A stretch of DNA of 64,000 nucleotides, taken from positions 1-64,000 of IMG/VR virus record IMGVR_UViG_3300024261_000014. One strand, written 5' to 3'. This DNA comes from a virus. Below are positions 1 to 64,000 of this stretch, piece by piece. The first letter of the stretch is position 1, and each line of letters opens with the position of its first letter. The notes below the pieces were generated by a model. That model was given only the letters and a program-made list of their open reading frames with translations. It was not told where the DNA came from and made no database searches. Both the position numbers and the translations under genes were made by a program.

Positions 1-180
1 TTCATTCTGTTTTTCAATAAAATAATTACATCCAATAGGAACATTAGAAATGATTACTGGTAATTCATTATCACTTTCCTTTTTATACTTTTGGTTTTCA
101 TAATTATTACATCTAATACCTTGTCCTATACCAACCATCCATACTACATATTTACAATTTCTACAAACTTCTGATTTCAT
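1..180 (-). CDS. Small Cys-rich hypothetical protein (runs off the window edge)
   Basis: Manual translation MKSEVCRNCKYVVWMVGIGQGIRC...C; open to position 1. Confidence 0.5.
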   Translation of the reverse strand, partial: MKSEVCRNCKYVVWMVGIGQGIRCNNYENQKYKKESDNELPVIISNVPIGCNYFIEKQNE

Positions 181-210
181 TATGAGTTTTTCATCTGTTT
201 TTTATTTCTC

Positions 211-1410
211 CTATAACAAGTGTGGTTTAGCTTCTACCATACCTGCGTGTGTTACGTTTACTAATTCTACTAATGTGTGATAATCAGATATATTGTTAGC
301 ACCAACATAACTGAAAGAGCTACGAACTCCATCTGTAATATCGTGTAATATACGCTTTGTTTTTCCTTTGTATGGAATTACTTTATGATTACCTTCGACA
401 TTTTTATCACTACCTTTTGAATCTCTTGAGGCCGAACCTCTATACTTTTTAAATAACTTTTCATTAGGCCATTGACCTACTTTCTCAATTTCTCCAGGTG
501 ATTCTTTGGTACCTGATAACAAACTTCCCAACATAACCGAATCAGCCCCACAAGCCAATCCTTTACAAACATCACCAATATTACGAATACCACCATCGGC
601 AATAATAGGAACATCAAACTCATCTGCAGAATTAACGCAATCAAGTAGAGCAGAAACTTGGGGAACGCCAATACCTGTTCTAATCCTCGTTTCGCATAAT
701 GAACCATTTCCGATTCCGACTCTAATTCCATCTGCTTCTCTTTCACATAAGTACCTCGTGGCTTCGGACGTCGCAACGTTTCCTGCAATAACTTCAATTC
801 CTGATATGTCTTTTTTGATTTCTTCAATGGCTTCTCCTACATTTTTATGATGACCATGTGCTACATCTATAAGTAGAACATTACATCCATTCCATGCTAA
901 TTCTCTTGCTCGTTCTAAATAATCTCCATTAACTCCTACCGCGGCACATAATGGTAGTTTAGACCAACTCTTATCATCACGAATCATATCATCTGCAAAA
1001 TAAAATCTTTCTTTTAAATCATCCCAATCCGATTTTGTTGGTGGACTATTCCAATGTCTTACACTACTATCCCACCATTCTTGCCATTCGGTTTCTAATG
1101 TTCTTTCTGTACCATCTGTAATTCCTGGTATTGGTTTAAAATATTTAACCCACTCGCGATGTAATGATTTCATCATCTTAGATTGTTCTTCAATGGTATT
1201 AAATCTATGTATAACACCAACACCACCCCATTCCATCATCTCGACAGCCATATCATATTCTGTGACTGTATCCATAGGAGCAGCAATTAAGGGTATAGTT
1301 ATAGTAGTGTTTTTAGTAAATCGTGTAGTAAGTTCTACATCACCTCGATGTTCAACTTCTGAATATTTTGGTATGATATTTACATCATCGTAAGTATAAC
1401 ACTTTTTCAT
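211..1410 (-). CDS. guaC: GMP reductase / IMP dehydrogenase family, CBS region replaced by a Trp-rich insert
   Basis: YDDV, AAPMDTVTE, IDVAHGH, GIGNGSLCETR catalytic loop, IIADGGI; YRGSAS...NVEG is more GMP reductase-like than IMPDH-like (YRGMGS). Confidence 0.85.
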   Translation of the reverse strand: MKKCYTYDDVNIIPKYSEVEHRGDVELTTRFTKNTTITIPLIAAPMDTVTEYDMAVEMMEWGGVGVIHRFNTIEEQSKMMKSLHREWVKYFKPIPGITDGTERTLETEWQEWWDSSVRHWNSPPTKSDWDDLKERFYFADDMIRDDKSWSKLPLCAAVGVNGDYLERARELAWNGCNVLLIDVAHGHHKNVGEAIEEIKKDISGIEVIAGNVATSEATRYLCEREADGIRVGIGNGSLCETRIRTGIGVPQVSALLDCVNSADEFDVPIIADGGIRNIGDVCKGLACGADSVMLGSLLSGTKESPGEIEKVGQWPNEKLFKKYRGSASRDSKGSDKNVEGNHKVIPYKGKTKRILHDITDGVRSSFSYVGANNISDYHTLVELVNVTHAGMVEAKPHLL

Positions 1411-1420
1411 TAATAACCTA

Positions 1421-1522
1421 TTATTTGCGTATTCTTTTCAACAACCATATCCAATATAATATAGTTAATATTCCCATAATGAGTAATATCAGTTGGTCTG
1501 TTTCTGTCTGTTGATGGACCAT
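1421..1522 (-). CDS. Possible 33 aa membrane peptide
   Basis: Manual translation MVHQQTETDQLILLIMGILTILYWIWLLKRIRK; one hydrophobic helix and a basic tail. Confidence 0.35.
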   Translation of the reverse strand: MVHQQTETDQLILLIMGILTILYWIWLLKRIRK

Positions 1523-1570
1523 AATCTTTCATATTAGTCATCATTCCACTCATATATAAATATCTCATAA

Positions 1571-2377
1571 TTATATTTCTATCCTATTTTCTTGATTAGA
1601 TTCTCCAGCAGTAAACTTGATATTATCGTTTACTATAGTTCTAAATAAATCTATATCCAATCCTAACTCATCAACTAAGTTAGCTAATCCTTTAGTATCC
1701 TTTGGCAAACAAGTACCACCGAATCCACCAAACTCTTTATTCACTCGTAAATAATGTCCATCACCTATTCCATGAAATAAGAACGTATCCTTAACAACAT
1801 CATAGTTAGCACCAACCTCACCACATATCTTACTAAATGCATTAGCAAATGTTACTCTCATAGCTTTATAACTATTACTGAAATACTTCACCAGTTCAGC
1901 TTCAATTGGTTTCATCACGACAGTATGTGTGGGTAGTACTCCATGACATTCCTTAACACATAATTCTACTAGCGGATTATCAGTACCAATAACTAATACA
2001 TTATTGTTATATATAAAATCTGATACCGCACACTTCTCACGAAGAAACTCTGGAACAAAACTTAAATTAAGTATCTCTCCATATTGTTCTTTCCAATTGG
2101 TTAGTGAACCTGGTTTGACTGTACTCTTGATACAAACAAATCCACTATACTTCAAATGATATAACTCTCGTAATACACTTTCTACTATTGTAACATCACA
2201 ATCACCATTCTCAGTACTTGGTGTAGGTACTGATATATAAACAATTGGACAATCCAATACATCTTCTATATTTGTTTCTAATCGGATATCGTGAGCAATA
2301 ATATTATGTCCTTGAGTTTTAAATCCCTCGGATATAGCATTACCTACAAATCCCTTACCTATTATTCCTATGTTCAT
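1571..2377 (-). CDS. UDP-glucose/GDP-mannose dehydrogenase family (short form)
   Basis: GKGFVG Rossmann motif, VPTP, KST, PEFLRE, AELVKYFSN, GFGGTCLPKD; start moved to MNIG because a promoter occupies 2390-2419. Confidence 0.9.
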   Translation of the reverse strand: MNIGIIGKGFVGNAISEGFKTQGHNIIAHDIRLETNIEDVLDCPIVYISVPTPSTENGDCDVTIVESVLRELYHLKYSGFVCIKSTVKPGSLTNWKEQYGEILNLSFVPEFLREKCAVSDFIYNNNVLVIGTDNPLVELCVKECHGVLPTHTVVMKPIEAELVKYFSNSYKAMRVTFANAFSKICGEVGANYDVVKDTFLFHGIGDGHYLRVNKEFGGFGGTCLPKDTKGLANLVDELGLDIDLFRTIVNDNIKFTAGESNQENRIEI

Positions 2378-2389
2378 TTTAATTTCCTT

Positions 2390-2419
2390 AATATACGGCT
2401 TTTTTACTATTAAAGTCAA
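2390..2419 (-). promoter_or_regulatory. Sigma70-like early promoter TTGACT-N18-TATATT (copy 1)
   Basis: Same architecture at 7 sites in the window. Confidence 0.75.
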
Positions 2420-2427
2420 GTATTATT

Positions 2428-3921
2428 TTAAAATACTTTTACGCCATATCGTTTAGTAAACTCCACACCATCTTGATAAGTGTTTACAATGGGTTGTCCT
2501 TTTATGTTTAGACTGGTATTGAGAACCATAGGACAACCCGTGTTTTTGTAAAATTTATTTATCAGATTGTAGAAGTTTGGATTATCATCTTTACTTACTG
2601 TCTGCACCCTTGATGTATTATCTATATGACATATAGCAGGATACTTCTCTGGATACTTACACTTCGCTACATACTGCATATACTGAGATTTCTTCACGGG
2701 CATTTCAAATATCTCGTGTGCGTGTTCCTCAAGTACTGCAGGAGCGAATGGTCGAAACTCTTGTCGTTTCTTAATTTTATTTACTTTATCTTTAATCTCG
2801 TTACCTCGTGGGTCTGCCATCAAAGTACGATTCCCCAAAGCACGAGGCCCGAACTCCGCTCTTCCGTTCGCGACTCCAACGATGTTCCCTTTAAGAAGCT
2901 CGGTTAGAAGTTGCTCGGTTGGATATTCTCCTAAGATTTCTTTTCCAAGAAAACAATTATGCCAGTTCACATGCTCACCCAATATATATGCGGCACTCCC
3001 TAACGATGAACCCCCATCACCTGGATTCGGGAGTATCCATAAACTTGGGTAAAGTTCGTGTGCTATCATAGAGTTTGCTACACAATTTAATGCAACTCCA
3101 CCACCATAACATATATCATTTGTTTCAGGTACTAATTGTTTTGCTTTCTGAAATACCTTATATATCTCATCCTCACATATACTCTGTACATTTGCTGCTA
3201 TAGTGAACTTCCATTCATCTGTACCATCATCTGGATAATACTCTGAATCCCAATCTAAACATCCTCTATGTAAATTCTTATTGAAGTGTAAAAGTTTTTT
3301 CTCACGAAAAAAGTATTCCTTAATCTCTCTCTTTAGTTTTGGAATAACCTTACCCCAACCTGCCATACCCATTAGTATGTACTCGTCCTCTTGTGGTTTT
3401 AATCCCAACCTTTGTGTCATAGCACTATACCACAATCCTAATGAATGTGGATATCTTTGAGACCATCTCTTCTCGAACTTACCATCTTTAGCATACCATA
3501 TAGTACAAGTTTCCCACTCACCGATTGCATCAATACAAACGATTGCTGATTCTTTATAAGGTGATGAATAATAGGCTGCACTGGCGTGAGATAAATGATG
3601 GTCAACATAATGATGAATCTTATCTATACCGAATTGTTTTAAATGTGCAGTTGGAAGATTTGTTTTAGCGAATGCTTCTGAATATTGTCCTGCATATATT
3701 TGTCGTAACTTCTTACTCCAAGGTCTTTCGAAATACACCACCTCATCCCAATCACCATATCGTTTTACATCGGCAAGGATTTCATTGTTAAGTAGTGAAT
3801 CATTCTTGATACCACTATATCGTTCACTATGTCCAGCGAACAAGATTTCGTTATCGTGTAACAAGGTAACACATGCATCGTGGTTCAAAGCATTAATACC
3901 TAATATTTTTCGTTTTTTCAT
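2428..3921 (-). CDS. NodU/CmcH family carbamoyltransferase
   Basis: HDA, ERYSGIKND, HHLSHA, DAIGE, GGVALNC, EFGPRALGNR, FRPFAP, LNTSLN. Confidence 0.93.
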   Translation of the reverse strand: MKKRKILGINALNHDACVTLLHDNEILFAGHSERYSGIKNDSLLNNEILADVKRYGDWDEVVYFERPWSKKLRQIYAGQYSEAFAKTNLPTAHLKQFGIDKIHHYVDHHLSHASAAYYSSPYKESAIVCIDAIGEWETCTIWYAKDGKFEKRWSQRYPHSLGLWYSAMTQRLGLKPQEDEYILMGMAGWGKVIPKLKREIKEYFFREKKLLHFNKNLHRGCLDWDSEYYPDDGTDEWKFTIAANVQSICEDEIYKVFQKAKQLVPETNDICYGGGVALNCVANSMIAHELYPSLWILPNPGDGGSSLGSAAYILGEHVNWHNCFLGKEILGEYPTEQLLTELLKGNIVGVANGRAEFGPRALGNRTLMADPRGNEIKDKVNKIKKRQEFRPFAPAVLEEHAHEIFEMPVKKSQYMQYVAKCKYPEKYPAICHIDNTSRVQTVSKDDNPNFYNLINKFYKNTGCPMVLNTSLNIKGQPIVNTYQDGVEFTKRYGVKVF

Positions 3922-4583
3922 TGTTCAATCCTCGTTTCTTTTAACTTACTTTCTAACACTAAAAAGTTATGGTATGAAAAACAAAACCCATGCATATAGT
4001 GTCCATTATTGGTAGGTTCATCCCAACTCCATTCTCTATCTTTCTGATGTGTTTCTTGTAAGAAAAGTAAATTGAATAAGTTAGCGTGTAAATTAGAACC
4101 CTCTTGGTTATAAATAAAAGTATTATCGTTAGGTAGTGTTACTCCATCAACATTAGGATGAACTCGAAGTGATGAAGTTAAAGATACAATTGGTCTATCA
4201 TATTTTTTATTAATAACATCTACATTTGATATTGCAGTATAAAGTTTTTCAAGGTCGTGTTTAAAATCTGTTCGTGTACATACAACTACATCATAAGCAA
4301 ATCCATTTTTCATTTCATACGATTCTTTTAATCTAATAACCTTATTGATTAGATAACAAGATTTTGCAGTTCTATCATTTCCTTTAAAATGCTTTACTTT
4401 AAATTCAGCCAAACATTCACTCTTAGTAAAGGGGAACTTGATATCATATGTATGAATCCAAGTACTCATAAAAAAATCAAAATCATACTCATCAGAACTC
4501 CACTCTGAAAAGTGATTTTTAAATAACTCATCACCTCTAATCTGTCCATAAATACAAACAGCGATTCTCTTTTTCATTCTCAA
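3918..4583 (-). CDS. Hypothetical glycan-related protein (GT-like)
   Basis: IAVCIYGQIR N-terminus and YDVVVCTRTD, a pattern I associate with polysaccharide loci; probable ATG start at 4577. Confidence 0.5.
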   Translation of the reverse strand: MRMKKRIAVCIYGQIRGDELFKNHFSEWSSDEYDFDFFMSTWIHTYDIKFPFTKSECLAEFKVKHFKGNDRTAKSCYLINKVIRLKESYEMKNGFAYDVVVCTRTDFKHDLEKLYTAISNVDVINKKYDRPIVSLTSSLRVHPNVDGVTLPNDNTFIYNQEGSNLHANLFNLLFLQETHQKDREWSWDEPTNNGHYMHGFCFSYHNFLVLESKLKETRIEQ

Positions 4584-4620
4584 TAACCCATTGTTGTTAA
4601 AACCAGTCTGTATATAAATA

Positions 4621-5001
4621 TTAGATTAAATCCTTAAAATACAAAAAAACTTCGTGAGTGAAACGAGCGAACCCTATCCCCATAATATTATAATAGAAAT
4701 CCTCTTTACTAAATCCATCTGCGTTACTAAGTGATGTTCCTTGATACACCTCGAATAATAAACCTATAGAAGTACTTAATAACATCGCATCTAATTGTGG
4801 GTAAGGTAAGGTATCAGAGAGTATAGTAAGAGATGTGTAGAAGAAGTAATACAAACCAAACGAAGTAGTGAAGTGTGCTTTCTTATCTAATTGTAAATCC
4901 ATAGTATCATCACTAATTTTAAAATCACTATCTTGTGAGTATAAAATTCCTGTAAGGAATAACATAGTTAATATTAATAGGTATGTAGTGTTGAATATCA
5001 T
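4621..5001 (-). CDS. YfiM/VanZ-like membrane protein
   Basis: Signal peptide, DKKAHF, E..QG...GFSKED..YN..G pattern. Confidence 0.55.
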   Translation of the reverse strand: MIFNTTYLLILTMLFLTGILYSQDSDFKISDDTMDLQLDKKAHFTTSFGLYYFFYTSLTILSDTLPYPQLDAMLLSTSIGLLFEVYQGTSLSNADGFSKEDFYYNIMGIGFARFTHEVFLYFKDLI

Positions 5002-5099
5002 ATAAATAAATATAAGGTTATAGAAGGAAAGTGACGCAATAAATAATAATGTAGATACTATTGGATACTGCGGACGATAGGTTTACCTCTTAGGTAAGG

Positions 5100-5560
5100 G
5101 TGTTAACAACTCCCTATAGGTGAAAAAAGCCACGCCGATATGAGCACGAGTATGGCAGTCTGACATTTTGTCATACTTTTGCCGATTCACGATTAATAGC
5201 CCCACCCCCCCTTCATCATGACATAATGTCATATATTATCCGCATAAATCTTTTGTGCTAGCTTGTATTCAATTTAATGGTGTTACTTGCATGCAGTATA
5301 AATGTGTGACAATTTGTCGTAGTGGTGAGTATCACTACCCAGTACGCCATTATTGTACTCACGTGAGTAGTATTGTACTCAGTATAATTATCGCATTAAT
5401 CTTTAGTGCTAGCTATTAATAGGTTGATATTCTGTGTATCAACCCTATAAGGTTGATAATCTATAGTGTGCTTGTATCTTTTTTAAGGTTAACGCAGTTC
5501 GAGTATTACTTTAAGCCATCGATAAAGTATTACTTTAAGCTTTTCCAGTACATATGTCGG
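5100..5560. repeat. Non-coding region rich in palindromes and direct repeats (candidate origin or packaging site)
   Basis: TGACA-N3-TGTC(A/G) at 5161, 5219, 5307; ~28 nt direct repeat at 5235/5387; TATTGTACTCA x2; AGTATTACTTTAAGC x2; palindrome TACTCACGTGAGTA. Confidence 0.6.
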
Positions 5561-5639
5561 GCGAATTATAGGGGATATTGGCGAGATTGGGGGAGTAATC
5601 CAAGTGAATTGCACGCATATTTAGCTATACAGCCACTCT

Positions 5640-5669
5640 AATATAAGGCTTTTTGCCAATACAAGTCAA
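5640..5669 (-). promoter_or_regulatory. Early promoter copy 2, pointing into the non-coding repeat region
   Basis: TTGACT-N18-TATATT. Confidence 0.7.
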
Positions 5670-5679
5670 GTAAAATCGC

Positions 5680-6393
5680 TCAATTATCTAAAGTTTTTTG
5701 AAATTCTTCGAATGGAATATACTCTAATTCGGGCGATTCTATTAAAGTATTACTTGAAGCTGGTGCGGGCGGTACTAATATATCTGTCTCGCTAGTCGTG
5801 GAAATGGGCTCGATGTTCTCAAACTCGTCTATTGAAGTCTGAATCGTGATATCTTTCTGTAGTAATTCATCTATAGCTATTACTAATGGAACATCCCTAT
5901 GACGATACCACCCCTTCTGAGTACTGGCTAAAGTGTATATGCAATTCAAACATAACACTCTAAGGTTGTCTAATTTGGTATTATTATGGTCTTTATCTAA
6001 AAAATCTATCACTAAGGGGGGTGTTTTGTCCAAAATATTAGTACAATCATACCCGCATTCACTACATTTTTGTTCTAAATACGCTTCATTTAGGGCTTTT
6101 TTCAACAAAACAGTCTCACGAAATGGTGAAGGATTCTCCCCAGTAAGTATTTTTTTCAAATCATACGGCGAAACCTTAGTACTATTACGTTTTCTAACGC
6201 CCTTTGAACTGGGTAATGGGGTCCATAACTCGTATTGTTTAGCGTATTTCCTGAATGTTTGATACGATAAGTTAATATACTCCGCTGCCATTCTCATCGA
6301 TTGGGTAGATTTAATTGCATACTCAACGCGTTGTCGAGATGGTTGCTTAGATGGTCTACCACCTACGTTCTTATTATTAATACTAATGGCCAT
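5680..6393 (-). CDS. HTH plus degenerate HNH/Zn-finger endonuclease-like protein
   Basis: SMRMAAEYINLSYQTFRKY HTH-like segment; CxxC...IDFLDKDHNNTKLDNLRVLCLNC. Confidence 0.65.
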   Translation of the reverse strand: MAISINNKNVGGRPSKQPSRQRVEYAIKSTQSMRMAAEYINLSYQTFRKYAKQYELWTPLPSSKGVRKRNSTKVSPYDLKKILTGENPSPFRETVLLKKALNEAYLEQKCSECGYDCTNILDKTPPLVIDFLDKDHNNTKLDNLRVLCLNCIYTLASTQKGWYRHRDVPLVIAIDELLQKDITIQTSIDEFENIEPISTTSETDILVPPAPASSNTLIESPELEYIPFEEFQKTLDN

Positions 6394-6550
6394 AACAAAT
6401 TCCTATATAAAATTAAACCTTGTAAATCAAGGCGTATGAGCAGTATATTTCTTAGTTTTATATACCTATACTAATAACACCTATGTATGATAATAACTAT
6501 CATATTCTGATAAAAAGTGTTATAAAGTGGGTAATGGTGGGTGAATATAC

Positions 6551-6742
6551 CTATTTGGTATATTTATCGACTATGTCGAGTATCTTCTTGGGTAGGTCGC
6601 GTTTAATACAAATTAATATAGTGAGTATTACTATTAAATGATTCGTATATGGATTAGGGGGAATGGAAACTTCGAGTGCAACGAGAACTGCTGCAATCAT
6701 TTGGAATGTATATAATAGCCGTTCACGAATGTGGTGTTTCAT
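6551..6742 (-). CDS. Small membrane protein
   Basis: Two hydrophobic segments; TATTTAT motif upstream. Confidence 0.5.
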   Translation of the reverse strand: MKHHIRERLLYTFQMIAAVLVALEVSIPPNPYTNHLIVILTILICIKRDLPKKILDIVDKYTK

Positions 6743-7127
6743 ACGTAGTATATCTCTATCATATACATAAATATAGAGACAAGAGATTAATCTCTTAAAG
6801 TGTTATAAATAAAATATTGCGGGACACCACCCCATTGGGTAAACCCCACTCAGAGTATAACCTTATAAATTATAGTAAAATTAAGGATATAACCTTATTA
6901 CTCATAGATATACTTTATAAATTATTAATACCACGCACCAAACTACAATACTCCACCACTTAGGTAATAAATCTTTCATATTAATTGATACGCTAATATA
7001 CTAAGTATTATAATTAATATAATTCCCAAAACTTTACAACTCATCTCTTCAAAGTTACTCATCATCATCCCTATCTAATTTATCAAATTTAATCTCACGC
7101 AATAACACCATCGGTGGTGCACCATCA

Positions 7128-7238
7128 CTAATACCTAAGTATCCATCTACTACCACACTTATTACATTTAGTTAAGAAGCTGATAAATTCATACCACTTG
7201 GTTCTTTTCCAAGTTCTTTTACATTTTAAACATTTCAT
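7128..7238 (-). CDS. 36 aa zinc-ribbon peptide
   Basis: Manual translation MKCLKCKRTWKRTKWYEFISFLTKCNKCGSRWILRY; AAGGAG RBS. Confidence 0.6.
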   Translation of the reverse strand: MKCLKCKRTWKRTKWYEFISFLTKCNKCGSRWILRY

Positions 7239-7261
7239 AATTTTCTCCTTTTAAAAACAAA

Positions 7262-7663
7262 CTACTCACTATCATCATCATCATCATATATTCCATCATA
7301 TATCGGGTTCTTCTTTATATTCGTTGTATTGGTATCACCATTCCAATCTTTATCTATCTCATCCACTTGGTCGTAGACCGAAAAGTACTCCGCTCGTTCA
7401 ACACACTCTTCCAACTCAAACGGGTCATCTACATCATCAATAACTTTGGTATCTCTTGAATCAATCGCCGATTTTAATAAAACTCTTGACCAATCCTCTA
7501 TATACGATATACCAAGATTACCGATTGTGATGATTAACTTAAATATCTCTTTTAATAATGACCCTATTGTAGATTTGGAATGTGCATTGGTCGTAGACCG
7601 ATTTGGTTTTATATTATCTAATTTTGACATCAATCCCTCCTCGATTCGTAAGAATCCAACCAA
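7262..7663 (-). CDS. Hypothetical acidic protein
   Basis: ORF; likely start at MSKLD after GGAGG. Confidence 0.55.
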   Translation of the reverse strand: MVGFLRIEEGLMSKLDNIKPNRSTTNAHSKSTIGSLLKEIFKLIITIGNLGISYIEDWSRVLLKSAIDSRDTKVIDDVDDPFELEECVERAEYFSVYDQVDEIDKDWNGDTNTTNIKKNPIYDGIYDDDDDSE

Positions 7664-7888
7664 TGATTCAAAGGCAACTTCATCATATAATAATGTTTAT
7701 TTCCTATCTCTACATAATCGGGTATATCTTGATGTAATTCTTGATTTATAATTGTGATTCTCAACCTATCCTTAATCTCATCCCCTATATAATCCGGCCA
7801 TATTCACTCCAACAACCATATAATGGATTATCGGAGGGCACGATTCGATACGGGATAATCTCGGGAGTTATATTTGGTCGTAGACCGA
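7367..7888. repeat. Three exact copies of the 15-mer TTGGTCGTAGACCGA (GTA-triloop hairpin)
   Basis: Copies at 7367-7381, 7587-7601, 7874-7888. Confidence 0.8.
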
Positions 7889-8024
7889 TATGATTGTCAA
7901 GTTTATATTCATTTGGTATTAATGGTAACGCCGAATTAGGATTATATCCCGTTTGGCCTTTTAATACACTAACCATTAATGTAATTAAAACTAATATTAT
8001 ATGTAATTTACTAATTCTTGTCAT
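7785..8024 (-). CDS. Hypothetical secreted protein
   Basis: Signal-peptide-like N-terminus, AAGGA RBS. Confidence 0.5.
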   Translation of the reverse strand: MTRISKLHIILVLITLMVSVLKGQTGYNPNSALPLIPNEYKLDNHIGLRPNITPEIIPYRIVPSDNPLYGCWSEYGRII

Positions 8025-8035
8025 TTATATCCTTT

Positions 8036-8098
8036 CGAGATTGTGAGAATGATTTGGGGGGATTCGTTAGAATCTTCCCCAAACACTCTCGAGTCTCG
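8036..8098. terminator. Long intergenic stem-loop (terminator or processing site)
   Basis: TTTGGGGGGATTC-gtta-GAATCTTCCCCAAA with outer CGAGATT/AGTCTCG. Confidence 0.55.
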
Positions 8099-8178
8099 TA
8101 CTTTGTGGTCTCTTTCCGTTCCTATATATATACATATATAGAATCTAAAAAAAAGTCGTTACTTTGTTTAGCAAGTCG

Positions 8179-9792
8179 TTACTTTGATTGTAACGCCCTT
8201 ACTTTGTCAAGGTAGTATCTATAGGTTGGTGGTGCATCAAATCCCAAGTCTGATATGTCAATCAACTCCTTGTAGATTTTTACACCTTTCAGTCTTTCAC
8301 TTGTCATAATAAATAATCTGTCTTGAGCGTATGAATCAAGTGCGCTCTGAGTTATATTATGTGATATACCTATTATATACTCAACTCTTCTATCCTTGAG
8401 AGCATATGCGTACAACTGATTCCTGTCGTTTCTTCCGAAGTCTTTCTTCTTCATCTCACACAACCACTTAGGAGTCTTTTTTCCTAACACCCCACCGGAT
8501 TTCCATATCATATACACCACGATATCATATCTACCATTATCCTTAGAGATTTCCTTTTTGGTTATGGCCCTTTTCTCATCTTCAGTCATATCATTCATCG
8601 GTCCCAAACCATGCTTGGTTCTCCACTCGTTACTCGTCCCAGTACCCATTTGATTCTTCACAATGATATCATATTGGAACAGCTGTCCACCCTTTTCAAC
8701 TTGAGATACATCTGGATATAGTTGCAATAGTAATGGTTGAATGGTTTCAAGTACATCAGTTTGGAATGATGCAGATAGACCCTCGTACTTATCTGTTTTC
8801 ACCATATAGGTAGCAACCTCTTTAGAATCTACCCACACATCGATGAACTTGTTGTTTAGAGATAACATCCCATTACCCGTTCTCAAAGGTAGTAGATTTG
8901 CCATCTGTCCATCTGAACCATTATACTTCAATCGAATCATAGGTTTATCACCTATCCATTTACTCAACTTATTCTCACCATCAATTTTACCAACACCATC
9001 AATGTTCAACACGATAGATGATTTCTCACCTGGTCCATCATCAGCACCAGGAGATTCAACAACTACTTGATTACTCATTCCACCACTACCATCAGGTAAT
9101 GAATTGAACTCTGATGAAGTTCTGAGTGTACCATTTTCATTTATCCAAGTGGGTGACCAAGGTTCTATTGGTTTACTCAACTCAGAATTATCAGCAGCCT
9201 GATTCATACCACTTACCAATATAGTATGAGTTCTTCCAACCAATATTGGTTCAGCATCATACTCAGCAATTTGAGTTCTGAGTTTATCAATCCAATTCTT
9301 GTATCCACCCATCCTTGAAGTACCTTTCACGAATCCCTTTACTTGGAATTTGTGATTTGGCATCGGTTCTCCGATTGTGATAAAATCCTCTTCTGCCTGA
9401 TGGTCATAATTATATGGATTACCATCTACATCTTCCCAAGACATATCCAAATCTCCACAATACTTACCGACAGTACCTAATCCACTACCGAATATAGAAG
9501 AACCATCTTTGTCCTTGAGATTTAACTTACCATCTTTGACAGTATCTTCGTTGATAGTATCCTCTTCCAACTCAGATATCGTTGGACCACATACATCTTG
9601 TTCGTATGTTACCCACGCACCACTTTTTACTACATCAATCTTCCATACTATGTTCATTGCCTCAGGTGGTATATTGGTTATCAACTCGAACCAAACCACC
9701 TCTGGCTTTGAACCTATTAAAGTATTCAATTCTTCAGTTTTTGCAAGTCTTTTAGTTTTACCTACAATACTGGTCTTTACTACTTTACTCAT
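8179..9792 (-). CDS. Putative GHKL-type ATPase fused to a PD-(D/E)XK nuclease
   Basis: FELITN, QDVCG, SIFGSGL resemble GHKL N/G1/G2 boxes; C-terminal RYDIV...CEMKK...NQLYAY. Confidence 0.5.
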   Translation of the reverse strand: MSKVVKTSIVGKTKRLAKTEELNTLIGSKPEVVWFELITNIPPEAMNIVWKIDVVKSGAWVTYEQDVCGPTISELEEDTINEDTVKDGKLNLKDKDGSSIFGSGLGTVGKYCGDLDMSWEDVDGNPYNYDHQAEEDFITIGEPMPNHKFQVKGFVKGTSRMGGYKNWIDKLRTQIAEYDAEPILVGRTHTILVSGMNQAADNSELSKPIEPWSPTWINENGTLRTSSEFNSLPDGSGGMSNQVVVESPGADDGPGEKSSIVLNIDGVGKIDGENKLSKWIGDKPMIRLKYNGSDGQMANLLPLRTGNGMLSLNNKFIDVWVDSKEVATYMVKTDKYEGLSASFQTDVLETIQPLLLQLYPDVSQVEKGGQLFQYDIIVKNQMGTGTSNEWRTKHGLGPMNDMTEDEKRAITKKEISKDNGRYDIVVYMIWKSGGVLGKKTPKWLCEMKKKDFGRNDRNQLYAYALKDRRVEYIIGISHNITQSALDSYAQDRLFIMTSERLKGVKIYKELIDISDLGFDAPPTYRYYLDKVRALQSK

Positions 9793-9894
9793 TTTACTTT
9801 CCTCTTTTTATTATTCATTAGTTAATTATTTTACTCCATTATATTATATAGAGTGGAGAAAGAAGCGATTGCCATACTTTTATTTTCACTTTCT

Positions 9895-10404
9895 TTACAA
9901 ACTTTCTTTTATTGGTTGGTTGAACTCTTCCAAATCCCCAACACCCTGTGATAATAACTTCTTCTTAAATCTTTCGTGCATCTGATTCAGTGCTTGTCCT
10001 TGTTTCGTAGTTAAACCACCATACTTCTTCACACCTTGTGATACACTATGTAAAAATTCTTGTGAACGAATCATATAACTTGAAGAGTAATCACACTTAA
10101 ATAGTATATCGTGTACTATTTTAATTTTAGCTCGTATCCTCTCAATCTTTTGTGTCTTTTCCAACCGAGTTTCTGTATTATCTTTATTCCGCCAAGTGAT
10201 ATAATTCTTAACAATATTCAGTATGCCATTGTGCATCTTATCTGTAATCTTCCTACCACCACCTATCGCAGTTTGCATACTCGTAACAAATTCTTTGTAT
10301 GTATCATTCATATAGTAATCTGGGTCTTGTAGTATATGAGTTAATTGTTTGTATGTTTTATCGTACTTATCCATATTATCAATTATTCGTTTTGGTACAC
10401 TCAC
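9895..10404 (-). CDS. Hypothetical protein
   Basis: 169 aa ORF in an operon. Confidence 0.7.
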   Translation of the reverse strand: MSVPKRIIDNMDKYDKTYKQLTHILQDPDYYMNDTYKEFVTSMQTAIGGGRKITDKMHNGILNIVKNYITWRNKDNTETRLEKTQKIERIRAKIKIVHDILFKCDYSSSYMIRSQEFLHSVSQGVKKYGGLTTKQGQALNQMHERFKKKLLSQGVGDLEEFNQPIKESL

Positions 10405-10766
10405 GCGATAGTACTCTCCACATCAGCCCACATCAATATAGAACATAAAAGTTTTTCATCACTATCCGTCCACTTGTAATCTTCATCCTTTATTTTATTT
10501 TCCCAATAAACTTCACCAGACGAGTGGTCATATATGCAATCAATCTCAACATCATCACCATCATAATACCACACTATTGCTAAATCTGTAATACCACTTA
10601 CAATATGTGCTTTCATCCATTCACTAAAAACACCACACTCATCCATTAAAGCGAGTAGTGTGATATTTCTTAAAGAGTTGCCAAATTTAAGACCTGTTTT
10701 TGGAGTTCGTATTTCTTCAACCCCTATCATATAACTTGAACTATAAATTGTTTCGTTACGGTCCAT
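10401..10766 (-). CDS. Hypothetical protein
   Basis: ORF coupled to its neighbours. Confidence 0.65.
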   Translation of the reverse strand: MDRNETIYSSSYMIGVEEIRTPKTGLKFGNSLRNITLLALMDECGVFSEWMKAHIVSGITDLAIVWYYDGDDVEIDCIYDHSSGEVYWENKIKDEDYKWTDSDEKLLCSILMWADVESTIA

Positions 10767-10769
10767 AAC

Positions 10770-11093
10770 CTATATCTCCAGTTGTGATAACGTGTTCCAA
10801 GTTCCCTCGAACCCTACCATATCCGATTCATCATCCATAGTACCACACATTCTATTCGTCATATCATCTTCCAACTCAACCATCAACTCTTCTTGAGCTG
10901 ATTTACTCATCCAATTCATCCGATGAAAATATTTACCAGCTTCACCAAACTCATTCTCACCAACTCTCCACATCTCAACCACTTTGATTGAATTTGATTC
11001 AGAAGAAAATACATACTCAACTATGAGTTTGTTTCCTTCAAAGTTAGTGGAAGAATCGAACTTCCCCAATGTTTTTTCAAATACATATGTCAT
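10770..11093 (-). CDS. Hypothetical acidic early protein
   Basis: ORF downstream of the promoter at 11148. Confidence 0.65.
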   Translation of the reverse strand: MTYVFEKTLGKFDSSTNFEGNKLIVEYVFSSESNSIKVVEMWRVGENEFGEAGKYFHRMNWMSKSAQEELMVELEDDMTNRMCGTMDDESDMVGFEGTWNTLSQLEI

Positions 11094-11147
11094 ACTACTG
11101 ATTTCCTTTATTTAAGTTCATTGTTTTTTCCCTTTTTGTCATATATG

Positions 11148-11177
11148 AATATAACACTAAAAGCCTATACGAGTCAA
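11148..11177 (-). promoter_or_regulatory. Early promoter copy 3
   Basis: TTGACT-N18-TATATT. Confidence 0.75.
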
Positions 11178-11374
11178 GTACTTTTTTCAACTATTTTTAA
11201 CTTTTCTACCTTTTCTTTCAATATATATAATGTATTACAAGCTCCATCTATGTAACCCCTACTGACTGTGTTTTCATTATAATCTGGTAGATAATTTACT
11301 GAATCATCTAACTCACATTCTATCTCATTAATTAGTTCTAATATTTCTTTCACGATGCTATTCCTATGTTCCAC
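11174..11374 (-). CDS. Hypothetical protein
   Basis: Small ORF in the early operon. Confidence 0.55.
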   Translation of the reverse strand: MEHRNSIVKEILELINEIECELDDSVNYLPDYNENTVSRGYIDGACNTLYILKEKVEKLKIVEKST

Positions 11375-11535
11375 GACAGCATAATTGCTTCGTGTAATGT
11401 GAGATTAGGTTTTTCATCTACAACCCAATTCTCCATCTCTGTTATTAAAAAATCTATATCTTCCCAACTCATCCACTTATACATTATAATATTGAAGTAT
11501 GGGTCATTGTTTAATGTTGTATCTGTATTCGTCAT
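11350..11535 (-). CDS. Hypothetical protein
   Basis: Small coupled ORF. Confidence 0.5.
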   Translation of the reverse strand: MTNTDTTLNNDPYFNIIMYKWMSWEDIDFLITEMENWVVDEKPNLTLHEAIMLSWNIGIAS

Positions 11536-11876
11536 CTATAGTTTGGACCAGTCCATTGGAAGTAATCTTGATTATCATCAAATATATTTCCACGAGTGTG
11601 TTTTGCTGGAGCACTCCATCCAGCTGCCATCATCACATCACCAACTTTTAGTGGTAATCCCTTATGAGAACCATCAACTTTAGATACAAACCCCCAAACT
11701 GATGAACCCCTTATAATCTTTACGAACTTCCTACCTGGTTTAATACTCATCGTATCTGTTGACATTTTCCTACCATTACACCATTTTATATAGTTCTCTT
11801 CTATACCAAGTACCAACTTATCAACTGCGGAATCGAAATCCCCTTTTGGTGGTAGTGGTTTAATACCATTTATCAT
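11532..11876 (-). CDS. Conserved phage hypothetical protein
   Basis: GRKFVKI...SVWGFV...GDV..AAGW.APAK..RGNI, a motif I recognise from T4-like phages. Confidence 0.7.
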   Translation of the reverse strand: MINGIKPLPPKGDFDSAVDKLVLGIEENYIKWCNGRKMSTDTMSIKPGRKFVKIIRGSSVWGFVSKVDGSHKGLPLKVGDVMMAAGWSAPAKHTRGNIFDDNQDYFQWTGPNYR

Positions 11877-12104
11877 TTAGAAATCCTCCAATTCATCTAT
11901 ACCATCATATAGGTCATCTTCAAAATTGAACCCTTTCACAAGAGTAGTGTTATTGAAACCCTCATTAAGAGTATCGAAGTTAGTAGTATCAACACCCATT
12001 TCATCAAGGGCGGTTTTCTTAGTACCAAACCCGATATCATTTACTGGTGTATGTTTCTTTAGTTTTTTCATTTCTTTCTTCATTGTTTTTTCCTTATTTA
12101 TCAT
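11877..12104 (-). CDS. Hypothetical protein
   Basis: ORF after promoter; probable start MKKEM. Confidence 0.55.
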   Translation of the reverse strand: MINKEKTMKKEMKKLKKHTPVNDIGFGTKKTALDEMGVDTTNFDTLNEGFNNTTLVKGFNFEDDLYDGIDELEDF

Positions 12105-12109
12105 ACCTA

Positions 12110-12139
12110 AATATAGGGCAAAAAGCCAATACGAGTCAA
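12110..12139 (-). promoter_or_regulatory. Early promoter copy 4
   Basis: TTGACT-N18-TATATT; an inverted CTTGACT follows at 12147-12153. Confidence 0.75.
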
Positions 12140-12195
12140 GTGTTTTCTTGACTTATTTTGTGATTTTTGAGTATTTTGGGTATTTTGGGTGTCTT

Positions 12196-12483
12196 TTAGG
12201 ACTTTGAGAATATTTCCCATAGAGATTTTGCGAATAACGCACTAAAACCAGCTCCAATTGTAGTTCTCCACTTCTTTGTGGATTCTCTAAATTGAGAGTT
12301 TAACTTTGTTTCTGCCCATAATCCTTCGTGTGGATTGAACATATTTTCTTTAATAAATCTTAAATTATCATCCGTACTGGTATGAGCTTTATCCATATTA
12401 AGTTTTAACTTATCCATACTTTGTGTAAGATTATCAATTTTGTTATGTATTAAATCGAATTCTTTTCTATCGGTCTGGTTCAC
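12196..12483 (-). CDS. Coiled-coil protein with hydrophobic C-terminus
   Basis: ORF with GGAG RBS and TATTTAT motif upstream. Confidence 0.6.
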   Translation of the reverse strand: MNQTDRKEFDLIHNKIDNLTQSMDKLKLNMDKAHTSTDDNLRFIKENMFNPHEGLWAETKLNSQFRESTKKWRTTIGAGFSALFAKSLWEIFSKS

Positions 12484-12657
12484 CTGGGGTTCTCCGTTAG
12501 TTGGTTTTTTAGTTATTAATAAATAGTATATATATCAAAACTTCGTATAAAAACTCTGTATTTTTATTATTTAATATATAGATTATATATTCCATTAATA
12601 AATACTATTGTAAATATAACCACCATAAGTATCTCATTCCAAGATAAACTTTTAAGC

Positions 12658-12867
12658 TTATTCATCACTCACCCACATATTACATTGATATCGTTCTGAC
12701 CACTCTGAATGACCAGCACATTTCCTTGTCTTGAATTGTTGTATCCAAAATTCTAAAGTGTTCTCTACTGGTTCCTCTATATATAACCATTTTCCGACAA
12801 CACCTTTAACACGGCAACCTTTCAATTGTTTCTTTATGTATTTGGCTAATTCTTTAGTATCAAGCAT
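12658..12867 (-). CDS. Hypothetical protein
   Basis: ORF. Confidence 0.5.
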   Translation of the reverse strand: MLDTKELAKYIKKQLKGCRVKGVVGKWLYIEEPVENTLEFWIQQFKTRKCAGHSEWSERYQCNMWVSDE

Positions 12868-12893
12868 ATCCCCAAACTTCTCATCGTAAAAAC

Positions 12894-13145
12894 CTATGAC
12901 TTTTTTAGATTATTTTTCTTTTGATTATAATATCGTTTCTTTCTTGGTTGTGGTTTACGCGGTTTATAATTCTTCTCCAACCTAAAGATTTCTTCTTTGA
13001 GTAGTTGTCTGGTTGTTCTTAACCTATCTATCTCATCGTTCTTTTCTTCAGCTCTGTGTAGTGTCCATAGTCCCATACTAAGTCCACCTAAAATTACTCC
13101 TATAATTGTTCCACATCCAAATGCTATCCATACTTGTTCAATCAT
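12894..13145 (-). CDS. Membrane-anchored hypothetical protein
   Basis: N-terminal TM segment, basic tail. Confidence 0.6.
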   Translation of the reverse strand: MIEQVWIAFGCGTIIGVILGGLSMGLWTLHRAEEKNDEIDRLRTTRQLLKEEIFRLEKNYKPRKPQPRKKRYYNQKKNNLKKS

Positions 13146-13461
13146 TTGTCTGTCCTTTATCTAATTTCTTGTTAATATCAGATAACTCTTTTTCTAAATC
13201 TCGAATTACATCTTTAATGGTATCTGGTGTTGTTCTACCCTCATACCTATCTTCGTACTTCCATATCCTCTCTTGGATTAGATTTGCTCTATCCTTGAGT
13301 ATCTTATTGTCAAGTCTTGTTTCTACTTTCTTGACCTTTTCTTGTACTTGTTGTATATCATCTACCTTAGCATACCTACCATCTACTGAGAACGCAGTTC
13401 CCATTAGTGTGATACATCCTAACACAAGTGCAACAATTGTTTTTGTTTTATCTAACTCCAT
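13138..13461 (-). CDS. Membrane-anchored coiled-coil protein
   Basis: N-terminal hydrophobic helix, coiled coil; AGGAG RBS. Confidence 0.65.
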   Translation of the reverse strand: MELDKTKTIVALVLGCITLMGTAFSVDGRYAKVDDIQQVQEKVKKVETRLDNKILKDRANLIQERIWKYEDRYEGRTTPDTIKDVIRDLEKELSDINKKLDKGQTND

Positions 13462-13479
13462 AGTATAACTCCTTTTTAC

Positions 13480-13824
13480 CTATTTCCAAGGCAACATTGT
13501 CATTCCTATTAAATTTAATAGAAATTCTATTATGATTACAAATATTAAACCACCAACTATTTGATAAGTCCACCATTTCCAACCTTTTAAACTATCAACC
13601 CATTTACGAGATTTTGAATTTAATGCTTTATCATATAAACCACTCTTATTACCTACTCTTTCGGCCCAATAGTTTGGGTCTACCCAATCTTTTAATTTTA
13701 TCAATGGATAAAATATAAAAGTTAATACTTTGTGTACTTTAGTATTTCTAATTAAAATACTTAACACTATTGCAAATAGTAATGTACCACCTGCAAGTAA
13801 ATTTATAATTAAACCTTCACTCAT
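13480..13824 (-). CDS. Membrane protein
   Basis: Two to three TM segments. Confidence 0.6.
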   Translation of the reverse strand: MSEGLIINLLAGGTLLFAIVLSILIRNTKVHKVLTFIFYPLIKLKDWVDPNYWAERVGNKSGLYDKALNSKSRKWVDSLKGWKWWTYQIVGGLIFVIIIEFLLNLIGMTMLPWK

Positions 13825-13881
13825 TAGTTAATCATCAAATGAAAACTATTACAAATGCTATGAATATTGTCATCTCTACCA

Positions 13882-14175
13882 TTACTCCTCCTCTACTACT
13901 ACTGCCATTATATCCTTTTCCATCAGTATCAATACCTTTTTACCTTGATGTTCAATTTCTTGTGCAGCAAATCTAGCAAATAAAACTTTATCACCCACCT
14001 TTATTGACATTGGAATTAACTCTCCCGTAAAACTTCTTGAACCAGGTCCAATTGCTACCACAATTCCCGTATCTGGTGCTTCTTGTGCTGTATCAGGTAG
14101 TATTATACCACCCGATGTTTGTGATTCTCTCTCTGTTTTTTCAATTACTACTCTTGCATCTATTGGTTTTAACAT
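13882..14175 (-). CDS. groES: Co-chaperonin GroES
   Basis: LKPIDARVVIE...TSGGIILPDTA...GIVVAIGPG...VGDKVLF. Confidence 0.95.
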   Translation of the reverse strand: MLKPIDARVVIEKTERESQTSGGIILPDTAQEAPDTGIVVAIGPGSRSFTGELIPMSIKVGDKVLFARFAAQEIEHQGKKVLILMEKDIMAVVVEEE

Positions 14176-14197
14176 ACTCCATCTTACCTTTCATCGT

Positions 14198-14461
14198 CTA
14201 TTTATCTGTGTCAAGATAATCTTCATCATCTTCCCACCAGTCAAACTTTCCTTTTCCTAATTGTATATCTTGTAGGTTATTTTTAAAACTTGTATCCCAA
14301 TCTTTCATTGTCATTACTTTCCAAAGTTTATTAAACGCATCTCTATTTTCCATGTGTTTTATACCTTGAAAATAAGTAGTTGCCCCACTAACACCAATAT
14401 CACTACCAAGGTCTGCTGATGTTACAATCTCATCAAATTTATTTACTAATACATATTTCAA
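14198..14461 (-). CDS. Hypothetical protein
   Basis: ORF with GGAG RBS. Confidence 0.6.
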   Translation of the reverse strand: MKYVLVNKFDEIVTSADLGSDIGVSGATTYFQGIKHMENRDAFNKLWKVMTMKDWDTSFKNNLQDIQLGKGKFDWWEDDEDYLDTDK

Positions 14462-14471
14462 TTCATTCTCC

Positions 14472-15086
14472 TTAATCTAATACAATTTTAAAACTCTTCC
14501 AACCATCATCATAATAAGAACTCAATGTTAATGTATCACCAATCATACTTCTTACTGGTGCAATCATATTATTAATCTCTCCATCACTATTACTATAACT
14601 TGCCATATTACTTGTTGGAACTTCCATACCACTATAACCTGTTACATAGACTGTGTCATATGACACATATTCTAAATCATCTGTTAAACCTCTTTTAACT
14701 ACATATCCTAATGTATCACCAAGATACCACATTAAATCTGATTCCCAATAAACTTTCTCATTCATAACTGCACCAAAATCATCTGATATTGAACCTGATA
14801 CTCTATGTATTGTTTGCCAACTACCTCTATTCATTTCCAAATGATAGTATCCATTATCATCTATTGGTAACCGCATATCATACTGAATGATAGGTGGCGA
14901 GTCTTGTATTGTATCCTCACACCCAACTAAAAATAAACTAATCCCTATTAGGATGTTTCTTATTAAAATGTTTATTCTCTTGTTGTTTCTTAACTTCGTC
15001 ATAACTCTTCTTTTTCCTTTTTGGTTTAACTTTGGGTTGTATAGTATCTTGGTACGCATCTTCTTCGTATTGTTCCCAATCATCAC
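14472..15086 (-). CDS. Putative lipoprotein
   Basis: Lipobox-like LVGC after a hydrophobic stretch; true start probably downstream (MTKLR). Confidence 0.55.
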   Translation of the reverse strand: MMIGNNTKKMRTKILYNPKLNQKGKRRVMTKLRNNKRINILIRNILIGISLFLVGCEDTIQDSPPIIQYDMRLPIDDNGYYHLEMNRGSWQTIHRVSGSISDDFGAVMNEKVYWESDLMWYLGDTLGYVVKRGLTDDLEYVSYDTVYVTGYSGMEVPTSNMASYSNSDGEINNMIAPVRSMIGDTLTLSSYYDDGWKSFKIVLD

Positions 15087-15125
15087 TACCTTTACCTTTA
15101 AATTTTGTCATTTTATTAACTCCTT

Positions 15126-15155
15126 AATATACTACATTTTAGTAATACAAGTCAA
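15126..15155 (-). promoter_or_regulatory. Early promoter copy 5
   Basis: TTGACT-N18-TATATT. Confidence 0.75.
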
Positions 15156-15403
15156 GTACTTTTTATTTTTAATTTCATCACCAAAATGAGAAATTCTGTT
15201 ATAGAATAATTACCACCTCTTTCATCGAATATAATGTAATTTGGTAATGATTCTGGACTTATATTTATCATATTATTTAACGCCATCCAACCTTGTGCTG
15301 GATAGAAACTACCCAAACTCTCTTCACCTAATTGATTACTACTAAACATTAGGTTTTCCTTTTTTTCTTTCTTATGCATAATGAAGTATGTCATAATCCC
15401 CAA
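15152..15403 (-). CDS. Hypothetical protein
   Basis: ORF. Confidence 0.55.
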   Translation of the reverse strand: MGIMTYFIMHKKEKKENLMFSSNQLGEESLGSFYPAQGWMALNNMINISPESLPNYIIFDERGGNYSITEFLILVMKLKIKST

Positions 15404-16644
15404 TCTCCTTGAATCAACTCTTGTTCAGATGTAGCAAGTGATTTAATTGTTATATTAAATATCTCTATCTGTGATATCCCCAACTCACCACTATCGTGAA
15501 GTATTTCTGGAAGGTTCTCTATAATCTTAAAATTATCTTGTGTTAACTTACTTGCATCAAACCTAACCACTACACCATCTGTTGGATTAAAGTGGTCTGA
15601 ATGTATTCTCTTCTTTAAATCGAATGATGTTTGTTCTTCTTCAATGTATCTATTAGCACCAAATCCTTTATGGCCTACGAAATCACTATAGATATTATCA
15701 CACCATGGCTCTAACATTTCTAACATCCGTGTGTTACAATTCTCAACTACGAACCCAACACTAAACTTTGGTGGTACTATTGGTTTCATGTGTTCATCAT
15801 GTTTAACGAAGTGTCCCCATTTTCGTATGAACTCTCGTGTACTTTTCTGATTCTGTTTCAACCACTCATCAGATTCTCTACCTATCATAAACACTTGTCC
15901 TGCAGGATTTCGTATTGCTCCATCCTTAAATCTACTACCCCTACAAGTCATATGATATACAAACCCTTGCCATACTTGTATAAATGTGTATCCAGCAAGA
16001 TGGAATCTATTAAATATATCTGAATCCTCTTTACTCTGTGGTGCAAATATAGGGTCGTGTCCACCTATAAAATCCCAATCCTCTTTCATAATAGCCCAAG
16101 GAGCAAAGATTCCCTCTGATGTATCTCGATTCAATGCAAGTGGGCCGTATTTAATGGAATCTGAGTTTTCACTCTGTATATCCTCTACAAACTTTAACAA
16201 CTCTTCTTTCTTGAACTCTTCAGGTTCTATACCAAAATCCATCAATATCTTTTCAGGTCCGTCTGGATGTAGTGGTGGTTCTATTCTTGTGAGTGAAACT
16301 ACCTTACCCCTTTCCAAATACTTATCAATCTCTTTATCTGAATTGGGCGTTAGAATCATATCTGCGTGAAATATCATAACCCTATCGTGTGTTGCATAAT
16401 CATTAATCAATGTATCATATAGAATAGTATGTCCCAATCTATCTGGGCCCTTGTTTATATGAAGTTTGATATTCTTATCTCTCTTCATCCAAACTAATAC
16501 TTGTTCTGCAGTTCCATCAGTACTTGCATCATCTGCAATACAAATCTCGTGGTCTGCGGATTGATGTTCCCGAATACTTTCGTACGCTTGTTTCAGGTAG
16601 CGTAGGTTATTCCTTGATGGAATAATAAAACTAATCGGCTTCAT
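15391..16644 (-). CDS. Glycosyltransferase family 2
   Basis: ISFIIPSRN, DDASTDGT, FHADM, KEDSD. Confidence 0.88.
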   Translation of the reverse strand: MKPISFIIPSRNNLRYLKQAYESIREHQSADHEICIADDASTDGTAEQVLVWMKRDKNIKLHINKGPDRLGHTILYDTLINDYATHDRVMIFHADMILTPNSDKEIDKYLERGKVVSLTRIEPPLHPDGPEKILMDFGIEPEEFKKEELLKFVEDIQSENSDSIKYGPLALNRDTSEGIFAPWAIMKEDWDFIGGHDPIFAPQSKEDSDIFNRFHLAGYTFIQVWQGFVYHMTCRGSRFKDGAIRNPAGQVFMIGRESDEWLKQNQKSTREFIRKWGHFVKHDEHMKPIVPPKFSVGFVVENCNTRMLEMLEPWCDNIYSDFVGHKGFGANRYIEEEQTSFDLKKRIHSDHFNPTDGVVVRFDASKLTQDNFKIIENLPEILHDSGELGISQIEIFNITIKSLATSEQELIQGDWGL

Positions 16645-17500
16645 TTACTTGTTCCTTTACCCACGTTAGTAGGTTTTCTTTTGGTGACCATCCGAGTAAC
16701 TCATTTGCCAATGTATCTGTACAAAGTGTTTCTCTCATTTCACCTGCTCGTTTTGGTACTTTTACACTTGGATGTCCACCAAATGCTTCTGCTAATTCAT
16801 TGATAGAATAGTTTACTCCACTACCCAACTCAAAGAAATTACCATTAACTTCTCCATCAACTAACTTCTCTGCTGATTTAACTAACCCATCTACAATATC
16901 ATAGACATGTGTAAAATCTCTTCGTTGTTCTCCATCCCAAGTTATGGTTATATCTCTACCATCTTCCCATTGTTTCATAAACACACCTACGACAGTACAA
17001 TATTCCCCATCTACTAATTGTTTAGGCCCATATACATTATAGAACCTACATACTATTGTTGGTACTTCATATATCTGATGGTATAATTTCACCAATTCTT
17101 CACCTTGCCATTTACTAAATGAATAAGGATTTGCGTGAACATCACCATGTACTGATGATGAACCTGCATAAACTACTGGTATATTTCCGTGTGTTCTTGA
17201 GTATTCTAACACTCGTTGAGTACCCAATGAGTTTGTATCAATCGTTGATGTTGGGTCATCAAATGATGGTTGTATTCTTGCCAATGCAGCTAAATGAAAT
17301 ATACAATCCACTCCATCTATCCCATCAAGTATTTCATCTTCTCTAATATCGCCGTGAATATAGTTACACTGCTCGTGTTCGTTATCTTTAGTACCTGTAT
17401 AGTAATTATCTATAGCAATTACATCGTGTCCATCTTTTAATAATCTTTTAATTAAATTAGTGCCAATGAACCCAGCACCACCCGTTACTAATATATTCAT
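16631..17500 (-). CDS. NAD-dependent epimerase/dehydratase
   Basis: MNILVTGGAGFIG, HLAA, YSFSK, RFYNVYGP, RDFTHV; start trimmed to MNIL. Confidence 0.93.
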   Translation of the reverse strand: MNILVTGGAGFIGTNLIKRLLKDGHDVIAIDNYYTGTKDNEHEQCNYIHGDIREDEILDGIDGVDCIFHLAALARIQPSFDDPTSTIDTNSLGTQRVLEYSRTHGNIPVVYAGSSSVHGDVHANPYSFSKWQGEELVKLYHQIYEVPTIVCRFYNVYGPKQLVDGEYCTVVGVFMKQWEDGRDITITWDGEQRRDFTHVYDIVDGLVKSAEKLVDGEVNGNFFELGSGVNYSINELAEAFGGHPSVKVPKRAGEMRETLCTDTLANELLGWSPKENLLTWVKEQVNEAD

Positions 17501-18408
17501 TTGTTTCTTAACTCCCAGTTTCGTTTCCATACTTCTTCAGTATAGTTTGATTCATATTTCTTTTTAATTGTATCACTACATAAATTATAAAACTTCTCAG
17601 ATTCTTTTAATTTCTTTGCAATATTCTTTGCTTTCTCTAAATCTCCTACATCGACTGTTGTTAGTGGATGTAATATTTCTTGTGTATCCAAACCCTTATA
17701 TCCAATACAAGGAATTCCATGAAAACCGCAATTTAATGCGAATGTTCCTGCTGCGTGTGTTCTCATCAAGTGAACACCTATATTATATTGTGATAAACAA
17801 TCAATCCAATCTCTCCAACTCATATAAGGTAGATAATTTATATCTTCTATAGAATCTTCTTGTTGTTGTTTTCTACCCATCGATGGAGCAGACATTGGAT
17901 TTCCAATCTCCCTCGCTATAATATAAGAATCGAATCCACCATACCAACTAACCATATTACCACCAATCATAGTGGTATCTCCCCACTCACTTCTTGGTAT
18001 TAAACCATCAGTAATCATTAGACTTCTCATCACCCTCACATCTTCACAACCCAATCCCCTATAGTAATCTACATCACTATTGTTGTGACAATATATCCAA
18101 TCTGCATCCATCAATGTGTTAAAATATTTAAATTGTTGTTCAATTGAATAATCTTGAAAAAACCAATGTGGGCCTTCTTGCATTACCGCAACTTTATCAC
18201 AACACTTTCTTATAAAATCCAAACTAACATTAGGATTATTCTTTGGTATAATAACTATACCCAAATCAAATTTTTCGTCTGGTAGTACATTTAAATTACA
18301 CATTGGTGCATCTAATGCTATTGCCCATGCACACTCCGTACGCGCATTTGGGAAATCTCGTGGGTATCTTTGATTATTTCCTGTCTCTGAAAAGAATGCT
18401 ATCTTCAT
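17497..18408 (-). CDS. GT-B-like hypothetical protein
   Basis: Lies in the glycan operon; C-terminal AAGTFALNCGFHGIPCIG is GT-B-like. Confidence 0.5.
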   Translation of the reverse strand: MKIAFFSETGNNQRYPRDFPNARTECAWAIALDAPMCNLNVLPDEKFDLGIVIIPKNNPNVSLDFIRKCCDKVAVMQEGPHWFFQDYSIEQQFKYFNTLMDADWIYCHNNSDVDYYRGLGCEDVRVMRSLMITDGLIPRSEWGDTTMIGGNMVSWYGGFDSYIIAREIGNPMSAPSMGRKQQQEDSIEDINYLPYMSWRDWIDCLSQYNIGVHLMRTHAAGTFALNCGFHGIPCIGYKGLDTQEILHPLTTVDVGDLEKAKNIAKKLKESEKFYNLCSDTIKKKYESNYTEEVWKRNWELRNK

Positions 18409-19085
18409 TTTATCTCTGAAATTGTAACAAATTGTAATTCATATTGTGATAATAAGTATTCAATAACTTTTTCAAAATGTAAAAAATTTTCTTCTGACCA
18501 TACATTATCATTATGAGTCCCATTGATATGTGATTGAAACATAAATGTATTTCCATATAAACTTATGTTCTCTGATTCATGTATCCCATCACACCCCTCA
18601 AAGAATTTACAATCCCAAGTTATTCCTTTATTGATTTCACTATGTCCTGCAACCCACTCAAAATAGTTACTGATTGCATCTGCAGATGCTTGATTCACTC
18701 CCCAACCTGGTGCTCTAAATCCTTTTGGTTTATATCCACATGATTCCCATAACTTAATTGAATCTTGGATTCTTTGTACTGCAGGTCCATATTCCAATTC
18801 AAAAAATTCCATTTCACCAATTCCATCGGTATGACATGCGTGATAATGGCCGTGATTACTCATTTCAATCCAATCATATTGTTTCCAAAAATCTACGAAC
18901 TGGGTACTAATAGGGAAATGGCCGTGATAGTTACTCGGTATGAATAGATTAAACTTAACACCATATTTCTTATTAAGTTCTTTAAGATATTCTACTTGAA
19001 CATCTCCCTCTATCCCCCAACCCTTTTCTGGATGTACATCATCTATTGCTACTACTACGTTATTTTTCATAATCTTTGAATACAT
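18405..19085 (-). CDS. Polysaccharide deacetylase-like (NodB fold)
   Basis: IDDVHP, HGHYH, GFRAPGW. Confidence 0.75.
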   Translation of the reverse strand: MYSKIMKNNVVVAIDDVHPEKGWGIEGDVQVEYLKELNKKYGVKFNLFIPSNYHGHFPISTQFVDFWKQYDWIEMSNHGHYHACHTDGIGEMEFFELEYGPAVQRIQDSIKLWESCGYKPKGFRAPGWGVNQASADAISNYFEWVAGHSEINKGITWDCKFFEGCDGIHESENISLYGNTFMFQSHINGTHNDNVWSEENFLHFEKVIEYLLSQYELQFVTISEIK

Positions 19086-20100
19086 CTTCCCAAGTATATG
19101 TGTATGTTTGTTTGTTTAAATTGAATGCGTTTTGTTGTGACATCTTATCTGCATTTTGAAACCAAAATTGTTTCTTTCTCATAATAGTCATATCATCTGT
19201 TTCAAAATCTTGTCCTTTGATATACATCCTCTTGTTAGGTAACTTCCTATTGTGTACTAATAAAACATTCTTTATAATATATTGTGTTAACCCACCTTGA
19301 AAGTGTATCAAACAATTGTTCATAAATGCTGTATCCTCGTGTACAAAGAATACACTTTTTGGTATGTTAACTCCACTCTTAATTACATCTGATGATATAA
19401 CTAACCCACACCCATTAAACTTTAACTTATTGGTTACTTTTATATCTAATTCATCAACCTTATCGTTAATCAAATCCATCTCTTGTTGTTTCATATTGTA
19501 TCGCAAACTCCACCAATTTGTTAAATCACCCTCTATAAATGGTTTATCTGTGAAATCTGGATGTTCTAATATTGTCCAAGTATCATCCCACATTTTACAA
19601 GTACTGAAAAACCCAACATACTTTGGTGTGGTTTCCTTTGCTGCTGTATGTAGGTTATCTAATATCTCAAAGGTTTGATTTGGTATCAATGAATCACTTT
19701 CACCCCACATAAGTACATCAACCTCTTCACAATACTTTTCATTGAACTCTCTACGATAATCTGCGATAGTATAAATCTCTTCTATTGTACCACCACCATT
19801 GTTATCATGTTCTACTAAGTTTATAGTGTAGTTTTGTGCATCAGCATAGTGATGGTCATAACCAAATACACTCTTTAGTATTTCTCTGAAGTTATCTCGT
19901 AGTTCACCAATAGTTATTTTCTTTTCATCAACTTGTTCTAATCCTTGATTCAAATTAAAACAAATATCAATAATCACATTCTCTTTGTTTTCAATCTTAG
20001 TTAATGCTTTTTGTACACTAAGTAGATAATCTTTTATTATATCAATTTCATAGAATTGTACTAAACAACCTATCGCAATCTTGTTGGTTAACTTATGCAT
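19060..20100 (-). CDS. GT-A-like glycosyltransferase
   Basis: WGESDS DxD-like motif, HEDTAF. Confidence 0.5.
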   Translation of the reverse strand: MHKLTNKIAIGCLVQFYEIDIIKDYLLSVQKALTKIENKENVIIDICFNLNQGLEQVDEKKITIGELRDNFREILKSVFGYDHHYADAQNYTINLVEHDNNGGGTIEEIYTIADYRREFNEKYCEEVDVLMWGESDSLIPNQTFEILDNLHTAAKETTPKYVGFFSTCKMWDDTWTILEHPDFTDKPFIEGDLTNWWSLRYNMKQQEMDLINDKVDELDIKVTNKLKFNGCGLVISSDVIKSGVNIPKSVFFVHEDTAFMNNCLIHFQGGLTQYIIKNVLLVHNRKLPNKRMYIKGQDFETDDMTIMRKKQFWFQNADKMSQQNAFNLNKQTYTYTWEDVFKDYEK

Positions 20101-20857
20101 AATTGTGTTTTACTCTCTCCCACACATTCTTCATCAAAGCATTTCGTTCTTTCTTTTCGAACCCATTAAAATGCCACACCCAACCTACATTCCATAGTAA
20201 ATCACTCTGTAATATTCCCCTTAGATGTAATTGCTGTAGGTTAAATCTCTCATCTAAGAACTCTATCTCGTGTTCACTATTTCGTATCATATAATTGATA
20301 GGTGTTTGGTCTGAACCTTTCTTTACAGTCTCGTGTTGTCTCATTCGTATTTCATCTTCATTTTTGTAATAGAAATCCGTAACACTCTTACACCACTCTT
20401 TGTGTTTTTTATTCAATACAATAAAACCACAATTAAAATATGTTAACCAATCAAACTTCACATCAGGCCAGAAATCTTGGTAACCTTGAATACTATTGTG
20501 TGTCCACTCTATAAAAAATCTATCTTGTATTGCACCGAACTCACCCTTAGATGCTTCAAAGAAATCTGGACAATCCCAATGTACCATCGTATCAATATCA
20601 ACTAATGCCACATTATCATATTCTATACCATTTGCATCTAATACTTCCATTGCATGCCATCTCTGCCAAGTAGGTTTCATACCTGGAACTTTATGTGTTC
20701 CATCACCCTTTGGTCGTAACTCATCTTCTAATATAAATAACTCTACACCATTCTTATCACACCAATATTGCCACGATTTATAACACCATTCAGCATAATC
20801 TAATCTGTCTGGTGCATCTATCATTGCAGTCATAAATACTACATTCTTACTCTTCAT
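20093..20857 (-). CDS. Glycosyltransferase (GT8/GT34-like)
   Basis: VDIDT, YFNCGFIV, DQTPINY, WHFNG. Confidence 0.75.
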   Translation of the reverse strand: MKSKNVVFMTAMIDAPDRLDYAEWCYKSWQYWCDKNGVELFILEDELRPKGDGTHKVPGMKPTWQRWHAMEVLDANGIEYDNVALVDIDTMVHWDCPDFFEASKGEFGAIQDRFFIEWTHNSIQGYQDFWPDVKFDWLTYFNCGFIVLNKKHKEWCKSVTDFYYKNEDEIRMRQHETVKKGSDQTPINYMIRNSEHEIEFLDERFNLQQLHLRGILQSDLLWNVGWVWHFNGFEKKERNALMKNVWERVKHNYA

Positions 20858-21074
20858 TAAAAACCTCTATACATAATATGTTTTTATCATTAACCATTAT
20901 CCAAGTACCATCCATCTGTTTAAACTTAGTGAACTGCCCTTGTAACAATGATTTTGATAAGACATGATTAAATGTTCTTTTCTCACCACCAACAAAATGT
21001 ATGATTTGTGTTACCACTTCACCTACTGCATTTACTGATGACCTTAAATCTGTATATTCTTTACTACTATCCAT
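20847..21074 (-). CDS. Hypothetical protein
   Basis: Coupled small ORF. Confidence 0.55.
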   Translation of the reverse strand: MDSSKEYTDLRSSVNAVGEVVTQIIHFVGGEKRTFNHVLSKSLLQGQFTKFKQMDGTWIMVNDKNILCIEVFNEE

Positions 21075-21687
21075 TTTTCCTTAACCCTACTATCGTTTGT
21101 CCACCCTCTCCTACTTGTGTATCTTTTATACTAACAACTTCAGTATAATAATCAAACACTTTATGATATTCTGGTCTTGGCCAGAAATCGTGTATGAAAA
21201 CGATGGAATCTTCATCTATATAATTTAATACTTTGTATGCACAATCTGTTCTTGCTCTACCATCTATGAATACTATATCAAAATGGTCAACCCCCAAGTT
21301 ATCTACATAATCTATGTACTCACCCCAAACATATTTATCTCTTGGATATACACAATCATCTAACTTTGGTATATTATGATTATCTAAATGTTCTGAAGCA
21401 TATAGTATATTATCATCATACTTGTTCCAAAATTCTTCTCTATTGGTTGGTACACCCTTTGGTATATCACATAAGTGTATTTCTGCGTTATTAAGTTTAT
21501 CATCATATAATTCCTGTTGTACATTCCAATACCAATCTAAGTTATGTTCTATACTATAAAACTTCTTTACATACTTTGGGAATATTGTAGTACTACCACC
21601 ACAACCCCACTCTAACATTACCGAATCATCTTTGCAATAACTCTGTACTAATTCTATTTCTCGTGGATGTATATTAGGTGTTAACAT
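21067..21687 (-). CDS. Class I SAM-dependent methyltransferase
   Basis: LEWGCGGST, SIEH, FIDGRAR, IHDF. Confidence 0.8.
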   Translation of the reverse strand: MLTPNIHPREIELVQSYCKDDSVMLEWGCGGSTTIFPKYVKKFYSIEHNLDWYWNVQQELYDDKLNNAEIHLCDIPKGVPTNREEFWNKYDDNILYASEHLDNHNIPKLDDCVYPRDKYVWGEYIDYVDNLGVDHFDIVFIDGRARTDCAYKVLNYIDEDSIVFIHDFWPRPEYHKVFDYYTEVVSIKDTQVGEGGQTIVGLRKNG

Positions 21688-22214
21688 AATCTTGAAAATG
21701 TATGTCTATCATTTTGGTTACCATAAACTAATTCGTAATCGCGTTCGATTGTTTTAAAACTCATACCATTTCGTGATTCAGCAATTCTATCCCTTGAATC
21801 AGAACCACCCTCAAATAGTATATGTTTACCTTTCTTAATCATATCTTGTATAAACTCATTATCTAATATTTTTTTGATTCTTTGACCTTCGTTATGAACA
21901 TCTATGTAGAGTAAATCAAATTCTATTGGATTATCAAAGTATGTATCATAACTTTCATTGTAGTAATATATATCATCTACGATGCCCCAAGTACCAAAGT
22001 TTTTTGATGCACCTTGATATTTTTCTTCATCTAATTCTCGTGAATGTAATTCACCACCATAAGTTTCTTGTGCTTTTCTCATATAGATTGTTGTAGAACC
22101 CCAACCACTGCCAAACTCTATAATAGTTTTAGGTTTATGTTCTATAACATAATCATACATCTTTTCCAAATAACCTTTAGGATAAGGTGTTGGAAGATTT
22201 ACATTTGGGTACAT
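21681..22214 (-). CDS. Class I SAM-dependent methyltransferase
   Basis: IIEFGSGWGSTT, FDLLYIDVHN. Confidence 0.78.
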   Translation of the reverse strand: MYPNVNLPTPYPKGYLEKMYDYVIEHKPKTIIEFGSGWGSTTIYMRKAQETYGGELHSRELDEEKYQGASKNFGTWGIVDDIYYYNESYDTYFDNPIEFDLLYIDVHNEGQRIKKILDNEFIQDMIKKGKHILFEGGSDSRDRIAESRNGMSFKTIERDYELVYGNQNDRHTFSRLC

Positions 22215-23380
22215 TACCAGCCTTTTTTAATAGTCTGAACGATATACTCTCGTTCTTTTTTAGTAACCCACCACCCAACTGGTATTGCAATTAATCTTGG
22301 TGCAATCCTATCAAGTGTAGGTAGGTTTCTCTGAAATTCCTTTACACAACTATGAATATCATTTCTCTCGTGAACTTGTGATACCATAATATCGTGTTTC
22401 TTCATATGTTCCATAAAATCATCTTTTCTATCAACTAATAAACTATAAATCCAAAACGATGATTTGTGATTAGGTTTTCTTTCTAATAATTGTACATCTG
22501 TTACATCACTCAACTCTTCATCATAGTATTGTGCGTTATCTTGGTGTTTACCAACTATCTCATCTAAATGTTTAAAGTTCTCAATACCAAGTGTTGCAGC
22601 AATATCATTCATATGAAATTTGAATCCCCACTCTTTGATATCCTCTTCACATCTGAAATCTTTCTTATTAGATTCTCTATCTATACCATACCATCTTAAC
22701 AACTTAGACCTATCATATGATTCTCTATCTGGTGTGATTAATATCCCACCATCACCCGTTGTGATATGTTTAATTGCCTGGAAACTGAAAGTACTCCAAT
22801 TACCATATGAACCTACTGGTTTGTTATTATATGTAGAACCCATCGCGTGAGCACAATCTTCTATAATTGCTGGTTTAAAACCAAATCTTTTTTCTGTGTT
22901 CCTTGCAATCATATCTAATCTATCTAAATCGACTGGATAACCACCCCAATGTACAACAAATATAACTTTTGTTTTCTTTGTTATCTTTCTCTCTAAATCC
23001 ACTAAATCCATATTCAATGTGTTCTCATCTACATCAACCCATTTTATTTTTAGGTTGTTTGCAAGTATTGGCCAATTGGTTGCAGTACAAGTTAGTGGTG
23101 TAGTTAATACTTCATCACCATCTTTTAAACCAGGCCATACTTCTCTTGATGCACACCCATCAAATACTTCTTGTATTGGATTCTTCAATTGATGTAGTGC
23201 CAAATGTTCTGCAGATGTTGCAGCATTTACAGTCGATATATAATCAACTCCAAAGTATTCTTTTAGATTACTTTCAAATTCTTCTACCTTTGGCCCTTGT
23301 CCTATAAACCCACTCTCCAATACCTTTCGTACTGATTTGTGAGCATTCTTGTCCATAAATACTTTAAATAGTGGTATCAT
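22214..23380 (-). CDS. DegT/DnrJ/EryC1/StrS sugar aminotransferase
   Basis: GPKVEEFE, VHWGG, IEDCAHA, FSFQAIKHITTGDGG. Confidence 0.93.
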   Translation of the reverse strand: MIPLFKVFMDKNAHKSVRKVLESGFIGQGPKVEEFESNLKEYFGVDYISTVNAATSAEHLALHQLKNPIQEVFDGCASREVWPGLKDGDEVLTTPLTCTATNWPILANNLKIKWVDVDENTLNMDLVDLERKITKKTKVIFVVHWGGYPVDLDRLDMIARNTEKRFGFKPAIIEDCAHAMGSTYNNKPVGSYGNWSTFSFQAIKHITTGDGGILITPDRESYDRSKLLRWYGIDRESNKKDFRCEEDIKEWGFKFHMNDIAATLGIENFKHLDEIVGKHQDNAQYYDEELSDVTDVQLLERKPNHKSSFWIYSLLVDRKDDFMEHMKKHDIMVSQVHERNDIHSCVKEFQRNLPTLDRIAPRLIAIPVGWWVTKKEREYIVQTIKKGW

Positions 23381-24101
23381 CTAAGTATCTCCTCGCTTCC
23401 TTGTTCCATAAATCTATGGTTTCTTGTGGTCTTGTTTCTCCTCTACCATAATGGAAGAAGAATGGTTTTTGATTGATTGAACATTGTTCTCCGTGTGGTA
23501 AATTTAAAATGTGTTTTGATTTATCACCAACATATTGTCCTTGCATTGTAAATGATGTATTCTCTAATATAATACAACTCTCTCTATTCTCTGCTGCTAC
23601 CTTAGTTATGTTACCACAACTATCAATGTGAGTTGCATCAGGATACAAATCATACTTCTCAAAATTCTCTCGTTTAAATATCATAAACATTTCTCTACAT
23701 ATACTTCTATCAAACCTATTACTCACCAAGAAAACATTTTCTATTAGTGGTAATATATCCTCTGTCCAAGTATCAAGGAATAATATATCTGAATCTAAAA
23801 AACAAACTATTGGATTGGAAGTATTTTTCATACCCATTGTTAATCCTGCAGAATGATTTATACTACCATCACCAGGTTTCTTCCAAACACCATTTTGTGG
23901 GCCTTTTAATATCTGATAGTTATCCTTATCCTTATAAAGTTCTTTGTATCGTTTTACATCATCACCATTATCAACTATAGTTACATCAAATGGATGGTCT
24001 ACGAACTTCTCCACACTTTCAAGTGCGAGTTTTACATACTCGGTATTCTTGAAACTTACTATTATAAAATCTATTTTATTTAATGTGTTGACCACTATCA
24101 T
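23364..24101 (-). CDS. Glycosyltransferase family 2-like
   Basis: IIVSF, IVDNG, H..GL, FLDSD. Confidence 0.75.
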   Translation of the reverse strand: MIVVNTLNKIDFIIVSFKNTEYVKLALESVEKFVDHPFDVTIVDNGDDVKRYKELYKDKDNYQILKGPQNGVWKKPGDGSINHSAGLTMGMKNTSNPIVCFLDSDILFLDTWTEDILPLIENVFLVSNRFDRSICREMFMIFKRENFEKYDLYPDATHIDSCGNITKVAAENRESCIILENTSFTMQGQYVGDKSKHILNLPHGEQCSINQKPFFFHYGRGETRPQETIDLWNKEARRYLDDTTI

Positions 24102-24819
24102 CCCTTGAATTTGAATTGTAAGTATGTCCTTCTAACCCAAAATTAATAAATGGATTAAGTGATACTACATCACAATCATACACTAATTTTAATCTTTTCT
24201 TTACCGCAATTGTTTGTGGTTCAATACTACCAACCCATTTAGAAGCACTCGTGTAGTTATCTGCACTATGCCAATCTGATTCGGTATATGTTGGGTCATA
24301 TAACTCCCCATCAATACTACCACAATCATGTCCAACTAAAATAATATTCTGAGCACCCATATATGCTGCGAGATTTAATGCACTCGTAACAGTCGAGCGA
24401 GATACAACTAATTTATCTGTACCTATTACTGATAACACCTCGTCGCCCATCTCCGCACTTTTGTTATCTAAGTGTTCGAAATACCAACCACTTTTCTCTG
24501 GTGCAAGATTTGGTTTATTCTTACCATCTGATAAATGAGCAGTATGATATTCTGAAAAAATCAATTTAATATCAGTTTTTTTAATCTCTTCTACCATTCT
24601 GGTAAATCGTGGTCGTTCTCGTAAATCCTTTGCTATCACATAGTTACAAGGAAACTTCTTGAAAACATTATTAACCCCAATTACAATCTTATCAGTAAAG
24701 AATCTTGCTGGAAAATAATCCGAACTTGGACCAGCACAAATCACATAAATATCTTTACCTTTATGTGTATCCTTAAATTCCTTTATACTTCTATAATCCA
24801 TAAACCCTCTTATAAACAA
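24076..24819 (-). CDS. DUF115/Maf/MptE-like (sialyltransferase-like) protein
   Basis: FKDTHKGKDIYVICAGPS, IGVN, AAYMGAQNIILVGHD; adjacent to neuA. Confidence 0.65.
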   Translation of the reverse strand: MFIRGFMDYRSIKEFKDTHKGKDIYVICAGPSSDYFPARFFTDKIVIGVNNVFKKFPCNYVIAKDLRERPRFTRMVEEIKKTDIKLIFSEYHTAHLSDGKNKPNLAPEKSGWYFEHLDNKSAEMGDEVLSVIGTDKLVVSRSTVTSALNLAAYMGAQNIILVGHDCGSIDGELYDPTYTESDWHSADNYTSASKWVGSIEPQTIAVKKRLKLVYDCDVVSLNPFINFGLEGHTYNSNSRDDSGQHIK

Positions 24820-25441
24820 ACTCTGCTGTCATAAAATCAAACTCTGTATCTATATCAATACTTTCTATTTCATCTGTGATATGAAATGTAGGTTCAACTA
24901 CAACATTCTTATGTTTGTATAAATCTTCTTTGGATAAAATACAACAACCATAATTTACCGAATAGATATCAGGTAAATCTTGCGAGTTTGGTGATTCACT
25001 TGGGTTATAATTCAATGGTCTACCATCTAACCACATATGATGTTTTTGTGGTGTGACAGTAACAATATTTTTTAAATCATTTTCCTTATACTTAGTAACT
25101 ATCTCTGTAATAGTTTCACTACTTAGTAATGGTGATGTACAAGGTGCATACATAATATCACCCTCATCAACTATCGTGGATAGGTTTTGCATAAAATCAC
25201 TATTGTTAACAATGTTACTTGCAAAGTGTTCATCTCTTTTGTGTGTACTAACATTGTGTTTTTCTGCAATAAATAACATTTCATCAGAATCACTCGATAC
25301 AATTATCTCATCGATACCTTGTACTTTCTTTAGTGTTTCTATTTTTATGTCTAATAGAGTAGAGTTAGCAAAAGGTTTTAGATTTTTATTCTTTACCCTT
25401 TGTGAACCTGCTCTTACTGGTATGATTGCTGTTAATTTCAT
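24791..25441 (-). CDS. neuA: Acylneuraminate (nonulosonate) cytidylyltransferase
   Basis: IIPVRAGSQRVKNKN, VSSDS, TSPLL, SQDLP, SIDIDTEFDF. Confidence 0.9.
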   Translation of the reverse strand: MKLTAIIPVRAGSQRVKNKNLKPFANSTLLDIKIETLKKVQGIDEIIVSSDSDEMLFIAEKHNVSTHKRDEHFASNIVNNSDFMQNLSTIVDEGDIMYAPCTSPLLSSETITEIVTKYKENDLKNIVTVTPQKHHMWLDGRPLNYNPSESPNSQDLPDIYSVNYGCCILSKEDLYKHKNVVVEPTFHITDEIESIDIDTEFDFMTAEFVYKRVYGL

Positions 25442-25462
25442 AATAACCCTTTAATATAAATA

Positions 25463-26083
25463 TTAATAAATTTTGTAAAGAGAACATTTTTTTGTCTCTG
25501 TTTCTGGTGTTCTCCAATATGTCCACGCGTTTCCGTTTTTATATATATTGTAAATATCTGTGTACATCTCAACATTTAATTCACACTCGAACAACTTATG
25601 TTTGTAGAAATCCATTTCTATTCGTCTTGGTATTTCGTGGTGTGATGGCCAATGCGTTTCATATTGTAATAAATCTGTAATCAATAATGGTTTATCAACC
25701 CTCGTGTACATTAACTCAAATAACATTTTGTGGTCTATCATCCCATACTCACCCATTGGATTATGTGTAAATACAAAATCACATTCCTTTGAGTTTACAC
25801 AATCCACAATAGTGTTTTGCATATCCTCTAATGTAGTTCCACGAGTTTCTAATTTATAAAATTCTGATGGATAATCAAAACAAGTTAATGGAATTTCATA
25901 CTTATCACATACTTCTTGTAATAGAAGTTTCCTATGAGCATATTCTTGTCTTACTGGATTATTAAAATCCGTACTACACATTATGATTTCTTTTTCATAA
26001 TCATCATCTTGGAATATTGGCCAACCAAATATTATCTCATCATCGGGATGTGCCAACACCATTACTACCTTTGTTTTAGCCAT
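25463..26083 (-). CDS. PIG-L/LmbE family deacetylase
   Basis: AHPDDE, THNPMGEYG..DH; start trimmed to MAKT. Confidence 0.8.
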   Translation of the reverse strand: MAKTKVVMVLAHPDDEIIFGWPIFQDDDYEKEIIMCSTDFNNPVRQEYAHRKLLLQEVCDKYEIPLTCFDYPSEFYKLETRGTTLEDMQNTIVDCVNSKECDFVFTHNPMGEYGMIDHKMLFELMYTRVDKPLLITDLLQYETHWPSHHEIPRRIEMDFYKHKLFECELNVEMYTDIYNIYKNGNAWTYWRTPETETKKCSLYKIY

Positions 26084-26846
26084 CTTGATTCTCCAAATAA
26101 TAATCTGCAACTTTTTTATGTCCAGTATGTAGTATGATTACATCATCAATACCCACACTCATATCACAAACACACCATTGAAATGGTAATATGTAAGGAT
26201 TAACCCCACTCTTCCATATTGCTCTCCACATTGATAAAGGGCCTCTTGCTGGATTTGTTTCCATCTCGTTACAATATTCTTCTAATAATTTTCTACCACT
26301 CTCACTTTTGGTATGTAGAGCAATTGGTGACATATTCGTAATCATACCATTACCTCGTGTTACATCTTCATTAATATTATAATTACCATCCATACCACGA
26401 ATACCATCAAACCTAACCTGTAGTCTTGGATTCTCAGGAATAGTAACTCCAAACTTTTCTGTTAGTGGTAGTAGTGTATTCACTTCACTATTAACTACAT
26501 ACATATCTGAATCCATACATATAGCATAATCCTTATCAGATTCCAACAAACCTTTTACTTTGTAATAATCATTACTTCTATTTCCATATCGCTCTTCACC
26601 TTTACTTGAAATGTGATTATCCTTGAAAATATTATCAGTAACATTAATTACTTTATAAGTGATATCAGTTTGTACACTAATCTCTGTATCTGTATATATT
26701 GTTAAACTTACATCGTGTTCATCACTTATATTATCTGTGAATGTAGTTAATGTTGGGTCTAATCGTTGTGAACCATCAAAAACATTTCCACCCATATTTT
26801 TTCGTTCTTCTCCGAACTCTGCCATTACTAATTCTATGCTAGCCAT
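26076..26846 (-). CDS. GT-A-like glycosyltransferase
   Basis: CMDSDM, YILPFQW, ILH. Confidence 0.55.
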   Translation of the reverse strand: MASIELVMAEFGEERKNMGGNVFDGSQRLDPTLTTFTDNISDEHDVSLTIYTDTEISVQTDITYKVINVTDNIFKDNHISSKGEERYGNRSNDYYKVKGLLESDKDYAICMDSDMYVVNSEVNTLLPLTEKFGVTIPENPRLQVRFDGIRGMDGNYNINEDVTRGNGMITNMSPIALHTKSESGRKLLEEYCNEMETNPARGPLSMWRAIWKSGVNPYILPFQWCVCDMSVGIDDVIILHTGHKKVADYYLENQDG

Positions 26847-26873
26847 CGTTTAATATCCTTGTTCTTAACTCGG

Positions 26874-27695
26874 TTAATATCGCCATGCTAATCTCCTACC
26901 ATCTTCATTATCTATCTTTACCTTTGGGTAATACTTTGGATGTAAATATCTGAACACTTCTTGGTCATCTGCCAATTTCATATGTTCAGGTGCTTCTGGT
27001 GGATGTTGTGTGAATTGTTTATCGTATTTTAATTTCAACGCTTCTTCAAGTAATTCAATTAAGAACTCCGTTTTTCCAATCACAACTCCACTATTCAAAT
27101 ATAATCCTTTTTGGTTATCCATATGTGATAATGCTTCTCTTCCCCACTCTCCGTGAAAACCACCTTTGTTTCCTTTACAAAATGTAGTACTCATAAATAA
27201 TGCATCACAATCATAACCATAGAATATATCTATAATTTTTTGTGGGTCATCTTGAAAAATAACATCTCCCGCATCACACCACATTGATAATTCTGTTTGT
27301 TCATTATTTTTTAAATATTCTAAAATCCATTCTTCTTTCATTAAGTGAGAATACATACCATACTTCTCAATCATCTTCTCGTCCACTATATGGTGGCCAC
27401 ACACGGGTTTCGATACAACTACGGGTGTTCCTATGCCTAAATGTTCTAAATTTCTTTCAAAAATAGTTACCTTTCTACCATCTTCCAATTCGTATAATTG
27501 ATTGTAACGATGTAGTTTAGATTCCGCAGTTCCTGTCTCATCATCAATATAATTGTGGGCAGTTATAAAAGTTATATTATCAGGTTTGGTATAAGAATCC
27601 TTTTGTACATCATTCTCTATCATCCAGTCCATAATCTCTCTTGCGTGTTCACCCGCGTGAACGATTGGTTGTTTTATCTCTGAATGTGGTCTCAT
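26874..27695 (-). CDS. PLOD/LH3-like glycosyltransferase domain protein
   Basis: DAGDVIF, YLNSGVVIG, DDQEVF resemble the GT-domain motifs of lysyl hydroxylase LH3. Confidence 0.6.
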   Translation of the reverse strand: MRPHSEIKQPIVHAGEHAREIMDWMIENDVQKDSYTKPDNITFITAHNYIDDETGTAESKLHRYNQLYELEDGRKVTIFERNLEHLGIGTPVVVSKPVCGHHIVDEKMIEKYGMYSHLMKEEWILEYLKNNEQTELSMWCDAGDVIFQDDPQKIIDIFYGYDCDALFMSTTFCKGNKGGFHGEWGREALSHMDNQKGLYLNSGVVIGKTEFLIELLEEALKLKYDKQFTQHPPEAPEHMKLADDQEVFRYLHPKYYPKVKIDNEDGRRLAWRY

Positions 27696-28366
27696 AATCT
27701 ATCCATAATATATTCTGCAAATAGTTCGTGAGCTTTTTCATTAGGATGGTATTCTGGTTTTAATCCAGCATACTCTAATGCAAATTCTCTAAATGTTTCA
27801 CTTGGGTTAATCAAACTTGGAAACCTACCTGTATCAATATTTTGTATATACAACTTGTTCACTTTATCTAAATCAAACCCATCTATAATCTCTGCTCCAG
27901 TCTGATTCCACATTGTATGCTGTCCACCATCTATTTTGAAAAAGAAATAATTGATATTATGTTTTTTTAGGAATGATTCTACAACTGATACTTCCCACAT
28001 AAAATCTAACATATCCTTTTCTGTGGATTGGAACATACCATAGTAATAATATGGAGCATCGTGTCTGTTACCTACTGAATTAGGTGTTAACCCTTTCCAA
28101 CCACCATCGTAATACTCCCACCTTGAAACCAAACTCCACCCAACAACAACATCTAAATCTTTTGTATCTTTACCACTATCAACATACTCCATCAAGTAAT
28201 CCATAGTCTTTCTACAAATTTCTTCATTACCTGCACCACATCTTGCGTGGTTTATAACATTCATATTTCTTGTACTTGATATTATAGATGGAAACCTCTG
28301 AACTTCAGGATGTCCTAATTCATCCCCAAGAGTAAAACTACAACCATTTGCGTATAATGTTTTCAT
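27692..28366 (-). CDS. SGNH/GDSL-like hydrolase
   Basis: LYANGCSFT, GAGN, HPN. Confidence 0.7.
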   Translation of the reverse strand: MKTLYANGCSFTLGDELGHPEVQRFPSIISSTRNMNVINHARCGAGNEEICRKTMDYLMEYVDSGKDTKDLDVVVGWSLVSRWEYYDGGWKGLTPNSVGNRHDAPYYYYGMFQSTEKDMLDFMWEVSVVESFLKKHNINYFFFKIDGGQHTMWNQTGAEIIDGFDLDKVNKLYIQNIDTGRFPSLINPSETFREFALEYAGLKPEYHPNEKAHELFAEYIMDRL

Positions 28367-28473
28367 TTATATATAAACGGGTCTTTTTTCTTTACATTCT
28401 GCAATTTCCTTTTAATCTTACGATTCATTCTAAAATCTTCTATCTTATTTAGTATCCAATACCACAATCTCAC
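28363..28473 (-). CDS. 36 aa peptide ending KKDPFIYK
   Basis: Manual translation; GTG start overlaps the upstream stop and TGA overlaps the downstream ATG. Confidence 0.6.
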   Translation of the reverse strand: MRLWYWILNKIEDFRMNRKIKRKLQNVKKKDPFIYK

Positions 28474-29453
28474 AATACTTCCTCTAATATTTCATCCCAA
28501 TTATTATCATATGTAATACCTCTATCATCTATATAATATTCTGCTCTTGGTTTCTCCCAAGTGATTTCATCTACATATTGTAATACATCGTGTTTATCCA
28601 ACCACTCTTCTACTAATTCTATCCCAGTCTTTCCATTTACTAATGGTCTATCAGGTCTACCTTTAGCAGTAAAGATTATTATATTCCACTTCGTGTATAA
28701 TTTTCTTAATGCTTCTAAACTACCTGGTAGTGGTTCTCCATAACAAGTACCATCATACCAACCCTTATCCATATTGTGAATAACACCATCAAAATCAACT
28801 GCAATATTCTTTTGTTCGTTCTCAAATCCAGGTGGTACATTCAAATTAGATATTTCAGTATTTACTTCTGATTCTATTCCCAAATCTTCAAATCTTCTTT
28901 GGGTTGCTTTATCAGCAATAGTTGGACATTTAAAACCAGCACCATGAATTAATTCATATGTTAATGCAAGTGATAATATTTCTGATGTGTGATAATTTAT
29001 AACATCAAAACTTATAGGAAGAATCCTAACATCTAAATCTTCTTTTGGTTGAGCACTCCACAAACATCCATTCATACCAATATCAACAGCATAATTCAAC
29101 GCGTTTACTAATGAGTTTGATGATGCTCCTGTCGTTGAACAACTCATCCCAATTGCCAAACACTTAGAAGTATCCAATCCTCGTGTTCTTATCTCTAACC
29201 ACTTTGACAACCAAGTTTCAAATGATTCATCTGAAATAATTGATGTTGCAAGGATACCACTACCTGGAGCAATAATATTCTTATCTGTTAATCTTGAACC
29301 ATCAATTGCTGCGTGGTCAGCTATTCCAAGATTACCACCATGCCCAAACAAAAAGATATGTTCTGCTTTATTATATTTTTCTTGTAATTTTTTCCATTCA
29401 TCGGTTCTACCTATACTCTTAAACTTTCTATCAAAATTTTCTATATTAACCAT
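28470..29453 (-). CDS. SIS sugar isomerase (GmhA-like) fused to a HAD phosphatase
   Basis: FLFGHGGNLGIADHAAID N-terminal; AVDFDGVI...FTA...KP...YIDDRG C-terminal. Confidence 0.78.
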   Translation of the reverse strand: MVNIENFDRKFKSIGRTDEWKKLQEKYNKAEHIFLFGHGGNLGIADHAAIDGSRLTDKNIIAPGSGILATSIISDESFETWLSKWLEIRTRGLDTSKCLAIGMSCSTTGASSNSLVNALNYAVDIGMNGCLWSAQPKEDLDVRILPISFDVINYHTSEILSLALTYELIHGAGFKCPTIADKATQRRFEDLGIESEVNTEISNLNVPPGFENEQKNIAVDFDGVIHNMDKGWYDGTCYGEPLPGSLEALRKLYTKWNIIIFTAKGRPDRPLVNGKTGIELVEEWLDKHDVLQYVDEITWEKPRAEYYIDDRGITYDNNWDEILEEVL

Positions 29454-30474
29454 CTGTTTCTTCCTCATTTATTTCTTTAAACATATTAACAACATGCTCT
29501 AAATAATTTTTCACATCATATACTTTTAAATATTGTTCTCTTGCATAAGTAGTTACTTTATCATTAAGGTTATTAAAATCTTCTACAATACCACCAACTA
29601 CCTCATTTAAATCTGACCAATCATATTGAACTCCGAAATATGTTTTACCCTCTACATACATATTTGGTGCAGTATCAACTAACCCCATTGTTGGTTTAAC
29701 CATTATTGTATTCGTTGCCCATATCTCAAAATCTCTAAAACATATCTCACCCATACCAAATGGTGATAAACAAACTTTAGAATTATATAAATAGTTAATA
29801 TAATCTTGATATGGTAACATATCTTTATTAGATATAAAATCAATACTCAACTCATTCCACGCACCCCTTCTATGTTTAGTATATGGAATATCATTTCTCA
29901 TTTCGTGTTCATAATTCTCTTTGTGTTCTGCTTGATATATTGCACAAACATCATATGGTTTAACATTTGCTGATGGCATTATTAAATCCTTATCAAATAA
30001 ATGTCCTTGTAAATATCCAAGATTCCATCCACTCAATGCTATTTTTTTCCACTCATCTTCAGTAATATCGTAACTTAGGTTATTTTCACCTTTACCCCAA
30101 AACCATCTACCAAAATCCGCGGGAGTATTATATAATTCTCGTTTTAATAACTGATTCTTTATATAACGCGTTGGGTTAGTATTTCTCATCACCTCAATAC
30201 CACCCATCAATGATGTAGAATCTGAACCATCAAACATCATAAATCTACCACCTTGTGTTAGTTTCTCTACATTTTCAGTTCCCCATTCAATACTATATTT
30301 CAATGGTATCTTTTTATTTATAAAATCATGCATACCAATAAACATTACATCAAAATCATCTGATTCAGTTATTTCTACACCATAATTTCTAAAATGGTCT
30401 TTACACGCCATAAATATTCTAAATGTTGGTTCGTTTCTATCAAGAGTCGGATTTATAACTTTTACTTTTATCAT
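29446..30474 (-). CDS. GT-B-like glycosyltransferase
   Basis: SKVCLSPFGMGEICFRDFE. Confidence 0.65.
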   Translation of the reverse strand: MIKVKVINPTLDRNEPTFRIFMACKDHFRNYGVEITESDDFDVMFIGMHDFINKKIPLKYSIEWGTENVEKLTQGGRFMMFDGSDSTSLMGGIEVMRNTNPTRYIKNQLLKRELYNTPADFGRWFWGKGENNLSYDITEDEWKKIALSGWNLGYLQGHLFDKDLIMPSANVKPYDVCAIYQAEHKENYEHEMRNDIPYTKHRRGAWNELSIDFISNKDMLPYQDYINYLYNSKVCLSPFGMGEICFRDFEIWATNTIMVKPTMGLVDTAPNMYVEGKTYFGVQYDWSDLNEVVGGIVEDFNNLNDKVTTYAREQYLKVYDVKNYLEHVVNMFKEINEEETDG

Positions 30475-30713
30475 AGATGGGTATCCATTATTATTGCACT
30501 ATAAAGTTGATTTTGGGTTTCTTGTTTATGTATGGTTTTTGGGTGATACAAACTCAATTCCTCTTGTGGTGGTATATGAGCAAAGGTTTTACAGCCCGTA
30601 ATCATTTCGTGTACTTTTCTTCTCCACCTAATATCTGGTGAATTTCTAAATACTCTTGATTGAAAATCGGGCGAATTAATTATCGGAACTTTATATTTTA
30701 CTTTGACTTTCAT
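30471..30713 (-). CDS. C-terminal fragment of a split GT2 glycosyltransferase
   Basis: PDFQSRVFRN...W..KVHE...LYH is the GT2 C-terminal half; has its own AAGGTTAT RBS. Confidence 0.75.
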   Translation of the reverse strand: MKVKVKYKVPIINSPDFQSRVFRNSPDIRWRRKVHEMITGCKTFAHIPPQEELSLYHPKTIHKQETQNQLYSAIIMDTHL

Positions 30714-31371
30714 CTATAACCTTTACATCTAATATTAATTTATCACTCTTTTTAAGATTTGTTTCCCAATCTATAAATCTTAGATTACTTATATCACCAA
30801 TTCTTTCAGGCTCAATACCCCACTCAAATCCCAATCTCACAGGTATTATGTGGTCTAATTGATAAGCTCCACTTACACCACATTTATCACGAGGCTTATC
30901 ATAATTTTCTAATGTATGAATTGGTTGATTATTCGTAATACTTCTAACTTGTCGTTGATATTTTTTATACTCACTCAATTCACTTAAATATTCTTCGTAA
31001 CTTATATTTTTTTCTTTTAGTATGGATTGTATTCTAACTGAATCTTCTCCCGTTTTAGTAAAAACGCTATTTTTTCGCAACCAATCTTTTTGATGCTCTG
31101 AAACTCCACCATTTCCATTTCTTCTTCGACTATCCCATATTTTATCATTCCACACCAGTTTCCGCCCCTTAAGCGCCTTACCAATCTTTTCTTTATGTTC
31201 TTTTGTCAGCGTTTTTAATTTGCCACTACAACTTTTACAATTCAGTTTTTTATTCTCTGAATTATTTCTAGCATATTTACTTTTATATGTAATTGTAACA
31301 TTACACTTAGGACATTTCCTATTAAATAAATTCGGTATTTCTTTATTCCATCTCATATTAATAAGTATCAT
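30691..31371 (-). mobile_element. Free-standing HNH homing endonuclease (Zn ribbon + NUMOD3 + HNH) inserted in the GT2 gene
   Basis: CPKC/CKSC, HKEKIGKALKGRK, LDHIIPV...NLRFI..ETN. Confidence 0.8.
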
Positions 31372-31407
31372 TTGATTGTATTTTTCACTAAGTAAAAGAT
31401 AAAATAA

Positions 31408-31941
31408 CTAAATTTTCTTTTCATCAACAATTAAGTCCATTTTTTTCAAAAGTTTATATTCTTCACTTTCAGTATCCATAACCTTTTCATTATAGATTTC
31501 ATATGGTGCATTAACTCTCCATCCCCATTTCTGAATATGATGTTCTGTTATACCATCGACTGTATTCACTCTTGGTACATATATTAAATCAACTCCATCA
31601 TTCATTTCTATTATTTGTTTAAGTTGTTGTAATAATGTTTCGTGTGGATATTCATCGGCATCTATATGCATGATGTAGTCTCCACTACAATTTTCTATAA
31701 CTGAATTTTTTTGTGAAGCAAAATCACCATCAAGTTTTCTATGATACACCTTGATAGTTTTCATATCTTCGTGTCCATATTGTTGAACCCAACTCGTTAT
31801 AACTTCTTGTACTTGTTCATCCTCACCATCAACGCAAATAACTATTTCATCTTCCACATCTGTTTTGTGGATAAGGATTTCTAATAAATTATTTAACTCT
31901 TCAGATTCATTGTGGACAGTAATACCATAACTAATTTTCAA
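31408..31941 (-). CDS. N-terminal fragment of a split GT2 glycosyltransferase
   Basis: KISYGITVHNE, DFASQKN, IDADE, VPRVN; probable TTG start at 31941. Confidence 0.8.
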   Translation of the reverse strand: MKISYGITVHNESEELNNLLEILIHKTDVEDEIVICVDGEDEQVQEVITSWVQQYGHEDMKTIKVYHRKLDGDFASQKNSVIENCSGDYIMHIDADEYPHETLLQQLKQIIEMNDGVDLIYVPRVNTVDGITEHHIQKWGWRVNAPYEIYNEKVMDTESEEYKLLKKMDLIVDEKKI

Positions 31942-32437
31942 ATCCAGCCTCAATTTGTTTTGTGAACTTTCGTTCCATTTCTTTACTAAATTCAACTAAT
32001 GTATCTTTTGGTATTTTATTGTAATCCACTTCGAGATACACTCTTCGTTTTAAACATTCTCTTCTATCAAATGTTCTGTAATTTTTATAATTCTTAACTA
32101 ATGCTTTTAATCTTCTGTACATTACTCGTGTTTGAGCTTTTGAAACTCTATCAGGTAAATCTGCTGCAATTGCTTCTTCTTCAAACTCTAACCCACCAAG
32201 TTTACCAAACAACTTCTCAACTTTACTTTCTGTTAATGGTCTTGTAATTGCAGTATCTAATACTAATCCCGCAACAAATCTTTTAATTCGTTTAGTAGTT
32301 TTTTTTCTAAATCGTAAATCTGGATTTAGTAATAATATGGTTCTCTTGTATCCACGAGTCTCACCCTTTGATTTATACATAAAGGTTACTATCTGACCTG
32401 GTTCAACTTTCGTCCATGCGGTATTCCGTACCGACAT
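31931..32437 (-). CDS. Hypothetical basic protein
   Basis: ORF. Confidence 0.65.
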   Translation of the reverse strand: MSVRNTAWTKVEPGQIVTFMYKSKGETRGYKRTILLLNPDLRFRKKTTKRIKRFVAGLVLDTAITRPLTESKVEKLFGKLGGLEFEEEAIAADLPDRVSKAQTRVMYRRLKALVKNYKNYRTFDRRECLKRRVYLEVDYNKIPKDTLVEFSKEMERKFTKQIEAGFEN

Positions 32438-32439
32438 TA

Positions 32440-32901
32440 TTAATCAAGGTCCTTGATTATACCCATCTCTTTACAAGCATCTAAGAACTCGTGTTGACCA
32501 TAGGTTTTAGCATTATCTACATCTAATATACTATCATGTCCTTTATACTTATCATCCTTTAGTTCTAAATCTGTTAACTTACGAACTTCTGCTAATTTAT
32601 AATTCCAACTACTCTGAACTCCATCTGGATAAACAACTCCTAATTTCCCCATATTCAATACTGATGGAAACCACATGAGTTCTCGTTCTTCATCATAGAA
32701 TGAAATATCATTCATTAATTGTGATGAACCTATTTGTGCTTTTTTCAAATCAGGAGAATCCCAAGTGTATGTTGAATTACTTGTGAACCCACAATTAAAA
32801 CACATAAATGAAGAAAACTTTTTCTCTTCAAGTACTTGTTCATCCTCAAAACATCGTTTATCATTAAAACAATTTGGACAAGTTATTACTTTTTCAGCCA
32901 T
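32440..32901 (-). CDS. Zn-ribbon hypothetical protein
   Basis: CPNC...CFNCG. Confidence 0.65.
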   Translation of the reverse strand: MAEKVITCPNCFNDKRCFEDEQVLEEKKFSSFMCFNCGFTSNSTYTWDSPDLKKAQIGSSQLMNDISFYDEERELMWFPSVLNMGKLGVVYPDGVQSSWNYKLAEVRKLTDLELKDDKYKGHDSILDVDNAKTYGQHEFLDACKEMGIIKDLD

Positions 32902-32902
32902 T

Positions 32903-34231
32903 TTATACCTTCTTCAATTTGGGTAATTTTAACCCTTTGTTATCTTCTACTTTACTTAACTTCGGCAGTTTCAATTCTACTTGCTGGGGAACTGATGCTA
33001 TAATTGGGTCAAGGATAGCTTCAAGTTTATTCTTCATTGCTTCATAAGAAAATTGTAACTTAGTGTATGCTTGTAATTGTTTACCCTTTACCACGTACTT
33101 ACTATAATTATTGTGAATCTCAGTAAAAATACTCGATGCAACATTATAATTGACAGTAATCCACTTATTTTCTGGTGAATCAAACGCCATATCCTTTGGA
33201 AACGCATCCATAGGAACTTTTGTTAATGAACCAGGTAATAACTGAGCATAATTCTTATGTAAAAAATCTACATGACCACTCCATCCTGGAGCAACAATTG
33301 GTTTACCACTCTGTGCAGCTTCTAATAATGGTCTACCGAAACCCTCTCCGTGAGTAAATGTAACGTGGGCCTTTACTTTTGGATGATTATATAATTCATT
33401 CATCTCACTATCCGTAAAATCTCCATGTATCAAATATATATTCGGAAGTTTACTACCAACCACCCCTTCTTTAATATAAGTAATTTTATTTAAAATATCT
33501 TCCCTATCTAATATAGAAAAATCTGCACCACTGGTTTTCAATAATAATGCTGGCTGATTTCTTGTATTTTTGAAAGTTTCCAAGAATACTTTAATTAACA
33601 TACCAACATCTTTTCTATCTTTCCCGATACTTCCACCTAACCAATGACCCGTAAACAAATAACAAAAATCCTCTTTAATTGGTTTGAATGCACGTTTAGT
33701 AGTTTTACCAAATGTTTTTGTTTCTTTATAAACATTAGTATCTACACCCTCAAATAAAACACTCATTGGTTTATTCACTTTTAATTCTTGATTCTTGTTT
33801 GGGTTTTGTTTATCTTCAATATTAAATGCTGCTTGTTCAAAAACTGCTTTTGAAAACTCTGATGTAAATATAGTTTCATCCATACGATTTACACCCTCTA
33901 CCCATCGTGGTATAGGTATTGTAGATTCAATTCCAGCAGTCATACCAACATTCTTCCTACCGATTGGGTTGAACTCTCCAGGAATAACTATATGTAAATG
34001 TACATCGGGTTGTTTTTGTAAGTCGGGCCCGGTCATTAAATGTGATTTAATTTTATCGTGTTGTGAGTTATTTTCTTCCAATGCGGTCATTGGTGTATTA
34101 CCCCACCGAACTGAATTTATTTTCACATCGTATTTATCTAATTCAATCAATGCACTACAAATATCCCTTGAGTGATTTCCGTATCCACTACGAGTTTTGA
34201 CTGGTGCCGTTACTAATATCATTGGTTTCAT
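32903..34231 (-). CDS. Glycosyltransferase family 4-like
   Basis: SGYG, RKD, GEGFGRPLLEA, GWSGHVDF. Confidence 0.88.
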   Translation of the reverse strand: MKPMILVTAPVKTRSGYGNHSRDICSALIELDKYDVKINSVRWGNTPMTALEENNSQHDKIKSHLMTGPDLQKQPDVHLHIVIPGEFNPIGRKNVGMTAGIESTIPIPRWVEGVNRMDETIFTSEFSKAVFEQAAFNIEDKQNPNKNQELKVNKPMSVLFEGVDTNVYKETKTFGKTTKRAFKPIKEDFCYLFTGHWLGGSIGKDRKDVGMLIKVFLETFKNTRNQPALLLKTSGADFSILDREDILNKITYIKEGVVGSKLPNIYLIHGDFTDSEMNELYNHPKVKAHVTFTHGEGFGRPLLEAAQSGKPIVAPGWSGHVDFLHKNYAQLLPGSLTKVPMDAFPKDMAFDSPENKWITVNYNVASSIFTEIHNNYSKYVVKGKQLQAYTKLQFSYEAMKNKLEAILDPIIASVPQQVELKLPKLSKVEDNKGLKLPKLKKV

Positions 34232-34234
34232 ATT

Positions 34235-35671
34235 CTACGCCTTATATGTGTTAACTTTATGTCTTGGTGTCCATTTCTCAAATGCAGTTTCCATATGGTC
34301 TATGAAATTCTTACACATCCATCGTGCACTCATCATAGATTCATCACTACACACCCATTCGTGTCCAATAAACCCACACTCTTCTCTTGCTTCCTTACCC
34401 ATTTCATACCATTCTTTTATGGCATTTCCAGCATCCTCCCAATCACATCTATCATCAAAGATATATGGTGTTGGTACTGAACCCATTAGTGAACGAGTCT
34501 TAGGCCAGACTGGTTTACACCACTCACCCCAAGTTAATTCTGAGTTATGTTCCCACTTCTTCCAATCGTGTAATGATAGTAATTCCTTATAATCATCTGA
34601 AGTTAAGAACTTATCATTAATTTTAAATCCTACTTGGTCTTGTAATCCACCCGTAACATTAACAATAATTGGTGTTCCACTCATTAATGATTCACAAGTT
34701 CCCAATCCGAATCCTTCATTGGATGCAATATTCATTGTTACATCGGCAATATTATATAGGAAATTCATTTGTTTATTATCAAGTTTCTTATCACTAAACA
34801 CTACATTTATTTCTGGTGCAATTGCATTAATTAATGCTGGTAAATCAGTTCCATTCCCATCAACTGGTTGAGTATGCATTACATAGGTAACTTTATCTCT
34901 CTCTTCGGGTGGGATTGAATTAACAAAATGTTGAAATGCAAGAATACAATCACCCATCATTTTCCTACGAATATTTCTATTCACATATAACAATGTGAAG
35001 TTATGGGGCCTATTACCCAATAACTCATTCTTAAATTTCCTCATTTCCAATAACTCAGCATCATCTTTAATTGGATAGAATTGTGTTTCGTTAATTCCGT
35101 GTGGTAAGTATGTAGAATCCCAATCTGTTCTTGGTTTTGTTTTTGCAACTTCATTAACTAATCCAACAGTCTGTTTGGAAATATTCATAATCAAATCACA
35201 ACTCTCATAAAAGAACTCATTATAATGTGGTGCAGGTAAATCATCCCAAATATTATAATAAAATATAGGAATGTTCTGTCTTAATTCGTGTTCCATGTGG
35301 TATAACCACCCCCAAAATCTTGGGTCTGTGTAGTGTAGAATAGCATCAGGTTTCTCAAGTTCCATAATCTCTTTTAAAATATCTGGATTACCATAACCAT
35401 CAATTGGATAAACTTTTAAATATCCATCTTTCACACCAGTCTCTTCCAACACGGCATCGTGCATATCAACCACTTTACCTTTATCTGGATGTTCTATTGC
35501 TCCACCAATCTGAACCCAATCGTATTTATCGATTGTACCCAATACAAATTCTCTTGACATCGTACCAACCCCACTTGACATACGAAGGTCATCTGATAAA
35601 AGTAGTATCTTTTTCTTCTTACGAGCTTGTACTTCTTTTACTGACTTTAATTTTGGTAATTTAATATCCAT
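34235..35671 (-). CDS. Glycosyltransferase family 4-like
   Basis: PHGIN, NRNIRRK, NEGFGLGTCESLMSGTPII...GGLQDQ. Confidence 0.88.
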   Translation of the reverse strand: MDIKLPKLKSVKEVQARKKKKILLLSDDLRMSSGVGTMSREFVLGTIDKYDWVQIGGAIEHPDKGKVVDMHDAVLEETGVKDGYLKVYPIDGYGNPDILKEIMELEKPDAILHYTDPRFWGWLYHMEHELRQNIPIFYYNIWDDLPAPHYNEFFYESCDLIMNISKQTVGLVNEVAKTKPRTDWDSTYLPHGINETQFYPIKDDAELLEMRKFKNELLGNRPHNFTLLYVNRNIRRKMMGDCILAFQHFVNSIPPEERDKVTYVMHTQPVDGNGTDLPALINAIAPEINVVFSDKKLDNKQMNFLYNIADVTMNIASNEGFGLGTCESLMSGTPIIVNVTGGLQDQVGFKINDKFLTSDDYKELLSLHDWKKWEHNSELTWGEWCKPVWPKTRSLMGSVPTPYIFDDRCDWEDAGNAIKEWYEMGKEAREECGFIGHEWVCSDESMMSARWMCKNFIDHMETAFEKWTPRHKVNTYKA

Positions 35672-35692
35672 TTATAACCCTTATTATTTAAA

Positions 35693-35887
35693 TTAAAATT
35701 TACTTCCACTTTGAAATAATTTGTCATGCTCGAGAATTTCCTTCCGGAACTCATCATCATAAACGAATTTATTAAGTGTACGATTTACCAACTTCTGTAG
35801 TGAAAACTCTGATTCTATTGTCTCACTTTTAAATTTACTATACAACTCCGATATTACTTTCACCGAAGTTAATTTTATCTCTTTCAT
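35693..35887 (-). CDS. Small ribbon-helix-helix-like DNA-binding protein
   Basis: LTSVKV...LY..FK...SLQKLVNR pattern. Confidence 0.5.
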   Translation of the reverse strand: MKEIKLTSVKVISELYSKFKSETIESEFSLQKLVNRTLNKFVYDDEFRKEILEHDKLFQSGSKF

Positions 35888-35937
35888 ATTATATCCTCTA
35901 TTATATACGTATATATTGTATATATATAAATATACAA

Positions 35938-36342
35938 CTAATCAATAATAATGTACTTTTTTTCTATTTTATGTGCATATTTTAAGGCAGATGCAGTACC
36001 ATTTGATATCTCACCATTTAGACAAAACGCAACAACTTTATCACTATACTCTACCAAATCTTTATTTCGTCTATGGTAGTGTCCAACATTATATTGTTTA
36101 TTATATCTAAAACTCTCTTTAACACAATGTATATTATGTGGTTCGTGGTATGCTGGGAACTCGGAATAATTTACATCAAAATCTAAAGCAAATCGTTTTG
36201 CATATTTATCTGCTCCATCTTTTGCTCCACCACTAACTATAACCAATCTATCAGAGAACTTTTGTTTTAGTTCCCAAACAAATTGTTTTATCTTTCGTTT
36301 ATTTGTGTAACTACGCGACCCGATGATTGCTATCTTTACCAT
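35938..36342 (-). CDS. SLOG/YspA-like protein
   Basis: KIAIIGSR, VSGGAKDGAD, RRN..LV..SD, SNGT; start trimmed to MVK. Confidence 0.78.
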   Translation of the reverse strand: MVKIAIIGSRSYTNKRKIKQFVWELKQKFSDRLVIVSGGAKDGADKYAKRFALDFDVNYSEFPAYHEPHNIHCVKESFRYNKQYNVGHYHRRNKDLVEYSDKVVAFCLNGEISNGTASALKYAHKIEKKYIIID

Positions 36343-36784
36343 CGTTTCTTTTTTGTTGTTTTTTATTTGGTTTTTCATCTATAACGAACTTATAAATATT
36401 AATAAATTCTTGTAATCCTTCTAATATATCATTAGGGTTAACATATCTCCACGAAAATCTCGTGTACATATTTGTAATCCCATGGGCATTTGGTGTTAGT
36501 GATTCTCTCATCTTATAAGACATTAAGTCGTACCATATAAAATCATTTTGTGTATCAAAATAATAGGGTCTAATTATTGTCTTAAAATTTGTATGTCCTT
36601 TACTTTCCCAAGTATTAACGAAATCTTTTAATTCTTTTGGTTTTAAATCAGGTTCGTGATACCAAAAATATAATTTTGCACTACGAACTTTATTGGATAT
36701 TTCAGTTAACATATCTAAAATTTCTTCTGTATTATCACTATGGATAACATCAGGTAAGTACAATCTTATATTTGGATTACTCAT
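36311..36784 (-). CDS. Hypothetical protein
   Basis: ORF. Confidence 0.65.
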   Translation of the reverse strand: MSNPNIRLYLPDVIHSDNTEEILDMLTEISNKVRSAKLYFWYHEPDLKPKELKDFVNTWESKGHTNFKTIIRPYYFDTQNDFIWYDLMSYKMRESLTPNAHGITNMYTRFSWRYVNPNDILEGLQEFINIYKFVIDEKPNKKQQKRNDGKDSNHRVA

Positions 36785-37644
36785 ATCATTTTCCTATCAC
36801 ATATATCTGGTTTGTTTTTAAACTCACACCATTTACAATTCTTTGCTGAAGCTATCTTAGTATATTCTTTCTGAATATGTTTACCTTCTTCATCAAACCC
36901 ATCTTCAATAAATTCTGATAACCTCTTCATAACTCTATTGATACTTGGCGTTCCACTTGCAGGTGAAAATTGCTGTATTCTCTTTTGTGGATATTGTAAG
37001 TTCTCGTACAATTTTCTCTTCAATATTAAATATTCAACATCTATTTTATCGATAGAAATATCTCGTTGTTTAGCAAAAAATTGTTTATACAATAGTAACT
37101 GATTTGTTTTATTCTTATCTGCTTTTTGCCATTTGTTCCAACCCATTGTAGAAGTTTTAATATCAATAATTCGTACCCTACCCCTTTTCTTGTCGTGAAT
37201 AACCACATCCATATAACCAATAAACTTCATCTTATTTGGTAAATCAAAATCTAAATTTAATTCTATACCAAGTAGTTCGTGGTCTTTTTTAGGAAAATAT
37301 CTACTTTTTAATTTAAGAAATTCGTTAACTATTTTTAACCCATCCTCATAAAACTCTTTCATCTCTTCAAGTGTTATAACTAAAACTTTAGATTCTTTGG
37401 CATACTTTTTATAGTTCTCTTCCATCCTATATAATAAGATTTCTTTCATTGGAAGTGCATCAGCTTTTTTTATGGTCTTATCATAATAACAAACTAAATA
37501 TGCTTGAATTGTTTCGTGAACTGCAGTTCCAAAGACCGTATAGATATTACCTTCAAATGTGCCAAGTTTATCTACATAATTAAGTTTCCACATATTAGGG
37601 CATTTATCCCATTGTGAAAGTTGACTATAACTAATCCTCCCCAT
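36781..37644 (-). CDS. PD-(D/E)XK nuclease (RecB/Cas4-like)
   Basis: ISYSQ...C, GTAVHE, GYMD...IIDIKT, QLLLY, C..CEF...C. Confidence 0.85.
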   Translation of the reverse strand: MGRISYSQLSQWDKCPNMWKLNYVDKLGTFEGNIYTVFGTAVHETIQAYLVCYYDKTIKKADALPMKEILLYRMEENYKKYAKESKVLVITLEEMKEFYEDGLKIVNEFLKLKSRYFPKKDHELLGIELNLDFDLPNKMKFIGYMDVVIHDKKRGRVRIIDIKTSTMGWNKWQKADKNKTNQLLLYKQFFAKQRDISIDKIDVEYLILKRKLYENLQYPQKRIQQFSPASGTPSINRVMKRLSEFIEDGFDEEGKHIQKEYTKIASAKNCKWCEFKNKPDICDRKMI

Positions 37645-37775
37645 TAATCCATCCACCTACCATGTTTATATAAATGCCATAACCTATGTTTAAATATTTC
37701 CCACGTTAATCCAATAAATGTATTAGCTGTGTATTCACCTTCTGGCACTTTATAAAAAAATGCTTTCTTTTTCAT
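37644..37775 (-). CDS. 43 aa hypothetical protein
   Basis: Manual translation MKKKAFFYKVPEGEYTANTFIGLTWEIFKHRLWHLYKHGRWMD; start and stop coupled to neighbours. Confidence 0.6.
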   Translation of the reverse strand: MKKKAFFYKVPEGEYTANTFIGLTWEIFKHRLWHLYKHGRWMD

Positions 37776-38182
37776 TATTTTCCCCACTTACCATTCTTAA
37801 CTATTGTTGCCATTATACCATAGTTGGACATATCCAAAAAGGCATCTTCTAATGGTTCACCCTCTACGGCATTAACTCTTCCACCAATCAACAAGGTCTT
37901 TACTCTTTGGATTTTGTCATTAATTCTGAAGAACAATCCTGTAAGAGATAGTTTTATATCTTCTTCTGTTTGTAATTGTGTTCCGACACTTATGTTGCCT
38001 GGGCCGTAATCGTGTTGCTTGTGACAGAACAATATGTATTGTTCTCTTTGTAATCTTTTAAATTCTTCAGTCATCTGTGGCCATTCTTGTTCCATTAGTG
38101 TTACAATGTCGCCGTGGTTGCCTGTTAAATAAGAATTTACTTCTTTTTTTGTACTTGATTCTTTTATGTATGTTTCACTCAT
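37775..38182 (-). CDS. DUF1599 / nucleotide-modification-associated domain protein
   Basis: KQHDYG, RINDKIQR, EDAFLDMSNYGIM. Confidence 0.7.
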   Translation of the reverse strand: MSETYIKESSTKKEVNSYLTGNHGDIVTLMEQEWPQMTEEFKRLQREQYILFCHKQHDYGPGNISVGTQLQTEEDIKLSLTGLFFRINDKIQRVKTLLIGGRVNAVEGEPLEDAFLDMSNYGIMATIVKNGKWGK

Positions 38183-38205
38183 ATTTTACTCCGATTTCAT
38201 ACTTG

Positions 38206-38235
38206 AATATACGACATTTTTGCCATACAAGTCAA
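38206..38235 (-). promoter_or_regulatory. Early promoter copy 6
   Basis: TTGACT-N18-TATATT. Confidence 0.75.
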
Positions 38236-38243
38236 GTACTTTT

Positions 38244-38822
38244 TTAAATAATTTTATCGATGATACCATACTCTAAACATTGTTTGGCATCTAAGTATGT
38301 ATCGTTTCTATTCATTCTCTTCCAAAACTTTACATCCTTGTTAGTTACTTCCGCGAGTAACTGATTAATATCTTTTGCTAATACTTTTAAATGGTCAACA
38401 CCTCTCATAACATCAGTAGATTTACCAACCTCTACTGCAGAACCCTCATGTACCATCACAGTCGAGTGGTTTGTCATTGTTCGAGTTCCTGTACCACAAG
38501 CTAATAATACTGCTGCAGCACTCATACAAGTTCCAACACAATGTGTATTAACCTTAACATCCATGTTTTGAATATAATCAACCAACCCCAACATAGCATA
38601 AACATCTCCACCATAAGAAGCGATATTAAGATTTATCGCATCTAAGTGTGGATTTACCCTCTGTAGGTAATCCAATTTAACTATTGTACTATATAAACTA
38701 TCAATGTCAAATTCAAAATTCATGTATGTAGTGTTCGTATATGAATTTACACCCCACTCCATCTCTGACATTGCGAATTGTTCTTCTTTTTTATAACCTT
38801 GTTCTGCCATTACTTGCTCCAT
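38244..38822 (-). CDS. clpP: ClpP-like protease
   Basis: IASYGGDV, CMSAAAVLL (Ser), VMVHE (His), NDTYLDAKQCLEYGIID (Asp). Confidence 0.85.
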   Translation of the reverse strand: MEQVMAEQGYKKEEQFAMSEMEWGVNSYTNTTYMNFEFDIDSLYSTIVKLDYLQRVNPHLDAINLNIASYGGDVYAMLGLVDYIQNMDVKVNTHCVGTCMSAAAVLLACGTGTRTMTNHSTVMVHEGSAVEVGKSTDVMRGVDHLKVLAKDINQLLAEVTNKDVKFWKRMNRNDTYLDAKQCLEYGIIDKII

Positions 38823-39244
38823 ATGTTTTTAAGTTCTTTGTCTGATACACCATATTTCATTATGATTGATGTAACCTGTTCTTTTGTTAATATTTCCAAA
38901 TGTTGTTCAACCTCTCGTGTACTACATTCAAAGTAATCCACTAAATGTTCCATAGCCCATTTTTCAACTTTTGATTTCTTCTTTGATTTTGTATATCTAA
39001 GAAATGTTCTACCTCTTGGTATTATGTCAACATAAAACTGATACAAATTCTTTGGTTTTAATTCCCAATACTTTTGTATTTCATTTACAACCTCTAACCA
39101 TTCAGATTTCATACTAAGAAATCTATGTACCATATAGTTACTCCAAGTTTTTTTATCAGCATCTGATAAGGAGTCCCAATACATAGTATTTTGAACATTA
39201 GTAATTTGTTTTATGTGGTCGAATAACGATTTTGTTTTTGCCAT
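38810..39244 (-). CDS. Clamp loader small subunit (T4 gp62-like)
   Basis: LFDHIK, NYMVHRFLSM, QFY..IIP...FL.Y.K pattern. Confidence 0.65.
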   Translation of the reverse strand: MAKTKSLFDHIKQITNVQNTMYWDSLSDADKKTWSNYMVHRFLSMKSEWLEVVNEIQKYWELKPKNLYQFYVDIIPRGRTFLRYTKSKKKSKVEKWAMEHLVDYFECSTREVEQHLEILTKEQVTSIIMKYGVSDKELKNIWSK

Positions 39245-39294
39245 AATAACCTTTTGATATATATAAATAGAGAATATAATCTCTAAAATTTAAT

Positions 39295-39891
39295 TTATTT
39301 AAAAGTGTTTCCTGCAACCCAACAAACACTTGTGTACCTTACACCTTTAGTGACTGGTGTAACTTGGTGTCCTGCAAATGATGGAAATATAATCAATCTA
39401 CCTGGTTCTGGTTCAATTATAGTATCATCAAATAATATAAAATCTCCACCCTCATATTCATTATTTAAAAATAATACTGCAGTCATTTTAACTATACTAA
39501 AATCATCTGATGGATGAAAATCTGCGTGTGGTGTGTACCAATCTCCAACTTCATATTTATGACCAGTATATTCATTTCTATGAATCCCACCGATATCAAA
39601 TTTATAATAAAGTTGATTTGCTAGTTTAAATGCGTTCCAATATTTTGTTAATATTTCCTCATCCGTATAGAGTGCAACATTTAAGTTACAAACTGCAGGG
39701 TCTTTTTTATACTTAGGATTAGAATCTGCACCATAGTAAACATCCTTTTGTTTCTTCACACAATCTTTATCAATTCGCGTTATAAACTCATCACACTCTT
39801 CTTGAGTAATAAAGTTTTTTCTATCCACCCACCATCTAAAATTTGGATTAGGTGTAAAGTTCTGTTCTATTGGTTTATACAAAGGTATCAC
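39295..39891 (-). CDS. 2OG-Fe(II) oxygenase (prolyl hydroxylase-like)
   Basis: HAD...LN..YEGG...HQV.PV..G.R. Confidence 0.88.
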   Translation of the reverse strand: MIPLYKPIEQNFTPNPNFRWWVDRKNFITQEECDEFITRIDKDCVKKQKDVYYGADSNPKYKKDPAVCNLNVALYTDEEILTKYWNAFKLANQLYYKFDIGGIHRNEYTGHKYEVGDWYTPHADFHPSDDFSIVKMTAVLFLNNEYEGGDFILFDDTIIEPEPGRLIIFPSFAGHQVTPVTKGVRYTSVCWVAGNTFK

Positions 39892-40483
39892 CTATTATAA
39901 ATTCTTGAATACAATGTCGTATTCCCTTTGTAACTGGAGTTACTCTATGAAAAAATATTGGTGAGAATACAATTAAAGTTCCCTTTTCTTGTGGAATTGT
40001 ATAATACTCCATAGAATGTGGGTCTTGTATAGCAAATTGTGTTTTACCACCCTCATATTCACTTGGGTCTGTTAATTGTACAATACACGCTAACTTTCTT
40101 AGAGAACTTTGGCCTGCATTAAAATCTGAATGCCAAGTATAAAAATCTTCAGTCTCTCCATTATACTGAATCATTTTTATATTGTTTTCTACTTCTTGAA
40201 TATTAAAGTTCCAAGATAACTGATTCATTACTTTTGCAGATAAAAATAATTTCTGTTGTATGTCTGAATAATCACCCTTTGCATAATCTCTCATATCTTT
40301 ATGTAAATACCATTCTTTAACACTTCTAAATTCTAAATTATGGTCTGAACCCATATGTGGTTCTATACAACCTGTTTCACCCTTTTCCGTACTTTTAACC
40401 CTTTCAATAAACTCATCACATTCTTCTGGTGTAAAGAAGTTTGGTTTTGTCATATACCATTGAAAGTTTTCATTCTTTTTCAT
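39875..40483 (-). CDS. 2OG-Fe(II) oxygenase
   Basis: WHSD...RKL...YEGG...HRVTPV..G.R. Confidence 0.88.
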   Translation of the reverse strand: MKKNENFQWYMTKPNFFTPEECDEFIERVKSTEKGETGCIEPHMGSDHNLEFRSVKEWYLHKDMRDYAKGDYSDIQQKLFLSAKVMNQLSWNFNIQEVENNIKMIQYNGETEDFYTWHSDFNAGQSSLRKLACIVQLTDPSEYEGGKTQFAIQDPHSMEYYTIPQEKGTLIVFSPIFFHRVTPVTKGIRHCIQEFIIGDTFV

Positions 40484-41088
40484 CTTAGTGGTTCTCCTAT
40501 GTAGGTTTCTCTCATTATAAATCTTTCTCCACTTTTAAGTGGTGTAACCATATGGTTCGTAAACGATGGGAACATAAATAAATATCCTTGTTTATATGGA
40601 CATTTAAAAAAATCTTCTTTTTCATTACTAAATGCAAAATGTAAATCACCACCATCAAAATCTTTTGGGTCGGATATTTGAATCAAGCAAGCTATTTTGT
40701 TTAATGATAGTATTCCAGCATCTGTACCCGAATGCCAATTGAAATGGTCTCCCTTTTGATATTCAATAGTTCTAAAATCCCCTTGATTTCGTTCAATATC
40801 GAATTTCCAAACCCTATCATTTGTAATCTTTACTATAGTATTTAGTTTATCTACCAACCAACTATAATCATTCTTTATATTACTATTTAATTCTGGTAAT
40901 AAATATATTTCATTACAATCACGATGGTGAGATAGATTAACTTTTGTAGGCTCTTCTTCTTGTGGATTATATGTTCCACCTTGAACCCAACTATCTTCAC
41001 CCTTAACTTTTTTTACTAAATCATTACATTGTTCTACACTAAGAAATGATAAATGTATAAACCATTTAAAATCATTGTTTTCTTTCAC
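40480..41088 (-). CDS. 2OG-Fe(II) oxygenase with HxG motif (halogenase-like)
   Basis: WHSGTD where paralogs have HxD; distal H and R retained. Confidence 0.8.
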   Translation of the reverse strand: MKENNDFKWFIHLSFLSVEQCNDLVKKVKGEDSWVQGGTYNPQEEEPTKVNLSHHRDCNEIYLLPELNSNIKNDYSWLVDKLNTIVKITNDRVWKFDIERNQGDFRTIEYQKGDHFNWHSGTDAGILSLNKIACLIQISDPKDFDGGDLHFAFSNEKEDFFKCPYKQGYLFMFPSFTNHMVTPLKSGERFIMRETYIGEPLR

Positions 41089-41675
41089 CTAAAAGTATCT
41101 CCGTGTAACCAACCAACGATGGAATATCTTGAGCCAGAAAGTAATGGTGTAATTCTATGTATTACTAATGGATTAAAAATAATTACACTCCCCTTTTTTC
41201 TTGTACCCTTAACAAAACTATCACTATCTTTGGTTGTTAATGCAAACTCTAAATCTCCACCATCATAATCATCACCATCTGATAATTGAACTATAACACT
41301 TAATTTTCTCGTTGATTCATCACCTTTACCAAAATCTGGATGCCATCCATACCCATCACCCTTTACATATTTTAATAGTTTAAAATTCTCGTAAGAATCC
41401 CAATCAATATCGTAATTGAAATGTAGTTTATTAGCAACCTTAGTGAGATTTAATATTTTATCAGTAATTTTACTACTTTCTATTTGGAACTCTGTTGCTT
41501 TTCTGTAATCTCTAACCTCACTACCACTCAAACCAACAAGTTCAGCTCTACTACCATTGGTATTGATTGTGTGTTGAGATTCACCAAAACTTTTATTTTT
41601 AATAAAATCTATTTCTGAATCACTTAGAAAGTTTTCCTTTTCAATATAATACTTAAAACCATTATTTTTTTTCAT
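41085..41675 (-). CDS. 2OG-Fe(II) oxygenase
   Basis: WHPD...RKLS...YDGGDL...HRITP..SGSR. Confidence 0.88.
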   Translation of the reverse strand: MKKNNGFKYYIEKENFLSDSEIDFIKNKSFGESQHTINTNGSRAELVGLSGSEVRDYRKATEFQIESSKITDKILNLTKVANKLHFNYDIDWDSYENFKLLKYVKGDGYGWHPDFGKGDESTRKLSVIVQLSDGDDYDGGDLEFALTTKDSDSFVKGTRKKGSVIIFNPLVIHRITPLLSGSRYSIVGWLHGDTFR

Positions 41676-41691
41676 ACTTACTCTTTAAGGT

Positions 41692-41742
41692 CCTTTTGGT
41701 GGTAAGTTATGCACCACCACCACCTTTTGGTGGTAAGTTATG
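41692..41742. repeat. 20 nt direct repeat encoding an alternative C-terminal tail for the Hint protein
   Basis: CCTTTTGGTGGTAAGTTATG at 41692-41711 and 41723-41742. Confidence 0.9.
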
Positions 41743-43254
41743 AACTAATATATCACTTGAAAAATAAGTATCAATATCCTCTACATCTAATGAATAGAAA
41801 GTTTCATCGGTAGTTACTTCGACTGTTGATGTTACTTCAATAAGGTTACCATCCTTATCCATTAGTTCATCACCAACTTCAATTTCAAATGCTCTAAGGA
41901 ATTTATACTCATTTGCTCGTTTTACAAATATCATCCCCATCCAACCAAACTTATAAGTATCATTTATTATATAATGTTCTGGTTGTACATTAGAAGATAC
42001 CTCAAGTACAACTGAACCACTCGAAACACTATTGGTTAAATCTGTTGATGAATATGCTGCAAAATCGTGGTCACTTAAACTCATTCCAACTGGTTGATAT
42101 GATTTAACCACATCACCAACTTCTACATCTTGTATTTGTTTAGTACTACCATCATACATACGAATTAAACTTCCACTCGGTGTTGTAGTACCTCTATTTG
42201 CAACCAGTTTCCACTTATACCAATCATTATCTATAGATGAACTTACACCTGTAGGTGGATTTATTTGTATGTATTGTGGACTATAATAAGAACACAATAC
42301 TTCTGTATGTTGTGGTGTGAATAATATATATGCTCTACCAGTCCCTAAGTATTTATTTCCATTACCATCTAAACTACCAGAAGATGGAATAAATTTTTCT
42401 GGATAAGTAGATATACCAGTACTCGTCTCGATATCATACCAATATGTCATACTGGTGTGAACGCGCTCTTTATAATCCGAATTTGATTCCCAAGTTTGTT
42501 CAACTCCATCCGCATCTGTATAGGTAGATGAGTATATATTTCTTTGTTCTGCATTAGTTATATATGAGTTAAAACTTATATTGAATGGACTAACTAATAA
42601 TGAACCATCTTCAGTTTTAGATTTTAAAACAAAATCTGGCCAAGTTCCTACTCCACGATTAGCTGCAATTGATGATGAAGTAAAACCATCTATAAATGTC
42701 TCACCAACATTTGCACTCTGAAGTATAGTTCTAAATTTAGTTTTATCCATAGAACCAGTAGCCATTGTATATAATGTATCATCTGCTCCGTAACCATTTG
42801 GTGTATCAACGAAAAGATGAAATTTACTTGAAGATGCCTCTACCCGAGAATTAACATATGGTGCTGAACTATCATAAACAAAAGAAGAACTTATGTTATG
42901 ATTAGCGAAACTTGCGGATATACTTGAAAGTTTAGTTTGTCTTGGATTTTGCATATCTGCCCAAGTAGAACCATAAATATTTACACTACTATAACTTTGT
43001 GTAACAGCATATTGTGCAATTCTATCAAAGAAATCCGAACCTTGTACTGATAAAGGTATCTGTACACTTGGATTTGTATTAAACTCAAATATTTTTGTAT
43101 CATTACTACCACTCTCAATAGTAAAATCATATGCACCAATAAATGCTGAATAACTATGATTTGGCCAATCTCCTGCACTACCTGTTATGTAATCACTAAT
43201 TTCTTTTACTTTAGCGTTTACATCTGATTTTTGTGTATAATTTACTATACTCAT
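41707..43254 (-). CDS. Putative circularly permuted ATP-grasp domain + Hint (BIL-like) domain + tail LPPKGGGGA
   Basis: YDF...KIFEFNTN, PDFVLK, PEKFI; Hint TTPSGSLIRMYDGSTKQIQDVEVGD...FYSLDVEDIDTYFSSDILVHN (41737-42186). Confidence 0.7.
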   Translation of the reverse strand: MSIVNYTQKSDVNAKVKEISDYITGSAGDWPNHSYSAFIGAYDFTIESGSNDTKIFEFNTNPSVQIPLSVQGSDFFDRIAQYAVTQSYSSVNIYGSTWADMQNPRQTKLSSISASFANHNISSSFVYDSSAPYVNSRVEASSSKFHLFVDTPNGYGADDTLYTMATGSMDKTKFRTILQSANVGETFIDGFTSSSIAANRGVGTWPDFVLKSKTEDGSLLVSPFNISFNSYITNAEQRNIYSSTYTDADGVEQTWESNSDYKERVHTSMTYWYDIETSTGISTYPEKFIPSSGSLDGNGNKYLGTGRAYILFTPQHTEVLCSYYSPQYIQINPPTGVSSSIDNDWYKWKLVANRGTTTPSGSLIRMYDGSTKQIQDVEVGDVVKSYQPVGMSLSDHDFAAYSSTDLTNSVSSGSVVLEVSSNVQPEHYIINDTYKFGWMGMIFVKRANEYKFLRAFEIEVGDELMDKDGNLIEVTSTVEVTTDETFYSLDVEDIDTYFSSDILVHNLPPKGGGGA

Positions 43255-43292
43255 TAACTTCTCCTAATGATACTTTTATTCATATATAAATA

Positions 43293-43730
43293 TCATATTT
43301 TTACATTATAGTTACTATTTAGGAACATCTTCTGTGCTGATTTATTCCAACTATCTGATTGTGCCCACCAAGAATCCCAATCTTGGCAATATCTATGTAG
43401 TGAATTAACAATCTCACCACCTATACCTTTATTTCTATATTTAGGATTTACATAGATGTTACATATTTCCTTTGTTTCTGTATTTAACCAACCCCAACCT
43501 TGTATCATTTGTTGTGGATTAAATACTACAAACTTCCAACCATTGTCTAATCTGATTTTTGCTTTAGGTAAATCCCACATATCATCCCACTTAATTATTG
43601 AATTAAAGTAGTCTATCTCATATTGTAAATTATATAAGGTACACTCATCATAATCAAATGATGGACATAAATCAGATACTTCCGCATCTTCCCTATTGAT
43701 GTTAAATAACATCTTCAACACCTTTACCAT
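43293..43730 (-). CDS. GNAT acetyltransferase
   Basis: IYVNPKYRNKGIG acetyl-CoA motif, N.SAQKMF; probable start MLFN. Confidence 0.82.
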   Translation of the reverse strand: MVKVLKMLFNINREDAEVSDLCPSFDYDECTLYNLQYEIDYFNSIIKWDDMWDLPKAKIRLDNGWKFVVFNPQQMIQGWGWLNTETKEICNIYVNPKYRNKGIGGEIVNSLHRYCQDWDSWWAQSDSWNKSAQKMFLNSNYNVKI

Positions 43731-43854
43731 CAGTTACACAACCATCTCTAACAACTTCGGTATCTTTTATTGTCTGTACTATCTCATCACATTTTTCGTG
43801 TGATAGGAATGTTGGTATTTGAATTGAGAATTTAAATGCTTTATTTTCCCCCAT
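43702..43854 (-). pseudogene. Truncated N-terminus of another 2OG-Fe(II) oxygenase paralog
   Basis: Manual translation MGENKAFKFSIQIPTFLSHEKCDEIVQTIKDTE... resembles MKENNDFKWFIHLSFLSVEQCNDLV; stops after 50 aa. Confidence 0.7.
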
Positions 43855-45388
43855 GTCCTGGCGCATTATGAACTAATATATCTGATGAAAAGTATGTATC
43901 AATATCTTCTACATTGAGTGAATAAAAAGTTTCAGTAAGATACTTCTCTTCCACTGCAGTGACATCAATCCAATTACCATCTTTATCAAATAATTTATCA
44001 TCCACTTCTACCTCATAACCTTTTCTAAACTGAAAGTATCCCAAACCACCCCTATCCATATAGACTCCTGCTAATTGTGGAATCTTATAAGTATCATTTA
44101 TCAAATAGTATAAATTTACTTCTTCTGAATGTACATCCACAACAACTGAACCACTTGCAAAACTATCACTTACATCTGTAGAACTCCAACTTAAATAATT
44201 CATATCACTATCTGGCATTCCCAATGAACCAGAACCACCTGGTTGATACGATTTAACTACATCACCAACCTCTACATTTTGTACCAATTTAGTACTATTA
44301 TCATACATACGAATTGTTGCACCATGTGGTGTAGATGGGCCTTGGTAGGGTTTTAATGTCCACTCGTACCAATCATTATTCAGAGATGAACTTACACCTG
44401 TTGGGGCGTTTAATAATGAAAACTTACTATTATAGTAAGTACCAAGTGTAATTACTTTTTCGGGTGTTAATAATTGTACACTTCTACCATTACCTATGAA
44501 TTTTCTTGCACCATCATCACTACCTGATGAAATAATATAATCCTCTACATAATTACCCGTTCCATCTTCCACATCTATACCATAAAAGTGTTGCATACTC
44601 TCTGTGAATGGTGTACCCACACTCCAATTTACTTCATTTCCATCAGCATCTGTAAAAACACTTCCGGTTAGCTCTCTTACTTCTGCACTACTGATGTATG
44701 AATTAAATGAAATCGAACCATCAGCTGTAACCATAAATGATGCATGTTTAGCTAAATCTTTTAAAACATAATCTGGATAATCACTAACCCCTTTATTTGC
44801 TGCTATTGAAGCTGAATTAAATGCCCCAATTAAAGAATCACCACCAATTGGTGATGCCCCAAGTATAGTTCTAAAACTTGTTTTAGTAAATGAACCACTT
44901 GATATCTGATACAAAGTATCATCCGTGTTACTTGGTGAAGCTACGAATACATGGAAACTCCCCGAATTTGAAGCAGTTCCTCTTTTTGCTAAGTATTGTG
45001 CTTGGTCTGTATAATTAAATGATGAACTAATATTATATTGAGCAAAACTTGCAGATATTGTAGGTTGTGTTGCAGTAGGTGGATTATATGTTCCAAATTG
45101 AAAACTACCATATACTTGTACATCTGAATAACTTTGTGTTGAGGCATATTGTGCAATATCATCATATATGTTTCCATATAGACTACTCATCTGAGTACTA
45201 TTGATTGCAGTATTCATCTCAAATACCTTTACATCATCACTACCACTTTCAATTGTAAAATCATAACACGCAAGTATTCCTGCGTAAGATGAATCAGGCC
45301 AACCACCAGCACTACCTGTAATGTAATTAGATAGTGATTCTAACTTCGTTTCTACATCTGATTTCTGACTAAATATTGTTATTGACAT
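43841..45388 (-). CDS. Paralog: putative ATP-grasp + Hint + tail APGHGGK
   Basis: YDF...KVFEMNT, PDYVLK, YVEDYI; Hint STPHGATIRMYD...SSDILVHN (43865-44335). Confidence 0.7.
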   Translation of the reverse strand: MSITIFSQKSDVETKLESLSNYITGSAGGWPDSSYAGILACYDFTIESGSDDVKVFEMNTAINSTQMSSLYGNIYDDIAQYASTQSYSDVQVYGSFQFGTYNPPTATQPTISASFAQYNISSSFNYTDQAQYLAKRGTASNSGSFHVFVASPSNTDDTLYQISSGSFTKTSFRTILGASPIGGDSLIGAFNSASIAANKGVSDYPDYVLKDLAKHASFMVTADGSISFNSYISSAEVRELTGSVFTDADGNEVNWSVGTPFTESMQHFYGIDVEDGTGNYVEDYIISSGSDDGARKFIGNGRSVQLLTPEKVITLGTYYNSKFSLLNAPTGVSSSLNNDWYEWTLKPYQGPSTPHGATIRMYDNSTKLVQNVEVGDVVKSYQPGGSGSLGMPDSDMNYLSWSSTDVSDSFASGSVVVDVHSEEVNLYYLINDTYKIPQLAGVYMDRGGLGYFQFRKGYEVEVDDKLFDKDGNWIDVTAVEEKYLTETFYSLNVEDIDTYFSSDILVHNAPGHGGK

Positions 45389-45406
45389 AAGGTTCTCCTA
45401 TATATA

Positions 45407-46111
45407 TTATAAATATCTCTCATATAAATTTTTGGTAAATAATTCGTTAGATAAAACTCCAGCGTGGTTGCCACCAACTGCCTCATCTTCCCAACACCCA
45501 AGATATTCATCTATAACATTTGTTAGTAATCTAATTCCTTTATTTTCCAAATAATTCTCAATCAGTAATTGATTTCTGTATAGATTGTCATTATCATATT
45601 CATCGTTCTGTAAATTTACAAGTGAATCGTGAGCTAACAACCCATCATCAGTTTTCCAATAATCCCATTTACCATCAGGCTTAAAAGAGCATTTCCTACC
45701 ATCTAATGTGGTGTACTCTCTCCTATGTGGATACGTATATAAAACAACAATTAAATCTGGTTTTAAAATTTCGGTATATGATAGAACTGCTCTACTAATT
45801 GTATCATTAGATATTCCTTGAATACCACAATTAATATGTGAGTGTTGAATTTCGTTTGCTAATAAATGTGGCCATGTTTCCTCATTTCCTACACCTACAC
45901 CCAATGTATGACTGCATCCAAAAGTAAGTAACTTAGATTTTGATGAAAAATAAGTTTCTAAATCATCTCCCCTAAATCCAAGTTCATTAAATGTATATCC
46001 ACCAACTACTCTACCAGATTTATCTCCACCGACAGTTTTATGTGTTTGATTCTTTCTTGATTTTAAATCATCAAATATATCAAACTCTTTATGAGTCCAG
46101 TGCGGGTTCAA
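45407..46111 (-). CDS. SGNH/GDSL-like hydrolase
   Basis: FNELGFRG, FGCSHTLGVG, G.SND, NHAG. Confidence 0.7.
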   Translation of the reverse strand: MNPHWTHKEFDIFDDLKSRKNQTHKTVGGDKSGRVVGGYTFNELGFRGDDLETYFSSKSKLLTFGCSHTLGVGVGNEETWPHLLANEIQHSHINCGIQGISNDTISRAVLSYTEILKPDLIVVLYTYPHRREYTTLDGRKCSFKPDGKWDYWKTDDGLLAHDSLVNLQNDEYDNDNLYRNQLLIENYLENKGIRLLTNVIDEYLGCWEDEAVGGNHAGVLSNELFTKNLYERYL

Positions 46112-46346
46112 GACCTGTTCCCTTTAACATCTCGGTTGGTACTTGTCCACAATTACCACAACTAAATACTTCAATTGGAACTAATCCTTCTTGACCATTC
46201 GGTGACATTATTGCAGATATCCTTTTTATAATCGTTGATGTTATAAACAAATAATTACCACACGCCTGACAATTTAGTGTATCTGCTTTACTTAAATCTA
46301 ATTTTTGTTGTGGTTTATTTATCGGTTTTTGTGCTTTCATATTCAT
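46089..46346 (-). CDS. Zn-ribbon hypothetical protein
   Basis: CQACG...CGNCG. Confidence 0.65.
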   Translation of the reverse strand: MNMKAQKPINKPQQKLDLSKADTLNCQACGNYLFITSTIIKRISAIMSPNGQEGLVPIEVFSCGNCGQVPTEMLKGTGLEPALDS

Positions 46347-47266
46347 TTTACTTTTCCTATTATCTCAACAAACATTGCCATAGCATTTATTTCTTTATCC
46401 ACTACTACTGCATCACTTTGTTGATATTGACTTAATACTAAAATACATTCTGCGACATGTCCTCTACCCCAATCATCGACTGTATCAAACAACAACCTAA
46501 ACATATCACTAAAGTCTGTAACTTTGGAATCTGCTAATAATTGTCGAATGTTCTTGAATGCATTCTTCTTATCTTGAGTTTTCAAGATTTCTAAAACTTC
46601 TAACTTGTAATCGTTTTGTGTACTCATCGCTTCATCTATAACGAGTTTCTCTTTTACTACCTGTCTCTGAGCAGCATTGATTACTCTTCTGATATCGGGA
46701 TAACCACCATTCACTATCGTTACGATATCATCTACTTTTGCATCTACCGATTCTTTCTGTAAGATTTTCGACATATGCATCGCGACTTGTTTTCTATCGG
46801 GTGGTATAATCTGAAAGGATTGACATCTTGATTGGATTGGGTCAATTATTCTTTCAACATAATTACAAGTTAGGATAAACCTACAATGTTTTGAAAATGT
46901 TTCCATTAGATTTCTTAATGCTGCTTGTGCATTTGGTGTAATGTAATCACACTCATCTAATATTATAATCTTCATCTCTGAAAATCCAAGTGTTGATGCA
47001 AAATTCTTTACTTTATCACGAACTACATCTACACTATTCTCATCAGATGCATTAATATATAAATAATCACAATCTATATTATTAACGAGTAATTTAGCGA
47101 GAGTGGTTTTACCTGTACCTGCACGTCCATAAAGCAAAAGGTGTGGTAAATCGCCACTCTCCAAATACACTTTGACTTTACTTTTGAGATGTTCATTCCC
47201 AATGTAAGTGTCAAGTGATTGCGGCCGATACTTTTCTACCCATAAGGTATTTTTAATTTCTTCCAT
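46343..47266 (-). CDS. Clamp loader AAA+ subunit (T4 gp44/RFC-like)
   Basis: WVEKYRP, GRAGTGKTT, ILDECD, QSRC. Confidence 0.95.
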   Translation of the reverse strand: MEEIKNTLWVEKYRPQSLDTYIGNEHLKSKVKVYLESGDLPHLLLYGRAGTGKTTLAKLLVNNIDCDYLYINASDENSVDVVRDKVKNFASTLGFSEMKIIILDECDYITPNAQAALRNLMETFSKHCRFILTCNYVERIIDPIQSRCQSFQIIPPDRKQVAMHMSKILQKESVDAKVDDIVTIVNGGYPDIRRVINAAQRQVVKEKLVIDEAMSTQNDYKLEVLEILKTQDKKNAFKNIRQLLADSKVTDFSDMFRLLFDTVDDWGRGHVAECILVLSQYQQSDAVVVDKEINAMAMFVEIIGKVK

Positions 47267-47267
47267 A

Positions 47268-47828
47268 CTATTCCTTTATTGCATCTTCTTCTAAAAATAT
47301 CTGAACACTCCATCGAATACCAGATGTAATTTCATTTACCCAATGTAAATGTTTATCTGCTATCCAAACATACCCAGCATCTTGTTTCATTGTTCTAACA
47401 CCATCGTTAGTTTCAAATTGTAATTCTCCACCCTCATATTCACCATACTCTTTATCAGATAATTGAATACCAATCGTAAAACATCTCTTCCTTAGAATTT
47501 CACCATCAGTACCTGTCATAACATCATCTATATGTGGTTTAAAATAACAACCTTTACTATAGTGACATATTATCATTGAGTAACCAAGATTATCAATGTT
47601 TAAATCTAAAGTATTTGTCCAATCTTTAATCCTATCATAAACCCAAGATATATCATAAGGTGAATTACCCCAAGGCAAAGCATCTGATAACATTTTACTA
47701 CCAACTTTTTCATATTCGTTGTGGTAGACATCAACTACTCTAACTTTTAATCTAGCATATGATTTTATTTTTTCACATTCTTCTTTACTAAATAATCTTT
47801 TTTCTATTAAAGTTTTTTCCATATCCAA
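47268..47828 (-). CDS. 2OG-Fe(II) oxygenase
   Basis: PHID...YEGGEL...HWV..ITSG.R. Confidence 0.82.
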   Translation of the reverse strand: MDMEKTLIEKRLFSKEECEKIKSYARLKVRVVDVYHNEYEKVGSKMLSDALPWGNSPYDISWVYDRIKDWTNTLDLNIDNLGYSMIICHYSKGCYFKPHIDDVMTGTDGEILRKRCFTIGIQLSDKEYGEYEGGELQFETNDGVRTMKQDAGYVWIADKHLHWVNEITSGIRWSVQIFLEEDAIKE

Positions 47829-49054
47829 ATCGGTTCACAAAAAGTTTTATCTTTTGTCTTTTCCGCCAGTTCCCTTGTCTCATCTTTGAATCTATCTTCT
47901 GCTGCAGTTCCTGCACCACCACTATTTGGTCTTTTTGCCATTTCCATTCCAATACAACCTTGATACTCTGAATCAGTAAATGTTGATACAAAATCATTCA
48001 TAGGATTACAAATCTCTAACCATTTCTTACCATGAGAATTTAATCTCTTTTGTTTTGCTCCACTACTCGCATAAACATCACTTATATTCACTAATAAATA
48101 TCCACCACTTTTGATAGAACCCCATAATTTTTTAATAGTTGTCTGTAAAAATTTATCATTCCACTCATCAATAGTTTTGTATCTTACCCAACTTTGAGTA
48201 TCATCATAACTATATCTCTCAACTCCAAAATATGGTGGTGATGTAAAGACAGTATCAAACATATCTTTATATTGTTCAAAATCTACATCTTCTGCTGGTG
48301 ATTCTAAAAACTCTGAATCTTTATCAACCTCGAAGAACATATTTCTGTGTTTTTCGTAGAACTCTTTTTGTTCTCTATAGAGTGGATGGTTTTCTTTTCG
48401 TGGGTCTATCCCAAGATAATATTTACCACTCTCACTACCATAGAATCCTGCTAATCTATCTCCCCAACCTGCAGAGAAATCTAATATGTTCTCACTACCC
48501 AACTTATCATAGAGTACTTTTGCAACATTAGGTTTAAATTGAGAACAAATATACTTTCTCAAACTTAACATAATCCTAAGATTACCCGCAGTAATTTTTG
48601 GTAACTTCAAAGTATATGCAGCACCCATAAGTGATGTCATATATTTTTCTGTTTCCCAAGTTCTCTTTGGACCTGGTGCAATTGTTCCATCCACACTCCA
48701 ACGATTTACTTGTTGGAAGAAATTACTGGCAGCATTACCTATGTTAACTCTTCTAAAGTATTGTTGTTTACCCTCAAATTCTAAACCATATCTGTATGCA
48801 GTTCCCTCACGAGCAAACCACTCTCCCTCTACCAAAATTTCATTATGTCTCATACCCTTTAACTTCATTAAAGCTTTGTAGGCATCATCCTCTGAAATAG
48901 TGGCATAGGGAATCTCATAAGTCATTGCTACTTTAGCAAGACTTTCTTTGACATCATCCTTTTCGAATGTTTCTTTGATATACTCCCATTCTTTCTCATC
49001 TATTTCAAGATAAGGAGTCATACCTTTAAATTTATCAAAATATTCTAAATACAT
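47807..49054 (-). CDS. Amino-type DNA methyltransferase (N4-C or N6-A)
   Basis: LDFSAGWGDRL motif I, FTSPPYF motif IV. Confidence 0.8.
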   Translation of the reverse strand: MYLEYFDKFKGMTPYLEIDEKEWEYIKETFEKDDVKESLAKVAMTYEIPYATISEDDAYKALMKLKGMRHNEILVEGEWFAREGTAYRYGLEFEGKQQYFRRVNIGNAASNFFQQVNRWSVDGTIAPGPKRTWETEKYMTSLMGAAYTLKLPKITAGNLRIMLSLRKYICSQFKPNVAKVLYDKLGSENILDFSAGWGDRLAGFYGSESGKYYLGIDPRKENHPLYREQKEFYEKHRNMFFEVDKDSEFLESPAEDVDFEQYKDMFDTVFTSPPYFGVERYSYDDTQSWVRYKTIDEWNDKFLQTTIKKLWGSIKSGGYLLVNISDVYASSGAKQKRLNSHGKKWLEICNPMNDFVSTFTDSEYQGCIGMEMAKRPNSGGAGTAAEDRFKDETRELAEKTKDKTFCEPIWIWKKL

Positions 49055-49557
49055 TATGATTTCTCGAAATTAAAAAACTTCCTCACTGCTGCAGAATCTG
49101 GTGTAACCCAATTACTACCATTGGTTGCAGTCTGTTTAGGTGTTGGGATATAATTATCACTCAACAACTCTTCAAACTCAAACCAATCCAACATATGTAC
49201 TTCACAATCGTGTAATCGTTCCATACTATGAATAGATTCCCTAACTTCCTTACTTAAACCACTATATGGATGTAAGATATGGATAGAACCACCAGCAAGT
49301 TCATACTTTCGTACATACTTATCTACTTTGGTTGCTATCTTCTCATCTATACTTCCAGCAGTTCCAGTACTTACACAATCCAAATACACCCTACCAAATT
49401 TAGTACTGATTCGGAAATCTATACCCCTATTTGGTGTATAAGTGTAGTGTATCTTTTTATTATTAAGGTATTCTTCTACTTTATCTTCAAGTTTCTTACC
49501 GCGTTTATTTGCAGTATGAATCCCTAATTGGGCTTTATCAAGTATATTATTTGCCAC
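49054..49557 (-). CDS. Restriction-endonuclease-like PD-(D/E)XK protein
   Basis: G..LE, GIDF...YLDC, GSIDEK; coupled to the MTase. Confidence 0.5.
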   Translation of the reverse strand: MANNILDKAQLGIHTANKRGKKLEDKVEEYLNNKKIHYTYTPNRGIDFRISTKFGRVYLDCVSTGTAGSIDEKIATKVDKYVRKYELAGGSIHILHPYSGLSKEVRESIHSMERLHDCEVHMLDWFEFEELLSDNYIPTPKQTATNGSNWVTPDSAAVRKFFNFEKS

Positions 49558-49567
49558 TTTTGACTCC

Positions 49568-50299
49568 TTATGTCACTTGTTGGGTTGCAACCAAGAAATA
49601 TTGTGATTTATAATCATCAATATTAAAACTGATTGTAGCTAATCCATCTGAACTAACCTTTAATACAGCTTTCTCACATTCTTTATTTGCAGTTAAAATA
49701 TTTGCAAACATATTTGCGTTAAATGAAATAGGTTCAGTATCACTAAACTCTTCACACTCAACTGGTATTGTTACCCTATTAGTTGCAACATTACTGAATC
49801 CGATAACTACTTTTGCACTATTATCTTTTGCAATAATAGTAAATGTATCGGTATCAGGTAACGCACCTTTACCACTAATAAATGTATCAATGAAATACCT
49901 ATCAATCTTCAATTCTAATTCGAATGTTGATGGTAAGTTTTTAAGTTCTGGTGGTGTTGGTATAACTGACAAATCACTTAACATATACTTTGTATGTGTA
50001 CCATGTTGCGAGTCTTTCATATTAACACTCACAAACTTATCGCCCATTTTTTGTAAACTAAAATCTACATCTTCTTCTAAGATGGATAGTAGTGATACTA
50101 ATTGCGAAGTGTTGTAAACTCCAATATCTGATGCTTCTATATCATCGAAGTTGTCCAATACTACCGACCCCACTAATGATTTATCACCACTAATGAACCT
50201 TGTAGCCAATTGTTTTCCATTGGATGACCATTTTACTGATTTAATTTCACCACCAAGTGAATACTTGTCGATAAAACGAATTAGTTTTGTTTTATTCAT
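49568..50299 (-). CDS. DNA polymerase sliding clamp (gp45-like)
   Basis: Size, position next to PolB, GVYN..QL..LL, C-terminal YFLVA. Confidence 0.72.
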   Translation of the reverse strand: MNKTKLIRFIDKYSLGGEIKSVKWSSNGKQLATRFISGDKSLVGSVVLDNFDDIEASDIGVYNTSQLVSLLSILEEDVDFSLQKMGDKFVSVNMKDSQHGTHTKYMLSDLSVIPTPPELKNLPSTFELELKIDRYFIDTFISGKGALPDTDTFTIIAKDNSAKVVIGFSNVATNRVTIPVECEEFSDTEPISFNANMFANILTANKECEKAVLKVSSDGLATISFNIDDYKSQYFLVATQQVT

Positions 50300-50375
50300 A
50301 ACCTTATTGTCCTTTTGTTAATAGTTATTACTTATTGTTTCCTATGTATATACATATATACCAGAAATCTCAAAA

Positions 50376-52880
50376 TCAAAAAAATCTTTCAATACTTTGC
50401 TGTTTATCTACGACGGCTTCCCACCCCAAACTTTCGTAGAACATTCCTATCTTTTTACTCATTGCTTGTTCAAACATCTTAGTATGGTCAATGTTCGTTT
50501 TAATAAAATCTAATATTTGAGGCGGGTCCTCATATCCTTTATAACCAATTACATCAAATCCAAATTCATTATTCTTTAGGTAAACCCACCTAATCTTATT
50601 ACCATTAGTAATCTTCTCATACTTTCTACCTTCAAACCAATGATGTAATATAGAATTATAATTTATTGCTGCTTTAACATGGACTGGTGCACCCTTTTTA
50701 TATTTACTGAATGATGACTCTTCATCTTTAGAAATATATTTACCTATACCTTTTACTCCGATAGGATTTGCCAATACACTATAATGTAGCATATGTAGAT
50801 TCCTCTTAAACTTACTGATTCTTTCATCAATCTTTTCCTTTGGAACATCTGCCAATATATCATCTAATACATTTTGTAATAAATCTTTCATCGCAGGAGC
50901 AAAATTACTTCTGACTGTATCCAAACCTTTTACTTGTGTTTTGTTTACCTTTCTACCAGCATCATTGATGATTCGTAAACCATATCGTTTCTTCGTTACG
51001 AACAAACCTGTCTTTGCGATTACCTCTTGTTTGATATCAAACACGTGTTCATCTATATTCAAAAATTTCTTGGCGAAATAATCGTAACTTAAATTTAGAT
51101 AATCTTGTACCTCTCCACATATCTCCATAATTCTTTGTGTCATCATAGTTTCAGATAATTTCTGATTTGGAAACCTTTTCTCAACTAATGGTACTGCGGA
51201 TGCGAAAATAGAATCTGTATCAATATAGATAACATAATCCTTATCAGTACCTAACTCTTTATTATAAAAGTGGTTGGTAATTTTCTTACTGAACTTAATC
51301 AATGATTGACCTGTGGTTGTGGTTGCTTCTGCATTATCTAAATCATAAAATCTAAATACTGGTAATCCCAATACACCATATAATGAATTTAGAAGAATCT
51401 TCTGAAGATATTGTCTCCTATCAAAATATTGAGATTTCTTTTTATCACCTTGGTCGTGAAACTTCTTCACAAGTTTTCTCATCTCTACTCGTTCATTAAA
51501 CCACTTTGTGAGTAGAGCAGGAATCAATCCTTGTTTATCAGTACGATACATAACCCCATTACTTGATATACTTAATCCAGTCTCATCTAAATAACTCTCC
51601 AGTTCTGTATTGGTTATTTGTTGTATTTCCTTACCCTTTGTGTTAATCATAGAATAAGTTTTCGTATGTCCTGTCTTTAGATACTGGTCTACATCCCATT
51701 CCAAAACCTGCCCAACCTTAGTTTCAGGTGAGATATTCAATGAACGAATAACACTTGGATACATACTTGTGATATCTAAATCATAAACCCAATCGTGTTT
51801 ACCTTTTTGTGGGTCTTGTACATATGCACCAGAGAACTTTTCATCATCCCCTCTTCGTTTAGGATTTCTTGGTTTGTTTGGTGCAACAATACCCATCTTT
51901 TTTAAATAAACTAATATCGCACCCTCTAAATATCTTGAACTCATAAACACATCTTCATATGGGACATGTCCTAAATGTGCTATACCACAAGCAACTCCGA
52001 TATAATCCAACTTATCATTTAACTCCACAAGAATACGAACATCTCGAATGTTATAATCTATAAACTTCTGTAAATCATTTTCAAATAAATCATTGAGTGT
52101 TCCATCATACTCAATTTTCTTCATACCAACTTCAACTTCACCAATGTAATCTAAACGATAACTTGATTGTTGAATTGGCGAGAACTTTTTATATAATGCA
52201 AGATAATCTAACACACTAACACCTGCAATAACAAACTTCTTTTTGTATTCATTGTAATAACAATGTCTGATAGGTGATAGCATCTTTGCAACTTCTGAAC
52301 CTAAAACTCTGACTGTTCTATTATATAGATACGGAATATCAAAATAATCAATGTTCCACCCACTTAATATTGTAGGATTTATTTCTGCGTATTTCTGATA
52401 AAATCTTGTCAATAATTCGTTTTCAGTTTTAAATAACTCTACTGATGTATCACCATTTTCATAATTTTGTATAGTATTTTTAGAATCTAAAGTATAACAT
52501 ATATACTTTTTCATTATCTCATCATATATTGCAATAGATGTAATTGCAGTTTCTGCTTTTTCTACATCTGGAAAACCATCAACCACTTCCACCTCGATAT
52601 CAAAATAGAAAGTTCTATTTCCCTCTGCAACATCATCCGAATCCGTGTATTGGTCAACTAAAAATCTTGTAGTGATTGGTACATCACTCTCATATAAACC
52701 TGGGTCATCATCATCCCAAGTGTACACCTTTTTAACTTTACTACCATCAAGTGTATGATGTAAACCACTTGAATGTTTTACATATGCGTATTTTTTATAA
52801 GGTACAATAAGATGGCCTCTTCTGTCATCCCAAACATGCACTTTGTTTTTTCTCTTATCATAAAAAACATTTTGATACAT
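50376..52880 (-). CDS. Family B DNA polymerase (gp43-like)
   Basis: FDIEV ExoI, GWN..FD, DITSMYPS, KILLNSLYG, YIDTDS, KKRY. Confidence 0.97.
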   Translation of the reverse strand: MYQNVFYDKRKNKVHVWDDRRGHLIVPYKKYAYVKHSSGLHHTLDGSKVKKVYTWDDDDPGLYESDVPITTRFLVDQYTDSDDVAEGNRTFYFDIEVEVVDGFPDVEKAETAITSIAIYDEIMKKYICYTLDSKNTIQNYENGDTSVELFKTENELLTRFYQKYAEINPTILSGWNIDYFDIPYLYNRTVRVLGSEVAKMLSPIRHCYYNEYKKKFVIAGVSVLDYLALYKKFSPIQQSSYRLDYIGEVEVGMKKIEYDGTLNDLFENDLQKFIDYNIRDVRILVELNDKLDYIGVACGIAHLGHVPYEDVFMSSRYLEGAILVYLKKMGIVAPNKPRNPKRRGDDEKFSGAYVQDPQKGKHDWVYDLDITSMYPSVIRSLNISPETKVGQVLEWDVDQYLKTGHTKTYSMINTKGKEIQQITNTELESYLDETGLSISSNGVMYRTDKQGLIPALLTKWFNERVEMRKLVKKFHDQGDKKKSQYFDRRQYLQKILLNSLYGVLGLPVFRFYDLDNAEATTTTGQSLIKFSKKITNHFYNKELGTDKDYVIYIDTDSIFASAVPLVEKRFPNQKLSETMMTQRIMEICGEVQDYLNLSYDYFAKKFLNIDEHVFDIKQEVIAKTGLFVTKKRYGLRIINDAGRKVNKTQVKGLDTVRSNFAPAMKDLLQNVLDDILADVPKEKIDERISKFKRNLHMLHYSVLANPIGVKGIGKYISKDEESSFSKYKKGAPVHVKAAINYNSILHHWFEGRKYEKITNGNKIRWVYLKNNEFGFDVIGYKGYEDPPQILDFIKTNIDHTKMFEQAMSKKIGMFYESLGWEAVVDKQQSIERFF

Positions 52881-52912
52881 TTATGTTGTAATCTCCGAAT
52901 TTATCATATCTG

Positions 52913-52942
52913 AATATAACACTAAAACCATATACTTGTCAA
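52913..52942 (-). promoter_or_regulatory. Early promoter copy 7 (polB)
   Basis: TTGACA-N18-TATATT. Confidence 0.75.
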
Positions 52943-52958
52943 GTACTTTTTTGATAAA

Positions 52959-52983
52959 TGGGGGATATTTTTTCAATCCCCCA
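52959..52983 (-). terminator. Hairpin after the TonB-dependent receptor gene
   Basis: TGGGGGAT...ATCCCCCA stem. Confidence 0.55.
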
Positions 52984-52993
52984 AATCACCATT

Positions 52994-55732
52994 TTAAAAA
53001 TCAATAGTTAATCCTATGTTTGCATATCTTGGTGTTCCAAGAAATACTTCAGAATTATGAGCTAAGTGAAGTTTATCACCATACCCATTGTATTGACTAT
53101 TATCAACTGCATCTTGTACATAAACTTCATCAAGTGCGTTAAAGATGTGACCTGTAATAGTCAAATCTAAACCAGCAATACTTGGAAGTTTGTAAGATGC
53201 GTGTAAATCAAGTTTTGAGTAACCAGGAGCTTCCCAAACTTGTGTTCTATCTGCAACTCCATCAGAATCCACTTCTCTTGAACCAGGACTCCAATCTGCA
53301 TAGTTCTTATCATATACATTGTAAAGTGCTTGTACTCTCAATCCCTTAATAGGTTTAAGTGTTACACCCAATATATAAGATGATTGTGGTTGGTCACCAA
53401 CAAATAACCCATCAAGTGCATATGCATATTCAGTAGTTTGATAACCAATTACTTGGTTGTCATCGTTATATTGAGATTCTTGGTAAGTACCATTGGCATC
53501 ACCATCGAACTTCCAACCACCGAAAGAAGCAATCAAATCAAGTTCTACCATTTCGTGTGGTAATACTTTTACTTCAACTTCTGTACCTCTATGTTTCTGA
53601 TTAACACCTCTTAAAAAGATTACATCAGTATCACCTGAATCTCCTTGACCCGTGTCAACATTACGAGTAAGGTTTCTATCTTTCCAATCTGTGTTATAAG
53701 CAGATACTTTCACGGCAACTTTATCGTTTGCATATCCAACACCAACTTCTGTTGATAAGAATTTCTCATTGTCTGGGTCGGATGCGACCGTACCAGAATA
53801 ATCAATTACATTATCAAGAATTGGTGCTTTTTCCACATATCCTGAATTTATAAAAGTAGTAACACCATCTAACCATTCATAGTGTACTCCACCTTTAACT
53901 TGATATGATGAAATAGCATCAGCAGTAATTTTCTCGTTTTCTACTGAAAAATGGTCTTGATATGAATATTTAATAGATGATATTCCACCCATTCCATATA
54001 CATTTAGATTATCTTTCGTGTAGTTACCTTGAACAAATCCACCTAACCAATCGACAGTAGTAGTGTTATGATAAGCAATAATATCACCTAACCCAACAAC
54101 TTTTCCATCTGGTGCATTGTCATCAGCAAAATCAACATAGTAATCACCACCTAATAAATCACGAACTTCACGAGCGTGTTCTATTTCAGCAGTTCTCCAA
54201 TCGATACCAGTTTGAAATTCTAAATCTTCATTAACTTTATAATTTAATTTAGAAATTAATCCATATGTATCTTGTCTGTTGATTGAGTTTCTAAGAATAC
54301 CTGTAGAACGATGGTCTGTTTCAGAATAATCAGCATCGATATTAGTACGATTCTGTTCAATCTCTCCATTCCAATCCCACATCCAAGGCGAACTTGAATA
54401 CCAAGCATTATCTGCTACGGCTGGTGTTCTCATTACACTACCATAAGTTCCTGTTCCACCACCTGAACCACCACTCCAATAAAGAACTGATGATAATTTA
54501 GTTTTATCATTTATCTCTAAAAAGTGATTTAGATTCACTAATGGTTTATGGAAGAAATTCTCCCTTTCATTAAGAAAGTTTGAATTTTTTCTTTTGGTTG
54601 TGTTTGCTCCATACATATACCAATATTGTTCTCCAGTATAGTCGGAACTAACTGGTGCCCAATTTTGACTAAAGAATCTACCAGCTTCAGTTTCGAATTT
54701 GTTACCCTCTGCAAAAGCATCAGTATCATATCCGTCAATATCACTTGCTAACTCTTGTGAGTAAGTAGCAATATTCTGTTTGTATAGATTTTGTCCGTGT
54801 CTTTGTGGTGCACCGATTGCGTACAACTCGAATCGTTGTTTATCGGATACTGCATAAGAACTTCCAAAATAATAAGCCCAAGCATCTGTCCAGTTTCCAT
54901 CAATGATACCATCACCAGTCTTACGAACAATTGTTCCAGCCAGTGCAAGTTTATCACCAATCAAACCTGAATTGTAGTTAATAGTAGTTTTAATAAAACC
55001 ACCATCTCCTGCTTCTTGTTTGAACTTACCACCCTTTTCGTATTTAGCAGGGTCTGTAATGATATTCATAGTTCCACCAATAGAAGGTGTGGCAAGATTT
55101 ACAGCTGATAGTCCTCTTTGTAACTGAATTGATTGAGCAGCATCTGCAACCCCATCCCAATTACTCCAATAAACCCATCCGTTCTCCATATCATTTTGGG
55201 GAACACCATTAATCATCACCGCAACATTTCTTTGGTTAAACCCTCGTACATTAATACGAGCATCACCAGCACCACCACCTTGTTGAGTTGCATATACACT
55301 TGGTGTAGTATTCAAAGCCATTGGAACATCTTGACTACCAAGTCTAAGTTCCATTTCTTCTTTACTAACCATTGAATAAGCAACAGGTGTTGTTGCAACA
55401 GCTCTTGAAGCCAAAACTTCAACATCTGTTAGAGTAAGAGCATCAATTGCCAAAGCAATATTCACTTTTACTTCACTATCACCCACAACAACCTCTTTAG
55501 ATTGAGATGAGTATCCTATGAATGAAGCAGTAATAGTATAAGTTCCAGCTTCTACTGAAATTGTAGTAAGACCTGTCTCGTTAGTAACACCACCGAGTTC
55601 AGTTCCCTCTACCACTACATTTGCTCCAACCAAAGGGTTATATTCAACATCTTTAACATCAACAACAATGGATTGAGCGAACAATCCTGTCATCAATACG
55701 AAAGATGCTATTAGTTTACGATATATATTCAT
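52994..55732 (-). CDS. TonB-dependent outer-membrane receptor with N-terminal carboxypeptidase-regulatory-like domain
   Basis: Signal peptide; PLVGANVVV..GT..G..T; plug INVRGF...VMINGVP...GGTMNIIT; C-terminal Phe; GAGGAG RBS. Confidence 0.92.
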   Translation of the reverse strand: MNIYRKLIASFVLMTGLFAQSIVVDVKDVEYNPLVGANVVVEGTELGGVTNETGLTTISVEAGTYTITASFIGYSSQSKEVVVGDSEVKVNIALAIDALTLTDVEVLASRAVATTPVAYSMVSKEEMELRLGSQDVPMALNTTPSVYATQQGGGAGDARINVRGFNQRNVAVMINGVPQNDMENGWVYWSNWDGVADAAQSIQLQRGLSAVNLATPSIGGTMNIITDPAKYEKGGKFKQEAGDGGFIKTTINYNSGLIGDKLALAGTIVRKTGDGIIDGNWTDAWAYYFGSSYAVSDKQRFELYAIGAPQRHGQNLYKQNIATYSQELASDIDGYDTDAFAEGNKFETEAGRFFSQNWAPVSSDYTGEQYWYMYGANTTKRKNSNFLNERENFFHKPLVNLNHFLEINDKTKLSSVLYWSGGSGGGTGTYGSVMRTPAVADNAWYSSSPWMWDWNGEIEQNRTNIDADYSETDHRSTGILRNSINRQDTYGLISKLNYKVNEDLEFQTGIDWRTAEIEHAREVRDLLGGDYYVDFADDNAPDGKVVGLGDIIAYHNTTTVDWLGGFVQGNYTKDNLNVYGMGGISSIKYSYQDHFSVENEKITADAISSYQVKGGVHYEWLDGVTTFINSGYVEKAPILDNVIDYSGTVASDPDNEKFLSTEVGVGYANDKVAVKVSAYNTDWKDRNLTRNVDTGQGDSGDTDVIFLRGVNQKHRGTEVEVKVLPHEMVELDLIASFGGWKFDGDANGTYQESQYNDDNQVIGYQTTEYAYALDGLFVGDQPQSSYILGVTLKPIKGLRVQALYNVYDKNYADWSPGSREVDSDGVADRTQVWEAPGYSKLDLHASYKLPSIAGLDLTITGHIFNALDEVYVQDAVDNSQYNGYGDKLHLAHNSEVFLGTPRYANIGLTIDF

Positions 55733-55816
55733 AAATCGTCTCCTCTGTTTGTTTTGTTAAGACACATTTTTTACCAGGTGTGTCAACTGCCTGTGTATGT
55801 GAAATCATACACATAT

Positions 55817-57853
55817 TTAGTTTGCGTAATCTTGGTCATCATTATCACCAGTCGTAGGTGTGATTTCTATATCACAAAAATCACCATCACAAAACTTCTC
55901 TACATTAGCTTCTTCTGCTTTGATTACACCAAAGTTTAGTTTACCTAATTTCTTAACATCTTTATTATATTGGTTTTCATCAATTGCTTCATATGGCATT
56001 TGTTTGTATGCTCCATAATCATGTCTTGGTAGTAATGAAATACCCTTCAAATGATATTGGTAATAGTTTAATACTTGTGGTATCATTTCTCCCTCTGTTT
56101 CAGGATTAAATGTGACCGTACAACTTACTTGATTATCAGCCCAATGTCTTTGCATAAATGCTGCTAATGAGAATTGTTCCCATATGGATAACTCTCCGAC
56201 TGTTCTAATTCCCTCTCCTACATCGACAGGAACTTCAACAACCATAGTGGTATCCTCTGAACCAAACGCAGGTTCTACTTTATATCCTGCCTTTTTCAAA
56301 GGTTCTAACAAATCTGAATGTTTCGATACTCTAATTCTTCTTGTATAGAATCTTGATTCTGGATAATGTAATCCAGGTGTTGAACCTGCTAATAGTGATA
56401 CTGTCCCACTTGGTTTAACACTTGTAGTCTTAATTGATTTTGGTACTGCAAACCAATCTGAATACATTTTATCCCACTCTTGTATGGTATCATATCCATC
56501 TTCCAACCAAGTCTTTAACTCGTGTAATCCACGATTAGTTATGAACTGAGCAATTCCACTCACACTACATCCAATTCTTCTGTTTCTCAACATAACTCTA
56601 TTTGTATCACTCCAATGAGTTCTACCAAGTGTTACAGTTTTTGCATACAAATATGCATATTTTAAAGTTCTTTTATAATCCTCTAATGAGTCGTGATTGT
56701 TTGGGAATGTTTCCACTAAACAACATAATTCATAACTTTCTAATGATTGTTCTAAACAAGGATTACCACCCGCAACTCTATGGTCTTTATCATCTCCACC
56801 ATTCTTCATACGAGAGTATTTTCTCATGTTGTCTAACCACGCAAATCCAGGCTCACCATTATCATTAATTCTTTTTGATGCCTCTGTATAATCCATACCG
56901 AGTTCTGCAAATATTGAATTATTAGACGTCCAACCATATTGTTCTCTGTGTGGATTTACTTTATAATTCTTTAAATCTAAGTATTCTTCTGAATTAGGGT
57001 CTCCAAATACAATCTCAGCAGTTCTTCTAACATTTCCTGCCACTACACACTTACCGATTAAATTCATAATATCTACGATTGTTGTGATTGTTATTGGTTT
57101 TCCACTATTAGCTTCTAATGTTTCTCTAACAGTCTCGTGTACTTCCATTAGTGGTTCAGGACCTGAACTTACTCCACCAAAACCTTTGATTGGTTCACCT
57201 GCTAATCTGACTAAACTATAATCAAATACAACTTCTCCCTGTCCGTGAAAATAACTTTCTAATAAAAGTTGTAATGATTCTACCCAACCCTCACGAGTAT
57301 CTGGTATTTGAAAGTTTTGTTCATCTCGTTTGATATCAATACCTTTAATATCTATCTCTCCAGCACCTTTAGTATCAAATCCTACTCCAACACCTAACAT
57401 TGAAGCATCCATAAGGAAACAAAATGGTTTTGCGTAATCTTCTTTGATTGTTTTAGTGGATACGAATGCACAATTGTTTAGTGCTGCATACAAACCCTTT
57501 TCTTCTGTGATTGCTGTTCCCATCGCCCATAAACCACGACCTGGTGGTAAGAACTTCATTGTAAAGATTCTTTCGTACATATCTTGTGCTGATTTTTGTG
57601 CTTGCCATGGATTCCAACCTAATTGGTGAGATTCAATCCAATTCATTTGCATTGTATAAGTTCCCTCTACAACTCTTTTGACGGTTTCCCACCATCTCTC
57701 GTTTTTCCCATCTTCTTTAATACGTGAATACGTTCTCATATAAACTAATTCACCCAACCCATTGAAACCAAAAGGCGGTTTCTTTCTTTTATACTTATTA
57801 ATAAAATTTTCTGATAATTTAAACTTATGCGTACCCATTTTAAAACTCTCCAT
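55817..57853 (-). CDS. nrdJ: Class II (AdoCbl-dependent) ribonucleotide reductase, monomeric RTPR type
   Basis: RTYSR, PPGRGLW, NNCAF, GNVRRTA, GEPG, NPCLEQ, TSVKPSGTVS. Confidence 0.93.
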   Translation of the reverse strand: MESFKMGTHKFKLSENFINKYKRKKPPFGFNGLGELVYMRTYSRIKEDGKNERWWETVKRVVEGTYTMQMNWIESHQLGWNPWQAQKSAQDMYERIFTMKFLPPGRGLWAMGTAITEEKGLYAALNNCAFVSTKTIKEDYAKPFCFLMDASMLGVGVGFDTKGAGEIDIKGIDIKRDEQNFQIPDTREGWVESLQLLLESYFHGQGEVVFDYSLVRLAGEPIKGFGGVSSGPEPLMEVHETVRETLEANSGKPITITTIVDIMNLIGKCVVAGNVRRTAEIVFGDPNSEEYLDLKNYKVNPHREQYGWTSNNSIFAELGMDYTEASKRINDNGEPGFAWLDNMRKYSRMKNGGDDKDHRVAGGNPCLEQSLESYELCCLVETFPNNHDSLEDYKRTLKYAYLYAKTVTLGRTHWSDTNRVMLRNRRIGCSVSGIAQFITNRGLHELKTWLEDGYDTIQEWDKMYSDWFAVPKSIKTTSVKPSGTVSLLAGSTPGLHYPESRFYTRRIRVSKHSDLLEPLKKAGYKVEPAFGSEDTTMVVEVPVDVGEGIRTVGELSIWEQFSLAAFMQRHWADNQVSCTVTFNPETEGEMIPQVLNYYQYHLKGISLLPRHDYGAYKQMPYEAIDENQYNKDVKKLGKLNFGVIKAEEANVEKFCDGDFCDIEITPTTGDNDDQDYAN

Positions 57854-57965
57854 TTTTTGTCTTTTCTTTTATTTTCTTATACCCATAATACATATAGTAT
57901 ATACTACTTAAATACACCATTATTTTTGAATTATTTAATTTTTTCTTTGAATTTTTTTGGAAGTT

Positions 57966-59327
57966 TTATTCAAACCCTTCACCATCAAAATCTTTTTTCT
58001 TTTGTGCCAAGGTTTTACGTAGATACTCATCTGCATTATTCATTTTACCTTGGGCCTCTTTTCCACCTTGTGAGCTGGTTTCGTAGATTTGTATGAAACC
58101 TGTATTGGTATTGATGGTTGCTGGAAATGTAATTCCATCAGGCCCAAATCTATTTTTAATAACGTGGAATCTACCTGTATTTGCTATCTTATCTTCTACT
58201 TTTCTACTCATACTCATTACAAAATCTGATGTCATCACCTTGCTATAGTCCTCACTAACTTTTGATGCATCAATAACATCTTCTTCTAACGCAGAACGAT
58301 TTGCTTGCGATGCAGTCCATACTGGAATATCAAACTCTCCTGCCATACCTCTTAGTTCTTCATAAACGTGTCCAATTTGATGTCTTTTTTCTGTGAAGTT
58401 AGATGTTGATTTCATAATATCTGCATAATCCACAATAACCATATCTGGTTTTATACCTTGCAATTCACATTGTTGTAAATGTGCTACGATTGAATTTACA
58501 CTTGCAGTTCTCGTTGGCCAATACTTGATAATTAAGTTACCTTTTAATTTATCAATTGCTTTCTGCACTTCTTCTTTATAATATTGTAAGTTACCCGTTG
58601 GTTGTCCACTAACAATTGTATCATATCGTAACCCAACATACTGAGCATTTAACTCTAATGTATAGTGAATTACGGTCTTACCTTGTTTAACTGCATGAGC
58701 ACCAATTGCCTGTAGTGTCCAAGATTTACCGATACCAGCAGGGGCAACAATCACTCCAAGCTCTCCACCTGCTAAACCACCATCCATCAAATCATTAACA
58801 CTATCCCATGCGGTTGGCATAACTATTCTCGCTTGTTGACTCATTCTCTCTTCAAAACCAGTAATGTATTCGTGTCCGATATCCCTTTCCATACCAGCAG
58901 TCATTGCTTTGTCAATTATACCTTTGATTTCATCATATCGATGAGATTCTAATAATTCAACTGATTGCATAATCGCACCCTTAACAACTTGATTCTTACA
59001 AAACTCTAATGTTTGTTCTTGAACAAATGGTAAATCTGTTGCTTCTCTATAATTCCAAGCATTTCGTAATGAATCAACAATTGTGGTTTTTAATGTAGGA
59101 TTATCTACCTCTTCCAGTATAACCTTAACTGCTTCCATTGTTGGTGGTGTTTTGTATTTAACAAAATATTCTTTGATAGATTTTATCAGATATTTATTAG
59201 AATCCGTATCAAAATAACTTACTTCTAATATTTCTATAATTTGTTTTGTAAATTTACTATCAAGTAATAAACTTGTAATTATTTTTGACTGGAACGATGT
59301 TCCATATTGTATTAAATTTTCGCTCAT
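57966..59327 (-). CDS. Replicative helicase (DnaB/gp41-like)
   Basis: APAGIGKS, TLEL, IVDYAD, TASQANR, KNRFG. Confidence 0.93.
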   Translation of the reverse strand: MSENLIQYGTSFQSKIITSLLLDSKFTKQIIEILEVSYFDTDSNKYLIKSIKEYFVKYKTPPTMEAVKVILEEVDNPTLKTTIVDSLRNAWNYREATDLPFVQEQTLEFCKNQVVKGAIMQSVELLESHRYDEIKGIIDKAMTAGMERDIGHEYITGFEERMSQQARIVMPTAWDSVNDLMDGGLAGGELGVIVAPAGIGKSWTLQAIGAHAVKQGKTVIHYTLELNAQYVGLRYDTIVSGQPTGNLQYYKEEVQKAIDKLKGNLIIKYWPTRTASVNSIVAHLQQCELQGIKPDMVIVDYADIMKSTSNFTEKRHQIGHVYEELRGMAGEFDIPVWTASQANRSALEEDVIDASKVSEDYSKVMTSDFVMSMSRKVEDKIANTGRFHVIKNRFGPDGITFPATINTNTGFIQIYETSSQGGKEAQGKMNNADEYLRKTLAQKKKDFDGEGFE

Positions 59328-59338
59328 TATAACCTATA

Positions 59339-59527
59339 TTAAGTATCCAGATTCGTGTACAAATCTTGGACTTTTTTATCATAAAATTCTTTTCTTTTCT
59401 TATCACGATACCTTTGTCGTGCTTTTGCTTTTAAATCTTCAGCATTACGCATATAATGTTCCATCTGCCACTTTCGTTGAGCATCCTGACGTTCTTTATC
59501 GGTATGGTATTTACGTTTTCGTCCCAT
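59339..59527 (-). CDS. Small basic protein, possibly DNA-binding
   Basis: MGRKRKY... highly basic. Confidence 0.55.
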   Translation of the reverse strand: MGRKRKYHTDKERQDAQRKWQMEHYMRNAEDLKAKARQRYRDKKRKEFYDKKVQDLYTNLDT

Positions 59528-60575
59528 GTGTTTTCTCTGCCATAAAATTTAATCTATTAAATGTTGTGTGTAACCAACTATCTAAATTAGGTAACGCCGT
59601 GTACAATTTATCTTCCAAAAATTTCTTTTGAAATATATGTTTCACTAAACGCTGTATAGGATTCCCACATATCTCTTGTATTTTTAACTTACTACTTCCA
59701 GATATGTTTATCTCATCTAAATCCATCAGTTTCTTATTCAAGAGTAATTGGTCTGAAGAATTAGTAATTACTTCACATAATTTAAATTGTTTCTTTTTAG
59801 ATTCTGCACTTTTCAGAACATCTTCTATTGTAAACTTATGGGGGGATTCAAGCCAAGGAAATAACTTTAAAAGGGTTTTTATTCCAGCACCCTTAATACC
59901 AGGTATCCCATCCGATTTATCACCATCCATTGTTCTAAATAATAAAAAGTTTGTGGAACTTATGCCATATTCTTCCAATATTTTTTCTTGGTCATACATC
60001 TTCTTCTTAGTAGGTGACCAAACTGAAATTCTATCATCCACCAATTGTAAGAAATCTTTATCGGTTGACATTATAGTAACCTTATCCTTAAAGACATGTT
60101 TTGCTGAATAACCAATCACATCATCTGCTTCTATGTTTTCAGCAGTAGTAATAGTTAAAGGTAATAGTTCTAAATACTCGATTACTCTATTTAATTGAGC
60201 AATCATCATTTTATGTTCATCTGCACGAGTTAAAGATATTCCATCTGTTCTATTCAACCGAAGAGACATCTTTCTTCCTGCCTTATACTCTGGAAATATT
60301 TTTCTACGGCGGTTAGACCCACCTTTACCATCAAATACTATGATAGTTCTTGTGGGTCTTACCATATTAATAGCGAATCCAATTGACCTTAAAAAACCTA
60401 CTATTCCACCAATGTGAACCCCATCCTCATTAGTAGTAGGTACTGCGGTAAACACTCTAATAAAAGTGTTTAAACCATCAATCAATAAAACCGAGTCATT
60501 TGGTTCTCCACCATCAACCTTTCCGCCAGATTTTTTTATTTCTTCGAGTATAGATAAGTGTTTTTGATTAATCAC
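59511..60575 (-). CDS. 5'-3' exonuclease / T4 RNase H-like (FEN family)
   Basis: IDGLN, FDG, YKAGR, EADD, STDKD, GDKSDGIPGIKG. Confidence 0.93.
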   Translation of the reverse strand: MINQKHLSILEEIKKSGGKVDGGEPNDSVLLIDGLNTFIRVFTAVPTTNEDGVHIGGIVGFLRSIGFAINMVRPTRTIIVFDGKGGSNRRRKIFPEYKAGRKMSLRLNRTDGISLTRADEHKMMIAQLNRVIEYLELLPLTITTAENIEADDVIGYSAKHVFKDKVTIMSTDKDFLQLVDDRISVWSPTKKKMYDQEKILEEYGISSTNFLLFRTMDGDKSDGIPGIKGAGIKTLLKLFPWLESPHKFTIEDVLKSAESKKKQFKLCEVITNSSDQLLLNKKLMDLDEINISGSSKLKIQEICGNPIQRLVKHIFQKKFLEDKLYTALPNLDSWLHTTFNRLNFMAEKTHGTKT

Positions 60576-61668
60576 CTAAGACCTCATCTGTGAACTCTAC
60601 ATCATCAATACCAAGTTTTTCTTTGTATTTTAATATAACCTTATCACAAATGATACCATAGACATAGTCTTTCAACTCATCATCTTTGGTAATTAACTCT
60701 TCCCAATCCTTAGATAAAAACTTATGGTCTTTACCATTTTGGTCTGTAAGAGTGTACCACGCACCAGCTGATTTAATCAACTTATGTTCTTTTAGAACAG
60801 TCAACCAAGCTCCGTAGTTATCAATACCCCTATCAAAGTACATATGATAATCTGTATGTCTTAAAGGTGGCCCAAGTCTGTTTTTCACAATCTGTGCTCT
60901 ACACTTCATACCTAATACATTTTTTGCTGTATCTTTAATTTGTCCCATGTTCTTCAACCTAATTCTTGTTGAAGCGTGGAATGGTAATGCTTTCCCACCA
61001 CTTGTTGTCCAAGGGTCTCCGAACATTACTCCGAGTTTTTGTCTTAATTGATTAGTAAACACAAGTGCCACTCGTTGTCTACCAACCATTTGAGTAATCT
61101 TTCTCAATGCTTTTGATATAATGATTGCTTTTGCAGTTGCCCAACCATCTTTATCAAAATCTGCTTCCAACTCTACTTTCGTAGTAGCTGCAGCGAGTGA
61201 ATCAACCATAATAGTTACTAATCTATCTTTATCTGATTCCCTAACTTTAGTTATAATTTCTACAATCGCTTCAAATATATCTTCTACTGTCTCTAAGTGT
61301 AGATATAACATCTTACCCATATCAATTCCAATCACTTCCATAAACTCTTGAGAAACTGAAGTTTCAGTATCTATATAAACTGCAACCCCACCTTTCTTTT
61401 GAGTTTCTGCTAAGATGTGTGCACCAAGTAGAGATTTTCCACTTGATTCTAATCCATTGATTTCTGTAATTCTTCCAACTGCAATTCCACCATTTGGTCT
61501 ATTTGATATAGCCAAATCTAACATAGAACTACCTGTTGAGATAAAATCTGTGATATCCGTAGGTGTATTATCTGTACCATCCAGAAAGTATGCTACTTTA
61601 TTATCTTTAAATTTCTTATTTAAACTGTCGGCCAAAGTATCGGCCAATACATCGTGTACTGATGACAT
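60568..61668 (-). CDS. recA: RecA/UvsX recombinase
   Basis: STGS..LD, GRITEINGLESSGKS, IDTE, VDSLAA, TNQLR, GGKALPF. Confidence 0.95.
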   Translation of the reverse strand: MSSVHDVLADTLADSLNKKFKDNKVAYFLDGTDNTPTDITDFISTGSSMLDLAISNRPNGGIAVGRITEINGLESSGKSLLGAHILAETQKKGGVAVYIDTETSVSQEFMEVIGIDMGKMLYLHLETVEDIFEAIVEIITKVRESDKDRLVTIMVDSLAAATTKVELEADFDKDGWATAKAIIISKALRKITQMVGRQRVALVFTNQLRQKLGVMFGDPWTTSGGKALPFHASTRIRLKNMGQIKDTAKNVLGMKCRAQIVKNRLGPPLRHTDYHMYFDRGIDNYGAWLTVLKEHKLIKSAGAWYTLTDQNGKDHKFLSKDWEELITKDDELKDYVYGIICDKVILKYKEKLGIDDVEFTDEVLGD

Positions 61669-61688
61669 TCATTTCTCCTTATCAAATT

Positions 61689-61756
61689 GTTAATGTGTAG
61701 TTAGGGAATACAATAACACCCATCTCTACTTTTGTTGTATGTTGCCACACATTAAC
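61689..61756. other. Long interrupted intergenic stem-loop between ssb and recA
   Basis: GTTAATGTGT/ACACATTAAC outer stem; ATACAATAA/TTGTTGTAT inner stem. Confidence 0.6.
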
Positions 61757-61768
61757 GGGGGTTTTTAT

Positions 61769-62542
61769 TTACGAGTTAAATAACTCATCAAAAGCATCAC
61801 CAGTATTACTTACCTTAGATTTGTCAAGTTCAGCTACATTTCCTCCAACGGCTTTTGCTGTTGTTGATACTTCTGAATCTTCTTCAGTTGCATCACCATC
61901 AGGGTTTAACCATGTATTTAGTATATCTGTCATATCATCGTATGATAACTCTTGATAGATTTCTGTAATGTCCTGTTGTTTCTTTACTTTTTCAAGTATA
62001 TCAGGCTCATCAGAAATCGGTGATTGATTAGGTTTGACGCGAATGTTAGTTTTTGGATAACTTGCTCCACTCTCCTCAGCTGAGATAAACTCTACCGAAA
62101 TATCACGACCATTAATTGGGTCTGTAATATCACCATAATCAGGGTCTGCGATTACTGAAAGAAGTTCTTGATAAACTGTCTTTCCAAATCCCCAAAACTT
62201 CACACCTTGCGATTCTTCACCACGAACTATAACTGGAGCAAAAGTTCTCATCTTTGCTTCAAGTTTACGTGATAACTGATAATCTTCCTTATTGCCACTT
62301 GCTTTTAGTTTTTGAGCAAACTCTTCAATAGGGTCTGGTCTACCAAAAGAAATTGGTGATAAATAAGAGCGATTGCTCAGATTGTAGTGAAAAAACAATT
62401 CAATAAAAGGATTATCTTTATTGAATGAGTAAGGTACGATACGAATTTGAGTTTTACCTGGTTGTGGTTTCCAAAGACTGGAAGTCCGATTGTTAGTTGT
62501 TTGTAACTGCCCGAGGCGTTTTTTTATTGCGTTTAAATCCAT
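61769..62542 (-). CDS. Single-stranded DNA-binding protein (gp32-like)
   Basis: WKP..G...IRIVP, PF.E..FHY, DP, WGFGK, DITD...GRD, acidic tail ending FDELFNS. Confidence 0.85.
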   Translation of the reverse strand: MDLNAIKKRLGQLQTTNNRTSSLWKPQPGKTQIRIVPYSFNKDNPFIELFFHYNLSNRSYLSPISFGRPDPIEEFAQKLKASGNKEDYQLSRKLEAKMRTFAPVIVRGEESQGVKFWGFGKTVYQELLSVIADPDYGDITDPINGRDISVEFISAEESGASYPKTNIRVKPNQSPISDEPDILEKVKKQQDITEIYQELSYDDMTDILNTWLNPDGDATEEDSEVSTTAKAVGGNVAELDKSKVSNTGDAFDELFNS

Positions 62543-62658
62543 TTCATATTCTCCATTTGTTTATGTTTATTTTTCATTTGTCAATCAAGTGTAACCTTGA
62601 TACAATAATATATATCAACTAAATTTGCTAAAATGTAATATAGTTTAAGTTTTTTATA

Positions 62659-62730
62659 AAAAAAAAAGGTTCATTTCGTTTTTAAGTCTATCATAAGTGG
62701 AAACTAAAAATCGGTGAGAACCTTTTTTTA
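62659..62730 (-). terminator. Long stem-loop flanked by A/T tracts after the ncRNA
   Basis: AAAAAGGTTC...GAACCTTTTT with inner stem. Confidence 0.6.
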
Positions 62731-62734
62731 TAAG

Positions 62735-63140
62735 TTGGAAATTTTAGGGAATGTAGGATTTGCATACCTACAACTTTCTGCTCAGATTTTATTGCCCTTG
62801 TACCTAACACCCATCAGTTACGATGATTCTCCTCAAGATGGTTAATCTCATTGGAGTGAGTACAATCTCTGTGTCAGTGCCTTATCTCTCTGAGTTTAGA
62901 TTGATTCAGCCACAAGTTGGGATTTCAGTTTTACCCTTACCCAAAACAAGGTCTAAAGAATTGCTTCTTTATGTTTTCAGAAAGTACATTAGATGATTGA
63001 TGTCTCAACTACTTAACCATTCGGCTTTGTAGATTCACCACGAACTCATCTTGGATTACCTTATGGGCTTCTAAAGTCTACCCATTATTCGGTCAATTCC
63101 ATACGAAGTTAATTACTCCTCGTACTTTTCAAAAATCCAA
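62735..63140 (-). ncRNA. Large structured non-coding RNA (possibly ROOL-like; family uncertain)
   Basis: ORF-free, more GC-rich than its flanks, many local and long-range helices, GCAA tetraloop, closing stem, downstream terminator. Confidence 0.65.
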
Positions 63141-63351
63141 TTTGTCAAAAAACTATGTATCTCATTTGATACATTAATATATATGTATATAAATTCCCAA
63201 AATACATTTTATTTTAAAAAAAAACGTAAATAACTGAAAAAAACTTGATATTTATATATAGTTAACCGATTATGAGTTAATTCAAACGCGTTGTTTTGGA
63301 GTGTATTGTTTTAATACACCCGTACTATATCATAATGATACACTTGTGTAA

Positions 63352-63759
63352 CTATTTGTTCCAATCCTTCACATTTACTACCTGGTGTATTTTAGTAGGT
63401 ATTATATTCAAACCTGTTTCGTTGGTTAGTAGTAAAGTATTTTGATATTCACTCCAATCAACATTAAAGCTCTTATCTAAGATTCCTTTATTCTTTGCTC
63501 TGATAACTTCATTCAAAGCGTTAATAGTATATAGAGTATTACTCTGTTTCTTTCTATGTAGTGAAATAGTGTTCTCTATGTTCTCCTCGTAATTATCAAT
63601 AAACTCGACATTATAGGTACAAATTAATTGGGTTTCTTCCTTCATATTCTGAAAAATGTATATTTTATCATAAAGTATATCGTTACACTCTATAATAACA
63701 TCAAGTGTTTCTGGCAATCGAGATAAGCGGGTAAATGTACATAATAATTGAGTTCTCAT
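63352..63759 (-). CDS. Hypothetical protein
   Basis: MRTQLLCTF...LHRKKQSNTLYTINALN; intact ORF. Confidence 0.7.
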   Translation of the reverse strand: MRTQLLCTFTRLSRLPETLDVIIECNDILYDKIYIFQNMKEETQLICTYNVEFIDNYEENIENTISLHRKKQSNTLYTINALNEVIRAKNKGILDKSFNVDWSEYQNTLLLTNETGLNIIPTKIHQVVNVKDWNK

Positions 63760-63760
63760 A

Positions 63761-64000
63761 TTATTTCCTAAATGCTCCTAATAAACCAGACCAATCGTTT
63801 GAAACTAATTTATAATCTGATTTAACTCCGGGTACTCCATCCATTTGTCCATCCGCAAATCGAATCGTTATGATAACAGTCCCAATACCACCAACGTCTT
63901 GTGTACCAACATCTAATAAAAATTGATATCCAGATTTTGATTCTTTTAATTCATAATCAGCAATAAATTCTTCAGGTCCCATTTTTTTATTATAAAGTTT
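63761..64000 (-). CDS. C-terminal end of a hypothetical protein that probably starts outside the window
   Basis: Frame open to the window edge. Confidence 0.5.
   Translation of the reverse strand, partial: KLYNKKMGPEEFIADYELKESKSGYQFLLDVGTQDVGGIGTVIITIRFADGQMDGVPGVKSDYKLVSNDWSGLLGAFRK

Follow-up and report, generated by a model that had tools for sequence, protein, structure and literature searches.

A family of Hint-domain proteins in uncultured marine T4-like phages heads a variable island of putative peptide- or protein-tailoring enzymes

Introduction

Iyer et al. 2010 (PMC2938197) describe bacterial gene clusters in which hydroxylases, sulfotransferases, and acetyltransferases lie beside tail-collar or collagen-like substrate proteins. 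In one cultured cyanophage, just two small genes are found between gp44 and gp62, which encode the clamp-loader subunits. The same gap in the window, the whole 64,000-nt stretch of IMG/VR virus record IMGVR_UViG_3300024261_000014 analyzed here, holds an island with two genes for Hint-domain proteins, four 2OG-Fe(II) oxygenase genes, and genes for a GNAT acetyltransferase and an SGNH-like protein. The original prediction read this island as a candidate peptide-modification system of which it knew no description, and our literature search likewise found no paper describing the Hint-protein family.

Results

All island genes described here, and the features within them, lie on the minus strand. 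The island is flanked upstream by a gp44-like clamp-loader large subunit (46343..47266; 40-46% identity to cyanophage clamp loaders) and downstream by a gp62-like small subunit (38810..39244; phrog_225, E = 6.4e-18). Its upstream border is an 85-aa protein with two CxxC pairs (46089..46346), recognized by sequence and synteny; almost every related locus keeps it beside gp44, and it had no match in Pfam, PHROG, or NCBIfam. A 20-kb glycan island lies nearby in the window. The motif TATTTATA was found before both Hint genes, at 43285-43292 and 45408-45415, as had been noted from the sequence. Its copy number in the window is uninformative, since 16 copies were observed against 16.3 expected by chance. 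Its placement is non-random: on the coding strand, 9/14 copies begin 13-62 nt ahead of a start codon, and 93.5% of the window is coding.

Hint protein A (41707..43254) consists of an N-domain (residues 1-356; 42187-43254), a Hint domain, Hint1 (residues 357-506; 41737-42186), and the tail LPPKGGGGA (41710-41736). Hint protein B (43841..45388) likewise has an N-domain (residues 1-351; 44336-45388), Hint1 (residues 352-508; 43865-44335), and the tail APGHGGK (43844-43864). Both are 515-aa open reading frames in which VHN is followed by 9 or 7 aa, exactly as predicted, and they align end to end with 49% identity (E = 7e-161). Both proteins also carry the family invariants described below.

Among 8000 scored candidates, 331 proteins belonged to the family at E <= 0.001 and fell into classes with lengths near 451-515, 600, 753, and 892 aa; 117 IMG/VR loci of the family were confirmed and 80 retained. 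This large family occurred in uncultured marine T4-like phages only, and Hint proteins A and B are two diverged versions of this one conserved, undescribed phage protein family. Its architecture is a ~355-aa N-domain, a Hint domain without block B but with His-Asn, and an [L/I]-P-x-[K/R] tail. Longer relatives have one to three canonical Cys1 Hints appended after this tail, and the same linker precedes Cys1 in the multi-Hint forms (n=100). TxxHP was present in 158/158 downstream Hints, namely those parsed by script. The L084/L087/L088 branch ends in VHS and has no tail. The L117/L118 branch has about 190 extra residues beyond HN; the extension of the L117 branch is rich in Gly, Ser, Thr, Tyr, and Trp, and its best Pfam match, Peptidase_S74 (tail-fibre chaperone), was below threshold (E = 0.038).

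Pfam matches of the Hint domains remained below cut-off (PT-HINT, E = 8e-4; Intein_splicing, E = 1e-4 to 2e-3), and a PDB search with the Hint revealed the bacterial intein-like domain 2LWY (E = 9.6e-4, also the match of protein A). Block B TxxH was absent, as predicted, and H505 is the sole invariant His of the Hint, while VHN was kept in 176/181 unique family sequences. The loss of block B, the retention of VHN, and the bacterial intein-like type together make it fair to read the sequence as originally proposed, as a domain for C-terminal cleavage only. The proposal that Hint residue 1 is T or S applied to 156/184 sequences; in the remaining 28/184 it is hydrophobic or Asp. Nearly all of the 76 single-Hint tails followed [LI]P.[KR], the 4-5 residues that form the only conserved part of the tail. 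LPPKGGGGA and APGHGGK were each singletons among these 76. PKG and APG, taken at first for hydroxylase motifs, were rejected as such because they are not family features and both tails arose by recent indels.

Comparison with the nearest relatives revealed these indels. Protein A is 94% identical to L001, whose tail is LPPKGP. A 31-nt insertion relative to L001, a duplication, converted this tail to LPPKGGGGA and is the source of the GGGGA end; a 20-nt repeat, present twice at a spacing of 31 nt (41692..41742), re-encodes HN-LPPKG. Protein B is about 90% identical to L020 (tail LPRK), relative to which a 4-nt deletion removed the stop codon and changed LPRK-stop to APGHGGK-stop. The dN/dS values of A and B to these relatives were high (0.58 and 0.42), with changes concentrated in an insert, spanning residues about 236-279, that is hypervariable. 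A remnant of an oxygenase gene, its first 49 codons (43708..43854, within a 54-aa ORF at 43702-43866), overlaps the end of Hint B and extends into the annotated GNAT start; 44/49 of its residues are shared with the L020 oxygenase at its N-terminus (E = 2e-31). The DNA is colinear with L020 up to a junction at about 43710-43715, which is bridged without difference by contigs of two other DNA runs, X2 record 22 (43543-46400) and X8 record 29 (43378-46400). Recombination at a short shared stretch joined a head (SGNH-like, Hint B, oxygenase) to a cassette (GNAT, Hint A, four oxygenases) and cut the first oxygenase to 49 codons. None of the 77 related loci listed had a second Hint gene. The two genes, described originally as duplicated, are indeed paralogs; they are not local tandem duplicates but diverged alleles united by recombination. 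Both the pairing of the Hint genes and their unusual tails arose by recent accident in this genome.

The motifs named in the original prediction are all present, and their residues D43, E57, N59, T60, P206, D207, K211, and E286 were invariant or nearly so across the family. In the N-domain, the invariant D43, E57-x-N59, and N-x-T-G-S-x-G-G stretch resemble the Mg2+/substrate site of ATP-grasp ligases; this resemblance is confined to a ~45-residue Mg-site match at residues about 31-85, where D43/E57/N59 are invariant. A PDB profile search with the N-domain gave the Mg site of biotin carboxylase as the top match (E = 0.48), and the commonest weak Pfam match was CPSase_L_D2 (3/29 members, best E = 0.024). 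Comparison by hhalign with the phage's own RimK family yielded P = 0.0041, or P = 0.0029 when 85 more diverse RimK sequences were used; the score was 33.4, compared to 11.8 when the alignment was reversed and at most 25.7 across 80 shuffles. Outside residues about 31-85, the RimK alignments are unreliable, and two runs disagree. ESM-Atlas feature matches to ATP-grasp clusters (0.87-0.91, including residues 86-354 alone) were regarded as leads only. No curated ATP-grasp model reached its cut-off for the N-domain. The ATP-grasp assignment is weakly supported and putative, holding for the Mg2+ site (hhalign P about 0.003) and not at the level of curated models. The permuted glutathionylspermidine-synthase family named in the original prediction gave no profile match (P = 0.46 for 15 sequences and P = 0.42 for YgiC by itself). 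The N-domain contains 24% Ser+Thr and 15-17% charged residues, compared to 11.7% and 26% in the window's remaining ORFs of 100 aa or more, a composition more in keeping with a structural protein, or a heavily modified one, than with a cytoplasmic enzyme.

Four tandem 2OG-Fe(II) oxygenases had been predicted, and all scored above the PF13640 cut-off: oxygenase 1 (39295..39891; metal motif H-A-D, end NTFK), oxygenase 2 (39875..40483; H-S-D, DTFV), oxygenase 3 (40480..41088; 28.0 bits against a cut-off of 27, EPLR), and oxygenase 4 (41085..41675; E = 1.3e-13, H-P-D, DTFR). Oxygenase 3 has H-S-G in place of HxD, as do 7/18 unique homologs. A C-terminal tag, defined as F[KRNV] at the very end, was present in 189/198 unique oxygenases, which amount to about one event because they are paralogs, and in 17/23 SGNH-like proteins, which add one more. 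It was present in 0/29 GNATs, 3/154 other island ORFs, and 10/491 ORFs outside the island. Within the window, 3/86 ORFs carried it, all three of them island oxygenases; oxygenase 3, ending in EPLR, does not.

The predicted GNAT (43293..43730; 145 aa as called) matched PF00583 above cut-off (E = 2.7e-8) and a RimI-like NCBIfam model far below cut-off. Translation probably begins instead at the Met of residue 7, near 43712; sequence in common with the L001 GNAT extends only from this internal Met onward. The 234-aa protein predicted to be SGNH (45407..46111) has G-C-S, not G-D-S, in block I; G65-C66-S67, N94, and G99 were invariant in its alignment and H216 nearly so. A profile of 16 relatives matched the GDSL-family lipolytic protein 4RSH (E = 0.0017) and an SGNH acetyl-xylan esterase (E = 0.76). 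This makes the SGNH identity plausible but weak, as the NCBIfam SGNH/GDSL match was far below cut-off (E = 7.9e-4) and Pfam gave none.

In related loci, an oxygenase gene lay directly downstream of the Hint gene in 73/75 loci with at least 700 nt of room downstream, always in the gp44-gp62 gap, although most of this count is not independent because all but two examined loci share one syntenic site. The expected co-occurrence with oxygenases was thus observed in homologs. Two to five P4H/PKHD-type dioxygenases follow the Hint gene, almost always directly, whereas GNAT, SGNH-like, sulfotransferase, methyltransferase, and radical-SAM genes are present in some related islands and absent in others. 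At the head of this swappable tailoring-enzyme island between gp44 and gp62, the Hint gene is the constant member. Enzymes typical of peptide tailoring occur in related islands, in agreement with the setting originally proposed: SPASM and B12 radical SAM enzymes, sulfotransferases, methyltransferases, and an Asp/Arg-hydroxylase-like protein. In the divergent L117/L118, which have another genomic setting, three dioxygenases, a methyltransferase, and a sulfotransferase lie alongside, and the L117 branch also adjoins TibC-like GT9 and GT7-lectin genes. The L084/L087/L088 branch has a sulfotransferase and an Asp/Arg-hydroxylase-like gene alongside. QueC-like genes, a Vut_1 transporter, and methylase-like genes were found in or near some islands.

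Discussion

A peptide- or protein-tailoring island with a putative self-processing, ligase-like hub is partly supported. The Hint protein would be an ATP-dependent amide ligase whose Hint domain brings about its self-maturation, through Asn cyclisation between HN and LPxK. Together with the dioxygenases, it would act on one peptide or protein substrate, for which its own conserved C-terminal tail is the simplest candidate. The extra Cys1 Hints of longer relatives would be removable add-ons; by cutting at their own N-terminus, they would leave the same LPxK end. The C-terminal F-[K/R/N/V] end of dioxygenases and SGNH-like enzymes may dock them to the hub. We give this explanation as a whole an even chance. 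Against it stand the curated ATP-grasp models below cut-off, the RimK alignment that is unreliable beyond the Mg site, the unmatched glutathionylspermidine-synthase profiles, the Ser/Thr-rich, low-charge N-domain, and the high dN/dS. The tail-less VHS branch, the branch with ~190 residues after HN, the few events behind the tag, and the shared syntenic site also count against it.

The original prediction went further: a tail self-cut by Asn cyclisation would gain a new N-terminal amine, be ligated by the ATP-grasp domain, and be tailored by hydroxylation, acetylation, or other means. Enzyme and precursor would be one single-turnover polypeptide in a RiPP-like or tagging system. That enzyme and precursor form a single polypeptide is possible. 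HN retention with block B lost is consistent with the scheme, as are the conserved tail with its abundant Pro and Lys, both classic targets of hydroxylases, and the radical SAM enzymes, sulfotransferases, and methyltransferases of related islands. Multi-Hint relatives place the same 4-5 residues between the HN end and the Cys1 Hint, an arrangement that could convert the carboxyl group of the peptide into an activated thioester. However, the two tails of the window are recent indel products with singleton PKG and APG motifs, the tail-less branch retains the island setting, a ~190-aa extension is not a short peptide, and one 500-aa protein per tetrapeptide is costly; we consider the full scheme rather unlikely. 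It also seems unlikely to us that the Hint protein is a substrate and not an enzyme, that is, a Ser/Thr-rich phage protein, perhaps of the virion or fibre, decorated by neighboring hydroxylases, sulfotransferases, acetyl- and glycosyltransferases, with the Hint as a self-cleaving maturation module like tail-fibre C-terminal chaperones. Its composition, its many invariant Ser residues, and its sole PHROG match, a 'virion structural protein' family covering the Hint part only, would fit such a role, as would the L117-branch extension with its sub-threshold Peptidase_S74 match and adjoining glycosyltransferase genes, the nearby glycan island, and the pairing of such enzymes with tail-collar or collagen-like substrate proteins in the bacterial clusters described in PMC2938197. 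In this low-charge protein, however, the invariants are sparse and charged or polar (D43, E57, N59, H146, D159, K171, R175, K211, E286), a pattern that typifies active sites. The match between the N-terminal stretch and the ATP-grasp Mg site exceeds shuffled controls, the N-domain matches no structural-protein family, and the gene is located in the replication module, away from structural genes.

We regard as very improbable that no pathway is shared and that the gp44-gp62 gap is an accessory-gene hot spot with Hint and oxygenase genes neighbors by descent only, or, in a variant that fits the replication-module setting, that the oxygenases modify DNA or nucleotides. The syntenic site common to most examined loci, the highly variable island content, and the QueC-like, Vut_1, and methylase-like genes point in this direction, but the oxygenases matched PF13640 and PKHD-type families, with TET/JBP and AlkB absent from their matches, and two unrelated island enzyme families have in common a C-terminal end seldom found elsewhere. 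The Hint-oxygenase adjacency, moreover, persists through every island reshuffle and is seen again in L117/L118, which have none of the flanking replication genes.

Gene organization of the island

The island lies on the minus strand between a gp44-like clamp loader (46343-47266), which forms its upstream flank, and a gp62-like small clamp-loader subunit (38810-39244; phrog_225). From the gp44 side, the minus-strand genes encode an 85-aa protein with two CxxC pairs (46089-46346), an SGNH-like protein of 234 aa with weak profile matches (45407-46111), Hint protein B (43841-45388), a GNAT (43293-43730), Hint protein A (41707-43254), and four oxygenases (41085-41675, 40480-41088, 39875-40483, and 39295-39891). 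Proteins A and B, each of 515 aa, share 49% identity in an alignment that spans their whole length. The four oxygenases and the GNAT of the original prediction were confirmed by Pfam matches to PF13640 (four proteins) and PF00583 (34.5 bits, cut-off 20.7), all above the cut-offs.

Alignment of the oxygenases revealed the metal motif HxD in the proteins at 39295-39891, 39875-40483, and 41085-41675, and in a fifth oxygenase at 47268-47828. The oxygenase at 40480-41088 (minus strand) has H-S-G in place of HxD, with an Asp two residues further on. The distal His and Arg are invariant across the oxygenases, this one included, and HSG was also found in 7 of 18 unique homologs from related loci. A halogenase-like site is possible in the 40480-41088 protein.

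The SGNH signature runs from the Ser of block I through the Gly and Asn of blocks II/III to the His of block V. In the family of the 234-aa protein, G-C-S, N94, G99, and H216 are conserved. When 16 relatives were compared as a profile with the PDB, the best matches were both of SGNH type and in the expected order, namely the GDSL-family structure 4RSH (E = 0.0017) and an SGNH esterase (E = 0.76). The NCBIfam GDSL model was matched far below its cut-off, and there was no Pfam match. The SGNH assignment made earlier is therefore plausible but weak, in that both profile matches agree with it but no curated cut-off was reached.

A total of 117 loci of the Hint family were confirmed in IMG/VR, and 80 of these were kept. 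Of the 75 loci with 700 nt or more of downstream sequence, most of which share one ancestry, 73 had an oxygenase homolog directly downstream of the Hint gene, and the proposed co-occurrence with oxygenases held. In the two exceptions, a 206-aa or 223-aa ORF of no recognised family followed the Hint gene. The oxygenase runs contained one to five genes, most often three. The island was always found between gp44 (with the 85-aa gene) and gp62, except in a divergent branch (loci L117 and L118) that is sited elsewhere; in a cultured cyanophage the gp44-gp62 gap holds two small genes only. Variable island genes encode SGNH-like proteins, GNATs, SPASM radical SAM proteins (344-386 aa), B12-binding radical SAM proteins (~650-750 aa), an AMP-binding fragment, and QueC-like, sulfotransferase, SAM methyltransferase, Zn-dehydrogenase, and Asp/Arg-hydroxylase-like proteins. 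Two of the radical SAM proteins (L003 6984-8018 and L019 8060-9217) have an unusual domain order, with SPASM at the N-terminus (~6-79) before the radical SAM core (~117-314).

The L117/L118 branch has none of the flanking replication genes in common with the main site. Its surroundings include three dioxygenases, a methyltransferase, a sulfotransferase, a TibC-like GT9, GT7-lectin proteins, radical SAM enzymes, and a cytidylyltransferase. The GT9 protein, which adjoins the divergent branch (L117 1090-2262), has a weak match to the N-terminal domain of TibC, a family of protein heptosyltransferases. The GT7 (galactosyltransferase-like) proteins are located at L117 12867-18458; two were checked against Pfam, and Laminin_G_3 was significant in one and weak in the other. 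In another branch, whose Hint proteins end in VHS, a sulfotransferase and a hydroxylase-like gene are directly downstream.

The oxygenases and the SGNH-like proteins, which are unrelated enzyme families, have a C-terminal F-[K/R/N/V] end in common. In loci L001-L080 it was observed in 189 of 198 unique oxygenases and in 17 of 23 SGNH-like proteins, and in none of 29 GNATs. It was rare elsewhere, being present in 3 of 154 other island ORFs and 10 of 491 ORFs outside the island. Within the window, three of 86 ORFs carried it, all of them island oxygenases; the SGNH-like protein (ending ERYL) and oxygenase 3 (40480-41088, ending EPLR) lacked it. Since the oxygenases are paralogs, these counts correspond to about two independent events. 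The distribution is suggestive, and no more than that, of a docking tag.

The Hint domain and the tail

Members of the Hint family consist of an N-domain of ~300-355 aa, a first Hint domain (Hint1) ending in VHN, and a short tail. The best PDB match of Hint1 was the bacterial intein-like (BIL) domain 2LWY (E = 9.6e-4), aligned via blocks F and G to the terminal HN; 6TMM and 6Y75 were matched weakly (E ~0.02). In Pfam, the Hint1 domains of A and B gave weak, sub-threshold matches to PT-HINT and Intein_splicing. As had been noted, the T-x-x-H of block B is absent, and H505 is the sole invariant His. The description of residue 1 as T or S applied to 156 of 184 sequences (T 80, S 76), but the other 28 carry a hydrophobic residue or Asp (I, L, F, M, V or D). 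A class 3 intein mechanism, based on a block F Cys, was rejected: Hint1 has no conserved Cys, and the Hint parts of A and B are devoid of Cys. The VHN pattern was matched in 176 of 181 unique sequences, and of the five misses, two were inspected, one being VHK and the other in fact VHN.

Nearly all tails of the single-Hint proteins (n = 76) were [L/I]-P-x-[K/R], extended by at most two residues, among them LPPK (15), LPKK (6), and IPKR (6). The same linker precedes Cys1 of the next Hint in the multi-Hint forms (n = 100; IPPKCF 34, LPPKCC 17, IPPRKC 17), and the single-Hint proteins thus end exactly where the next Hint would start. In these longer relatives, one to three canonical Hints follow the tail, 2-6 residues apart and each with an initial Cys. 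TxxHP was present in 158 of 158 units parsed by a script that missed some Hint starts, and the last Hint was often without HN. A sortase-type LPxTG reading of LPPKG was rejected, as the tail has no Thr and the G is not conserved. Two divergent branches depart from this pattern. In one, P0125 and P0127 end in VHS without a tail; in the other, the chain continues past HN for ~110 aa (P0126) or ~190 aa (the L117 protein), and Gly, Ser, Thr, Tyr, and Trp are abundant in this extension.

According to the part of the literature on A-type BILs that was available (PMC7765530), these domains occur in variable, non-conserved proteins, keep His-Asn, and can cleave C-terminally through the Asn. On this basis, cleavage at HN|LPxK is a reasonable prediction for Hint1. 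Like the A-type BIL 2LWY, Hint1 has blocks F and G and a terminal His-Asn followed by a non-nucleophile. Unlike it, Hint1 lacks Cys1 and the block B His, and so retains just half of the machinery. Hint1 is also joined to a conserved domain that resembles an enzyme, and in relatives up to three intact Hints follow it at intervals of 2-6 residues. Hedgehog-type proteins, pretoxin-HINT proteins, and BIL polyproteins are alike in that a Hint frees or activates its neighbour and in that several Hints can occur in one polypeptide. In most members of the Hint family, however, the Hints are not followed by a cargo domain, and both a sterol-recognition region and a toxin are lacking; where BIL polyproteins use ubiquitin-like domains as spacers, the Hint family has 2-6 residues.

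Rearrangements in the window

The closest relative of A, in locus L001 (94% identical), has the tail LPPKGP. In window A, an insertion of 31 nt, in which 20 nt of the HN-LPPKG codons recur, gives rise to the GGGGA end. In L020, the locus closest to B (~90% identical), the tail reads LPRK-stop, and the start of the oxygenase gene overlaps the stop codon. A 4-nt deletion in window B removes this stop, and the frame consequently continues to APGHGGK. LPPKGGGGA and APGHGGK were each seen once. The PKG and APG motifs, which had been taken for lysyl and prolyl hydroxylase sites, are thus indel products and do not support that proposal.

Downstream of B, an oxygenase remnant of 49 codons (43708-43854) shares 90% identity with the N-terminal part of the L020 oxygenase. 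The homology to L020 ends at ~43710-43715, where the GNAT of an L001-type cassette begins. In the 110-nt gap, only this remnant was found and no separate short conserved ORF. The remnant and the homology break indicate that the window joins a head of SGNH-like gene, Hint B, and oxygenase remnant to a cassette of GNAT, Hint A, and four oxygenases. No second Hint gene was present in any of the 77 related loci listed. Contigs from two other DNA sequencing runs, X2 record 22 (43543-46400) and X8 record 29 (43378-46400), bridge the junction without difference, and X8 record 28 covers 41723-43401. The junction did not therefore arise by misassembly in a single data set, both runs being possible sources of the window DNA. 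By these comparisons, the pair of exactly 515 aa and the PKG/APG tails are young rearrangements and not design.

The N-domain and its possible relation to ATP-grasp enzymes

Invariant residues of the N-domain are T24, S26, G28, W30, P31, D43, E57, N59, H146, D159, P206, D207, K211, E286, and S292-G-S294, and a hypervariable insert occupies residues ~225-285. D43, E57, and N59 were invariant in alignments of 56 and of 29 sequences. The N-domain has no Pfam, PHROG or NCBIfam model. A search of 1.84 billion representatives with an N-domain profile (HMMER) gave 58 matches, of which 13 were 445 aa or longer and 45 were shorter pieces; the six inspected were all Hint-family members, and the search provided no bridge to any named family.

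Several signals, weak and at the level of motifs, appear to converge on the Mg2+ site of ATP-grasp enzymes. The best match in a PDB profile search was the E-x-N stretch of a biotin carboxylase domain against residues 31-70 (E = 0.48). CPSase_L_D2 was the Pfam family touched by most N-domains (3 of 29; best E = 0.024, below the cut-off). No ATP-grasp family was among the Pfam matches of the full proteins A and B, and no curated ATP-grasp model passed its cut-off with A, B, or the 29 N-domains.

The same phage encodes a genuine RimK outside the window (source record G000:C1, 66390-66956, minus strand; related locus L083, 1480-2391; PF08443, E = 3.7e-52). Of 2914 candidates, 2430 were related to it at E <= 1e-5, and many of these came from marine samples. 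This RimK and 112 relatives formed a set of 113 phage-type references for hhalign, and a second set contained 85 more diverse sequences. Residues 39-85 of the N-domain aligned to the C-terminal D...E-x-N strands and last helix of RimK over ~45 columns, with P = 0.0041 for the phage-type set and P = 0.0029 for the more diverse set. RimK-type ligases resemble the Hint protein in having an acidic residue and E-x-N on neighbouring strands, N-x-[ST]-x-x-G-G before them, and a helix after them. The Mg2+ site is C-terminal in RimK, whereas the corresponding residues are N-terminal in the Hint protein, and homology would thus require a circular permutation.

In a circular-permutation test with RimK placed in tandem, the score rose from 28.9 to 33.4, compared with 11.8 for the reversed alignment and a maximum of 25.7 over 80 shuffles. 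This alignment also paired N-Y-I-T-G-S-A-G-G with the RimK segment A-N-I-T-R-G-G. With the more diverse RimK alignment there was no rise (30.4 vs 30.0), and the extension was placed differently. Because the score rose little or not at all and the placement differed between runs, the permuted full-length alignment was not counted as evidence. Past residue ~85 the alignment to RimK was unreliable and differed between runs. K211 and E286-K-F-I are invariant, and two hhalign runs set them on different RimK segments with near-zero confidence; the ATP-binding Lys, Gly loop, and hinge of RimK have no reliable alignment in the Hint protein.

ESM-Atlas features, used as a lead only, pointed to ATP-grasp clusters (0.87-0.91), also for residues 86-354 alone, and to GshA and GSP_synth clusters, one GSP_synth cluster at 0.87. 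The motif order of glutathionylspermidine synthase had been put forward as a likeness. No profile-profile similarity to the glutathionylspermidine synthase/YgiC family (PF03738) was detected by hhalign with 15 members (P = 0.46) or with E. coli YgiC (P = 0.42), values for which insensitivity at the sequence level is possible, and this part of the original prediction was not sustained. The composition of the N-domains is also odd for an ATP-grasp enzyme and counts against this reading: they contain 24% Ser+Thr and 15-17% charged residues, compared with 11.7% and 26% in other ORFs. The ATP-grasp assignment is thus tentative, with D43, E57, and N59 aligned to the Mg2+ sites of RimK and biotin carboxylase but no curated model at its cut-off. 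From these motifs, we slightly favour a ligase-like N-domain.

Relation to known dioxygenase arrays and possible roles

Tandem dioxygenase arrays have been described in T4-like cyanophages such as Synechococcus phage Syn9, with peptide modification or metabolite synthesis as the proposed role (the available part of Iyer et al. 2010, PMC2938197). The same text reports bacterial hydroxylase neighbourhoods with sulfotransferases, acetyltransferases, radical SAM enzymes, and TonB-type receptors, some of them with tail-collar or collagen-like substrate proteins. The arrays studied here are alike in that several distinct 2OG dioxygenases stand in a row in a marine T4-like phage, and differ in their Hint or ligase-like head, of which the available part of PMC2938197 makes no mention. 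No description of the Hint family was found in the literature searched; the available part of PMC7824862 contains nothing on it, and additional phage neighbourhoods with a bearing on this negative may be given in the Supplementary Data of PMC2938197. Known since at least 2010, the tandem dioxygenase arrays of marine T4-like phages have had no known substrate or purpose. Here they have a constant partner, an enzyme-like protein with predicted self-cleaving Hint chemistry and a conserved tail.

We give an even chance to the reading that the Hint protein is a self-processing, probably ligase-like hub that heads a peptide- or protein-tailoring island, the window pair and its tails being recent accidents. 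If the ligase and cleavage activities are real, they would represent a new viral route to modified peptides or protein tagging and a natural case of stacked Hint domains. That enzyme and precursor are one polypeptide, as originally predicted, seems unlikely. The co-located tailoring enzymes of a RiPP-type system are found in the window and in related islands, and the sole candidate for a precursor is the 4-5-residue tail [LI]P.[KR], which is absent in one branch. Co-location without a functional link, or a role in DNA modification, is improbable in our judgement. The gp44-gp62 loci largely descend together, and the settings of the L117/L118 and VHS branches, together with the F-[K/R/N/V] ends of the oxygenases and SGNH-like proteins, are linkage evidence beyond synteny.

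We are also rather sceptical that the Hint protein is non-enzymatic and itself decorated, perhaps as a virion protein. In PHROGs, only the Hint part of A matched a 'virion structural protein' family, and nothing was matched by B; NCBIfam gave nothing for either protein. The best Pfam match of the L117 extension was the tail-fibre chaperone Peptidase_S74 (E = 0.038, below threshold), whose motif we take to be present there, and a PDB search with this extension gave nothing significant. A decorated structural protein would offer a handle on hydroxylation, sulfation, and glycosylation of phage proteins.

The boldest reading, which we regard as doubtful, is that Hint chemistry drives the production of a tetrapeptide, modified or cyclised, from the 4-5-residue tail. 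Asn cyclisation of the half-disabled Hint would give the [L/I]-P-x-[K/R] tail a free amino end. The carboxyl end of the tail would be converted to a thioester by the Cys1 Hint that follows in multi-Hint relatives, and activated by the ATP-grasp-like domain in single-Hint forms. The peptide of 4-5 residues would then be released, ligated, or cyclised, and tagged dioxygenases and other enzymes docked on the Hint protein would hydroxylate, acetylate, sulfate, or methylate it. Such a factory would constitute a new class of ribosomal natural products from ocean phages and supply a substrate for the phage dioxygenase arrays left unexplained since 2010.

Distribution of the family and other features of the window

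Among 8000 scored candidates, 331 relatives of A were obtained at E <= 0.001. Their sources were all marine or otherwise environmental, and their lengths fell into classes of ~451-515, 600, 753, and 892 aa. The family is abundant in seawater. In 50,697 phage records, protein A had no tblastn match. The phage belongs to a deep T4-like lineage, with a DNA polymerase 43% identical to its best cultured match and a clamp loader at 40-46%; the source record is an 83.9-kb fragment, estimated to be 41% complete.

The stretch 43000-44600 was present in 20 public runs of 17 studies, comprising 14 DNA runs (11 studies) and 6 RNA libraries (6 studies). Contigs from the RNA libraries span all of B and most of A, which is compatible with transcription and is no proof of it. 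In the RNA library X15, contigs cover window positions 42328-43264 and 43780-45398. The contig over B extends from 10 nt upstream of the start codon to 61 nt past the stop codon, and that over A covers the 5' two-thirds of the gene and reaches 10 nt upstream of its start codon. A reading of the contig ends as transcript starts was rejected, as contigs cannot show starts or ends and DNA carry-over is possible.

The motif TATTTATA precedes both Hint genes, as originally noted, but was rejected as an enriched motif, with 16 copies in the window against 16.3 expected. The copies are placed non-randomly: of the 14 on the coding strand, 9 begin 13-62 nt upstream of a start codon and seven lie wholly between genes, in a window with 93.5% coding sequence. 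The 14 minus-strand sites include 4613, 25455, 35925, 39262, 43285, and 45408. From this placement, TATTTATA may be a promoter element of this phage.

A 912-aa ORF (52994-55732, minus strand) lies between the genes for ribonucleotide reductase and DNA polymerase; its only match was one PHROG of unknown function. A glycan-type island of ~20 kb was observed at ~15391-35671 (minus strand). It contains GT2 genes, an NAD-dependent epimerase/dehydratase, a DegT aminotransferase, a cytidylyltransferase, an MptE/Maf-like protein, a PIG-L deacetylase, DUF6071, and two GT1 genes. The gene at 26874-27695 gave a weak match to a PLOD-type GT (E = 2.4e-5, below the cut-off). The glycan island could serve protein glycosylation linked to the hydroxylases.

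What the first reader, a model, noticed from the sequence alone, without database searches (positions are those of the whole stretch)
62735..63140. ~400 nt ornate structured RNA upstream of the replication operon
Seen on the minus strand: closing stem TTGGATTTT/AAAATTTCCAA; hairpins TACGAGG/CTTCGTA, ATGGGT/GCCCAT, TAAAGAA-GCAA-TTCTTTA and TGTAGG/CCTACA; long-range complements AAAGTAC/GTACTTT, ATGGTTAA/TTAACCAT, CAAGATG/CATCTTG, CTCAGA/TCTGAG and TTGTAC/GTACAA, some crossing or mutually exclusive; no ORF; terminator-like hairpin downstream. Known: ROOL and GOLLD are large phage-associated RNAs of unclear function. Inference: a compact ROOL-like RNA or a new class. The family resemblance is from memory only.
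Basis: partly seen in the sequence, partly recalled or inferred. Interest (0 to 1): 0.7.

Follow-up and report, generated by a model that had tools for sequence, protein, structure and literature searches.

The report
Two-core manA-type phage RNA gene
The flagged gap holds a real, intricately folded RNA of about 408 bases, found in ocean RNA libraries; it is an enlarged form of the known phage "manA" RNA with a second manA-like core built into the first, so it is neither a new class nor a ROOL/GOLLD relative.

Summary
Window 62735-63142 (minus strand) encodes a conserved structured RNA. On 60 non-redundant homologs, 89 nested pairs are 97.8% paired and 67 show compensatory changes. Two tertiary pairings also covary.

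It is not a new class. Rfam's manA model (RF01745) matches 62748-62944 at 53.1 bits, just under the 55.2 cut-off. It matches the same part in 18 of 18 relatives tested, 13 of them above the cut-off. In 5 of 18 it also matches the 5' half.

The layout is one manA RNA whose penultimate hairpin has become a three-way junction carrying a second manA-like core. The loop pair that corresponds to manA's L8 and L9 loops is kept and covaries.

The RNA has a copy of the gp32 promoter-like box and its own terminator hairpin. It is missing from close relatives that keep gp32. Contigs of 18 metatranscriptome runs hold it, so it looks like a gene of its own, not a gp32 leader.

A 2026 preprint reports that manA RNAs form RNA-only cages in vitro. 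Self-assembly is therefore my inferred mechanism.

One RNA contig joins the 3' end to the 5' end head to tail. This could be a circle or a reverse-transcription artefact, and I could not decide.

Earlier agents of this scan reported the same two-core family on other genomes.

The parts
63143..63183 (-). Promoter-like region: the 18-mer TATATATTAATGTATCAA (63166-63183), the palindrome GTATC..GATAC, then AGTTTTTTGAC ending next to the RNA's 5' end
   Evidence: The 18-mer occurs twice in the 64-kb window with 0 mismatches, here and before gp32. The block is conserved in homologs. Promoter function is inferred.
62735..63142 (-). The RNA body, 408 nt (two-core manA-type RNA)
   Evidence: The X2 contig ends at 63142 and 62735; the X3 contig covers 62736-63122. 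89 nested pairs are 97.8% paired and 67 have compensatory change.
63130..63140 (-). P0 closing stem, 5' strand; it pairs with 62736-62745
   Evidence: Own against cross duplex energies, own better in 46 of 60. Coordinates.
62991..63125 (-). Outer (5') manA-like core: H1 hairpin, GGAAU strand of the closing helix (63096-63100), H3/H4 module (UGACCGAAUAA-hairpin-AUAAGGUAA), and H5 junction with the GUGGUG hairpin (H6), a variable hairpin and H7
   Evidence: All helices covary. Rfam manA matches this core in 5 of 18 relatives; the best is L162 at 28.4 bits, E 5.7e-5 when searched alone. No Rfam match in the window's own copy at E up to 10.
62978..62985 (-). H8 5' strand (pairs with 62773-62780): base of the three-way junction that replaces manA's penultimate hairpin
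   Evidence: 6 of 8 pairs with compensatory change, 98.1% paired.
62953..62972 (-). H8b hairpin. Its loop (62960-62964) pairs with the H18 loop (62762-62765); this is the counterpart of manA's L8-L9 pair
   Evidence: Columns 223:440 AU 31/GC 27/UA 2; 224:439 CG 46/UA 13/AU 1; 225:438 GC 55/AU 5; none unpaired.
62796..62951 (-). H9 (62947-62951 with 62796-62800) enclosing the inner manA-like core: H10 with its invariant loop, H11/H12, and H13 junction with H14-H17
   Evidence: Covariation. The Rfam manA match 62748-62944, 53.1 bits, covers this core plus H18.
62889..62894 (-). Pseudoknot PK1: the H12 loop CUCAGA pairs with UCUGAG at 62781-62786
   Evidence: 360 of 360 cells paired; 3 of 6 pairs with compensatory change.
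62748..62771 (-). H18 hairpin (62753-62771) and the AUUCC strand of the closing helix (62748-62752), which pairs with 63096-63100
   Evidence: Column pair 67:453 is G-C in 50 sequences and A-U in 10 (window included), none broken.
62655..62729 (-). Terminator-type long hairpin with a covarying stem, a nearly invariant loop of about 36 nt, and a U run
   Evidence: Fold -16.6 kcal/mol, z -3.35. An exact 15-mer of the loop occurs once in each of 120 of 225 loci; every match I checked lies in an RNA-bearing locus. It is not part of the abundant contigs in X2 and X3.
62576..62614 (-). Second copy of the promoter-like box (62597-62614) and TTGACAAAT (62576-62584), in front of gp32
   Evidence: and the sequence read.
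61769..62542 (-). gp32-type single-strand DNA-binding protein gene (a neighbour, not part of the RNA)
   Evidence: PF08804, E 4.8e-13. It lies downstream of the RNA in 123 of 134 loci.

Best explanation
Window 62735-63142 (minus strand) is a separate gene for a 408-nt non-coding RNA of the manA class (Rfam RF01745).

Its fold is a complete manA layout: a 5' hairpin, a closing helix, a GAAUAA/UAAGG hairpin module, a three-hairpin junction with a GUGGUG loop, and a last hairpin. The penultimate hairpin has been turned into a three-way junction (H8/H8b/H9). That junction carries a second manA-like core.

The RNA is transcribed from a copy of the promoter-like element that also precedes gp32, and it is followed by its own terminator hairpin. 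A 408-nt species that ends at the foot of the closing stem P0 is assembled as a separate, deep contig in ocean RNA libraries.

Most likely it acts in trans as a self-assembling RNA particle. The loop pair H8b-H18 is the counterpart of the L8-L9' contact that joins manA subunits in the reported cages. It would link copies to each other, and each chain would contribute two cores.

Shown: the fold, the kinship to manA, the nested two-core layout, presence in RNA libraries, and loss in relatives that keep gp32.
Inferred: the promoter, trimming of the 3' end, action in trans, and self-assembly.
For: Fold:
- RNAalifold on 60 representatives (63-93% identical to the window) gives 88 pairs, 62 with compensatory change.
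- My 89-pair structure is 97.8% paired with 67 covarying pairs. Slid controls give 36.6-43.7% paired and 20-27 covarying pairs; 0 of 500 shuffles reach it.

Kinship to manA:
- Inner core plus H18 scores 53.1 bits, E 1.4e-12 in the window.
- 18 of 18 relatives score 44.7-68.1 bits, 13 of 18 at or above 55.2.
- A second manA match lies on the 5' core in 5 of 18 relatives (28.4, 25.0, 22.3, 22.2, 19.7 bits).
- In L162 that match aligns model positions 1 to about 127, including the GACG loop, GGGAU, UGACUGAA, UAAAGU and GUGGUG.
- My covariance model of the 5' core finds the inner core as its best non-self match: 9.2 bits, E 0.02 in 601 nt.

Nesting:
- H8, H9 and the closing helix are long-range and covary.

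L8-L9 counterpart:
- It covaries with no unpaired cells at three columns.
- In P-SSM2's canonical manA (181.6 bits) the two corresponding loops carry CUGUA and UACAG (sequence read).

Own gene:
- The promoter box is duplicated.
- 12 of 12 sampled RNA-less gp32 loci have no manA match.
- L014 (gp32 82% identical) and L037 have 233- and 96-nt gaps before gp32.
- 11 of 134 loci have other genes downstream, such as Hsp20 and Mom-like.

RNA libraries:
- 18 runs on record as RNA, within the 16 study codes of all 20 listed runs, hold the stretch.
- In X2 an exact-match RNA contig has depth 1303 against 21.8 for the exact-match gp32 contig. In X1 the figures are 444.5 against 85.9.

Assembly:
- The preprint 10.64898/2026.07.01.735769 reports 60-mer, decamer and octamer manA particles held by L5-L7', L8-L9' and related contacts (passages and section 8 read).
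Against: - The window's own Rfam score (53.1) is below the gathering score (55.2). The gathering-threshold scan of the window finds nothing.
- The window's 5' core gets no Rfam match at E up to 10.
- My 5'-core model scores P-SSM2's manA at only 3.0 bits, E 3.5.
- Plain sequence alignment of the cores is not above shuffles: z 0.99 and -0.49.
- gp32 follows in 123 of 134 loci, and one X1 contig runs from gp32 through the terminator into the RNA (61609-62911). Co-transcription and a cis role are therefore not excluded.
- Contig depth is a poor measure of expression, and contigs show neither strand nor ends with certainty (warnings printed).
- Self-assembly has been reported only for one-core manA RNAs, in vitro, in an unreviewed preprint. 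Nothing here tests it for the two-core form, and the covarying loop pair could equally be intramolecular.
- X12 contigs run into adaptor at 63153, 11 nt upstream of the proposed 5' end.
Confidence: 0.6

Rival explanations
1. Cis-acting leader or riboswitch of the gp32 operon. The folded RNA senses a ligand or a protein (for instance gp32 itself) and decides whether transcription stops at the hairpin 62661-62729 or reads on into gp32.
For: - manA was first proposed as a riboswitch candidate in 5' UTRs (PMC2864571, passages read).
- gp32 follows on the same strand in 123 of 134 loci.
- An intrinsic-terminator-type hairpin sits between the RNA and gp32.
- An X1 contig bridges gp32, the terminator and the RNA's 3' half.
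- PMC10690425 lists 12 candidate structured RNAs directly upstream of GP32 genes (passages read).
Against: - gp32 has its own copy of the promoter-like box downstream of the terminator.
- I found no alternative pairing between the RNA's 3' strand and the terminator stem. The stem varies freely while the RNA does not.
- Relatives keep gp32 without the RNA.
- 11 of 134 loci have other genes downstream.
- In X2 and X3 the RNA assembles separately from gp32, and in X2 at about 60 times the gp32 contig's depth.
Confidence: 0.2
2. The mature RNA is a covalently closed circle of about 409 nt. It would be cut at the foot of P0 and ligated. This could hold together with either functional reading.
For: - In run X2 one 439-nt contig at depth 1303 joins 62735 back to 63142 ('goes back 408') with one extra letter. 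Its two ends overlap by 30 nt, as a circular assembly path would.
- P0 brings the two ends together.
- Earlier scan notes report head-to-tail RNA contigs for other phage RNAs. Those notes are unchecked.
Against: - Seen in 1 of 4 runs laid.
- A few chimeric reads are enough to close an assembly path at that depth.
- One untemplated letter at the joint is what reverse transcriptase adds before switching template (my knowledge, from no call).
- The 5' end lies in a TTGACAAAT motif that also stands before gp32. That suggests a primary, triphosphate 5' end, which is not a ligase substrate (inference).
- No RNA ligase or RtcB is found in the 83.9-kb record, which is only 41% complete. The PF09511 search matched nothing in its control genomes either, so that one is uninformative.
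Confidence: 0.12
3. A new RNA class unrelated to known families (ROOL/GOLLD-like).
For: The size and ornate fold. No Rfam family reaches its gathering score in the window.
Against: Significant, full-length manA matches in the window and in 18 of 18 relatives. The second core also matches manA in 5 of 18. No ROOL or GOLLD match at E up to 10.
Confidence: 0.02

Closest known systems
manA RNA motif (Rfam RF01745; Weinberg et al. 2010, PMC2864571; assemblies in bioRxiv 10.64898/2026.07.01.735769); canonical example Prochlorococcus phage P-SSM2 142837-143034
   Same: - Same order of elements: 5' hairpin, closing helix, UGACYGAAUAA-hairpin-UAAGGU module, three-hairpin junction with a GUGGUG loop, last hairpin with a GGUAAU..AAUCC-type loop, and a complementary loop pair between the penultimate and last hairpins.
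- Marine phage origin.
- Rfam matches.
   Different: - About 408 nt instead of about 190.
- A second core (hairpin, GAAU-type module, three-hairpin junction) sits inside the penultimate hairpin.
- An extra closing stem P0 and an extra pseudoknot (PK1).
- Its own terminator hairpin with an invariant loop.
- It lies before gp32 in a non-T4-like phage lineage. By gp32, the nearest isolates are Microcystis phage Mel-JY01 at 46% and Flavobacterium phage immuto at 39%. In P-SSM2, manA lies between regA and a purL-like gene.
ROOL and GOLLD large RNAs
   Same: Large, ornate, phage-associated non-coding RNAs. That they form RNA-only multimeric cages is my recollection, from no call.
   Different: No sequence or structure match at E up to 10 against all Rfam families. 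The RNA here is smaller, and its family is manA.
T4 gene 32 mRNA leader pseudoknot (autoregulation by gp32), as summarised in PMC10690425 (passages read)
   Same: A structured RNA upstream of a gp32 gene.
   Different: The T4 element is a small pseudoknot in the mRNA leader, directly 5' of the gene according to that paper. Here a 408-nt RNA ends 192 nt before the start codon, with a terminator hairpin and a second promoter-like box in between.

Membership tests
manA RNA (RF01745) | Covariance-model score at or above Rfam's gathering score (55.2 bits) | tested here: not met
   The window scores 53.1 bits, E 1.4e-12, full model 1-192, and gives 0 matches at gathering threshold. Relatives: 13 of 18 at or above 55.2, range 44.7-68.1. 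This is a statistically clear but divergent member.
manA RNA (RF01745) | Core architecture: 5' hairpin; closing helix; GAAUAA/UAAGG hairpin module; three-hairpin junction with a GUGGUG loop; two 3' hairpins | tested here: met
   The outer layer has all elements in order, each with covariation. The penultimate hairpin is replaced by the junction H8/H8b/H9.
manA RNA (RF01745) | Complementary loops of the penultimate and last hairpins (L8-L9) | tested here: met
   H8b loop with H18 loop: three columns with compensatory change and no unpaired cells. In P-SSM2 the loops read CUGUA and UACAG. The labels L8 and L9 are the preprint's; I assigned them to these hairpins by position.
manA RNA (RF01745) | Location in the 5' UTR of a gene (cis-regulatory reading of Weinberg 2010) | tested here: inconclusive
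   The RNA lies upstream of gp32 in 123 of 134 loci, but is separated from it by a terminator hairpin and a second promoter-like box.
manA RNA (RF01745) | Self-assembly into closed oligomers (preprint) | not testable with these tools
   Needs in vitro transcription, size-exclusion chromatography and cryo-EM.
ROOL / GOLLD | Match to the Rfam covariance models of these families | tested here: not met
   No such match among the 9 matches at E up to 10 in 62500-63400. None at gathering score in the whole window.
Riboswitch | An expression platform whose terminator competes with the aptamer, and ligand binding | tested here: inconclusive
   A terminator hairpin is present. I saw no conserved alternative pairing with the RNA body in the alignment. 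Ligand binding is not testable here.
Circular RNA | A 3'-5' junction present in the RNA itself and not made by reverse transcription | tested here: inconclusive
   One head-to-tail contig in 1 of 4 runs. Raw reads were not available, and no ligase gene is in the partial record.

The most novel reading that the evidence does not exclude
The 408-nt RNA is cut out at the foot of its closing stem and closed into a circle. In that form, with two manA cores per chain, it builds RNA-only shells in infected cells through the retained L8-L9-type loop contact. That would be a circular, cage-forming RNA encoded by a DNA phage.
Probability: 0.08. Interest if true: 0.9.

Novelty: new variant of a known kind. 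Interest (0 to 1): 0.55.

Why it matters
manA went from an orphan riboswitch candidate (2010) to an RNA reported to form capsid-like RNA-only cages in vitro (2026 preprint). Its role in cells is still unknown.

This variant helps in three ways. First, it comes with a copy of the gp32 promoter-like box and its own terminator hairpin, and close relatives keep gp32 without it. That argues the family can act as a free RNA and not only as an mRNA leader. Second, it is recovered from many ocean RNA libraries, so it is unlikely to be a silent relic. Third, it is a natural covalent pair of cores that keeps the covarying loop pair used as an inter-subunit contact in the reported cages. That gives structural biologists a ready test of how core number changes assembly geometry.

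It also marks a gap in Rfam. Only half of the molecule is modelled, and the window's copy falls just under the threshold.

Tried and rejected
- A blastn search of the region against 50,697 phage records found no match.
- Plain Smith-Waterman alignment of the two cores with each other and with P-SSM2's manA was not above shuffles. Even the inner core, which Rfam matches, gave only z 2.36, so this test has no power.
- My 5'-core model R1 with default filters found only itself in the window and in L220. With filters off, P-SSM2's manA scored 3.0 bits, E 3.5, at the right place but not significant.
- R1 found nothing in 36 RNA-less gp32 loci.
- A search for head-to-tail junctions in JGI metagenome contigs gave 4 hits. 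None matched the RNA by nhmmer; they looked like coding sequence by eye. That collection may not hold small RNA contigs.
- The 3'-core pattern in 185,579 species genomes gave 4 hits. One is the real RNA plus gp32, on a contig binned with a Pelagibacter MAG. The other three gave no nhmmer or manA match, and the one I read lies inside a regulator-like open frame.
- RNA ligase and RtcB searches of the own record were empty. The record is 41% complete, and the PF09511 search matched none of its control genomes.
- Loop-loop covariation between the variable hairpin of the 5' core and the UAACC hairpin of the inner core was absent.
- A strict scan for further covarying column pairs found no other contiguous helix.
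- The stretches without cover between the RNA and gp32 in X2 and X3 are not used as evidence.
- Literature: three searches listed no paper on a two-core or nested manA. The preprint's text holds no 'tandem', 'nested' or 'circular'.
- Supplementary tables were closed. Those of PMC10690425 (10,006 candidate RNAs from IMG/VR) and of PMC2864571 may already list this RNA under another name.

Full report
WHAT IS THERE

The finding lies on the minus strand between a 135-aa ORF of unknown family (63352-63759) and a replication block. That block holds gp32-type SSB (61769-62542, PF08804), RecA, a 5'-3' exonuclease and a DnaB-type helicase. The window is part of an 83.9-kb IMG/VR virus record judged 41% complete, with about 33% G+C. 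By gp32, the nearest isolates are Microcystis phage Mel-JY01 (46%) and Flavobacterium phage immuto (39%), so this is not a T4-like cyanophage.

IS IT REAL?

Folding the single sequence is only suggestive: z -1.75 on the minus strand and 0.03 on the plus strand. Relatives decide the matter.

- A gp32 search of IMG/VR returned 80 loci of 595 relatives.
The two motifs almost always lay about 165 nt apart in the same contig.
- nhmmer found the region in 166 of 217 loci, 146 of them full length.
- 145 extracted copies gave 99 unique sequences. I kept 60 representatives under 94% identity, which are 63-93% identical to the window.

On their alignment (A1), RNAalifold predicts 88 pairs, 62 with compensatory change. 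A structure of 89 nested pairs in 18 helices is 97.8% paired. 67 of its pairs have changes on both sides. No shuffle in 500 reaches this, and sliding the 3' partners by 1-3 columns drops it to 36.6-43.7% paired and 20-27 such pairs. The closing stem P0 sits in gappy columns, so I tested it by duplex energy. Each sequence's own ends pair better than mixed ends in 46 of 60.

WHAT IS IT?

At gathering thresholds Rfam finds nothing in the window. An E-value scan of 62500-63400 finds manA (RF01745) at 62748-62944, full model, 53.1 bits against a cut-off of 55.2, E 1.4e-12. The other eight matches have E of 0.35 or more and are noise. No ROOL, GOLLD, RNase P, tmRNA or intron model appears.

In 18 relatives the same part scores 44.7-68.1 bits, and 13 of 18 pass the cut-off. 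In 5 of 18 a second, separate manA match lies on the 5' half. The best of these is L162, at 28.4 bits and E 5.7e-5 when searched alone. It aligns model positions 1 to about 127 to the 5' half, element by element: a hairpin with the GACG loop, GGGAU, UGACUGAA, UAAAGU and the GUGGUG hairpin.

I built a covariance model of the 5' half (R1). Its best non-self match is the inner core: 9.2 bits, E 0.02 in 601 nt. Its score on P-SSM2's canonical manA is not significant: 3.0 bits, E 3.5. Plain alignment has no power here. The two-core reading therefore rests on three things: the Rfam matches, the shared order of short motifs read directly in the sequences, and the covariation-supported topology.

TOPOLOGY

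The GGAAU at 63096-63100 follows the first hairpin. It pairs with AUUCC at 62748-62752, which follows the last hairpin. The middle pair is G-C in 50 sequences and A-U in 10, the window among them, and is never broken. This is manA's closing helix.

Inside it come the 5' core and then a long-range helix H8 (62978-62985 with 62773-62780). H8 opens into a three-way junction. One arm is the small hairpin H8b (62953-62972). The other arm is H9 (62947-62951 with 62796-62800), which encloses the second core. After H8 comes the last hairpin H18.

The molecule is thus one manA whose penultimate hairpin carries an inserted second core. The Rfam match in the window spans the inner core plus H18, because those are contiguous.

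TERTIARY PAIRS

Two tertiary pairings covary.
- PK1 joins the loop of the inner core's H12 (62889-62894) to the strand between H9 and H8 (62781-62786). It is 100% paired.
- PK2 joins the H8b loop (62960-62964) to the H18 loop (62762-62765). In the consensus of the family it reads AACGAU with AUCGUU.

P-SSM2's manA has CUGUA and UACAG at the corresponding loops.

The preprint of Ren et al. (bioRxiv 10.64898/2026.07.01.735769; I read the passages on manA and section 8) reports that manA RNAs form a 60-subunit icosahedral-like cage, decamers and octamers. All are built from pentamers held by intermolecular kissing loops, including L8-L9'. I equate H8b and H18 with L8 and L9 by position. That mapping is mine.

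A GENE OF ITS OWN?

- The 18-mer TATATATTAWTGTATCAA occurs exactly twice in the window, 24 nt upstream of the RNA's 5' end and again in front of gp32. Each copy is followed by a short palindrome and TTGACAAAT.
- Downstream of the RNA lies a long hairpin with a U run. Its stem covaries while its loop is almost invariant.
- A 15-mer of that loop is found once in each of 120 of 225 loci; every match I checked lies in an RNA-bearing locus.
- Relatives with gp32 at 67-82% identity lack the RNA: 0 of 36 by R1 and 0 of 12 by Rfam.
- L014 keeps the AT-rich box and a diverged copy of the hairpin, but not the 408-nt body.
- In 11 of 134 loci the next gene is not gp32. Examples are Hsp20 in L096 and a Mom-family protein in L179.

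RNA DATA

Eighteen runs on record as RNA hold the stretch; the 20 listed runs carry 16 study codes. I laid the contigs of four runs on 61500-64000.
- X2: an exact-match contig of the RNA has depth 1303. The exact-match gp32 contig has 21.8 and the upstream ORF contig 7.95.
- X1: 444.5 for the RNA contig against 85.9 for a contig that runs from gp32 through the terminator into the RNA's 3' half.
- X3: one contig covers 62736-63122.
- X12: contigs run into sequencing adaptor at 63153 and at 62781.

The tool warns that contig depth cannot rank genes and that contigs show no strand or true ends. I take from this only that the RNA is present in many RNA libraries and assembles apart from its neighbours.

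THE UNEXPLAINED JOINT

The X2 contig is circularly permuted. It joins 62735 back to 63142 with one extra letter, and its ends overlap by 30 nt. This fixes both ends of the abundant species at the foot of P0.

It could mean a closed circle. It could also arise from a few template switches of reverse transcriptase between abundant linear molecules. The single untemplated letter and the promoter-like context of the 5' end favour the second. It was seen in 1 of 4 runs. The partial record holds no RNA ligase or RtcB. A motif scan for such joints in metagenome contigs found only chance hits.

MECHANISM

I commit to a trans-acting, self-assembling RNA particle. I give about 0.45 to assembly itself, and 0.6 to the whole statement that this is a stand-alone two-core manA RNA. 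The leader or riboswitch reading keeps about 0.2, because of the strong linkage to gp32 and the X1 read-through contig.

COMPARISON AND NOVELTY

The family is known, and most relatives pass Rfam's threshold on half of the molecule. I did not find the nested second core, the extra closing stem, PK1, the dedicated terminator hairpin or the position before gp32 in a non-T4-like lineage in three literature searches or in the preprint's text. Supplements were closed, so an unnamed listing in PMC10690425 or PMC2864571 cannot be excluded.

Earlier agents of this scan described the same two-core manA family on other genomes. I reached the reading before seeing those notes (my note), and they are not independent evidence.

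Verdict: a new variant of a known kind.

Noticed in passing
window 62661-62729 (minus); L014:2325-2385: The terminator hairpin behind the RNA has a freely covarying stem but a nearly invariant loop of about 36 nt. An exact 15-mer of the loop occurs once in each of 120 of 225 loci; the matches I checked lie in RNA-bearing loci. The RNA-less relative L014 keeps a diverged copy of the hairpin directly after the AT-rich box. The function is unknown.
   Followed up: partly
window 63143-63183 and 62576-62614 (minus): The RNA and gp32 share one promoter-like architecture: TATATATTAWTGTATC, a short palindrome whose arms differ between loci but stay complementary (GTATC..GATAC, ATCAAG..CTTGAT, GGTTAC..GTAAC), then TTGACAAAT or TTAACAA. 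The palindrome may be an operator.
   Followed up: partly
window 62735/63142; run X2: A metatranscriptome contig of 439 nt, depth 1303, joins the RNA's 3' end to its 5' end with one extra letter. This is either a circle or a reverse-transcription artefact.
   Followed up: partly
L081, L063, L053, L212, L159, L117, L135 (3' of the RNA): In these relatives the usual terminator hairpin is replaced by a different conserved element of about 90 nt, closed by TTGGAAAGT...ACTTTCCAA. L081 and L063 gave no Rfam match there at E up to 1.
   Followed up: no
L096:2567-3037; L179:863-1612: In a minority of loci the RNA is followed by other genes: an Hsp20 gene in L096, and in L179 an unassigned 174-aa ORF and then a Mom-family gene. 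Weinberg 2010 also noted ibpA-type chaperone genes next to manA.
   Followed up: partly
L226 (NHJA01000041.1): A 16.4-kb contig binned with a Candidatus Pelagibacter MAG carries the full RNA and a gp32 gene with 89% identity over its longest matched piece (the match is split in two), at 32% G+C. This is either a mis-binned phage contig or a weak hint at a SAR11 host.
   Followed up: partly
window 63153, 63104, 62781; runs X12 and X1: RNA contigs run straight into sequencing adaptor at these places. These are recurrent fragment ends upstream of and inside the RNA. They may be a second 5' end, strong reverse-transcription stops or cleavage sites.
   Followed up: no
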